A stretch of DNA of 35,090 bases, from the IMG/VR virus record IMGVR_UViG_3300025066_000080, positions 1-35,090 of that record; one strand, written 5' to 3'. Shown here piece after piece: positions 1-35,090 of the stretch. The notes beneath the pieces were generated by a model. It ran no database searches. It saw only the letters and a program-made list of their open reading frames with translations, and was not told the DNA's origin. How positions within the stretch are numbered: the stretch's first letter is position 1; each line of letters opens with the position of its first letter. The stretch is from a virus. Taxonomy: Duplodnaviria; Caudoviricetes. A program made the translations under genes and the position numbers.

Positions 1-127
1 AGACTGTCATAAGAAGTGTGGACATTCTAGAGAAGAAGAAAAGAAGTACGCACAAATTACTATTCGCTTTCATTTAAGGGAGAAGAATAAATTAGAAAAA
101 GAGGATATTGAGTTTTATCAGGATAAT
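1..127 (+). repeat. Exact 127-bp direct repeat, copy 1 (copy 2 at 34293-34419)
   Basis: Base-by-base identity from agactgtcat to caggataat. First mismatch is 128(a) vs 34420(g). Diverged homology continues to ~690 / ~34985. Confidence 0.97.
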
Positions 128-148
128 ATGTTATTATATCAGGTATGA
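1..148 (+). CDS. 3' end of the HNH endonuclease gene (full copy at 34138-34440)
   Basis: Same sequence as the 3' half of ORF 34138..34440, ending in the ATGA overlap with the next gene. Confidence 0.8.
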   Translation, partial: DCHKKCGHSREEEKKYAQITIRFHLREKNKLEKEDIEFYQDNMLLYQV

Positions 149-339
149 AAGATGAAATAATAAGAGGCTTAAAAAAAGACGGCAAATTTATAATAGATGG
201 AGTAGGAGTATTTGAATTATTGCCACGAAGACAAGGAAAAACATTTTGTGGTTTTAGGAATATGGAAGGAACGCCAAGATTTTCAAAAAGAGTTCGTTTT
301 ACTAGCTCACTTAAATTTAGAAACGAAATATGCAAATAG
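145..339 (+). CDS. Small HU/IHF-like DNA-binding protein (allele A)
   Basis: IDGVGVFEL..R.GK...RVRFTSSLKFR resembles the HU beta-arm (I.GFG.F....R.....P.F.P...LK). The second allele at 34437 is conserved at protein level with mostly synonymous changes. Confidence 0.6.
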   Translation: MKDEIIRGLKKDGKFIIDGVGVFELLPRRQGKTFCGFRNMEGTPRFSKRVRFTSSLKFRNEICK

Positions 340-848
340 ATTTAATAAAAGAGAACGACCAAAACCCTCGTTTGATTAAAGAGGACGCTTTCAATAAATT
401 AGTTGAGTCTATTAAAGAAGATCCCCAAATGCTAGAAGCTCGACCTCTTGTTATAGATGAGAACAATGTAGTGCTTGGTGGGAATATGCGCCTAAAAGCC
501 CTGAAGCACCTAGAGTATAAAGATGTACCTGTTTATAAGGTTGAGGGCTGGACCGAAGAACAAAAACGCAGATTTATAATCAAAGACAATCTATCAGGAG
601 GACAATGGGATTACGATATACTTACATCTGAATATGACGCAGAAGAACTATCAGATTGGGGTATGGAAAACTTAGATAAATATTTGATTGAAGATTCAGA
701 GGAATTAATTGCCGAACCAACAGACAAACCTTTAACTATACAAATCTCTTTTAAAGATAGAGATGAATTGTATGAAGCTAAAGTAGAGATTGAGGGTATT
801 TTAGGTAAATATAATGCCAATCTCTCTGTTTCTGGTGGAGAACTATGA
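330..848 (+). CDS. ParB/Sulfiredoxin N-terminal domain protein (stand-alone allele)
   Basis: NPR.I, L.ESI, RPLVIDE...LGGN.RL.A and ..DN motifs are typical of phage ParB-like proteins found next to terminase and DNA modifiers. Confidence 0.85.
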   Translation: MQIDLIKENDQNPRLIKEDAFNKLVESIKEDPQMLEARPLVIDENNVVLGGNMRLKALKHLEYKDVPVYKVEGWTEEQKRRFIIKDNLSGGQWDYDILTSEYDAEELSDWGMENLDKYLIEDSEELIAEPTDKPLTIQISFKDRDELYEAKVEIEGILGKYNANLSVSGGEL

Positions 849-1423
849 TTTTATATCCAGCAACAAAAAAAGCAGTTCATTATGCAGTTAGAAACTATCA
901 TTATAGTCAAAAAGCCTCTGCAAGATGTTTTGATGTTGCTTTTTCCGTTTTTAATGACAAAAAAGAGTTCTGTGGAGTAATCTGTTATGGGAGAGGTGCA
1001 AATCCAAAGATTGCTTCACCTTATGGATTAAAACAAGGAGAGGTTTTGGAGTTACTAAGAGTTGCACTTAATGGAAAACAAGAAAGCACTTCTAAAGCAA
1101 TATCCATTTCGATTAAACTTTTGAAAAAGGCGAGTCCACTAACAAAAATATTAGTTTCCTATGCAGATAAGGGCCAGAACCATATAGGTATAATATATCA
1201 GGCAACTAATTGGATTTTTGAGACAGAATCAGAAAGTTCTGGATATGAGTACTATAAAGATGGAAAATGGTGGCACTCAAAATCACTTGCAAGATTTGAT
1301 AGGGCGAAAATGGAAAAGAGAAAAATGTCTGGAAAATATAAGTATATATATCCCTTATCAAAAGATATGTTATTATTATGTAAGGAGAGGGGAAAACCTT
1401 ATCCAAAAGCGAATATAGTGTAA
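845..1423 (+). CDS. mom: Mom-family adenine modification enzyme (GNAT-like fold)
   Basis: NYHYS, GVICYG, LELLRVAL, VSYADxxQxHxGIIYQATNWIF and C-terminal KYKYIYPL...PYPK match my recollection of phage Mu Mom homologues. Confidence 0.8.
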   Translation: MILYPATKKAVHYAVRNYHYSQKASARCFDVAFSVFNDKKEFCGVICYGRGANPKIASPYGLKQGEVLELLRVALNGKQESTSKAISISIKLLKKASPLTKILVSYADKGQNHIGIIYQATNWIFETESESSGYEYYKDGKWWHSKSLARFDRAKMEKRKMSGKYKYIYPLSKDMLLLCKERGKPYPKANIV

Positions 1424-1482
1424 TTGGTTATCACGCTCTGCTTCCAGTAGAGAGAAAGAGGTTCAAATCCTACTTATTCGCA
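1409..1482 (+). tRNA. tRNA-Gly(TCC)-like gene with a non-canonical T-stem, overlapping the mom stop codon
   Basis: Cloverleaf: acceptor GCGAATA/TATTCGC, D-arm GTG..CAC with GG, anticodon arm CTCTG-CTTCCAG-TAGAG, T-arm AGAGG-TTCAAAT-CCT(A)CT with a bulged A. Discriminator A; no encoded CCA. Confidence 0.82.
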
Positions 1483-1484
1483 CA

Positions 1485-1823
1485 ATGGCTGATAAAACAG
1501 ATAAAAAACAGAATAAAGACCACCTATTCAAAAAAGGGCAATCTGGTAATCCTAACGGAAGACCTCTTGGGGCTAAGAATTTTACTACTCTCTTTAAAGA
1601 AGCTGTGAAAAAGATTGCAGAAGACACAGGTATTGCTCCAGATGAAATTGAAAAGGACTTAATTATTAAAGGGATTACTGAAGCTAAAAAAGGGAAGTAC
1701 CAGTATCATAAAGATATATTTGACCGAGTATATGGGAAACCCCAAGAAAAGGTTGATATTACGACAAAAGGGGAACAGGTTACTGCAATTAATTATATAA
1801 TTCCAGATGGAAATAAACCTTAA
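1485..1823 (+). CDS. terS: Terminase small subunit (DUF5681-like N-terminus)
   Basis: FKKGQSGNPNGRP motif and DRVYGKP..KVD motif; lies immediately upstream of TerL. Confidence 0.8.
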   Translation: MADKTDKKQNKDHLFKKGQSGNPNGRPLGAKNFTTLFKEAVKKIAEDTGIAPDEIEKDLIIKGITEAKKGKYQYHKDIFDRVYGKPQEKVDITTKGEQVTAINYIIPDGNKP

Positions 1824-3225
1824 ACCAACACCTAAACAACATGAAGCCTACGAGGCTCTGAAAGATAAGGGGAGTCGCTTTGTTGTCTTTGGTGGTGCTG
1901 CTGGAGGTGGTAAATCGTGGTTAGCTTGTGAGTGGATACTAACTATGTGTGTGGCTTATCCCAACACACGTTGGTTTATCGCCAGAAACGAACTAACCAG
2001 ACTAATGGCTTCAACATATGTAACCTTTGGGAAGGTGGCTAAGTGGCATAATGTTGGTGGCTGGGCTTTAAATGGTGGTTATCACTATATTGAATTTAAG
2101 AATGGATCTAGGATTGACCTTATTGATGTTAGAAAAAACCCATCTGATCCCATGTTTGAGAGGTATGGTTCTACTGAATACACTGGTGGAGTACTGGAGG
2201 AGGCAGGAGAGATTGATTTCGGTGCTTTTGATGTTCTTAAATCTCGTGTTGGTAGACACATGAACAAGGACTACAATATTGACCCCAAGATTCTTATTAC
2301 ATGTAATCCCAAAAAGAACTGGTTATATAATTATGTATACAAACCATTTACCGAGGGCAAACTAGAAAAGGAGTTCAGATTTATTCAGAGTTTCTATAAA
2401 GATAATCCATACACGGCTGATACATACGAACAGCAGTTGAAATCTATTAAGGATAAGACTATGAAGGAAAGGCTTTTGTATGGTAACTGGGAATATGAGA
2501 ATAACCCACTAGCATTGATTGAGTATGACGCAATTACAGATATGTTTACTAATACTGTTGATGAATTTGAGGACAAGTTTATGTCTATTGATGTTGCTCG
2601 TTATGGAAGTGATAAGACTGTCTTGATGGTTTGGCAAGGCTTTAGATGTAAAAAGATAGAGTCTTACACAAAGACAGGGCTAGATGTTTTGGCAGAAGAA
2701 ATTAAAAGAATAGCTAAGGAAGAGAGAATACCCTTCAGCAAGATAGTTATTGATGAAGATGGTGTAGGAGGTGGTCTTGTGGATATGCTAAGGGGGTGTA
2801 GAGGATTTATGGCAAACAGGACTCCGTTTAATAACAAGCTAACAGGTAAGCCAGACAACTTTCAGAACCTGAAGACTCAGTGTACTTTCCTATTAGCCGA
2901 CTTCATTAATGACCATAAGATTGCGATAGATTGTGAAGATGAGGATATAAAAAACAACCTAATATCAGAACTAGAAGTTATTCGGCAAAAAGAAGGGGTT
3001 TATGATAGTAAACTCCAGATAGAAAGCAAAGATAAAATAAAGGAGATACTGGGTCACTCTCCTGACTTCTCTGATGCACTGATGATGAGAATGTTCTTTG
3101 AATTACAAAGACCTTTAAAACAAATTGCTGCGGTAGATCCTATTAATACTATGTTAGGGAGGTCTTATCTGAAGGCTAAAAACCCTAATACTGGAGGAGC
3201 AGATAACAATGATGATTATTTATAA
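1807..3225 (+). CDS. terL: Terminase large subunit
   Basis: PTPKQ, Walker A GGAAGGGKS, Walker B-like VLEEAGE, coupling motif TCNP, nuclease motifs SIDVARYGSD and SPDFSDAL. Confidence 0.95.
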   Translation: MEINLKPTPKQHEAYEALKDKGSRFVVFGGAAGGGKSWLACEWILTMCVAYPNTRWFIARNELTRLMASTYVTFGKVAKWHNVGGWALNGGYHYIEFKNGSRIDLIDVRKNPSDPMFERYGSTEYTGGVLEEAGEIDFGAFDVLKSRVGRHMNKDYNIDPKILITCNPKKNWLYNYVYKPFTEGKLEKEFRFIQSFYKDNPYTADTYEQQLKSIKDKTMKERLLYGNWEYENNPLALIEYDAITDMFTNTVDEFEDKFMSIDVARYGSDKTVLMVWQGFRCKKIESYTKTGLDVLAEEIKRIAKEERIPFSKIVIDEDGVGGGLVDMLRGCRGFMANRTPFNNKLTGKPDNFQNLKTQCTFLLADFINDHKIAIDCEDEDIKNNLISELEVIRQKEGVYDSKLQIESKDKIKEILGHSPDFSDALMMRMFFELQRPLKQIAAVDPINTMLGRSYLKAKNPNTGGADNNDDYL

Positions 3226-3230
3226 ACCTA

Positions 3231-3250
3231 TATGGTATAATATATAGCAT
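3231..3250 (+). promoter_or_regulatory. Extended -10 promoter (TGGTATAAT) 9 nt before the portal ATG
   Basis: TATAAT at 3236-3241 preceded by TGG. The same arrangement recurs before several other genes. Confidence 0.6.
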
Positions 3251-4945
3251 ATGAAAGACGAATTTAATATCTTCTCGCAAGTTCAGCTCGAATTAGACGA
3301 TTTCTTTAAAGAAAAAATCAGGATTGGAGGTGCTTCTACTGATGATAAGAAGGGTTATACATTCTCACAGCCAGATACTTTGAATACTATTGTGTATGTT
3401 GGTGGTTCTAAGTTTGAAAAGGGTGAAAAGGAAGGAAAAGTTTACCTTAATAGTTCTGTGTTCCGAGCTGATACTGCCTCAAAGCAGATTGATATTGATT
3501 TCTCAAACATCAAGTTCCTACCTAGTGAACTAAATGACAAGAATATTGCAGTCCTTAAGAGGAGAGAGTTTAAAAGATGGGCTAAAGATACAGGATTTAG
3601 TGTAGATCTTAATGATATGGTTGAGAAATTCCCATTCTGGGGACACTTGGTTGCTAGAGATACTGCTGATGGGTATGAATTAGTGCCTATTACAAAGATT
3701 CGATGCCAACAAGATGCCAAGAGCCTAAATACAGCCTCATATGTGATTATTGAACATGAGATGTTTGCATGGGAAGCACAAGCAATGCCTAACTGGGATC
3801 TATCAGGTATTGAATATAAGTGGGACGATAAAATTACTGTATTAGAACGACACGCCAGAGTGCCTCTAAATTGGTTTAATAAGGTGAAAGGTATAGATGG
3901 TGAAGGTGATGACACTAAATCAATTGATACTGTTTCATATATCGTACAGGATAAGAAAGATAAGAAAAAAGATGGAGGATTGCTATTTATTGAGGAAAAT
4001 AAGAGAGATTTTAAAGAAGCTAAGTGGAAGGATGTTGAAGGTCGATGGTTAGGTATGGGAGAGATTGAGAATAACTTCAATAACCAGAAGGCACGAAATG
4101 CCGTGTTTAACCTACGATTAAGAGGTGCAGTGTGGGCTTCAAAGAATTTATTCCAGTCAGTAGATGAGACAACAGCTAAGAATCTTGTTACCGAAGTTCA
4201 AGATGGTGATGTTATTACCATTACAGATCAGGGAATTACACCTATCAACACTCAGACTAAATCACTAGCTGACTTTAATGCTCTAGATGAGGTTATTGAA
4301 GGAAATAGTGACCAGAAATCATTTACATACGAGGTAGCAACAGGAGAGCAATTAAACTCTGGAACACCATTCAGATTAGGGGCTATTCTATCAAACTCAG
4401 TAAATAATCACTTCGGAATGAAAAGAGAGAAGCTTTCTCTATTCCTAAAAGATGTTTTGTATGAATATGTACTACCTGATTTTAATAAGGACATGAAGAA
4501 GAAGCACTTACTGACTATGGCAAGTGGAGAGGAAGGATATAATGACCTATTTGAGATATACAGAGGGCTAAAGATTACAGAATGGACACATAAGTTCGTA
4601 ATGACTAATGGTCGAGTGCCTAATGAGATAGAACAAGAGAGATTTGAGGCTGGTTTGGGAGAAGACTTTGAGATTGACATCGAAGAAGGAGCGTACGAAA
4701 TACAAGACGCTATTGATATTGTGATTACAGGAGAGGCTGTGAATGTTGAGGCTAAAATGGAAACATTATCTAACCTGTATCAGCTTATGTTACAAAACCA
4801 AGATCCACGAGCTGACTCTGTACTAGAAAAGATTCTCGTAATCCAAGATGAGCAATTACCGAAAGGACAACAAGGAGTAGCACCGAGTACACCAATTCAA
4901 CAAATATCTAACCTAGCACAACAAGACAATGAAGGAACAATATAA
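3251..4945 (+). CDS. Portal protein
   Basis: 564 aa directly after TerL; GRWLGMGEIE resembles the podovirus portal G..G.G..E motif; Gln-rich C-terminus. Confidence 0.75.
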   Translation: MKDEFNIFSQVQLELDDFFKEKIRIGGASTDDKKGYTFSQPDTLNTIVYVGGSKFEKGEKEGKVYLNSSVFRADTASKQIDIDFSNIKFLPSELNDKNIAVLKRREFKRWAKDTGFSVDLNDMVEKFPFWGHLVARDTADGYELVPITKIRCQQDAKSLNTASYVIIEHEMFAWEAQAMPNWDLSGIEYKWDDKITVLERHARVPLNWFNKVKGIDGEGDDTKSIDTVSYIVQDKKDKKKDGGLLFIEENKRDFKEAKWKDVEGRWLGMGEIENNFNNQKARNAVFNLRLRGAVWASKNLFQSVDETTAKNLVTEVQDGDVITITDQGITPINTQTKSLADFNALDEVIEGNSDQKSFTYEVATGEQLNSGTPFRLGAILSNSVNNHFGMKREKLSLFLKDVLYEYVLPDFNKDMKKKHLLTMASGEEGYNDLFEIYRGLKITEWTHKFVMTNGRVPNEIEQERFEAGLGEDFEIDIEEGAYEIQDAIDIVITGEAVNVEAKMETLSNLYQLMLQNQDPRADSVLEKILVIQDEQLPKGQQGVAPSTPIQQISNLAQQDNEGTI

Positions 4946-5159
4946 AGAAAACATTGAGAAGATTAAGGACTCTAACCTTAGAGAGGTTGTTTTAGATGCA
5001 CTAGATGACGCTAAAAATGTCATTGCAGATGCTAGAAATGGAGAATGGACAACGGAAACACGAAAGTGTGCAATTGCCACCATTGATTCTGTACTGTATA
5101 ATAAAATTAAGGTTACAGAAGATTCTAAATCAACTGTTGAACCAGAAGAATGGTTATAA
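4929..5159 (+). CDS. Hypothetical head-module protein
   Basis: 76-aa ORF overlapping the portal end; typical position for a small head gene. Confidence 0.6.
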   Translation: MKEQYKENIEKIKDSNLREVVLDALDDAKNVIADARNGEWTTETRKCAIATIDSVLYNKIKVTEDSKSTVEPEEWL

Positions 5160-5235
5160 GATTATAAATGTCGCTCACAGGTAAGCATGTTCCTGTTAAC
5201 CGCTTGGTAGTAAGCATATCCTACTAAAATAAATT

Positions 5236-5784
5236 ATGAATGATGAAAACAATGAAGAAATTATTGATAACGAAGTTATCGACAATGAAGCAGATGTTAT
5301 TCAGGACAATGATGACGATACTAGCTCTGATGATTCAGATACAGAAGCTGAACTGAAGAAAAAGGACGAAATTATTAGTCAGCTCACAGCAAGAGCAAAA
5401 AAGGCTGAAGCTCTAAATAAAACTAGAGTTAAATCGGAGGAATTACCAAAAACAAATGATGATAAGGAGGATTTATCTAAAACTGTTGGCGAATTAAAAC
5501 ACGCAGAAGAAAAACGACAGTTTGGTTATGAGAATAACCTTACCCCTGACGAAGTAGATTACATTTTTAAGGTTAATAACAACCCTACTCGTGAATTACT
5601 AGAAGACCCGTTTATACGAGGCGGTCTGGATGCAATCAGAACTCAAAAGAGGATTCAAGATAATACACCTTCTAACTCATCTCGTTCACCTAAATTCCAA
5701 GTTCCTAATAAGAAAGATATGACTCCTTCCGAGAAGCAAGAGGCATTCGAGAAGTTCAGAGATGGAAAGCTTAAGAAGAACTAG
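5236..5784 (+). CDS. Putative capsid scaffolding protein
   Basis: Acidic N-terminus, coiled-coil middle, basic C-terminus; directly upstream of the capsid gene. Confidence 0.6.
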   Translation: MNDENNEEIIDNEVIDNEADVIQDNDDDTSSDDSDTEAELKKKDEIISQLTARAKKAEALNKTRVKSEELPKTNDDKEDLSKTVGELKHAEEKRQFGYENNLTPDEVDYIFKVNNNPTRELLEDPFIRGGLDAIRTQKRIQDNTPSNSSRSPKFQVPNKKDMTPSEKQEAFEKFRDGKLKKN

Positions 5785-5812
5785 GATAGTTGAGCGTAAT
5801 TAGAAACAAATT

Positions 5813-6724
5813 ATGGCTTTTTCAGATCCTACAGCTGCATATACTGCCGCAGATTTGGCTTCAATGATCCCAGAAGTATGGACACCGATCGTTAACGAAG
5901 CTAACTTCCCTAAAGCAGTCGCAGCAAACTTCTTCACTGACCTATCAGCTTTCGCAGCAGATGGTGGTGATAGATTCCACGTACCAGACATTTATACTAA
6001 CGTGTTCACTGCTTCAACACAGTCAACACAAGGTAATGCAGTAGTAGACCAGTCACCTGCATCAGTTGACGTATATCTAGATGTTGATATTCACAAGTAT
6101 GTTGCTTGGATTATCGGTAAAAAAGATATGAAACAATTGGCAACAAAGTATGTTCTTAACGAGAAGTATGCTCGTGAAGCTAAGAACGTATTGACAGTAG
6201 CTCTTGAGGATTCAATCTTCGGACTATGGTCATCTCTATCAACAAACGTTGTAGGAGATACAGCAACAGTGGTTACAGATAATGAAATCGTTTCTTCAAT
6301 CGAAGCTCTAGATTCTCTAGACTACGATATGGAAATGACAGCATTCTTCTTCCACCCATTCGTATTCTGGAGACAAGTTTCAACTATCTCTAAGTACTAC
6401 ACATGGAACACATCTCAGCTTCCAATTATCCGAGACGGAAACTTCGGACCAATGGATAAGAGTCGTGGTCTAAGAGGACAGATTTATGGACAACCTATCT
6501 ATGTTTCAACAAGGGTTGTATCAGGTCTATCAACTTATCGTAACTTGTTTGCACACTCATCAGCACTAGGATTCGCTATTCAAGACGGAATCGGAGTTGA
6601 TGCACAATACCTATTGCAAAACTTAGGAACTCTAACAGTCGCAGATATTATCTATGGTGTTGCAGTTCTTCGAGAAGAAGCAGCAGTATTGCTTAACGCA
6701 AACGAAACAGCTATAACTTCATAA
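5813..6724 (+). CDS. Major capsid protein
   Basis: 303 aa; IPEVW N-terminal motif, GD.FHVP, GQIYGQPIYVS, D.IYGV..LR; strong codon bias; followed by a terminator. Confidence 0.85.
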   Translation: MAFSDPTAAYTAADLASMIPEVWTPIVNEANFPKAVAANFFTDLSAFAADGGDRFHVPDIYTNVFTASTQSTQGNAVVDQSPASVDVYLDVDIHKYVAWIIGKKDMKQLATKYVLNEKYAREAKNVLTVALEDSIFGLWSSLSTNVVGDTATVVTDNEIVSSIEALDSLDYDMEMTAFFFHPFVFWRQVSTISKYYTWNTSQLPIIRDGNFGPMDKSRGLRGQIYGQPIYVSTRVVSGLSTYRNLFAHSSALGFAIQDGIGVDAQYLLQNLGTLTVADIIYGVAVLREEAAVLLNANETAITS

Positions 6725-6752
6725 TCTGAAGATAAACAATAGCCAGTTGGGG

Positions 6753-6783
6753 AAAACTCTCTTAATTGAGGGTTTTTTCTTTT
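6753..6783 (+). terminator. Rho-independent terminator after the capsid gene
   Basis: AAAACTCTC-TTAATT-GAGGGTTTT hairpin running into a T tract. Confidence 0.7.
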
Positions 6784-6790
6784 AAAGAAT

Positions 6791-6808
6791 GGTGTTATAA
6801 TAATACCT
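6791..6808 (+). promoter_or_regulatory. Extended -10 promoter driving the glycan operon (leaderless first gene)
   Basis: TGTTATAAT with -10 at 6796-6801, 7 nt before ATG 6809. Confidence 0.6.
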
Positions 6809-7354
6809 ATGACAACAGACCAAAATATTCCTGCTGAAGAGCAAGGAAAGAGTAAACCTCAAAAGACTTGGTTTTTCCAGAGGGGTGATGGAAATATATT
6901 TGCTTGTGGTGAGACAGAAGCTTGGAACTTACTAAATAATCAGAGTAATTGGGCAAGAAGAGACTTTGTTATGCTAGGTATGTCAGATGGTGAGCTATAT
7001 TTTGAGATGCTAAAGAGCAGTAGGACTAAAGTATCTGAACTATTAGAAGAAAAAGGAACTCTAACAGTTGATAGAGATAAGTACCTAGCAACAGAGGACA
7101 GGCTACGCTTTAAAGAACTCAAGGATGAGAATGATGAGATGGTTATTAAGGTTGTAGGAATCCTCAAGGATCTAAACAAAAAGATTGGTGAGATAGATGA
7201 AAAATTAAAGACATTTAATCAGGATTCCATTAATGAAGCCTTTAATGCTGAACTTGAAAAAGCTAGGGGTAATATGATTAAGCCAGATAACCAAGATATT
7301 GTTACTCCAACCCAGAAGGATAGGGAGAAGATACTTAATAATATAAATATCTAA
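6809..7354 (+). CDS. Hypothetical coiled-coil protein
   Basis: 181-aa ORF behind a promoter; no recognised motif. Confidence 0.7.
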   Translation: MTTDQNIPAEEQGKSKPQKTWFFQRGDGNIFACGETEAWNLLNNQSNWARRDFVMLGMSDGELYFEMLKSSRTKVSELLEEKGTLTVDRDKYLATEDRLRFKELKDENDEMVIKVVGILKDLNKKIGEIDEKLKTFNQDSINEAFNAELEKARGNMIKPDNQDIVTPTQKDREKILNNINI

Positions 7355-7355
7355 T

Positions 7356-7751
7356 ATGAAAAAGTTTAAAGATTTAAAACCAGAACATAGAAAGGTGATT
7401 GTTGATATTCAGAAATCAATCCCTAAAGAGTGGACTGATGCTGTAACCCTAGAAGAAGATCTTGCTCCAGTCTCTAAAGAGATAATGGAAAGGGCTTTGG
7501 AAGACCCAGAGGTTGATGAGAAGACAAAGAAGGAGTTTAGATTGGCACTTGATAGTGGTTTCTTTGATAAGAAACTAGAGAAAGAAGACAGTCTTGTAAC
7601 AGAATTGATTGAAGCTTATATTGAAAAGGAGATACTAAAGGCAATAATTAAGAAGGCTTTACCGCCTTTGAAAAAGAAGCAGGACTTTACTAAGGTTTAT
7701 AAAAGATTTAACGATTTAAAAACAAAATATGACAACAGAAAAACAAGCTAA
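7356..7751 (+). CDS. Hypothetical protein
   Basis: 131-aa ORF tightly packed in the operon. Confidence 0.7.
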   Translation: MKKFKDLKPEHRKVIVDIQKSIPKEWTDAVTLEEDLAPVSKEIMERALEDPEVDEKTKKEFRLALDSGFFDKKLEKEDSLVTELIEAYIEKEILKAIIKKALPPLKKKQDFTKVYKRFNDLKTKYDNRKTS

Positions 7752-7944
7752 AAGTGAATTAAAGAGTTTGTGTGAGAAAGAGATTAATAAGTCTAAGATT
7801 ATGATTGCTTTCTATACTGATAGAGCCAGCAAAATGGATGATGAGAAAGATAAGGAAGAAAAGGCAAAGAATCTAATGAAAGCAAAGCAGTTACAGGAGA
7901 ACCAAGACTTTAATCAGGAACTCTATGACTTCATCGGGGAATAA
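7729..7944 (+). CDS. Hypothetical protein
   Basis: 71-aa charged helical ORF overlapping both neighbours. Confidence 0.6.
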   Translation: MTTEKQAKSELKSLCEKEINKSKIMIAFYTDRASKMDDEKDKEEKAKNLMKAKQLQENQDFNQELYDFIGE

Positions 7945-8752
7945 CATAGTCGGCTATGGAATTTGTGGTCCAAATGAGAAGTATCTTGATAAAACTCTTA
8001 AGTGCTTTGATTCTCTTTGCGATACTGTCGTTCTGCTTACTAATAATACCGATCCTGATAGCGTACGAAAGATTAGAGAGATGGGATTTGAAGTTAGAGA
8101 AGACAACAGAGAGTGGGGGCTGAACCAGAACAAGATTAAAGAAGATTTTGTGTCTACTTTAGGAGAATATAATCCTGATTGGCTTGTTTGCTTGGATATG
8201 GATGAGGTGTTACACGTGGAACGAGAAGAATTGGAACAAATGATGACCAAATGTAACTCTATGAGTGTCTACATTGTTAATTTGTGGGAGAAGGGGTGGA
8301 AAAGGAGGTGGAGCTTCTGGAATGTGAGGGTCTGGAAGTGGAATGGGGTGACTAAGTTCGCTAATAGACCACTACATTGTGGATTAGCCCCTGAATGGGC
8401 GTACCACTACGCTTCTGCTGTACCAATACCTTTAATTCACAGGGGTCTGAAAGATAGAGAAGCACGCCAGAGAAAGATAGCACGCTATAAAAAATACGAT
8501 CCAACCGCAAAGTATAGAGATAAGAGCTATTATGACGCTCTAGCAGATGATACTTACGAAGAATATGACCTAGAAAAGATACAGGAATCACTAGATGAGG
8601 AGATCAGGGAAGTAGTAATGAAACAACCACGAGATATAAGGGATAAGAAGTTCTATATAGTTGAAAGTCCTGATGGTAGACAAATGGACATACCAGAGGC
8701 AAGCCTAGAGGAGACTCTAAAGAGAGGATTTAAGTTGATAAATGAGATATGA
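7925..8752 (+). CDS. Glycosyltransferase, GT-A fold (GT2-like)
   Basis: NEKYL..TL, DWLVCLDMDE (DxD motif), LIHRG...R.RK..RY. Confidence 0.8.
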   Translation: MTSSGNNIVGYGICGPNEKYLDKTLKCFDSLCDTVVLLTNNTDPDSVRKIREMGFEVREDNREWGLNQNKIKEDFVSTLGEYNPDWLVCLDMDEVLHVEREELEQMMTKCNSMSVYIVNLWEKGWKRRWSFWNVRVWKWNGVTKFANRPLHCGLAPEWAYHYASAVPIPLIHRGLKDREARQRKIARYKKYDPTAKYRDKSYYDALADDTYEEYDLEKIQESLDEEIREVVMKQPRDIRDKKFYIVESPDGRQMDIPEASLEETLKRGFKLINEI

Positions 8753-9615
8753 GAATAGTTTATATAGGAAATTTTGATTATATGTGGGACGAGGAGCATG
8801 TTGCTAGATGTTTTGAGAAATTAGGACACGAGGTAATGAGAGTTCCTGAGAAAAAACCCATGAGGGTTATAGTACCTGCTATACTAGAATTTAAACCTGA
8901 TTTTGTATTGTGGGCTAAATTGAGAGTTGGTAGACCAAGTGAGATAATCAGAATTTGTAAAGAGAACAATATAAAAACAGTCTGCTGGATATGGGATTTG
9001 TATTTTGGTTATCAGAGAGAACATCAGATTAAGAACAATAATATGTTCAAGGCTGATCTGGTTTTTACCTCTGATGATGGGCATGAAGAAGACTGGAAGG
9101 AACATGGAATTGCACATAAGTGTATTAGACAGGGAATCTACGATGAAGAAGCTGTCTTACTACCCACAGAAGAAAAAGAACATGATGTTGTCTTTGTTGG
9201 ATCTGAAAATCCCTTGAATGAAGACAGAACAAAACTCTTTAAAGACTTTGATTTTAAGTGGTTTGGAAAGAAAGATACTAATGAAGTTAGAGGAATGAGA
9301 CTGAATGAATTATATACTAAGACAAAGATAGTAATTGGAGATTCGGTGTATTCTCCGCACTATTGGAGTAATAGGGTTGTTGAAACGCTTGGTCGGGGTG
9401 GTTTTTTGATTCATCAGGAAGTAGAGGGGCTTAAAGAAGCCTATCCTCACCTTGTTACGTACAAGAGGGGAGATTATAAAGACTTAAAAGAAAAAATAGC
9501 GTATTATTTAGGTAATGATAAGGAGCGAGAAGAGATTATAAAAAAGAATTATGAGTGGGTGCTAGACAATCACTTGTGTTCACTTAAATGTAAAGAATTA
9601 TGCAAAAACCTGTAA
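8749..9615 (+). CDS. Glycosyltransferase, GT-B fold (CgeB / Glyco_trans_1_2-like)
   Basis: DVVFVGS, LY.KTKIVIG, YWSNRVVETLGRGGFLI, L.EKI.YYL....RE.I...HL. Confidence 0.85.
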   Translation: MRIVYIGNFDYMWDEEHVARCFEKLGHEVMRVPEKKPMRVIVPAILEFKPDFVLWAKLRVGRPSEIIRICKENNIKTVCWIWDLYFGYQREHQIKNNNMFKADLVFTSDDGHEEDWKEHGIAHKCIRQGIYDEEAVLLPTEEKEHDVVFVGSENPLNEDRTKLFKDFDFKWFGKKDTNEVRGMRLNELYTKTKIVIGDSVYSPHYWSNRVVETLGRGGFLIHQEVEGLKEAYPHLVTYKRGDYKDLKEKIAYYLGNDKEREEIIKKNYEWVLDNHLCSLKCKELCKNL

Positions 9616-10073
9616 ACAAAGAAGAGTTTTGGAGAGAAAGATTAAACAATTCAGCTAAACTAGAGCATTCTGTATATATTACAAGTGAGAAGGACTGGAA
9701 TTTCATTAATAAAACCCATCTAGAGTTGTTAATGCCATATCAGTACAAGAAAGTTCTAGATGCTGGTTGTGGTTATGGTAGATGGTCTGAACTCTTTTCT
9801 GATTACACTGGAACAGACTTCTCATCAGACTTTATTAATAAAGCTATCGAGTTACACCCAGACAAAAAGTTCGTTAAGGCAAACATGAAAAAATTGCCAT
9901 TTAAAGATGATGAGTTTGATTTGTCATTCTGTGTATCTATTAAAGATATGATAGTAGACAATCTTGGAGAAGTAGAGTGGGCTAAGATGTTTGAAGAACT
10001 GAAGCGAGTATCAAAAAAAGTCATGATATTGGAGTACACTAACCCAGATGAATATGAAGTTCATATTAAATAA
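9600..10073 (+). CDS. Class I SAM-dependent methyltransferase
   Basis: VLDAGCGYG, GTDFS, LPFKDDEFDL, ELKRV motifs. Confidence 0.9.
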   Translation: MQKPVNKEEFWRERLNNSAKLEHSVYITSEKDWNFINKTHLELLMPYQYKKVLDAGCGYGRWSELFSDYTGTDFSSDFINKAIELHPDKKFVKANMKKLPFKDDEFDLSFCVSIKDMIVDNLGEVEWAKMFEELKRVSKKVMILEYTNPDEYEVHIK

Positions 10074-10332
10074 AAAAGACTATCTTGAGTACAGAAAGGG
10101 CATGAATAATACTGTGGAGATTTTAGATATCGCAGTTTATTCTGAAAGAAATAAAGGTACAGGAACTAATCTATTAAAGATGTTGGAGAATGAGGATCTT
10201 GGACACATCTATGCCTTCACCAGAGAGAGTAATGAATTGGCACAAGGATTCTACAAGAAGAATGGTTTTAGGGGAACTCTACTACCTAATTTCTATCCAG
10301 ATGAGAGTGCAATTGTATATATAAAATCATGA
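10048..10332 (+). CDS. GNAT-family acetyltransferase (minimal)
   Basis: IAV...RNKGTGT.LL acetyl-CoA motif A and N..AQGFYKKNGF motif B. Confidence 0.85.
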   Translation: MNMKFILNKKDYLEYRKGMNNTVEILDIAVYSERNKGTGTNLLKMLENEDLGHIYAFTRESNELAQGFYKKNGFRGTLLPNFYPDESAIVYIKS

Positions 10333-11240
10333 CAGGTTCAATAGTATTAGCAACAGAACAAGGGTTGGGGTATCTAGCAAAAGCCTTCTATGATAACGGA
10401 ATTATAGACAAAATCGCCATTCACCCTCACTCTACAAGGAAAAGTCATACAGAATGGTATCCAGACGCAGTGAGTGTGTCTGAATTACTTGAGTGTGACA
10501 CTATTTTGTTCTTTGAAACACCTTTTGATCTAGATTTTATGAAGGAAGCAAAAGCAAAGGGTATTAAGATTGTCTTCATGCCAATGTATGAATGTTCTAA
10601 TCCTAGGATAGTAGAAATGGCGGATGTAATCATTAATCCATCAGACTTAGACCAAGAGTATTATCCTGATGGTATCAGACTGAATGTTCCTGTTGATGTT
10701 AAGTGGCGAAAACGCTCCGTAGCAAAGGTTTTTGTGCATAATGCAGGTAATGGTGGATTAGGTGGTAGAAATGGCACTACGGAGCTTCTGAAGGCAATGA
10801 AGCATGTAAAATCCCCTATCAAACTAATTGTTAGAAGCCAAATGCCCATTAAACAGATAGATGACCCAAGAATCGAATATAGGATAGGGCAGTTTGATGA
10901 TATTTGGGCAGAAGGAGATGTCTTTGTTTTTCCAGAGAAGTTTAATGGTTTATCACTTCCAGCACAGGAAGCATATGCAAGTGGAATGGTCGTGATGTCT
11001 GGAGATCGCTTTCCCATGAACACTTGGCTACCGAAAGAACACCTAATACCAGTTAAAGGGACGACAAAAGAGAGATTAGCTGTACTAATTGATGTAGCAG
11101 AGTTTTCCCCAGTTGATATCGCAAAGAGTATTGATAATATTTATGGCAAGAGTATAATAATAACATCAGAACAAGGAAGAGAGTGGGCAGAGCAGAACTC
11201 ATGGGAAGTATTAGCACCTAAATATAAAGAATTATTATGA
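10329..11240 (+). CDS. Glycosyltransferase, GT-B fold (GT4-like)
   Basis: DVFVFPEKFNGLSLPAQEAYASGMVV (variant EX7E motif); C-terminal SW.....Y. Confidence 0.85.
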   Translation: MTGSIVLATEQGLGYLAKAFYDNGIIDKIAIHPHSTRKSHTEWYPDAVSVSELLECDTILFFETPFDLDFMKEAKAKGIKIVFMPMYECSNPRIVEMADVIINPSDLDQEYYPDGIRLNVPVDVKWRKRSVAKVFVHNAGNGGLGGRNGTTELLKAMKHVKSPIKLIVRSQMPIKQIDDPRIEYRIGQFDDIWAEGDVFVFPEKFNGLSLPAQEAYASGMVVMSGDRFPMNTWLPKEHLIPVKGTTKERLAVLIDVAEFSPVDIAKSIDNIYGKSIIITSEQGREWAEQNSWEVLAPKYKELL

Positions 11241-12223
11241 AAACAGCACTGATCACTGGTTTGACTGGACAAGACGGAAGTTATTTAGCAGAACTCTTGA
11301 TTGAAAAGGGCTATGAAGTTCATGGAATTGTTAGAAGGGCTTCAACCTTTAATAGAGAGAGAATAGACCATTTAGATATACAGCAAAACCTTCATTATGG
11401 AGACATGACTGACTTTGCTTCCTTGATTAAGATAATTACAGAGGTTCAGCCAGATGAGATCTATAATCTAGCTGCACAATCTCATGTAGCTGTTTCTTTT
11501 GATACACCACAATATACAGGACAAGTTGACGCAATAGGAACTCTTAATTTACTGGAGGCGGTACGTATTGTTGATAAGAACATTAAGATATACCAAGCTT
11601 CTACATCAGAAATGTTTGCTGGGAATGTTGAGGACTGTCCATACAATGAGGATAGTAAGTTTAGTCCCAAGAGTCCTTATGGAGTGGCTAAGTTGTATTC
11701 ATATGAGTTGTGCAGAATCTATAAAGAGAGTTACGGGATGTTTATCGCTAGTGGAATCTTATTTAATCACGAATCAGAGAGGCGAGGTGAGAACTTTGTA
11801 ACCAGAAAGATTACAAAAGGAATCGCAGACATTCTTCATGGAAAAACCACTACTATTAAACTTGGTAATATCACAGCAGAGAGGGATTGGGGACACGCCA
11901 AAGACTACGTGAAAGCAATGTGGTTAATGCTTCAGCAACCTGAACCAAAGAACTATGTAATCGCCACAGGTGAGAGTTATTCTGTCATTGATTTCGTTAG
12001 AAAAGCTTTCAACATTGCGAACAGGTTGTATGGGTCAGATCTATCAGTTGAAAAACATATCGAGAGTGATAGTGAGTTTATGCGACCCAATGAGGTTCAA
12101 ACACTTCTGGGAGATAGTTCAAGGGCAAGAGATGAACTGGATTGGCAACCAGAGATAGATTTTGAGAGATTAATAACTTTAATGGTTAAAAATGACTATG
12201 AAAATACCAGTAAGCAAGCCTAG
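11237..12223 (+). CDS. gmd: GDP-mannose 4,6-dehydratase
   Basis: ALITGLTGQDGSYLAE, YNLAAQSHV, YQASTSE, SPYGVAK, LFNHES.RRG..FVTRKI, RDWGHAKDYV. Confidence 0.97.
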   Translation: MKTALITGLTGQDGSYLAELLIEKGYEVHGIVRRASTFNRERIDHLDIQQNLHYGDMTDFASLIKIITEVQPDEIYNLAAQSHVAVSFDTPQYTGQVDAIGTLNLLEAVRIVDKNIKIYQASTSEMFAGNVEDCPYNEDSKFSPKSPYGVAKLYSYELCRIYKESYGMFIASGILFNHESERRGENFVTRKITKGIADILHGKTTTIKLGNITAERDWGHAKDYVKAMWLMLQQPEPKNYVIATGESYSVIDFVRKAFNIANRLYGSDLSVEKHIESDSEFMRPNEVQTLLGDSSRARDELDWQPEIDFERLITLMVKNDYENTSKQA

Positions 12224-13247
12224 TTTAACAGGCAACGAGGCAAAATATGTAAATGAAACTATTATAACTAACTGGATCTCCAGTAAGGGTGAGTTTGTTG
12301 ATGAATTTGAGAGAGAGTGGGCTAAATATAACAAAGTTAAATATGGAGTAGCTTGTTCGTCTGGAACTTCAGCACTTGTACTCGCATTAAAAGCCTGTGG
12401 TGTAAAAGAAGGAGACGAGGTTATCGTCCCTGAGTTTACGATGGTTGCAACTGCTTGGGCGGTTACTTATGTTGGAGCAAAACCCGTATTTGTTGATTGC
12501 GATGATACTCTAAATATAAATCCTGATTTAATTAAAGATAAGATAACAAACAAGACTAAAGCCATTATCCCCGTATCAATCTATGGTAGAAAATATAGCA
12601 GGAAGGTATTAAAGGTTATTAGGGAGCATAGGAAAAAGATTTGGGTGATTGAGGATCTTGCCGAGGCACACGGAACAAAGGTTCGTGGGGATATTGCCTG
12701 TTATTCATTGTTTGGGAATAAGATAATCACCTCTGGAGAAGGTGGAATCTGCCTAACTAATGACAAGAAACTAGCAGAGCTTATGAAATGGTATGGAGCT
12801 ATGTGTTTTAATGAAAGCCACACTTTTATCCACCCAGATATAGGATACAATTTTAGAATGACCGCCATGCAAGGTGCGGTAGCTCTGGCACAGGTTGAAA
12901 GATTTGATGAGATTATAGAAAAGCGAAAGCAGATAGAGAAATGGTATAACGCTAACTTGCCAAGAAAGGTTAAGATGCCCAAAAGAGATGTACTGTGGAT
13001 GTATGATATTAATGTTGGAAAAAAACAGGGTATGGTCACCAAGCTTTTGAAGGAGAGAGGTATTGAAACAAGACACTTCTTTAAACCTATGAGCCAACAG
13101 CCTATGTATAATTATAAGAATTACAGGTACACAAATGCCTTCAAATGGGCTTATCAAGGAATATATTTACCTACATATACAGATATGACAGAAGAAGATG
13201 TGATATTTGTTTGCGATAACCTGAAAGAGGTACTTGCTATGGTATAA
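12192..13247 (+). CDS. DegT/DnrJ/EryC1/StrS PLP aminotransferase, GDP-perosamine synthase-like (start probably 12198)
   Basis: WISS.G.FV, SSGTSAL, IEDLAEAHG, SLFGNKIITSGEGG, GYNFRMT, LPT; adjacent to gmd as per/rfbE usually is. Confidence 0.9.
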   Translation: MTMKIPVSKPSLTGNEAKYVNETIITNWISSKGEFVDEFEREWAKYNKVKYGVACSSGTSALVLALKACGVKEGDEVIVPEFTMVATAWAVTYVGAKPVFVDCDDTLNINPDLIKDKITNKTKAIIPVSIYGRKYSRKVLKVIREHRKKIWVIEDLAEAHGTKVRGDIACYSLFGNKIITSGEGGICLTNDKKLAELMKWYGAMCFNESHTFIHPDIGYNFRMTAMQGAVALAQVERFDEIIEKRKQIEKWYNANLPRKVKMPKRDVLWMYDINVGKKQGMVTKLLKERGIETRHFFKPMSQQPMYNYKNYRYTNAFKWAYQGIYLPTYTDMTEEDVIFVCDNLKEVLAMV

Positions 13248-13250
13248 TAA

Positions 13251-13970
13251 ATGTATATGCAATATAATGGACACGCAACGAATCAAGACCTAGTTACATT
13301 ATCAAATAAACTGTCTAAACAGAATGATGTATCTTTCCCTTTGGTTGAGAAGACTCTATATGCCAACATGGGTGAGAGAGAGATTATGTCAGCTATTCAT
13401 GAAGTTTATGGAGGCTGGAAATATGATGATAAGAACCAGACTGATTTACCAGAAGCAACAGCAGATCTAGTATCAGGACAGGATACATACACTCTACCTG
13501 TCGATGCCTCCTTTGTTGATGGTGTTTACTACCAAAATGAGAACAATAGTACTTGGAATAAAGTATTGCCACTTGCTAAAGAACAACTAAATAATGAGCA
13601 AGACTTTATGACTACTGACGGTCCACCTGCTTACTACAGACCTGTTGGAGATACAATCAAATTGTATCCAGCTTCTAATTTTAGTAAAGATGACGCTCTA
13701 AAGGTTCAATACTCACGAGATATTGTTGGATTTACTACAGCAAGTACAACAACAACACCAGCCTTTGATTCTCAGTTCCATGAGGCTGTTGCTGTGTATA
13801 TGGCTTATATGGTTAGTGCTGCAAATTCATTAAAAAGTGAGAAAATGCTTACTGTTAAGTGGGAAAAGGCACTTGAGATGATCAGACGACATTATCAGAT
13901 GAAGTTTAAAGAGATGTTCCCTACTCGTATTAAAGTAAATACTGCGACACCGATTGAAGAATATCTATAA
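13251..13970 (+). CDS. Putative head-to-tail adaptor (likely start 13257)
   Basis: LVSGQDTYTLP.D, G.P.YY, I.LYP, P.FD.QFHE pattern typical of podovirus adaptor proteins. Extended -10 at 13240-13248. Confidence 0.6.
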   Translation: MYMQYNGHATNQDLVTLSNKLSKQNDVSFPLVEKTLYANMGEREIMSAIHEVYGGWKYDDKNQTDLPEATADLVSGQDTYTLPVDASFVDGVYYQNENNSTWNKVLPLAKEQLNNEQDFMTTDGPPAYYRPVGDTIKLYPASNFSKDDALKVQYSRDIVGFTTASTTTTPAFDSQFHEAVAVYMAYMVSAANSLKSEKMLTVKWEKALEMIRRHYQMKFKEMFPTRIKVNTATPIEEYL

Positions 13971-13983
13971 TATATAAAAAACT

Positions 13984-14418
13984 ATGGCAACTTTCACAAA
14001 AGTAAATGATTTCGTAGAGGCACTAGCTGAGAAGAAGCATGATTTGGGTTCAGATACCTTAACTATCGCTCTTTCTAATACTGCACCAGCTTCAGAATCA
14101 TCAGACCCAACAGCAGACGGGAATGGTGTACTAGCAAATGTAACAGAAATATCTTATACAAACTGCTCTACAAGAGTGATAACAACAACCAGTTCTGCAC
14201 AAACATCAGGGACTTATAAACTGGTCCTTACAGACTTAGTGTTAACAGCAACAGGTGGAGCTATCGCAGACTTTAGATATATCTACATCTACAATGATAC
14301 AGCCACTAATGATGAGTTGGTTGGTGTATATGATTATGGTAGTACTGTTACAGTCTCAGAGGATGCAACATTTACAATAGACTTTGACGCTTCTAATGGG
14401 CTATTAACACTAGCTTAA
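13984..14418 (+). CDS. Virion structural protein
   Basis: Thr/Ala-rich beta protein (FRYIYIYNDT...L...DYG...F.IDF) of a type common in tail modules. Confidence 0.6.
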   Translation: MATFTKVNDFVEALAEKKHDLGSDTLTIALSNTAPASESSDPTADGNGVLANVTEISYTNCSTRVITTTSSAQTSGTYKLVLTDLVLTATGGAIADFRYIYIYNDTATNDELVGVYDYGSTVTVSEDATFTIDFDASNGLLTLA

Positions 14419-14431
14419 CCTAAATATAACT

Positions 14432-16069
14432 ATGGCTAATACTTACTCACTAGACCTTGAAGCCAGTTCAAGCCAATATGCTTCTATAACTGACGCTAGT
14501 CAGACTGGTTTAGATTTGTCTGGCGATTTTACTATAGAGGCTTGGGTAAAAATGGAAACAAACACAGGTAATATGGTTATTGCTTCTAAAACAGACTCAG
14601 CTTCTGACAGGTCTTATACGTTCAGATTAGCGTCTGGTAAATTGCAGTGTGAAGTTTATGGTGATGGGACAACCTCTAATCGGAGAGTATTGGAGTCAAA
14701 CAATACGGTAGCCACTGTTGGTGTGTGGACACACTTGGCAGTTTCTTTTGATTTATCAGCAGGAACATTTGTCCTGTATGAAGATGGTCTATCAATTTCG
14801 GGGACAACAAACGATGCAGGAACAGTTGCAAGTATCTATGATAGTGGGAGTGCTTTTGTTGTCGGGGCTGATGATGGAACACCGTCTCAATTTTTGGATG
14901 GTCTTATAGACGAAGTTAGGGTGTGGGACGATATTCGTACAGCATCAGAGATCCAAGACAACATCGGAGTAGAACTAAACGGAGATGAAGCTAACCTACA
15001 AGGTTACTGGAAACTAAATAACGATTACACAGATGAAACTAGCAATGGGAATGATTTAACTGCTAGTGGTTCTCCTGTGTTCTCAACCGATATAGCTTTC
15101 TCTGGTGAGCTAATTAATGTTAAAGATGACTCTACGCTGGCAACTAACCTTGTATCATACTGGGAGCTAGAGGAGGTTTCAGGAACTCGCACTGACTCTC
15201 ATGGTTCGAATGATTTAACAGATAATAATACTGTTGGAACGGCTACAGGGAAGATTGGAGAGGGTGCTGATTTTGAATTAGGCAACTCGGAGTATCTTTC
15301 TATTACTGAGGCTTCTCAGTCTGGTCTAGACCTTACGGGCGACCACTCGTTTGCATTTTGGTATAATCCAGAAACTTTATTGTCGTCTGGAACTCAGACT
15401 TTCATAGACAAGTGGTTGGGTTCTGGTAATCAAAGGGCTTATTTGTATAGGTTAGATAATACATCTAATGATGGGGTTGGATATCAGCTTTCTAGTACTG
15501 GTTCTGTTGAATCGTCTGGTTCACTAGATCTTGGAACAACTCTGTCTACAGGAACTTTCTATCACATTGCCATTACATATAATACTGGTGGTGTAGTAAC
15601 AGCGTACCTAAATGGTGTGAAGGTTGACGAGGATACTGGAGTGGCTACGAGCATCTTTAATTCATCCTCCGATGTATATATTGGATCTGATACTGGTACA
15701 GGGTCGTACATGGATGGTGTATTAGATGAGACTGGGGTTTGGAGCAGAACTCTTACAGCAGGAGAAGTATCTAATCTATATAATAGTGGTTCAGGATTGT
15801 CATATTCAAGCACTAATAAGACACTAACAGCCAGTGTTGGTACTTTCTTATTAACTGGAAAAGATACACTATTCACAATAGTAGCGGGTACGCTAGTAGC
15901 AACTGTGGGTGAATTTGTCCTAACAGGTATGAATGCTCTATTTTCATCTACAGGCTGGACTAATAAGTCTAAACCGAGTACAGATTGGACAGATAAGTCC
16001 AAAAATTCAACAGATTGGACAGATACAAGTAAAAATTCAACAGATTGGACTAACACAACAAAGACATAA
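14432..16069 (+). CDS. Tail/decoration protein with two LamG (concanavalin-like) domains and C-terminal 10-aa repeats
   Basis: FTIEAWVK..WTHLAV..G.IDEVRVW and LVSYW.L..YHIAITY..G.LDE.GVWSR.L motifs. Confidence 0.8.
   Translation: MANTYSLDLEASSSQYASITDASQTGLDLSGDFTIEAWVKMETNTGNMVIASKTDSASDRSYTFRLASGKLQCEVYGDGTTSNRRVLESNNTVATVGVWTHLAVSFDLSAGTFVLYEDGLSISGTTNDAGTVASIYDSGSAFVVGADDGTPSQFLDGLIDEVRVWDDIRTASEIQDNIGVELNGDEANLQGYWKLNNDYTDETSNGNDLTASGSPVFSTDIAFSGELINVKDDSTLATNLVSYWELEEVSGTRTDSHGSNDLTDNNTVGTATGKIGEGADFELGNSEYLSITEASQSGLDLTGDHSFAFWYNPETLLSSGTQTFIDKWLGSGNQRAYLYRLDNTSNDGVGYQLSSTGSVESSGSLDLGTTLSTGTFYHIAITYNTGGVVTAYLNGVKVDEDTGVATSIFNSSSDVYIGSDTGTGSYMDGVLDETGVWSRTLTAGEVSNLYNSGSGLSYSSTNKTLTASVGTFLLTGKDTLFTIVAGTLVATVGEFVLTGMNALFSSTGWTNKSKPSTDWTDKSKNSTDWTDTSKNSTDWTNTTKT
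15956..16066 (+). repeat. Coding tandem repeat, 30-nt period, ~3.7 copies (WT[ND]xSKxSTD)
   Basis: acagattggac recurs every 30 nt; protein reads WTNKSKPSTD WTDKSKNSTD WTDTSKNSTD WTNTTKT. Confidence 0.9.
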
Positions 16070-16084
16070 TGATATAATAAAGAC

Positions 16085-16276
16085 ATGAATCCAGAAAAAC
16101 AAATTGAAGAACTAGAAATAAGGGTCAAGAAATTGGAAAACATTCTATATGGTATTGCTAATGATGTAAGAACTCAGGCGATGATCAGAGATGCTGTTAT
16201 TCTGGGAGAACATACGGCAGATAAACCGACTATTATTAATAAAAATGGAAAGAAGTATAACCTACAAATCGTATGA
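16085..16276 (+). CDS. Hypothetical protein (leaderless)
   Basis: 63 aa; TGATATAAT lies 6 nt before the ATG; overlaps the next start. Confidence 0.65.
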   Translation: MNPEKQIEELEIRVKKLENILYGIANDVRTQAMIRDAVILGEHTADKPTIINKNGKKYNLQIV

Positions 16277-18114
16277 TAATTGATATCCCACAAAATGCTG
16301 GCATTAAGCAGTTAAATAAAGGAAATTTACGGGGGTCGCTAGATGAGACCTTTAATGTTGATTTATCTGTGAAACAGGGATATTTCTGCCTACCTAATAG
16401 GACAATTAAGGCTTCTAGCAATACTGATGTTACTGAAATGGGTATTTTGAGTGATATTATTTATTATGATGATAGGTATTTCGGAACTTCTGTTGGTCAA
16501 GATGGTGGTACGTATGTCAATGATGCGTACCTTCTAAAAGGTGGAGATGATGTCGGGGCTTCTTGGACAGGACCTTCGTACACTGGTTTAACTGAAAATA
16601 CTGAAGCAGGAATAGCAATATATGGAGGTGATCTTCTATATTTAGCTGATGATATTTTTTCAATTTCTTCGGATACGGACACAACATTTACAACAGAAAG
16701 TACTGCTAATAGTGTTGGTGGTTTAAATACTATATACAAGGGTAGGTTATATTATCTGGCTGGAAATAGAATTGAGTCTCTAATAGATCCAACCACTCCA
16801 GCAACATCAGGATCATATACTTTTCTTATCTCTGCCAACACTCCTTATCAGACAACAAATATTCAGTCTAACAATAATGGAATCTGGATCAGTACAAATA
16901 ATAATGAGGGTGGAAATGCTGTTGTTTACTTATGGGACGGATTAACAGAGGATATTCCAGATGCTACATATAAGATCCCAGATAGTTCTGTAATGGCTAT
17001 GTATATTAAAGATGGGACTCCTCATATTGTTACTGGACGAGGACTCTTAATGGCATTTAATGGGGCTTATTTTGAAGAGGTGGCAAGATTTCCCTTCTTT
17101 AATATCCCCTTATATGGTAGAGACAGAGATGCTGTCGATCTATATGATAGTGTTGGTGGTCGCTGGATTCATCAAAATGGTGTAGCGAATATTGATAATA
17201 AATTACATTTCTTAGTTGCACCTAATTCTGAATCTGTAAACGGAGATGAGATATTCGGAGATTATAAGAAGCTTGCTGGTGTGTGGTGTTATGATCCTGA
17301 GATTGGTCTATATCATCGTTTTGCATTATCGTCTTCAACTGGTGATAATGAGGTTGGTTTACAGGGGCAGATTAAGCAGGTGGGTGCTCTAACAGAGAGT
17401 GCTTCTAATACAACATTATCAGATAATGAGTATGGGAAGTTTATTTGTAGTGCCTCATATTTTACAACTTCTTCAAATGATTCAGAGGAGTATGCTATAT
17501 TTGGTCTATTAGATGAGCCTAATACTGACAGGTTAAATATAGGTTATTTCACAACAACAAGAATATACGCAGAGCAAGTGACAGAAAATTGGAAACACGC
17601 ATTATTAGGATTTGAAAATCTGGACTCTTCTGATGAGATAATCGTTAAGTACAGAAATGTTGAATATGATGCAATAGACACTGATATTACATGGGTTGAT
17701 ACTACGTCATTTACATCAACAGATACTGATTGGGCAACAATAAAAACAAATTTTGACGCTGGTACTAAATACGAAACAAGAATTTTGTATGGAAATGGTG
17801 CTGGTGTTCTGTCTGACATAACAGACATCTCCGAGGCTGGTGGTACATATACTGTTACAGTAGATGAGACTCATACTGGTGTTTCTGTATCAGATACAGC
17901 TAGGGTACGGGTTGAAAACTGGATTAAGGCTGAATCAGTAACATCTAGTGATAATGATAGTAAAAGTCTTAAATCAATACCAATATCATCTTCTGCACAA
18001 TGGATTCAGTATAAAGTGATAATGAAAGGTGTTGCTAATGGAACACAAACATTTAATAATCCCGTAATAAATAGGTTTATCTCTGTCTCTGAACCAGATC
18101 AGACTTTCCTTTAA
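16273..18114 (+). CDS. Putative tail nozzle / DNA-stabilisation protein (beta-propeller-like)
   Basis: 613-aa beta-rich protein just before the ejection proteins; C-terminal WIQYKV strand pattern. Positional call. Confidence 0.5.
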   Translation: MIIDIPQNAGIKQLNKGNLRGSLDETFNVDLSVKQGYFCLPNRTIKASSNTDVTEMGILSDIIYYDDRYFGTSVGQDGGTYVNDAYLLKGGDDVGASWTGPSYTGLTENTEAGIAIYGGDLLYLADDIFSISSDTDTTFTTESTANSVGGLNTIYKGRLYYLAGNRIESLIDPTTPATSGSYTFLISANTPYQTTNIQSNNNGIWISTNNNEGGNAVVYLWDGLTEDIPDATYKIPDSSVMAMYIKDGTPHIVTGRGLLMAFNGAYFEEVARFPFFNIPLYGRDRDAVDLYDSVGGRWIHQNGVANIDNKLHFLVAPNSESVNGDEIFGDYKKLAGVWCYDPEIGLYHRFALSSSTGDNEVGLQGQIKQVGALTESASNTTLSDNEYGKFICSASYFTTSSNDSEEYAIFGLLDEPNTDRLNIGYFTTTRIYAEQVTENWKHALLGFENLDSSDEIIVKYRNVEYDAIDTDITWVDTTSFTSTDTDWATIKTNFDAGTKYETRILYGNGAGVLSDITDISEAGGTYTVTVDETHTGVSVSDTARVRVENWIKAESVTSSDNDSKSLKSIPISSSAQWIQYKVIMKGVANGTQTFNNPVINRFISVSEPDQTFL

Positions 18115-18132
18115 TGGTATAATAAATAACAT

Positions 18133-20094
18133 ATGAGCATATTTTCAAAAGTAAAAGACTTCTTCTCTGGGACAACCCGATATAATCGTAATGATTCATC
18201 AGGTTCTAGTGGACCAATTAATTTAGATTCGTTCTCTCTTAGGAAGAGTGCACAAAACTCAGGATCTACACTTCCACAGCTTAATCTTAATCCCGTTGCT
18301 AATTCAACACCCGCTATTGCCTCTGGTGCGACAAGTTTTAGAGGAAACAATAGACAACAGCAAGTTGATACACCCGTATTCGGAGATGTCCCACAATCAA
18401 GTATCCCCTCTTTCGCTACACCTGCACCAGCTATATCAGAAAAACCAGTGACTGTTGACAACAAGATTAGTTCCAACAATCTACGAGGAGACAATACTTT
18501 TGTAGATAGCTCGGTATTTGGTACAAGTAGTAGTTCTAGTGAAGATTTGGGTGCTGTTGCTGACAGATTTGGTACAGGAATACCACAACAAGGAACAGGA
18601 GATAAAGAATTAAAAGATTTTCTTGGTCTTTCTGATAAATTAGCAGAAGAAGGTGATAGAACTCTTGGATTACAAGACGAACTAGGGTTTAGTGAGGCTA
18701 ATCAAGCTATCGCAGACTTAAATGCACAATATGCTTCAACTAAAAGGAATTATGAGAAAAGATTGGAGGATATTAGGAGTAATCCACAATTAAAGTCTAA
18801 GGCTGGTATTAATTTTGAATTAAATGAAGTAACCAGAAAAGCTAACTCACATCTAGCAGACATTGCTATTCAACAGCAGGCTGCACAAGGAAACCTAACA
18901 GCCATTAACGATACTATTACAGCTAAGATAGATGCAGAATTTGAGCCTATCAGGAGTCGAATTGATAACCTGAAGGATTACTTTACTCTGAGGAACGCTG
19001 ATCTAACAGATAGCGAAAAATTAACATTGCAAAGTGAAATTAGAAGGCAGGAATCAGATTATGAGAGCCAAAGAGACCAAGCCAAAAATATAGAACAAGC
19101 TGGTGTATGGCAAGAACTTATAAATAATGGACAATATGAGATGAAAGATGTTCCACAAGATGTCGTTCCTTATCTAACTCCTAAATTGCAGGCTGAGTGG
19201 ACAGATGAGATGATTGCACCTATTACAGATAAGTTAAGTAATGTGAATAGCCTATTGGATACAGTTGGAAGTTCTAATGCTGTTGGTCCAAACCCACTAG
19301 CAAGAATCAATCTCTTTGACCCACTAACTGCTTCAAAGTCTAACTTTATTGCTGGAGTTCAAAGATTAACTTCACAAGAAACTCTTAATACTCTTATTGA
19401 ACTAAAAAGGGCTGGTGGAACACTTGGTGCTTTGTCAGAAGGTGAGAAAGCCATGCTTGAATCTGCTGCCTCAAATATCGGTACTTGGGCACAGAAAGAC
19501 AAGAACGGGAATATTGTGGGATATAAAACAACAGAGAAAGCCTTTACAGAAGAACTACAAAGACTACAAGACATCTCGCAAAAGGCTTTGTTGCGAGCTG
19601 ATATCGTCCCTATGTCCCAGAAAACAAATATCCTAACAGACATGCTCTTTAGGGATAACCCGACTTGGAGTGATGAAGATATTTCCGAGGCTGTTGAAAG
19701 AACTTTACCTAGATACTTAACAGATTTTAACTCGGTTGGAAACACCTCAGCTTCCAAAATTTCCAAAGCGATAAAACAAGTTGAGAGTAGCGGAAATTAT
19801 AATGCAAAAGGATCTAGTGGAGAGTTCGGAGCTTATCAGTTTATGCCAAATACATGGAAGATGTGGGCAGGAGAGTTTCTTGGAAACCCAGAGGCACAAC
19901 CAACTAAATCTAATCAGGACTTTGTTGCAGAATCTAAAATCTCACAACTAATTGATCAAGGGTATGGTCCAGAACAAATCGCACTAATCTGGAATGGTGG
20001 AACTCCTACTAGGAAGAAGGGAGTAAATCAATTCGGGGTACGCTATGACTCAGGGGCTTATGCAGACAAGGTTATCAAACAATTAAACGTATAA
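18133..20094 (+). CDS. Putative DNA ejection (internal virion) protein with C-terminal lytic transglycosylase domain
   Basis: IKQVESSGNY, GAYQFMP.TW and WNGG motifs of the lysozyme-like SLT fold; disordered and helical N-terminal part. Confidence 0.75.
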   Translation: MSIFSKVKDFFSGTTRYNRNDSSGSSGPINLDSFSLRKSAQNSGSTLPQLNLNPVANSTPAIASGATSFRGNNRQQQVDTPVFGDVPQSSIPSFATPAPAISEKPVTVDNKISSNNLRGDNTFVDSSVFGTSSSSSEDLGAVADRFGTGIPQQGTGDKELKDFLGLSDKLAEEGDRTLGLQDELGFSEANQAIADLNAQYASTKRNYEKRLEDIRSNPQLKSKAGINFELNEVTRKANSHLADIAIQQQAAQGNLTAINDTITAKIDAEFEPIRSRIDNLKDYFTLRNADLTDSEKLTLQSEIRRQESDYESQRDQAKNIEQAGVWQELINNGQYEMKDVPQDVVPYLTPKLQAEWTDEMIAPITDKLSNVNSLLDTVGSSNAVGPNPLARINLFDPLTASKSNFIAGVQRLTSQETLNTLIELKRAGGTLGALSEGEKAMLESAASNIGTWAQKDKNGNIVGYKTTEKAFTEELQRLQDISQKALLRADIVPMSQKTNILTDMLFRDNPTWSDEDISEAVERTLPRYLTDFNSVGNTSASKISKAIKQVESSGNYNAKGSSGEFGAYQFMPNTWKMWAGEFLGNPEAQPTKSNQDFVAESKISQLIDQGYGPEQIALIWNGGTPTRKKGVNQFGVRYDSGAYADKVIKQLNV

Positions 20095-20098
20095 AAAT

Positions 20099-21865
20099 AT
20101 GGCATTAACACAAGAACAGATAAAAAGGCTAGAAGAACAACACGGTACAGGGTTGTCTAGTGATTCCTTTGCCGTAAAGGAGCTTGTGAAATCTCGTTTG
20201 GAAGTTAATAGAGCCAATAAAGAAACTGGTTTTTTTGCAGATATTAAAGGGATTGGTACTGGTATTAAGGAAGATTTTGCTCGTAGACAAGCAAAGGTGG
20301 ATGATATCCAAGAATCAGACCAAGAATCAGGATCAAAACTATTCCAATCACTTGGTCAAAGTGCTGGGCTTGTGTCAGATGTTATTGGTCAAACTTTATT
20401 AGGAGGTGCGAAAGCTCTAACACCACAACCACTTCAAGAAGCAATAGGTTCTGGTGTAGAGGGTGTTGTTGGTAGTGCTTTAGAAACAGAAACAGCACAA
20501 AATATTGTAGCTGGCTATAATAAGTTAAAAGAAGAAAACCCTGATTTTGTTAGAAATCTAGAAGCGACAGCAGGATTTGGGTCACTGGCACTTGATGCTG
20601 TGGGTGTAGGTTTGGCAAGTAAAGGAGGAAAAGCCACTGTCAGAGCTGGTAGAGAAGCTCTAGATACAGGACTGGACGCAACAAGAAGAACTGTTCAGAG
20701 AGGAAAAGATATTGCTGAACCTGTAACTGGTTTGGTTAAGAAAAAGGGTGGAGAATTATTCGATCGTGCTAGAACTAATATTGATGAGGTTAAGAGAGTT
20801 TCAGATATTAAGAAAACACTAACTCCTAAACTAGAGAGAGCTGTAACAGAAGGAATGGATATTACAGAGGCACAATTTATCAAGAGTATTCCTGCACAAC
20901 AAAAAGCTCTATCTAAAAACCTATGGGAGACAACAAAGAGATACCTTGATGATGTTACAAGGAAGGCAACAGACCCTATCGCTGAGATTGGAAGACCTAT
21001 CTTTAATAAAGTAAAGAGATTAGATACTGAGGTTAAGGGCTTAAATAAGCAATTGACTACAGTAGCTACAGGATTAAGAGGAAAGTCAGTGATCGGAATG
21101 GACGATATTAAAACCTCTATCAGAGGAAGTCTTGATGAGCTTGATGTCAGGGTTATTGACCCAATTAAAGGAACGGGGCTTGATGACACTTTGGATTTCA
21201 CAGGTTCACAACTTGAAAAACTTGGTAATAATGACCTTATTAAAACTGCGTACAAGAAGATCGTAAATGCAAAAGACGCTAATGACCTTCATAAGGCAAA
21301 ACAATTTATATATAAAACAACTGATTACACCAAGAAAACCTCTACAGGTGGAAGTTTATCTAGTGATGGAGAACGGCTATTGCAGAGTTGGGCTAGAAAG
21401 GTCGATGCACAGTTAGATAATCAGTTTAAGGCATATCGAGGTATTAACGATAAATTATCTCTAAAGATTAGTCCTCTAAATGAAATGCAGAAGAGATTAA
21501 GAGCTAATGGGTTTGATGAGGACTTGGTGCAGATGAAAGCGGGATTGTTAGCTCGAAGATTAACAAGTAATGCACAATCAGGTCCAGAAATTCGTCAGAT
21601 ATTAAGAGATCTTGATAAGGCAACTGAGGTCGCAGGAAAAGTAACTGTGAGTACAGAGACCTTACAAGACTTATATAATATATTAGTAGGTCATTTCCCA
21701 GAGTTAACAGGAAAGACATCGTTAAGGGGTGCTGTAACTGGTGGAATTGAAGATGTTGTGGGAGTCAAAGGTCTTGTAGAAAAATCCCTAAAGGCTGTGA
21801 GTGGTAAAACACCAGAAGTCCAGCAAAAAGCTATCAGAGAAGCGTTTGATGAACTATTTAATTAA
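20099..21865 (+). CDS. Putative DNA ejection protein
   Basis: 588 aa, Gly/Ala-rich helical N-half and basic C-half; follows the SLT protein. Confidence 0.55.
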   Translation: MALTQEQIKRLEEQHGTGLSSDSFAVKELVKSRLEVNRANKETGFFADIKGIGTGIKEDFARRQAKVDDIQESDQESGSKLFQSLGQSAGLVSDVIGQTLLGGAKALTPQPLQEAIGSGVEGVVGSALETETAQNIVAGYNKLKEENPDFVRNLEATAGFGSLALDAVGVGLASKGGKATVRAGREALDTGLDATRRTVQRGKDIAEPVTGLVKKKGGELFDRARTNIDEVKRVSDIKKTLTPKLERAVTEGMDITEAQFIKSIPAQQKALSKNLWETTKRYLDDVTRKATDPIAEIGRPIFNKVKRLDTEVKGLNKQLTTVATGLRGKSVIGMDDIKTSIRGSLDELDVRVIDPIKGTGLDDTLDFTGSQLEKLGNNDLIKTAYKKIVNAKDANDLHKAKQFIYKTTDYTKKTSTGGSLSSDGERLLQSWARKVDAQLDNQFKAYRGINDKLSLKISPLNEMQKRLRANGFDEDLVQMKAGLLARRLTSNAQSGPEIRQILRDLDKATEVAGKVTVSTETLQDLYNILVGHFPELTGKTSLRGAVTGGIEDVVGVKGLVEKSLKAVSGKTPEVQQKAIREAFDELFN

Positions 21866-21873
21866 TCAAATAT

Positions 21874-24498
21874 ATGCCAAATCTAACACAAAAACAACAA
21901 GAGAGATTACTAAAGATTAAGAATGCCTTAAATAAGGGTAATCTTGGTCTTGTTTCTCTATTCATTGAGTTAGAAGACAGGTTAGATAAAGAAATTCCTG
22001 ACATAGCGGAACTTATCTCTAAGATGAAAGGAGATAAAGGAGATACTTATGAGCTAACAAAAGAAGATAGGAAGCAGATTGCAAAAGAAGCAACTAATCT
22101 AATTCAAGTTGAAGAAGTGGGTAAAGCTGTTCTGAAATTCTTGGATAAGAAGGAGGTTGCAAAACTAGCTACAAAACTAATAAAAGTTCCTAAAAATGGA
22201 AAGACTCCGACAGATAAAGATTTAATTAAGTTGATTAAGCCACTTATTCCAGAACAAGAGCCTTTTGTTGTTGATGAGATGGGAATAGCAAAGAAAGCTG
22301 TCGATTTATTTAGAGATTCAATCGAAATTCCAGAACCAGACATGGCAGAGGATATTAGGAATAAACTAGAGTTATTAGAAGGAGATGAAAGAATATCTTT
22401 TGGTGCGATTAGAGAATCTGAAGAAATACTGAGTGACATCAAAGAATTGAAAGAAAGACAGCCACAAGTGATAGAAACAGTATCAGGAGGTGGTGGAAGT
22501 TCTCTACATGTTACAGAAGAAGGTGTTTCTCGTAGACAAAGTGTTACTAAGATGGACTTTGGATCAGGTTTTGGAGTGACATCAACAGCTAATGGTGTAT
22601 TAGTGACACTGGATGGTTCAGAACCAACAAACTACACATTGCAGGCTGTTACGGACAATGGTAATACAACTGATAACTCAATAGAAGCATTATCCTTTAT
22701 TAAGACAGGTGGTGTTTCGACAGATTTCCTAAAAGCAGATGGTTCAGTTGATACAAATACATACCTGGCAGTGGAAACTGACCCAATCTTTATAGCCTCA
22801 CAAGCATTTAATATAGATGCAACAGATATAACAAATCTCGGTAATTTATCTGGTGTGAATACGGGTGATCAGACTCTTGCAAGTTTTGGTACAGACAATC
22901 AAATTCCATACACAAATGCTGGAGGGACGGATTTTGATTATTCTGATGATTTGATATTTGATGGAGATTTGAAGGTAACAGGAGGAGTTAGGATTATTGG
23001 CGATGAACTAACACTAGACAATCATCAGGCTATTAGAATGAGAGATAATATCGGAGGAGTAAGAGATGTCATGATTCTTAATAGTGGAAACCAACTAAGA
23101 ATCGCCAGTTCTGGAGGGTTTATAGATTCTGTTTTGGTAAACGGGGTTAAGTTTACTATTGATGGTGGAGCACCTGACTTAGCATTATTGGCTGACCACC
23201 CTACTGGTGACACAGACTTAGCTATCTCGACTACTAAATATGTAGATGATGGAATGGATAAGGCTAATGATAATATAATGCTTAACTCATTCAGAATCGC
23301 TATTAATGGTTCGTTATCACAATTTCAGATGGTTGATGGAGTTGTTGATGAGTATGAAGACGAAACAGGTGTTGATACAGCCGACTCATCAAACGAGTTA
23401 TATAATCCAACAACAGATTACTACTCACCTAGCGGTGCAGACTTGGGTGATGGATTGATTTTACACTACAAGATGAATGATGATGACAACACTACAACAG
23501 TGGTTGATTCTGAAGGAACAAGTAACGGTACTTTGTACGGAGGGGACAATACTGAAGACATAACTCAGACTGGTAAGATAAATTCAGCTTTACTTGAGAA
23601 CGGAACTGATGACTATATTGATTCTAATTATGATATTGAGACACTTGCTAACACAGGACAATTCAGTGTTTCACTGTGGATGGATATGACTGATGGACGA
23701 CCTCCTAGTGGGGACAACAGTGGATTCTTTGGTGTTCAAAATGGTTCTAATGAGAGACTATATGCCAGAGTTACACATGGGGGAGAATCAACCCAGGGCG
23801 GTATTGAAATGAGAGTGAAAGCGAATGGAGCTCAAAGTGCACCAACAACAACAGGCAATTTCTTCTCTGATGGACAAACAGGGTGGCATCATTTGGTGTT
23901 TGTGTTTGATTACGCAGGAAATAGTCTTAGACTCTATCATAATGGGGTGGAAGTTACTTCTGGAGGTTTTGCTTCAGCAACATGGGGAAGTGTAGACCCC
24001 GCAAACTGGAACTTTAGTGGAAAAACCATGCTTGTTGGTGGAATTAACTTAAATGGATCTCCTAACTATTGGTTCGATGGAGCACTAGATGATTTCAGAT
24101 TGTATGATAAAGTTCTAAGCACAGACGAGATTGCTTCTATTTATAATTCAGGTTCAGGAACAGAATCGGCTTCAGGTTCTCCTTCCGACATGACATTAAT
24201 ATCTGAAGATACTGAGGCTGAGACTACACCAACAAGTGCAAGGGTAGTAATCTTGGAAGAAGACGTAGATGCAGTCACTGTTAATACTGATATGAAGGCT
24301 TATGTTTCTCGAGATGACGGAACAACCTATAGTCAAATAACCCTTTCAGATGAGGGGGACTTTGATGCAACTAAGAGGATTCTTGTTGGAGATGTCGATG
24401 TTTCAGGACAACCATCAGATAAAACCATGAGATACAAGATAACCACTCATAATGGTAAGGATTTGAAAGTTCATGGTACGAGTCTATTATGGGATTAA
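21874..24498 (+). CDS. Tail fibre / receptor-binding protein with LamG domain
   Basis: TLQAVTDNGNTT, FLKADGS, ETDP fibre motifs; LILHYKM...FSVSLW...WHHLVFV...G.LDDFRLY.K.LS..EI. Confidence 0.75.
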   Translation: MPNLTQKQQERLLKIKNALNKGNLGLVSLFIELEDRLDKEIPDIAELISKMKGDKGDTYELTKEDRKQIAKEATNLIQVEEVGKAVLKFLDKKEVAKLATKLIKVPKNGKTPTDKDLIKLIKPLIPEQEPFVVDEMGIAKKAVDLFRDSIEIPEPDMAEDIRNKLELLEGDERISFGAIRESEEILSDIKELKERQPQVIETVSGGGGSSLHVTEEGVSRRQSVTKMDFGSGFGVTSTANGVLVTLDGSEPTNYTLQAVTDNGNTTDNSIEALSFIKTGGVSTDFLKADGSVDTNTYLAVETDPIFIASQAFNIDATDITNLGNLSGVNTGDQTLASFGTDNQIPYTNAGGTDFDYSDDLIFDGDLKVTGGVRIIGDELTLDNHQAIRMRDNIGGVRDVMILNSGNQLRIASSGGFIDSVLVNGVKFTIDGGAPDLALLADHPTGDTDLAISTTKYVDDGMDKANDNIMLNSFRIAINGSLSQFQMVDGVVDEYEDETGVDTADSSNELYNPTTDYYSPSGADLGDGLILHYKMNDDDNTTTVVDSEGTSNGTLYGGDNTEDITQTGKINSALLENGTDDYIDSNYDIETLANTGQFSVSLWMDMTDGRPPSGDNSGFFGVQNGSNERLYARVTHGGESTQGGIEMRVKANGAQSAPTTTGNFFSDGQTGWHHLVFVFDYAGNSLRLYHNGVEVTSGGFASATWGSVDPANWNFSGKTMLVGGINLNGSPNYWFDGALDDFRLYDKVLSTDEIASIYNSGSGTESASGSPSDMTLISEDTEAETTPTSARVVILEEDVDAVTVNTDMKAYVSRDDGTTYSQITLSDEGDFDATKRILVGDVDVSGQPSDKTMRYKITTHNGKDLKVHGTSLLWD

Positions 24499-24508
24499 TT
24501 AAGATAAT

Positions 24509-24775
24509 ATGTTAAAACGAATCAAAACAAAACAAAGTAATTCATTCAACATCACTAAGTACCAAGAAGGTATAGATGAGAATATGCCCGTAGATAGACT
24601 GGTGGCACTTATGCCCTTCCATTCTGCGACTACAGAATACATTAAGGCAAAGAACTGGGCGAAGTTAAATACTATCTTTCAGGTTCTTATTGGAGCTGGG
24701 CAGATGTTGCAGTCAGACTACGACATTGTCAATAATGTTCTAAAAGAACAAAACGTAGACTTAACAACAATATAA
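24509..24775 (+). CDS. Hypothetical protein
   Basis: 88-aa ORF following the fibre gene. Confidence 0.6.
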   Translation: MLKRIKTKQSNSFNITKYQEGIDENMPVDRLVALMPFHSATTEYIKAKNWAKLNTIFQVLIGAGQMLQSDYDIVNNVLKEQNVDLTTI

Positions 24776-24777
24776 AT

Positions 24778-25113
24778 ATGGACACAATTAAAATAAACAA
24801 AGGAGCATTTACTCAGGAACAAATCTTAGCGAGAGCGATAGAGCTTGGTTATCAGGTGAAGAAGATTAATCGTGTGGAAGTGGATGTTATAGACGAAGAA
24901 ACAGGAGAAGTTACAGGAACTCGCATTGAACGGACAGAAGAGCCTAATACAGAGAGTCCAGAAGTAACAATCGCAAACGCAGTTCTAGAAGCTGTTGATA
25001 AAGTTCTGTTTTCTGGAGCAGATAAAGAGGCTAAAGAAGCAGATGAGGAAGAAATGCTACAGAGAGAAAAAACACGAAAAGAAGAAAGAGAGGGAATTAT
25101 AACTATTGAATAA
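24778..25113 (+). CDS. Hypothetical acidic protein
   Basis: 111-aa ORF, tightly packed. Confidence 0.65.
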   Translation: MDTIKINKGAFTQEQILARAIELGYQVKKINRVEVDVIDEETGEVTGTRIERTEEPNTESPEVTIANAVLEAVDKVLFSGADKEAKEADEEEMLQREKTRKEEREGIITIE

Positions 25114-25418
25114 TGACAGACGAGTTCCAGAGAGAATTAGTGGAGAGATTAGGAAGACTTGATGAGAACATGAAGGGTTTTCATAGACGACAAGATATTG
25201 CAAATGGTCGACAAACGAAGGTGGAAGATAGGGTGGGAAATATAGAAAAAGAGAATGTGTCACAGGACAGCGAATTGCACGAGATCAAGAAGATGCTCGA
25301 AAAACAGGTTAAGGACAAGGAGAAATGGGGAGGTCGGGTTTGGGCGATTGCTTCACCATTCATTATGGGTATACTAATAGCATTATGGCTGACAATAAAA
25401 GACAACATACAGTTTTAG
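25113..25418 (+). CDS. Putative holin-like protein (coiled coil + single C-terminal TM helix)
   Basis: NG...KVE coiled coil followed by VWAIASPFIMGILIALWLTI. Confidence 0.5.
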   Translation: MTDEFQRELVERLGRLDENMKGFHRRQDIANGRQTKVEDRVGNIEKENVSQDSELHEIKKMLEKQVKDKEKWGGRVWAIASPFIMGILIALWLTIKDNIQF

Positions 25419-25427
25419 ATAACTAAG

Positions 25428-25808
25428 ATGAACGCAACGAATAAAACAAAACAGGTGTTGATAGCCGAGGACGAGAGAATGCTTGCTTCTGCTATAAAAA
25501 CAACCCTCATGAAAGAGGGTGTGGATTGTGATACATCTTTTGATGGTAAGGAAGCTCTGAGAAAAACTGACAAAAAAGAATACGACTTGATTCTCTTAGA
25601 TATGAAAATGCCTATATGTGATGGTTTTTGTTTCATTAACGCCTATAAGAAAGATACACCTATCATAATCATCACGAACAACGACATCTATTCTCTGAAG
25701 GAGGAAGTTGCTCGAAAAAAGATTAATGTAGAAAACGTTATAGACTTTATACAGAAGTCAGACATCCACATTCACGAGTTAGCTCATTATGTAAAATCAA
25801 TTCTATGA
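25428..25808 (+). CDS. Single-domain response regulator (CheY-like receiver)
   Basis: VLIAEDE, DG.EAL, DLILLDMKMP..DG (phospho-acceptor Asp), PIIIIT, FIQK; all catalytic positions present. Confidence 0.9.
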   Translation: MNATNKTKQVLIAEDERMLASAIKTTLMKEGVDCDTSFDGKEALRKTDKKEYDLILLDMKMPICDGFCFINAYKKDTPIIIITNNDIYSLKEEVARKKINVENVIDFIQKSDIHIHELAHYVKSIL

Positions 25809-26206
25809 AAATAAAGACAAACAATTTCGAGGAGATACATTTAACATATACCTTCAAAGCAAGGAAGGTGTGGAAACTTAACAAGAACATTAAATTAAAG
25901 TTATCGAATGGAGATACTGCGATCTTGCCTAAGGGGTTCAGAACAGACTTTGCTAGTGTACCAAAATTCCTCTGGGGTTTATTACCTCCTTACGGGACAG
26001 ACATTATGGCTTTTCTTATCCATGACTATCTATATGATTTCGGATATTATATTGATCTCTGGGGAGAAGAAAAACAAGTAGATAAGAAGTTTGCGGACAA
26101 TGAGATGAAATGGCAACAGCGTAAAGTTGGAATCAGGAGTGGTAGACTCTATCCAATGTTTTGGGCTGTTAGATTATTTGGTAGATATAGAAATCTGTGG
26201 AGATAA
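25805..26206 (+). CDS. DUF1353-family protein
   Basis: PKGFRTDFASVP..LW, A.LIHDYLY, AD, AVRLFG. Confidence 0.85.
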   Translation: MKIKTNNFEEIHLTYTFKARKVWKLNKNIKLKLSNGDTAILPKGFRTDFASVPKFLWGLLPPYGTDIMAFLIHDYLYDFGYYIDLWGEEKQVDKKFADNEMKWQQRKVGIRSGRLYPMFWAVRLFGRYRNLWR

Positions 26207-26263
26207 TTGTCGATAATAGATTTGTTGTGTATAATAATAATGTTATTAAATAAATAAACAAAT

Positions 26264-26569
26264 ATGCAATTAAATACAGCAGAAGCAATCAAGGACTTAT
26301 CAGGGAAAAAGATTCTAAAAGGAAAAACAGAGGAAGCTTTCACAATCGGTAGTGCTTTGTCTAATATCTTATTGGACGCAAAAGAGGGCGGAAAGATGAA
26401 GTTATTTATATTAGCTCAGAAGTGTTTTGAAGAAAAAAAGGTAGAGTTAGATGGTGCTGATATCTCTATTATCAAGCAAGCTGTCGAAAAGACAGATCAG
26501 TACAATGCTCTAGTGTCGGGTCAAATACTTCAGATATTGGAGAATTTGAAAGAAACAGACAAAAAGTAA
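26264..26569 (+). CDS. Hypothetical protein
   Basis: 101 aa; own -10 box at 26230-26235 and A-rich leader. Confidence 0.7.
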   Translation: MQLNTAEAIKDLSGKKILKGKTEEAFTIGSALSNILLDAKEGGKMKLFILAQKCFEEKKVELDGADISIIKQAVEKTDQYNALVSGQILQILENLKETDKK

Positions 26570-26627
26570 ATACCTAAGCAGTCCGTAATGACTTTAAACT
26601 ATTTTTTATCTAATAAGTACTACAATT

Positions 26628-26720
26628 ATGTCAGACGAAACAACACCAGAAGAGGTAGAAGAAGAAGTTACAGAAGAAGAAGCTCCTGAAGTAGAAGAAA
26701 CAGAAGCGGACTCAGAGTAA
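26628..26720 (+). CDS. Highly acidic 30-aa peptide (not in the ORF track)
   Basis: MSDETTPEEVEEEVTEEEAPEVEETEADSE*; acaattATG context like other genes; gaa-rich codons. Confidence 0.6.
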   Translation: MSDETTPEEVEEEVTEEEAPEVEETEADSE

Positions 26721-26818
26721 TTGATAATAGGACATTATGTCCTGTTCTCATTAAACTAATCCCCACAGTTTAATGAGAATATGACAGAATCGACATTGAT
26801 AATAATTTATAAAAAGAT

Positions 26819-27850
26819 ATGCAAAATTTTACAGGAGCAGTAGAAGATCCACGACCCAAAAAAGAGAAAAAGAAAGATTGGAAAGCAGAGGAATTGGCAA
26901 GTGCATTTAATCCTGAATGGAAAGAAAAAAAGAAATGGCTATCTTTTACATCAAGAAATCAAAAAAGAACATCTAGCTGTGTTCCCCAGTCTGTATCTAA
27001 GATATTAGAAGCTAACGAAAAAAGAGAGAACGGAAAAAAGGTTATATTCTCCGCATCAAAAGCCTACGCAGATAGAAGTAACTCAGGTGCAGGTTCATAT
27101 TTACAAGAAATGCTAAAATATGCAGTTGATGATAGATACACTCTAGAGAACAGAATCAAATCTCAAAATCTTACTTCTGATAATGCTATGGAAGAACTTG
27201 CAAGAAGCTGGAGCAAGGAAGATACAAAAATTGCTAAGAAGTATTCTGGTAAATCTTATTTGATGGTAAATTCGACTAAGATTGATGAGATAGCTCACTG
27301 GATTGAACAAGGTCAAGTTGTTTCTTGTCTTTTCTACTTTACTTCAAAAGAATGGGGACAGAAATATCCAAAAATTCTTAATAAAGGACTAAGAAAAGGT
27401 TCTGCTCTAAGACATGCTGTTGCTATAACGGACTTTGGATTGATCAGAGGAAAAAAATATCTAAAGATTGAGGATTCTGCCCACTTCGGTGGTAGAGATG
27501 AGAGATGGGTCTCAGAAGAATTTCTAACTAAAAGAACCTTTGGTGCTGGGTTTGTATATGATAAGCCTAATAAGGATGTAGATATACCCGTAATTGACCC
27601 AAAATGGCGATTTAAGAGCAATTTATGGCTAGGTATGAGGAATTACCCAGATGTTGTAAAAATGCAGGATATACTCAAACAAGAAGGGTTCTTCCCACTA
27701 CATATTCCCTCAACAGGAAATTATCTAGAAATAACTCGTAGGGCTGTTGAGAAGTACCAACGACACCATGAATTAGCATCTATTTGGGAACTAAATGCTG
27801 TAAGAGGAAAGATTGTTGGACCTAAAACACGAAGACAACTTAATGCTTAA
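26819..27850 (+). CDS. Putative endolysin: papain-like (C1-type) cysteine peptidase + C-terminal peptidoglycan-binding domain
   Basis: NQ..TSSCV (Gln/Cys), HAV (His), IEDS; DV..MQ..L..EGF...TG.Y...T..AV..YQ...G.IVGP.TR..LN. Confidence 0.75.
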   Translation: MQNFTGAVEDPRPKKEKKKDWKAEELASAFNPEWKEKKKWLSFTSRNQKRTSSCVPQSVSKILEANEKRENGKKVIFSASKAYADRSNSGAGSYLQEMLKYAVDDRYTLENRIKSQNLTSDNAMEELARSWSKEDTKIAKKYSGKSYLMVNSTKIDEIAHWIEQGQVVSCLFYFTSKEWGQKYPKILNKGLRKGSALRHAVAITDFGLIRGKKYLKIEDSAHFGGRDERWVSEEFLTKRTFGAGFVYDKPNKDVDIPVIDPKWRFKSNLWLGMRNYPDVVKMQDILKQEGFFPLHIPSTGNYLEITRRAVEKYQRHHELASIWELNAVRGKIVGPKTRRQLNA

Positions 27851-28199
27851 CTTCCAAATAAAAGCAAAACCTTTAACGGTTAATAAGGTTTGGCAAGGAA
27901 GAAGATTTAAAACAAAAGCATATAAAGATTACGAAAAGGAAATGTTCTATCTCCTAAAGGACATTCGTAATAATCAGAGTATAAAGGACATTAAAGGACA
28001 TGTTGAGTTGACGCTAGAGTTTTATCTAAAGTACGCCTCTACGTCAGATGTTGATAACTTTGTTAAGCCTCTACTAGACATTCTGGTAAAAGATGGGATC
28101 ATTGAGGATGATAAGAACATCATGCACTTAGATCTATACAAATATAAATCAGATACTGACTATATGAACATAACTATTAACAAATGGACTGATGACTGA
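27843..28199 (+). CDS. rusA: RusA-family Holliday junction resolvase (start likely 27843)
   Basis: P.TVN..W, SDVDNFVKPLLDIL...IIEDD..I signature. Confidence 0.88.
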   Translation: MLNFQIKAKPLTVNKVWQGRRFKTKAYKDYEKEMFYLLKDIRNNQSIKDIKGHVELTLEFYLKYASTSDVDNFVKPLLDILVKDGIIEDDKNIMHLDLYKYKSDTDYMNITINKWTDD

Positions 28200-28512
28200 T
28201 TATGATAGTCAATCAGGATTAAGTAATAAAGAAGTTCGACTAATCGAATTAAAGGCTAAGTGTTCTCATTATGATTGTGGGCACACAGCATTGAAATGTA
28301 TAAAGTGTGGTAAATGGGAAGATAATTTAAATAATGAATTGGTGGCACAGGTTGAAGTTTTGAAATCAATAGTAGCGGTGTATGAGGAGTTATTGTATTA
28401 CAATGGAATAGAGCATATCACTTATTCTGATTTGTTAGATAAGGGGATTATTGATCTATGGGTTAAGCACAAATATAACTATGCTAACAACTGGAGAGGA
28501 AACAAATCTTAA
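28192..28512 (+). CDS. Hypothetical protein with Cys cluster (possible Zn ribbon)
   Basis: CSHYDCGH...CIKCG followed by a coiled coil. Confidence 0.6.
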   Translation: MTDYDSQSGLSNKEVRLIELKAKCSHYDCGHTALKCIKCGKWEDNLNNELVAQVEVLKSIVAVYEELLYYNGIEHITYSDLLDKGIIDLWVKHKYNYANNWRGNKS

Positions 28513-28561
28513 GGGTGTATAATTAAAAGTAGGGTCAGTACATTAATACAAGGAGGTAATT

Positions 28562-28744
28562 ATGAGAACATGGAAAAAAGCGGTGAGACATCGTTCACAG
28601 GGTGATGAGAACAAGAGAGACTTTTACATAATGCACGGCAGGAAAGGAACACCACAAGAATTACTGCAATTCTATATAGATAACAACAACGTACCGATCC
28701 AACGTTCTGTGGAGGACGTAGCAACTGCACAGAGGGTGCAATAA
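28562..28744 (+). CDS. Hypothetical protein (first gene of the SD-led moron)
   Basis: AGGAGGT at 28551-28557; TATAAT at 28518-28523. Confidence 0.6.
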   Translation: MRTWKKAVRHRSQGDENKRDFYIMHGRKGTPQELLQFYIDNNNVPIQRSVEDVATAQRVQ

Positions 28745-29010
28745 TGATCGCTGTATCAACAAGGAAGATGAGGAAGCAAGCAAGAAAGCAACCCCGCAAG
28801 AACATTCATCACAGGAGACCGAAAGCTCAAGGAGGATCAAATCGTCCAGAAAATCTGAGTGTTGTCGATACAGAAAGACATTCACTTTGGACTCAGATGT
28901 TCGATGGAACTATGACACCAAAAGAGATCATAGACGATATCAACAACAAATGGATTGATGAAAGGTATATGGTTGTTTTGATAGAAAGGAGGTCGGGAAA
29001 TGCAATATGA
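28744..29010 (+). CDS. Small HNH-motif protein
   Basis: HHRRPKAQGGSN..ENL....RH is an HNH core without Cys. Confidence 0.7.
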   Translation: MIAVSTRKMRKQARKQPRKNIHHRRPKAQGGSNRPENLSVVDTERHSLWTQMFDGTMTPKEIIDDINNKWIDERYMVVLIERRSGNAI

Positions 29011-29098
29011 TATGTTTTTACCAAACTGGATTCAGTTAGAGCTGGATTTCGTTAATGCTCCGTTTGATAGTTTATTCTGTTATGCGATACGGGGATAG
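29000..29098 (+). CDS. 32-aa peptide (not in the ORF track)
   Basis: AAGGAGGT SD upstream; MQYDMFLPNWIQLELDFVNAPFDSLFCYAIRG*. Confidence 0.45.
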   Translation: MQYDMFLPNWIQLELDFVNAPFDSLFCYAIRG

Positions 29099-29107
29099 GA
29101 GGTTCGT

Positions 29108-29155
29108 ATGTTAATCATCCTTATTTCTGTGACAATTGCATACTTAATTTGCTAA
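29108..29155 (+). CDS. 15-aa hydrophobic peptide (not in the ORF track)
   Basis: AGGAGGT SD upstream; MLIILISVTIAYLIC*; directly before a terminator. Confidence 0.4.
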   Translation: MLIILISVTIAYLIC

Positions 29156-29165
29156 TTGTTTAAGG

Positions 29166-29196
29166 GGAGGGTGGTAAATTGCCACCCTCCTTTTTC
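29166..29196 (+). terminator. Rho-independent terminator
   Basis: GGAGGGTGG-TAAATTG-CCACCCTCC-TTTTT. Confidence 0.9.
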
Positions 29197-29229
29197 TCTT
29201 GTTTGTATGTTACAATTTTAGTATACACC

Positions 29230-29340
29230 ATGATTAATCATCTAATTAAAACAGCCTGTATACTCTTTGGTACAGTTCTACTACTGTTATTAATTAGCTT
29301 TATAGGGTGGGCGGTAGGTGCTATACTTGAGGTAGGTTAG
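29230..29340 (+). CDS. 36-aa single-pass membrane peptide (not in the ORF track)
   Basis: MINHLIKTACILFGTVLLLLLISFIGWAVGAILEVG*; TGTTACAAT at 29208-29216. Confidence 0.5.
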   Translation: MINHLIKTACILFGTVLLLLLISFIGWAVGAILEVG

Positions 29341-29848
29341 TGGGTTGATGGGGGAGCGGTGTAAGACCAAGAGAGGACAGCATTATTTAACCTCTTGGCA
29401 GTAGGTAATCAATCCTAACCGAATGCCTACCCACCAACTCATTAACAACTTAGTTAGCTTTCAAAGATGAAAGCATACTAAAATAGAAGATAGTAGCGAG
29501 GTGTGGCGGAATAGAGAACGCACAATAAGTTTCAATAATACTTTATTATATAAAGGGCTAGAAACTGAATAATCTAAACTGTAAGGTGACTATACGAGTG
29601 GTACTTAGTAAACAACTAATCGTGGTGGCGAGACTCCACCAGTATCTCGTCAAATCCTTGCCACCTCACTACTGTCCTTTATACAACTTGAGTCCTAGAG
29701 GCAAACGTTTATTCGTTTGTAATGTTTTGGAAGGGCAGACAGTCTTTAAATAGACTTGTGCCTCTAGGACTTGAGTATTGGTGGGGGTGTGGGTTAAATC
29801 ACTTAAATATGTGGAACTTAAATGAAGCATATCCCCACCAGCACTTAA
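29336..29848 (+). ncRNA. Array of four long-stemmed, branched structured RNA domains (one tRNA-derived)
   Basis: Closing stems of 15-18 bp at 29336/29446, 29489/29676, 29686/29776 and 29771/29848. Most imperfect pairs are G-U on the + strand. No ORF of 60 aa or more. Confidence 0.65.
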
Positions 29849-29855
29849 CTTTTAA

Positions 29856-29962
29856 TTAAAAACAACACCAATCAAGGTGTTGCCAACCGCTAAGGTTTAT
29901 TTAAATTTAAATTCAAATGTTTTTGTGACCGCAAATCCCTACGGAGTGGATCAACCACTACT
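29856..29962 (-). ncRNA. Candidate ~105-nt leftward small RNA
   Basis: Minus-strand TTGCAA(29997-29992)-17 nt-TATAAT(29974-29969) promoter and minus-strand terminator CAACACC-TTGATT-GGTGTTG-TTTTT (29882-29858). Confidence 0.55.
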
Positions 29963-29998
29963 CTTATTATTATATACTTCTGTTATTATAATTGCAAG

Positions 29999-30018
29999 TT
30001 ATCCCCAACTTATACACA
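29999..30018. promoter_or_regulatory. Tandem DnaA-box-like sites between divergent promoters (candidate origin)
   Basis: TTATCCCCA (29999-30007) and TTATACACA (30010-30018) in a very AT-rich tract. Confidence 0.5.
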
Positions 30019-30024
30019 TTTTAA

Positions 30025-30060
30025 TTTACTTTTTTTATCTATTAGGTATATAATACACAC
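30025..30060 (+). promoter_or_regulatory. Sigma70-type promoter
   Basis: TTTACT (30025-30030) - 18 nt - TATAAT (30049-30054). Confidence 0.55.
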
Positions 30061-30135
30061 ATGAACAATACAGATACAGCAGAAGTATATTTTGTAACAA
30101 AGTGTGTTTCTGCTGTATTGTTCAAATCAGGCATT

Positions 30136-30168
30136 AAGACTTCCTTTTATTAGGAGGTCTTTTTGTTT
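30136..30168 (+). terminator. Rho-independent terminator
   Basis: AAGACTTCCT-TTTATT-AGGAGGTCTT-TTTGTTT. Confidence 0.8.
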
Positions 30169-30400
30169 GTATGTCTGTGGGGAGTTCAAATTAGAAATGC
30201 AGACAATAAACTATAATTTCTAAACCTGTCGCCTGTATCTCGGCGTTGGAAGAGATACCTTTATACCGACAAAGTTTGTCAGATATTGATTCACTTGGCA
30301 CTTTACCTTTAAACCTGTTATTTACTTAACGGGGATAAAGGGGAAGTACCTGAGAATCTTTACCCGACAAACATAGGTTTAGATATAAATAACAATAACT

Positions 30401-30745
30401 ATGAATTTATTACCTAATATAGATATCAATGGAAACTTAGAAGATGTTAAGGAAGTTAAAAAGGAAACAAACGTTAGAAAGAAAAGAATAAGAAAATCAA
30501 GAAATAGATCTGAAAATAAAGTTGAAGTTTTAGGATATTTTGAGGAATGTTCTAAATGTAATAAATTGATGGAGAGGAGAAAACATAAAACAATTACAGA
30601 TAAGCAAACTAATAAAGTTTATTACTATTCAGAGTGGGATCTTTGTAAGAGTTGTGGACATTTACAGCATTATGAGAAATTCAAGGTCCTGAATCCAGAT
30701 GTTGAAGAGTTAAATCAAAAGACTGAGTTCATAAGAAATATCTAA
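30401..30745 (+). CDS. Hypothetical Zn-ribbon protein
   Basis: CSKC ... CKSCGH pairs and a basic patch. Confidence 0.7.
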   Translation: MNLLPNIDINGNLEDVKEVKKETNVRKKRIRKSRNRSENKVEVLGYFEECSKCNKLMERRKHKTITDKQTNKVYYYSEWDLCKSCGHLQHYEKFKVLNPDVEELNQKTEFIRNI

Positions 30746-30746
30746 T

Positions 30747-31067
30747 ATGGAAATTAACATAGAACAATACAAAAAGGATTTATTTGAATCAAAGGTTTGC
30801 TCGTCTTGTGGTAAGAGATGTCAGAGTAAGAGAGGTTGTCTACTAACACAGATACTCAAGGAGATTAATGAAGAAAGACTAGAACCTCTAAAGAAGGGAG
30901 AGAAAAGGTACAAGCCGATGACGTACGTTGCACTCTATATGAAAACTAAGAATGTTCCTGAACATGAATTAATGGCGAGGCTATCTATGTCTAAGGAAGA
31001 TAAGATCAGGTACGGATCATTCGGTAGAACTTTCTTTAGTCCTAAATTCTTTGATCGGTTTAAATAG
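30747..31067 (+). CDS. Hypothetical protein
   Basis: 106 aa with CSSCGKRC..GC. Confidence 0.65.
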   Translation: MEINIEQYKKDLFESKVCSSCGKRCQSKRGCLLTQILKEINEERLEPLKKGEKRYKPMTYVALYMKTKNVPEHELMARLSMSKEDKIRYGSFGRTFFSPKFFDRFK

Positions 31068-31074
31068 AACAAGC

Positions 31075-31118
31075 TGTGGATAACTATTTACTTTTGACTT
31101 CATATTTGTTATTATAAT
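31075..31118 (+). promoter_or_regulatory. Perfect DnaA box followed by a promoter
   Basis: TGTGGATAA (31075-31083), TTTACT (31087-31092) - 17 nt - TATTAT with a TG extension. Confidence 0.6.
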
Positions 31119-31151
31119 AATAAGTTAATAATAACAAGCAATAATAAAAAC

Positions 31152-31382
31152 ATGGAAACATTTCAAAAAACATTAAGGGAGCAGTTCGCAGAAATAAATG
31201 AAGGATATATAAACTGTACTTGCGATGATCTAAGTTGTGATCATAAGAGAGGTTTAGAAGGAGAGGTTGCAGGACACATAGAAGATTGTAGTTGCGACCA
31301 CTGTAACAGATATTACTCAGGAGATTCACATTCAGAGATACAAGCAGACAGTGATGCGGACAACGAAGCGTGGAGAGAGTAG
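31152..31382 (+). CDS. Small acidic Cys/His-rich protein
   Basis: CTCDDLSCDH and DCSCDHC motifs; first gene after the promoter. Confidence 0.7.
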   Translation: METFQKTLREQFAEINEGYINCTCDDLSCDHKRGLEGEVAGHIEDCSCDHCNRYYSGDSHSEIQADSDADNEAWRE

Positions 31383-31463
31383 TTGCGGTCAGTTAGGGAG
31401 TTCTGAGGAGCTTCCAATACTGCCCACAAGGCAGAATTTACAAGCAATTAACAAATAAACATT

Positions 31464-31643
31464 ATGCAAATTAAAATAATCGTTTCGCATGAAGATAGTG
31501 AGTTAATTTCAAGAAAGTATGACCTAACAGAAATAACCGTATCTCAGATGAAAGAAAATGTTGAGAAGATTATCGAAGATGGTCATGAGTCACTGAACGA
31601 CAGAGCTAGTAGATGGGCAGAACCAAATGTAGTAGAAAATTAA
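31464..31643 (+). CDS. 59-aa hypothetical protein (not in the ORF track)
   Basis: MQIKIIVSHEDSELISRKYDL...; A-rich leader; fills the gap between genes. Confidence 0.6.
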   Translation: MQIKIIVSHEDSELISRKYDLTEITVSQMKENVEKIIEDGHESLNDRASRWAEPNVVEN

Positions 31644-31662
31644 TAAATTTAAAATTAAAATT

Positions 31663-32073
31663 ATGGAAAAAGATAGAACAACAAAAGAAGAGAGATTAGG
31701 AAGAGCAAAGAAGAAAGAAGTAGTGACAGATGTGATGAAAGATAAATACATAGTAATATCAGTTCTAATCGTAGCTCTTGTTTTAGGAACATTGACACTT
31801 ATAAACAGTAATCAAAACAGGGCGGAAGAAATTAGACAAACTATTGAGAAGGAGCAGATGATAAGACATGATGTAGTTAAGGTAGCATATTATCAATGTT
31901 TAGCAGATGCGTGGACAGATTACTCAGCAAACTGGGATCAGCAGTGTGGAGTGGACGGAAAAGTTGATAGCTGTACCCTATCAGGTTTATCTCTAGAAAG
32001 AGTTGAGTCTGGGTATGAAAAGGCACAAGATACATGTCTAGATATCTACAACATAGAGTTAATGAGTCAGTAA
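31663..32073 (+). CDS. Membrane-anchored protein with extracytoplasmic Cys-containing domain
   Basis: TM helix YIVISVLIVALVLGTLTLI followed by a coiled coil with 4 Cys. Confidence 0.7.
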   Translation: MEKDRTTKEERLGRAKKKEVVTDVMKDKYIVISVLIVALVLGTLTLINSNQNRAEEIRQTIEKEQMIRHDVVKVAYYQCLADAWTDYSANWDQQCGVDGKVDSCTLSGLSLERVESGYEKAQDTCLDIYNIELMSQ

Positions 32074-32075
32074 TC

Positions 32076-32819
32076 ATGGAAACAAAAGATAGATTCCAAT
32101 TCAATCCAAATAATCATGCGTATACTCTAGATGGAAAACGTCTGACAGGAGTTACAACCATTATAGGAGTTCTAGACAAACCTGCCCTGATTGGTTGGGC
32201 AAGTAATATGGCTGTTGATTCAGTTATAAAGGGTGCGTCTTATAAAAGAAAGGAAAACATCTACGAAGTAACAAAAGATGTGCTGGAAGATTCAAGGAAA
32301 GCTTGGTGTAGAAAAAGAGACAGTGCTGGTGACATTGGTACAGAGGTTCACAATATGATTGAACTATATGCCAAAGCCAAGATACTCGGAAATAAGTTTG
32401 AGGCAACCCACAAAGATGAGCAGGTCCAGAAGATGTATGAAAAGTTCGTAGAGTGGGCAGAAGAAAATAGCGTGAAATTCCTGCTATCAGAACAGAAATT
32501 GTATTCAGAAAAACACTGGTATGCAGGAACAGTAGATCTTGTTATCGAGATTAAGGGTAAGAAGTACATTGCGGATATTAAAACGGCAAAGGATATATAC
32601 AACACAAATTATATTCAGATGGCTGGCTACGATATCTGTCTAGAAGAACTAGGCAAGTTAAAAGACTGTGAGGGGTATTGTGTCATCAATATTCCAAAAC
32701 AGTTAGGAAAAGATGGTGAGGTGAAGCTAAAGGAGAAAAGGATTAGTAACACAGGAGATTTTAAAGAAGCTTTCCTCCACTGTCTAGCGATTTATAGGTT
32801 CATTAATAAAATAAAATAA
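32076..32819 (+). CDS. PD-(D/E)XK (RecB/Cas4-like) exonuclease (start likely 32076)
   Basis: H.Y..DG..L.GVTTI, GT.VH, E..LY, YAGTVD, IADIKT, QMAGY. Confidence 0.88.
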   Translation: METKDRFQFNPNNHAYTLDGKRLTGVTTIIGVLDKPALIGWASNMAVDSVIKGASYKRKENIYEVTKDVLEDSRKAWCRKRDSAGDIGTEVHNMIELYAKAKILGNKFEATHKDEQVQKMYEKFVEWAEENSVKFLLSEQKLYSEKHWYAGTVDLVIEIKGKKYIADIKTAKDIYNTNYIQMAGYDICLEELGKLKDCEGYCVINIPKQLGKDGEVKLKEKRISNTGDFKEAFLHCLAIYRFINKIK

Positions 32820-32829
32820 TAACAAAAAG

Positions 32830-32952
32830 ATGAAAACAACAAAACAATTACTAAAGGAAATAGAAGATAGGAGTATATGGATGTTGGTGTGGGCAATAGC
32901 TTGGAGACTGTGGATAATTCTGTTCATTGTTGGTTTACTTTCAGCTCTGTAA
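32830..32952 (+). CDS. 40-aa membrane peptide (not in the ORF track)
   Basis: MKTTKQLLKEIEDRSIWMLVWAIAWRLWIILFIVGLLSAL*. Confidence 0.5.
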   Translation: MKTTKQLLKEIEDRSIWMLVWAIAWRLWIILFIVGLLSAL

Positions 32953-32962
32953 TTGTTATAAT
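32909..32962 (+). promoter_or_regulatory. Perfect DnaA box followed by a promoter
   Basis: TGTGGATAA (32909-32917), TTTACT (32934-32939) - 17 nt - TATAAT (32957-32962) with a TG extension. Confidence 0.6.
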
Positions 32963-32989
32963 AATAAGGTATTAATAATTACAAGCAAC

Positions 32990-33328
32990 ATGAGAATACC
33001 AAAATTAAAAGACAAAGTTAGATCAGTATTAAGAAGACATCCTGAGACTAGAAATTCAGACGTGGCACTAACTATAAAACTATGGGAGGAGTTATATCCA
33101 AACAAGTTAAAGTATAGAGAGGCAGACCAAAGAAACTATGTCGCACTGGAGGATATGTTTATCTTACCAAGAGAGGATCAAGTATCCAGAGCAAGAAGAA
33201 AGATACAGAGTCCAAAACAGGTCGGAGGAGAAGAACTCTACCCACCAACAAGTATGGAGGTTGCAAAGGCAAGGTGTATGAACATGGATAAATGGAGAAA
33301 GGAGATGTTGAAAACTAATAAACTGTAA
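32990..33328 (+). CDS. Conserved-looking phage protein (PETRNSD motif), possible DNA binding; start likely 32990
   Basis: V..VL..HPETRNSD..L...W ... SRARRKIQ...YPPT; ATG in an A-rich context after the promoter. Confidence 0.65.
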   Translation: MRIPKLKDKVRSVLRRHPETRNSDVALTIKLWEELYPNKLKYREADQRNYVALEDMFILPREDQVSRARRKIQSPKQVGGEELYPPTSMEVAKARCMNMDKWRKEMLKTNKL

Positions 33329-33382
33329 TACTATGTCCGAGATGACATTAAACTAATTAATAATAATTAATAATAATAAATT

Positions 33383-34027
33383 ATGGCTTTAATCGAAAAA
33401 AAGAGAGGCAACTATCTATCAATCATTGATGGAACACTACGAAGACAAGTGCCTGAAGGAACTGAGAAAGCAATTAAAAGAGAATACGAGAGATCAGATA
33501 AGACTAAGGGAGAGAAATGGGAGTTAGAATATAGGTCTCTAGTAGGAAAAATCGTGGCAATTGACTTTCATGACAGTGACTTTGGTAAACAAGTTGCGGT
33601 TGAGGTGATGGACGAGGGAAAGAAGTACACACTACAAATGCCCTATAAATCACGATATGCTTTGGATTTCATGAAGAAAGTACCAAACATTAAATTAGCA
33701 GACCCTGTGGAGTTGAGTCCGTATGACTTTGAGGATGATAACGGAAAAACCCGCAAAGGTATTAGTATCAAACAGGGAGAAGTAAAGATTGGTAACTACT
33801 TCTTTAACGAGAAGGATAAGAGAGAGAACCTGCATGATTTCCCACAAGCACCAAAGGATTATCAAGATATGGATAGCGATGATTGGGCAGTACACTTCAC
33901 AAATGTAGCTAAGTTCTTAATGGAACATATTCAGAAGGAGCAAAAGTATGCCAGAGAGGACGAACCGACATCAGACAAGGTAGAATATCCAACTGACGAA
34001 ATTAATCCAGAAGATATTCCTTTCTAG
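33383..34027 (+). CDS. Putative single-stranded DNA-binding protein
   Basis: Acidic tail ending EINPEDIPF; beta-rich core; near the exonuclease gene. Confidence 0.6.
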   Translation: MALIEKKRGNYLSIIDGTLRRQVPEGTEKAIKREYERSDKTKGEKWELEYRSLVGKIVAIDFHDSDFGKQVAVEVMDEGKKYTLQMPYKSRYALDFMKKVPNIKLADPVELSPYDFEDDNGKTRKGISIKQGEVKIGNYFFNEKDKRENLHDFPQAPKDYQDMDSDDWAVHFTNVAKFLMEHIQKEQKYAREDEPTSDKVEYPTDEINPEDIPF

Positions 34028-34137
34028 AGAATATAACTACTCATTAAGAGTAGTTCCCTGCTTAGAGATTTCGCCCACAATAGAACTTTATTGCTTGTAA
34101 ACTCTATTATTTCTCTAAGTACGGAACTGTTCTTAAT

Positions 34138-34440
34138 ATGAAATTAAAAAACCCATTCAAAGACGTAGTAAGAAATCTGTATCTATACCAGTATAATTGT
34201 CAGGATTGTGGTAGATCAGATAGGGGGTTGGAACTTCATCACATAATCGGCAGGAAATCCAACTCTAAACTTAATGCAATAGTTTTATGTTTAGACTGTC
34301 ATAAGAAGTGTGGACATTCTAGAGAAGAAGAAAAGAAGTACGCACAAATTACTATTCGCTTTCATTTAAGGGAGAAGAATAAATTAGAAAAAGAGGATAT
34401 TGAGTTTTATCAGGATAATGTGTTATTATATCAAGTATGA
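34138..34440 (+). CDS. HNH endonuclease
   Basis: CQDCG, LELHHI, N..VLCLDCH...H. Confidence 0.88.
   Translation: MKLKNPFKDVVRNLYLYQYNCQDCGRSDRGLELHHIIGRKSNSKLNAIVLCLDCHKKCGHSREEEKKYAQITIRFHLREKNKLEKEDIEFYQDNVLLYQV
34293..34419 (+). repeat. Exact 127-bp direct repeat, copy 2
   Basis: Identical to 1-127. Confidence 0.97.
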
Positions 34441-34631
34441 AAGATGAAATAATAAGTGGTCTAAAAAGAGATGGAAAATTCGTAATAGATGGTGTGGGAG
34501 TGTTTGAGTTATTACCTAGAAGAAAAGGAAAAACATTTTGTGGTTTTAGAAATACGGAGGGAACGCCACGATTCTCCAAAAGGGTTAAATTCACCAGCTC
34601 ATTAAAACTAAGAAACGAAATATGCAAATAA
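34437..34631 (+). CDS. Small HU/IHF-like protein (allele B)
   Basis: Near-identical protein to 145..339 with many third-position changes. Confidence 0.6.
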   Translation: MKDEIISGLKRDGKFVIDGVGVFELLPRRKGKTFCGFRNTEGTPRFSKRVKFTSSLKLRNEICK

Positions 34632-35090
34632 GTTTAATAAAGGAAAACGACCAAAATCCACGCTTAATCAAAGAAGAGGCGTTTGAAAAGCTTGTTAGCT
34701 CTATTAAAGAAGACCCACAGATGTTGGAAGCCCGCCCATTGATTATAGATGAGAATAATATTGTATTAGGGGGAAATATGAGGTTAAAGGCACTAAAACA
34801 TCTAAAGTATGAGGATGTACCAGTTTATCAGGTAAAGGACTGGACTAAGGAACAGAAACACCGATTTATAGTAAAGGATAATCTGTCAGGTGGTGAATGG
34901 GACTATGATCTACTGACAGCACAGTATGACGCAGAAGAACTATCAAACTGGGGCATGGAAGGCTTAGATAAATACTTTATAGAAGAGCCAGATGAAAAAG
35001 ATGACGAAGTACCAGAGGTGGTGGGTGAACCGAAGAGTAAACTTGGTGATATTTATGAGTTGGGAGAACACCGAGTATTGTGTGGTGATA
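34622..35090 (+). CDS. ParB-domain protein probably fused to a DNA N4/N6-methyltransferase (truncated by the window end)
   Basis: Hand translation: MQISLIKENDQNPRLIK... homologous to 330..848 up to LDKY.IE, then DEVPEV..EPKSKLGDIYELGEHRVLCGD, the usual linker into the MTase domain of ParB-MTase fusions. Confidence 0.8.
   Translation, partial: MQISLIKENDQNPRLIKEEAFEKLVSSIKEDPQMLEARPLIIDENNIVLGGNMRLKALKHLKYEDVPVYQVKDWTKEQKHRFIVKDNLSGGEWDYDLLTAQYDAEELSNWGMEGLDKYFIEEPDEKDDEVPEVVGEPKSKLGDIYELGEHRVLCGD

Follow-up and report, generated by a model that had tools for sequence, protein, structure and literature searches.

The closest described relative of the enzyme analysed here is Mom of phage Mu, which transfers glycine from Gly-tRNAGly to the N6 of adenine in double-stranded DNA; formation of N6-carbamoylmethyl-dA from Gly-tRNAGly is described as demonstrated for no enzymes other than Mu Mom and two mined homologues (PMC13219725). 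According to the same source, all three E. coli tRNAGly isoacceptors work as donors, Gly-tRNAAla is rejected and R151 of the enzyme is essential. Mu Mom is described there as scavenging host tRNA-Gly and is proposed to read the acceptor end of the tRNA, and the available text of that paper mentions no phage-encoded partner RNA (PMC13219725). The use of Gly-tRNA by Mom, which the preliminary description of the present locus had mentioned, is in print for the Mu enzyme.

A tRNA-Gly-like element close to mom was reported in 2011 from the ssrA islands of Dehalococcoides, where a parB-mom module carries a conserved 76-bp tRNA-Gly-like locus with the anticodon DCC, for which the available text proposes no function (PMC3146451). 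This 'pseudo-tRNA' lies within the first 150 bp of mom on genomic islands, whereas the RNA described below lies at the mom 3' end. In staphylococci, non-proteinogenic tRNA-Gly serve FemXAB, and the pairs relevant to EF-Tu are 49-65, 50-64 and 51-63 (PMC7826273, PMC12256121, PMC3239215); these RNAs are described as having weak A49-U65 and A51-U63 pairs, a 6-bp anticodon stem and TGC T-loops (PMC7826273). The parts of the present system are thus already known singly, and the proximity of mom and a tRNA-Gly-like element is known from one report. Beyond that 2011 note, no Mom-dedicated tRNA was found proposed in the literature covered, with subscription journals outside its scope, and the reading as a dedicated donor, the T-stem bulge signature and the C-A or U-A end were not found in that literature.

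A mom gene and its overlapping tRNA-Gly-like RNA

The window, that is, the whole stretch of 35,090 nucleotides that was analysed, is the genome of a small tailed phage. Its mom gene (845..1423, plus strand) encodes a Mom-family GNAT of 192 aa, a predicted adenine N6 glycyltransferase. Upstream, the stop of a ParB-N-like gene (330..848, plus strand; phrog_620 ParB-like, E 4e-25; Pfam ParB_N, E 7e-4, below the cut-off) overlaps the mom start at 845. A parB gene is the usual 5' partner of mom, as in phiEf11, Shade, Appa, Sicarius2, MenE and Phonegingi, and is likewise ahead of mom in the Dehalococcoides islands (PMC3146451). Directly 3' of the RNA gene lies a terminase small subunit-like gene, terS (1485..1823, plus strand; DUF5681, E 1e-9; phrog_2538 terS, E 5e-4), followed by terL at 1807-3225; terS is context, outside the module of mom and RNA. 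Among 23 listed sequencing runs no RNA run carrying the sequence was found, and four DNA read runs over the window gave patchy cover without variants; both outcomes weigh neither way.

The Mom-like nature of the gene, first proposed from the letters of the sequence, was confirmed by profile and structure searches in agreement. The ORF 845-1423 matched Pfam Mom PF25680 (E 2e-36, 126 bits against a cut-off of 27.1, profile positions 6-202 of 202), phrog_1384 (E 8e-44) and, by sequence, the Mu Mom structure 8bv8 in the PDB (E 1.2e-9). The AlphaFold model of the protein (pLDDT 89.7) had 8bv8_B and 8bv8_A as its top Foldseek matches (E 1.7e-13, TM 0.74), the next GNAT following at 3e-5. In the 8bv8 alignment, from which the numbering offset was worked out by hand, Mu H58, Y59, R111, S124, D149, Y159 and W181 correspond to H19, Y20, R72, S83, D108, Y118 and W142 of the window Mom; seven of eight mapped key residues are kept, including the Mu catalytic R111 and S124. 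Across 26 Mom homologues, H19, Y20, R72, D108 and Y118 are invariant and S83 nearly so. Mu Mom (PF25680, 8bv8; PMC13219725, bioRxiv 10.1101/2023.03.24.534169) and the window Mom thus share family, fold and predicted chemistry, and differ in that the window subfamily appears to have a shorter insertion (a hairpin plus short helix at about 133-160 in the model, perhaps the counterpart of the HTH-like insertion of Mu at about 175-209) and has G110 at the position of R151, next to a Q111 that is invariant across the subfamily. The window enzyme is a Mom family member with one essential Mu residue unmatched, predicted by homology with Mu to transfer Gly from Gly-tRNAGly to adenine N6.

The tRNA-Gly-like RNA gene (1409..1482, plus strand) was recognised by ARAGORN, Rfam, a covariance model and covariation in homologues. 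ARAGORN called a single tRNA in the window, a tRNA-Gly(TCC) at 1409-1483; RF00005 at 1409-1482 (49 bits) was the sole Rfam match at gathering score, and our family covariance model, R1, gave 76 bits. Both searches agree with the earlier observation of a sole tRNA with the Gly anticodon TCC that begins in the last mom codons. The term 'fused', used in the preliminary description, does not fit this arrangement: G1 of the RNA (1409) is the first base of mom codon 189, the two genes share 15 nt, which cover the final four mom codons plus the stop, and the RNA is encoded on the opposite strand in 25 of 133 related cases.

The window RNA comprises, all on the plus strand, an acceptor stem (1409-1415/1475-1481), a D stem (1418-1420/1432-1434), an anticodon stem (1436-1440/1448-1452) and a T-stem (1457-1461/1469-1474). 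The anticodon UCC (Gly; 1443..1445) stands in a 7-nt loop with U33, closed by C32-G38. The acceptor pairs G1-C72, C2-G71 and G3-C70 are present as had been claimed, and the RNA has the Gly identity set G1-C72, C2-G71, C35 and C36 in a cloverleaf; the bacterial discriminator U73 is replaced by A73 (1482), as in 3 of 80 relatives. There is no uninterrupted 5-bp T-stem: an A at 1472 is bulged from the 3' strand between pairs 50-64 and 51-63, in the EF-Tu contact region, next to A51-U63. The pairs A49-U65, G50-C64 and A51-U63 sum to +0.6 kcal/mol by the published table, with the bulge ignored; A49-U65 and A51-U63 are also the weak pairs of the staphylococcal RNAs, and the S. aureus set likewise sums to +0.6 kcal/mol. 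The encoded 3' end is CAA (1483..1485) instead of CCA, and its final base also opens the terS ATG. The 'intact cloverleaf' of the preliminary description is therefore present as a cloverleaf but not canonically intact, given the bulged A1472, C32-G38, A73 and the CAA end. In silico, the window strand on its own preferred a different hairpin, at -20.7 kcal/mol (z -2.8), to the cloverleaf at -13.4 kcal/mol, so that the cloverleaf rests on covariation among homologues. The window RNA is not a canonical tRNA-Gly and looks like a non-proteinogenic one, its charging being a prediction.

Linkage of the RNA to mom across phages

The distribution of the RNA was examined from the protein side at 80 viral loci holding Mom relatives, which range from 38 to 100% identity and include two from the window phage. 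With default settings, ARAGORN reported a tRNA at 24 of them, each beginning between -11 and +41 nt relative to the point where the Mom match stops. Since a heuristic cloverleaf finder gave false calls (classes 'other' and 'n5'), counts were taken from a covariance model built from 39 mom-end RNAs with no T-stem pairs imposed. With this model, the 3' end of mom was found to carry the RNA in 55/80 viral loci, a figure that is partly circular because viral loci supplied the training set, in 71/80 metagenomic loci, which were outside the training set though some of their sequences are identical to training ones, and in 10/35 genomic loci, with three weak matches elsewhere in the genome loci set aside. 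The linkage of a tRNA-Gly to Mom homologues, on which the earlier proposal depended, is thus present in all three sets, and the distance between the RNA and the conserved Mom C-terminal motif is nearly always a matter of tens of bases.

The linkage was equally strong when approached from the RNA. Pattern 1, a bulged T-arm plus acceptor 3' strand holding neither anticodon nor protein information, gave 103 viral matches; among the 80 with long flanks, Mom was adjacent in 79, and the same 79 had C35-C36, while part of a Mom was visible in 11 of the 23 matches with 300-base flanks. Pattern 2, a T-arm/acceptor pattern in the 4-bp stem form with at least 120 matches, had Mom adjacent in 78 of the 80 examined (64 on the opposite strand) and C35-C36 in all 80; both Mom-less matches end at a contig edge. 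Collapsed at 90%, Mom stood beside 25/26 (pattern 1) and 26/26 (pattern 2) of the RNAs, although, with patterns derived from RNAs already linked to mom and with some contigs present more than once, these counts are not fully independent. By contrast, ordinary viral tRNA-Gly (80 of 120, selected by D-arm and anticodon) had a Mom beside 1/80, that one carrying the bulged A, and neither Mom nor RNA occurred at 59 other terL relatives (0/59) or at 25 other ParB(-methylase) loci (0/25), 16 of which had a DPPY methylase frame. The terL and ParB controls, several with short upstream flanks, rule out that the RNA simply belongs to the terminase region.

Among cultured phages, 11 mom phages were fetched out of 84 tblastn matches, and six carry the RNA: Arthrobacter Shade and Sicarius2, Microbacterium Appa, MenE and Phonegingi, and Salinibacter B2_17. 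The Microbacterium Appaviruses and B2_17 show the same order, mom (annotated as 'acetyltransferase') then tRNA-Gly, with the RNAs annotated as tRNA-Gly only; the Appavirus copies are antisense and near-canonical, and those of Shade and Sicarius2 are unannotated. The RNA-less mom phages are phiEf11, FSL SP-031, P12002L, JeffCo and P16-2532. BLASTN of the window RNA against cultured phages returned only short weak matches, BLASTN with two loci of a second Mom subfamily gave nothing relevant among phages or plasmids, and Rfam searches of six loci at E up to 1 placed the generic tRNA family at the element in three and matched no dedicated family. The linkage between mom and a tRNA-Gly-like RNA is general; it is strong whether one starts from the protein or from the RNA, three controls do not show it, and the mom gene and RNA of the window are a real, conserved enzyme-plus-RNA module.

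The RNA is found with only part of the Mom family. A quick tree was made of 160 Mom proteins, of which 110 have and 50 lack the RNA; the label changed 9 times compared with 43 for shuffles, and because kin share labels, this indicates clustering only. The RNA-less Moms fall mostly in clades with host-associated, Bacteroidota and Bacillota records. The 23 of 25 RNA-less viral records that were searched whole, most of them fragments, contained no such RNA, the two matches obtained being an ordinary tRNA-Ile and tRNA-Val. Since Mu Mom and whole Mom clades lack it, the RNA is an accessory. Near-identical RNAs adjoin Moms whose identity is just 24-28% in the 15 most divergent pairs and below 40% in 16 of 135, which suggests that use of the RNA extends beyond a single Mom subfamily.

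Features kept and lost in the RNA family

After three truncated copies were dropped, the 133 full-length RNAs from the protein-first sample were reduced to 80 at 90%. The stems are supported by covariation: 97-99% of cells are paired, 12-13 of 15 pairs show changes on both sides, and the covariation score is 0.74-0.95 compared with at most 0.18 for slid structures. The conserved bases match the bacterial GlyRS identity set, G1-C72, C2-G71, C35-C36 and U73 (PMC9976931): G1-C72 and C2-G71 are kept in all 80 RNAs, G3-C70 in 76, U73 in 77 and C35-C36 in 77. Three of the 80 RNAs failed the test for C35-C36 with its stem, two of these (L040 and L224) having no CC. Base 34 drifts, being U in 61, A in 15 and G in 1 of the 77.

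The features expected of a translating tRNA are, in contrast, largely missing. A canonical T-stem occurs in 0/80 RNAs, compared with 33/37 non-redundant ordinary viral tRNA-Gly (two truncated controls dropped); 59 RNAs have a bulged T-stem with a normal loop and 21 an altered loop. An A three bases ahead of the acceptor 3' strand, at the EF-Tu site, is present in 78/80 RNAs but 1/36 controls, the tight G51-C63 pair is found in 0/27 five-pair bulged stems against 25/32 controls, and the EF-Tu pair sum averages +0.34 in the family and -0.36 in controls. The anticodon loop is fully canonical in 8/77 RNAs versus 33/34 controls, a comparison that favours the controls because their search pattern fixed U33 and the anticodon (T-arm and 3'-end comparisons are unaffected by this); loops have 8 nt in 33/77 and U33 in only 44/77, and pair 32-38 is Watson-Crick in 74/77, being C-G in 51/77 compared with 0/34 controls, 12 of which have U-A. 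At the 3' end, CCA is encoded in 14/80 RNAs versus 23/36 controls. C74 is present in 78 of the 80, A or U at position 75 in 64 and C75 in only 16; A76 occurs in 71, compared with roughly 25-39 for the same base at positions 78-84, and most RNAs end C-A or U-A. The cultured phages span this variation: the Salinibacter B2_17 RNA is of the bulged type (79 bits), the T-stems of Shade and Sicarius2 are paired though weak, so the bulge is not universal, and the Appavirus RNAs have a normal tight T-stem, an encoded CCA and only a G7.A66 mismatch.

Possible roles of the RNA

From this pattern, we consider it probable that the RNA is a translation-shielded private glycine donor for Mom, with charging and transfer as predicted steps. 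Host GlyRS would charge the tRNA-Gly-like RNA with glycine, EF-Tu and the ribosome would ignore the Gly-RNA, the broken T-stem excluding it from EF-Tu, and the Gly-RNA would be passed to Mom, which would move the glycine onto adenine N6 of the phage DNA; the modified DNA would then block restriction enzymes. We infer that the RNA is expressed, processed and glycylated, escapes EF-Tu and is used by Mom, and the N6-carbamoylmethyl-dA chemistry and restriction protection are taken from Mu by homology. Copies in the sense orientation probably arise by cleavage of the mom transcript, and RNase P acting at 1409 would also strip the stop codon from it. The RNA is likely to be a booster, supplying a glycine pool free of translation's competition, and not an essential subunit. 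The computational checks that the preliminary description called for all turned out favourable to it. The module would not, however, be self-contained as had been suggested there: no aminoacyl-tRNA synthetase encoded by the phage was found, which would leave charging to host GlyRS, and the RNA is missing beside many Moms.

The donor role is favoured because the features kept and lost match its prediction, paralleling the staphylococcal Fem system. Both sets of RNAs would be glycine carriers for a GNAT-fold transferase, which in the window RNA is a prediction, and the 6-bp anticodon stem and TGC loops of the staphylococcal RNAs have counterparts in the Watson-Crick 32-38 pair of the mom RNAs and in the TGC T-loops found in 11/80 of them. 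The staphylococcal RNAs, however, come from chromosomal tRNA clusters, serve cell-wall synthesis and have T-stems that are weak but paired, whereas the mom RNAs are phage-borne, tied to an enzyme gene, bulged in the T-stem and mostly end in C-A or U-A, with DNA as the predicted acceptor; we treat the likeness as convergent and not as membership.

Several observations run against a donor role. The RNA is missing near 50/160 Moms and in 5/11 cultured mom phages, CCA is seldom encoded, and the window Mom does not have R151. E. coli GlyRS contacts C75, and A73 is reported to make charging with E. coli-type GlyRS about 11-fold poorer and to be preferred by the bacterial deacylase DTD (PMC9908026); A73 of the window RNA would thus cut charging by such a GlyRS and expose EF-Tu-free Gly-RNA to DTD. 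The near-canonical Appavirus RNAs, judged by their sequences, could translate. More tentatively, and with low confidence, it is conceivable that the RNA in its mature form retains the encoded C-A-A or C-U-A, can be charged in that state and would be doubly barred from translation, as a ribosome-orthogonal carrier for DNA modification. The double exclusion would arise because the EF-Tu site is bulged and because position 75, which is base paired by the peptidyl transferase centre, is not C. Engineered C75G tRNAs are reported as inactive on wild-type ribosomes, whereas C75A and C75U analogues were disfavoured only 2-5-fold in a fragment assay (PMC4394545).

The same 3' ends would be consistent with an inhibitor or timer, in which the uncharged RNA, as a tRNA mimic, would restrain Mom until late infection in the manner of an RNA antitoxin. 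Non-CCA ends in 66/80 RNAs, with their conserved C-A/U-A pattern, could prevent charging, the linkage is tight, and the acceptor end, the proposed reading site of Mom, is the most conserved part of the RNA. We nevertheless regard this role as improbable: C35-C36 is retained while base 34 drifts, and because Mu Mom works with every isoacceptor and, as proposed, recognises the acceptor end only, this anticodon conservation points to a synthetase. RNA-less Moms also exist without a visible substitute.

A role in cis, the cloverleaf cutting the mom-terS message and thereby removing the mom stop codon, or an antisense RNA acting on the mom 3' end, has in its favour the position of the gene, nearly always tens of bases from the C-terminal motif. 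The 133 RNAs include 108 sense and 25 antisense to mom, and 83/108 sense copies (overlapping or inside) and 23/25 antisense copies overlap the mom frame. Glycine identity would, however, be superfluous for a processing signal, the identity set is the same in both orientations, and the Dehalococcoides element lies at the mom 5' end (PMC3146451). The antisense copies, moreover, look like independent genes, because they have their own promoter motif: TAnnTTTG, the Bacteroidota -7 motif (PMC6847099), occurs within 35 nt upstream of 23/33 non-redundant antisense copies, usually at a distance of 10-12 nt (shuffles averaged 1.7 and never exceeded 6), compared with 3/65 sense copies, in counts that pool protein-first and pattern loci. 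The motif is absent upstream of the window RNA, and a promoter scan of 1-2200 gave 7 sites against 6.9 expected, so none is claimed for it. Cis or antisense regulation as the function of the RNA is thus quite improbable; such an effect may well exist as a side effect.

An ordinary phage tRNA-Gly, refilling a pool drained by Mom or serving GGA codons, would agree with GGA being the commonest Gly codon (251/586 in 22 window genes), with the 7-nt loop and U33 of the window RNA, and with the near-canonical Appavirus copies. Across the family, however, canonical T-stems are absent and canonical anticodon loops rare relative to ordinary viral tRNA-Gly, and A34 occurs in 15/77; we consider a translation supplement very unlikely, and the earlier assertion that the RNA is no such supplement agrees with its retained charging identity and lost translation features. 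A decayed tRNA pseudogene or integration-site remnant travelling with mom, suggested by degenerate D and T loops and by the loss of the anticodon in a few copies, is hardly credible and already largely refuted by the near-complete pairing with compensatory changes far above slid controls, by full-length genes with defects at the same positions and not at random, and by the lack of any integrase family match among the 44 window proteins (PHROGs).

The private glycine donor, as the preferred reading, joins the use of charged tRNA-Gly by Mom in DNA hypermodification with tRNAs built to avoid translation. If true, a widespread class of phage 'tRNA-Gly' would be cofactor carriers for anti-restriction chemistry and not translation aids, which would bear on the presence of single tRNA genes in small phages. 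It also suggests that the T-stem bulge may be a natural EF-Tu antideterminant, and the RNA possibly a natural non-CCA carrier, which could be useful for the design of orthogonal tRNAs.

Variant tRNA-Gly-like RNAs at other mom loci

Among the loci recovered with a DNA pattern of the bulged T-arm and acceptor 3' strand, L086 places a bulged tRNA-Gly-like RNA 5' of a distant Mom-like frame, a position like that of the RNA in the Dehalococcoides islands. An unannotated tRNA-Gly-like gene also lies across the mom stop codon in the Arthrobacter phages Shade and Sicarius2 (L541:2080-2153 and L638:1383-1456), where the D-loop is shrunken and the T-stems, though paired, are weak. The CC anticodon is gone from five further RNA copies (L040, L041, L062, L234 and L224), which adjoin RNA-less Mom branches in the Mom protein tree; these copies are possibly in the course of decay.

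Genome form and a probable second parB allele

The end of the window (34293-35090) repeats its start, with 127 identical bases followed by 82.5% identity over 704 bases. Because position 34292 is joined to position 1 in contig L002, the phage genome is likely a circle of approximately 34.3 kb, and the tail of the window is likely to represent a second allele of its start. In the ParB copy at 34622 within this tail, the reading frame lacks the stop that ends the first copy ahead of mom, and its continuation resembles the beginning of a ParB-adenine-methylase fusion. The tail allele may carry a methylase in place of Mom in the same slot.

Other elements of the phage genome

A sugar-modification cluster (7925-13247) is located amid the structural genes. 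It comprises glycosyltransferase-like genes together with genes that encode a SAM methyltransferase, a small GNAT, GDP-mannose 4,6-dehydratase and a DegT aminotransferase. From these gene families we presume a perosamine-type pathway, and the cluster possibly serves glycosylation of the virion or surface. A papain-like peptidase with a peptidoglycan-binding domain (26819-27850) is a likely endolysin. The 1.4 kb between 29010 and 30400 contains no ORFs of at least 70 aa and no Rfam matches at gathering score, and several inverted G/C-rich segments were seen there by eye; this stretch could be an origin or encode non-coding RNAs. In another mom locus, L003, a DUF805b motif (Rfam, 45 bits; 923-955) occurs approximately 2 kb 5' of mom.

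Transcription, translation starts and candidate host

Extended -10 motifs (TGnTATAAT) adjoin several start codons, a few bases 5' of each (3233, 6793, 13240, 16070 and 18115), and most of the 22 window genes inspected by eye lack a Shine-Dalgarno sequence, which together suggest leaderless or short-leader messages. This pattern offers a hint to the host of the phage, which may be Patescibacteria-like.

Follow-up and report, generated by a model that had tools for sequence, protein, structure and literature searches.

A bulged tRNA-Gly-like RNA linked to phage mom genes, and its probable role as a dedicated glycyl donor for Mom

A tRNA-Gly-like RNA carrying one unpaired base in its T-stem overlaps the mom-like DNA hypermodification gene of a phage, and this bulged RNA is real, conserved and linked to mom in both search directions, from the gene and from the RNA. 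We analysed the whole 35-kb phage record (IMGVR_UViG_3300025066_000080, 35,090 nt, hereafter the window), which occurs in marine metagenome runs. Its RNA is probably a dedicated, non-ribosomal glycyl donor for Mom and a member of a widespread family of mom-linked phage RNAs, as judged from sequence comparison. In phage Mu, Mom moves glycine from Gly-tRNA-Gly onto the N6 of adenine, uses all three tRNA-Gly isoacceptors of E. coli and rejects Gly-tRNA-Ala (PMC13219725, Silva et al. 2026). How Mom gets Gly-tRNA past EF-Tu, and how translation bears the drain, were left open by Silva et al.; a private non-ribosomal donor would answer both questions.

The mom locus and its RNA

The features of the locus are as follows.
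330..848, + strand: ParB-like N-terminal-domain gene, the usual upstream partner of mom in the cassette
845..1423, + strand: mom-like DNA adenine hypermodification gene (PF25680, E 2e-36, 126 bits, cut-off 27.1)
1409..1482, + strand: tRNA-Gly-like RNA, anticodon UCC at 1443-1445 (ARAGORN, RF00005 and family model)
1436..1452, + strand: anticodon arm, stem CTCTG/TAGAG with G31-U39, loop CTTCCAG with a possible C32-G38 closing pair
1457..1474, + strand: T-arm, with A49-U65, G50-C64, bulged A (1472), A51-U63, G52-C62 and G53-C61
1485..1823, + strand: probable terminase small subunit gene (terS, DUF5681; weak match, E 5e-4)
1807-3225: terL, after the probable terS

The window Mom also matches phrog_1384 (E 8e-44), Mu Mom by profile comparison (99%) and PDB 8bv8 (E 4.5e-19). 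Mu Mom belongs to the same enzyme family (PF25680; PDB 8bv8) at 27% identity, and equivalents of its H58, Y59, R111, S124, D149, Y159 and W181 are retained, the catalytic R111, S124 and D149 corresponding to R72, S83 and D108 of the window protein. The column of R151, which is essential in Mu Mom (PMC13219725), holds G110 instead. Phage Mu lacks a comparable RNA next to its mom gene and relies on the isoacceptors of its host. The Mom activity of the window clade is predicted from its sequence.

The RNA contains the last four codons and the stop of mom (the overlap is the final 15 nt of the gene), and the ATG of the probable terS begins two bases past the discriminator A1482, the intervening letters being CA. 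The sequence-only reading had extended the RNA to 1484; the sequence places its end at 1482. ARAGORN called tRNA-Gly(TCC) at 1409-1483, and Rfam RF00005 scored 49 bits at 1409-1482 (threshold 29). The covariance model of the mom-linked family gave 72.2 bits, with the window copy itself in the seed. All features listed in the earlier reading are present, among them the acceptor stem (GCGAATA/TATTCGC), the D-loop GG, the T-loop TTCAAAT, G31-U39, the discriminator A73 (A1482) and the absence of an encoded CCA. The anticodon loop, which it called intact, is a canonical-looking 7-nt loop, but the C32-G38 pair can close it. The T-stem reads AGAGG/CCT-A-CT, with A1472 bulging out between pairs 50-64 and 51-63, at a distance of two base pairs from the acceptor junction, and RF00005 puts an extra base in the 3' strand of this stem. 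The uninterrupted five-pair T-stem of elongator tRNAs is therefore missing, as the bulged A lies between positions 63 and 64; the A-U at 51-63 is a further feature, absent from the earlier list. The bacterial tRNA-Gly identity elements G1-C72, C2-G71, G3-C70, C35 and C36 (PMC9976931) are all in place, whereas the discriminator U73 of that set is replaced by A73. Unconstrained folding of 1409-1485 gave a rod and not a cloverleaf (z -2.8), a result with little meaning for an unmodified tRNA.

Contigs from five of eight metagenome runs, three marked as potential origins of the window DNA and two unmarked, cover the RNA without a differing letter or gap (contigs and not raw reads were compared, and the other three runs did not cover it), and two IMG/VR contigs are identical to the window sequence. 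The extra A, for which an error had been a concern, is thus not a product of assembly.

The RNA family beside mom

Searches with the window Mom retrieved 80 IMG/VR loci, and a 41-sequence alignment retrieved 80 genome loci. A tRNA-Gly-like RNA was found in 55 of the former and 28 of the latter, mostly within 50 nt of the mom end. Detection relied on a structural parser and on the covariance model, whose 36 seed RNAs came from the same loci and match by construction; relative to the model, the parser gained L365 and lost L050 and L361. The parser penalised bulges and demanded a GC start/end of the acceptor, so that the conservation of G1-C72 and C2-G71 is partly built in. One unpaired base at the same position of the T-stem 3' strand, two pairs from the acceptor junction, was present in 66 of 67 distinct mom-linked RNAs (63 A, 2 G and 1 U), and in 42 of 43 once sequences had been clustered at 80% identity. 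The T-stem irregularity noticed in the window is therefore conserved. Two forms of the stem exist: three pairs, A and two pairs in 38 RNAs, including the window copy, and two pairs, A and two pairs in 28.

This register was supported by a MAFFT alignment that covered 36 of the 38 five-pair RNAs and omitted two whose D-arm is reduced. With the bulge, 180 of 180 T-stem cells were paired and two-sided changes occurred in four of the five pairs; in the unbulged register of the same alignment, 79.4% were paired and column 52-66 was unpaired in 35 of the 36 RNAs. Covariation extended to all four stems and to both sides of the bulge (18 of 21 pairs with compensatory changes, 95.5% of cells paired). 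Random decay across the arms, which the sequence-only reading had named as evidence for a pseudogene, is thereby excluded. Of the 55 copies in IMG/VR, ARAGORN at a lowered threshold recovered only 37, of which it labelled 18 as Gly; such misses may explain why the family went unseen. Two RNAs (L365:1938-2003 and L395:3049-3114) have a D-arm reduced to 12 nt, with anticodon loops GAACCCC and ACACCCT, and at four loci (L023, L024, L088 and L136) two mom-like genes lie close together beside a single RNA.

Searches starting from the RNA led back to mom. A bulged-arm pattern gave 120 loci from about 700 stretches estimated in IMG/VR, and 80 with full flanks were analysed. Seventy of these parse as bulged, and a Mom match lies within 1.5 kb in 68, or in 69 when L128, recognised by a broader profile, is included; the remaining bulged RNA (L091) adjoins a GNAT gene with a weak Mom-like match. 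No Mom was found at the five unbulged and five unparsed loci of this set, and two of the unparsed ones (L138 and L112) match the family covariance model. A second pattern, built on a GTGC loop (about 270 loci estimated), had Mom in 70 of the 80 loci analysed. Three of its ten exceptions are not tRNA-like by eye and four are fragments 4-19% complete, in which no mom was found. In the other three, mom lies 1.3 kb off (L459), a partial match sits at a contig end (L467), or the mom genes are distant (L527). The last is a complete 380-kb jumbo phage with two tandem bulged RNAs (L527:1452-1633) and, about 39 kb from them, a pair of neighbouring mom genes. No mom was found in the records, 4-70% complete, that hold the family RNAs of L138, L112, L466, L468, L515 and L526, and the unknown genes next to the RNAs of L112 and L459 were not recognised as Mom in profile comparisons.

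Ordinary phage tRNA-Gly genes share with the family the cloverleaf, the GCG acceptor start, the CC anticodon and the frequent lack of an encoded CCA (missing from 30 of 81 controls), but differ in having canonical loops and in their surroundings: a pattern for ordinary viral tRNA-Gly (about 7900 loci estimated) had Mom beside 0 of the 80 loci analysed, as judged with the narrow Mom profile only. This control pattern excludes bulges by design, and the background bulge rate was therefore taken from bystander phage tRNAs in the same loci, of which 63 of 64 were unbulged and one was bulged.

The arrangement of the RNA relative to mom is flexible. Of the 68 RNA-first loci, 30 have it downstream on the same strand, 21 on the opposite strand and 17 upstream. 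The gene on its other side is often terS, elsewhere DNA polymerase/primase, ParB, HNH, sigma factor or portal; a tie to terS or packaging was rejected, since terS is replaced by other genes while mom persists. In a quick tree (no support values), Moms accompanied by the RNA occupy several deep branches, and 43 of the 68 are only distant relatives of the window Mom; co-evolution of RNA type with Mom clade was not seen in that tree, across which T-stem forms and orientations are mixed.

Features tied to charging are kept by the family while those tied to decoding are lost or vary. The CC anticodon is present in 65 of 67 mom-linked RNAs, the GCG start in 64, U73 in 63 and C74 in 65. By contrast with the controls, a canonical anticodon loop is found in 6/67 (controls 71/81), U33 in 26/65 (79/80), and A34, which is absent from normal tRNA-Gly (PMC8007984), in 25/65 (2/80). 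Positions 32 and 38 form C-G or G-C in 24 of the 38 seven-nucleotide loops (0 of 74 in controls), and G51-C63 is present in 2 of 39 five-pair stems (49 of 75). Also variable are U8 (38/67), TTC (41/67) and the D-loop GG (40/67). The window copy is one of only 4 of the 67 to retain U8, D-loop GG, TTC and a canonical-looking anticodon loop together.

Three traits that the sequence-only reading had taken as signs of a non-proteinogenic tRNA do not mark the family: A73 occurs in 4 of 67 RNAs, CCA is encoded in 26 and G31-U39 is found in 7. Nevertheless, eight further mom-linked copies whose stems are intact carry A73, and a scan for A73 returned 26 loci, including 7 bulged Gly-type RNAs, all beside Mom, two of them being the window's own sequence. 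A73 is thus a tolerated sub-variant and not a family signature, perhaps a host-specific one.

Among cultured phages, 19 of 22 mom regions, Mu included, have no such RNA within flanks of 1-1.5 kb. In Salinibacter phage B2_17 (OR896349, RNA at 19761-19833; L405:2085-2157), mom is followed by a bulged RNA with G33, annotated by the depositors as plain tRNA-Gly. Arthrobacter phage Shade (NC_042015; L408:2080-2150) has an unannotated tRNA-Gly-like RNA overlapping the mom stop, unbulged and with C49-G65, A51-U63 and A8; the L358 RNA likewise has an unbulged stem with A51-U63. In Microbacterium phage Appa, the RNA next to mom is a near-normal tRNA-Gly(CCC) whose stem is normal and has G51-C63. When four family RNAs were compared with cultured phages by BLAST, B2_17 itself was returned, the rest being other tRNAs or chance matches; the matches in Seahorse and D51 reached 46-48 bits, in records without a Mom match.

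A proposed donor for Mom and the alternatives

EF-Tu reads T-stem pairs 49-65, 50-64 and 51-63 (PMC3239215), and the bulge falls between two of these three. With the Schrader-Uhlenbeck model (table in PMC3239215), the window stem is calculated at -9.5 kcal/mol against a Gly(UCC) mean of -10.8, i.e., 1.3 weaker, by a model that takes in only the three pairs, was not made for bulged stems and cannot score the bulge. The same value, -9.5 kcal/mol, belongs to the staphylococcal non-proteinogenic tRNA-Gly outlier in that source.

In S. aureus, the non-proteinogenic tRNA-Gly(UCC) NP1-NP3 are donors for FemX, FemA and FemB (PMC12256121, PMC13443448, PMC3239215); they are described as lacking G49-U65 and G51-C63 (PMC12256121), as well as G18-G19 and U55, and as forming one additional C-G pair within the anticodon loop (PMC13443448). 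The window RNA resembles them, as they are described there, in lacking G49-U65 and G51-C63 (it has A49-U65 and A51-U63), in the C32-G38 pair that shortens its anticodon loop, in retained GlyRS identity and in the calculated EF-Tu affinity. Part of the phage family also drops the D-loop GG and U55, and the partner, as in the Fem system, is predicted to be a GNAT-fold aminoacyl transferase. Unlike the NP tRNAs, the window copy retains G18G19 and U55 and has A73, and it has a T-stem bulge, which the cited accounts of NP1-NP3 do not describe. Moreover, the NP set serves the Fem transferases from the bacterial chromosome, whereas the window RNA is encoded by a phage, fused to the gene of its enzyme and next to Mom, and its acceptor would be DNA adenine and not peptidoglycan. 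The window RNA would work in the manner of the staphylococcal non-proteinogenic tRNA-Gly but does not belong to their set.

We propose that host RNases excise the RNA from the transcript, that CCA is added and host GlyRS charges it, that EF-Tu binds the charged RNA poorly, and that Mom then spends the glycyl-RNA to convert adenine of phage DNA to 6-NcmdA. The gain would be a free Gly-tRNA pool that need not be won from EF-Tu and does not drain late protein synthesis. Because the GlyRS marks are kept, the marks for the ribosome are shed, the EF-Tu site is deformed and the linkage to Mom holds in any orientation, a private donor is the simplest account. The donor interpretation of the sequence-only reading is thus supported; the diversion of charged RNA from EF-Tu to Mom is what we infer. 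Taken as a single claim, we lean towards a two-part phage module of Mom and its own tRNA class, in which one bulged base would make the RNA invisible to EF-Tu, acting as a structural and not a sequence-tuned antideterminant, and in which the RNA would act in trans and be swappable between distant Mom clades.

Some observations stand against a donor role. The RNA is dispensable for Mom, as Mu Mom works with host tRNA-Gly and 25 of the 80 close mom loci have no RNA within the flanks analysed; the Mu-essential R151 corresponds to G110 in the window Mom; some family RNAs come from (partial) records with no mom found; and the bulge is not obligatory, as in L358 and Shade. With its near-canonical features, the window copy could still decode. 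E. coli GlyRS charges a U73A variant about 11-fold less well, and the activity of bacterial DTD is about 100-fold higher on A73, although a bacterial-type alpha2 GlyRS accepts both A73 and U73 (PMC9908026, PMC8754408), and the Mom authors suggest in the peer-review file of PMC13219725 that U73 may be a Mom determinant. A73 would therefore argue slightly against the window copy as an efficient donor and would, if anything, be a handicap.

The RNA might instead be an additional general-purpose tRNA-Gly(UCC), a supplement for translation as well as for Mom, with a bulge that is tolerated and not selected, which we consider unlikely. It would fit the U8, G18G19, TTC, U33 and 7-nt anticodon loop of the window copy, the codon usage of the window, in which GGA is the commonest glycine codon (286 of 665), and the normal stem in Appa. 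But the bulge keeps a single position in 66 of the 67 RNAs even as the paired bases covary, 61 of the 67 have loops unable to read codons normally, and ordinary phage tRNA-Gly was beside mom in none of the 80 control loci.

Even less likely is a counter-defence RNA, which would replace or decoy host tRNA-Gly hit by anticodon nucleases or GNAT toxins, with mom as a fellow anti-defence gene. Toxins that acetylate Gly-tRNA-Gly are known (PMC7595197), and the sequence around CC in the anticodon loop is highly variable, which would be expected if the RNA had to escape anticodon nucleases; however, a replacement tRNA must bind EF-Tu, and the linkage is specific to mom across several Mom branches and gene contexts. 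Such a role could coexist with the donor model as an added advantage.

A cis-acting processing signal, whereby RNase P/Z cutting removes the mom stop and the terS start and so throttles toxic Mom, is very unlikely. In 55 of 67 cases, the mom frame terminates within the RNA or continues across it. In the window, the RNA includes the mom stop and only two bases separate it from the terS ATG, so that a transcript cut for its release would lose both the stop and the terS start. Yet 21 of the 68 RNA-first loci have the RNA on the opposite strand and 17 have it upstream, it lies about 39 kb off in L527, and cutting would not require C35-C36 and U73. The overlap may reflect compaction or side control, and truncation of some mRNAs may be a side effect. 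Finally, a sequencing error, pseudogene or leftover integration site is highly improbable: A73, the absent CCA and G31-U39 in the window copy would suit it, but five-run identity and compensatory changes in all four stems refute error and random decay, A73 recurs in intact copies, and the full-length RNA lies within a packaging operon in a window where profile searches matched no integrase, so that only the single window copy could be weakened.

If the donor reading is true, dedicated non-proteinogenic tRNAs would extend from the staphylococcal cell wall to phage DNA modification, phages would have a new reason to carry tRNA genes, some annotated 'phage tRNA-Gly' would not be for decoding, and a single base would act as a natural switch routing aminoacyl-tRNA away from the ribosome. 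In the mainly open-access literature searched, phage tRNA-Gly that is linked to mom or bulged in the T-stem was not found described, and no phage tRNA beside mom is mentioned in the main text of PMC13219725, its preprint or its peer-review file.

Host clues and other features of the window

Shine-Dalgarno-like motifs precede only 3 of the 38 window genes, and TGnTATAAT occurs just before several gene starts (3233, 6793, 13240, 16070 and 18115), together hinting at short-leader transcripts in a host without Shine-Dalgarno use. Promoter-like sites near the RNA were not above chance (6 found against 7.0 expected). The capsid protein has a weak match in 1 of 151 genomes of a Patescibacteria phylum set (E 1.5e-5) and in 0 of 151 Bacteroidota. 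The three tRNA-Gly found in a Patescibacteria genome all carry U73, and A73 is therefore not explained as a host norm.

The two ends of the window form a near-repeat (1-798 and 34293-35090), identical over 127 nt at the start and with 177 differences in 798. A ParB-like gene is present in each copy; one leads to mom, and the other (34622-end) is ParB/methyltransferase-like. Between the capsid and adaptor genes (8749-13247) lie glycosyltransferase, methyltransferase, GDP-mannose dehydratase-like and DegT aminotransferase genes, a possible cluster for virion or host surface glycosylation. A stand-alone response-regulator receiver domain is encoded at 25428-25808, and an ORF at 30401-30745 has a below-cut-off deaminase match.
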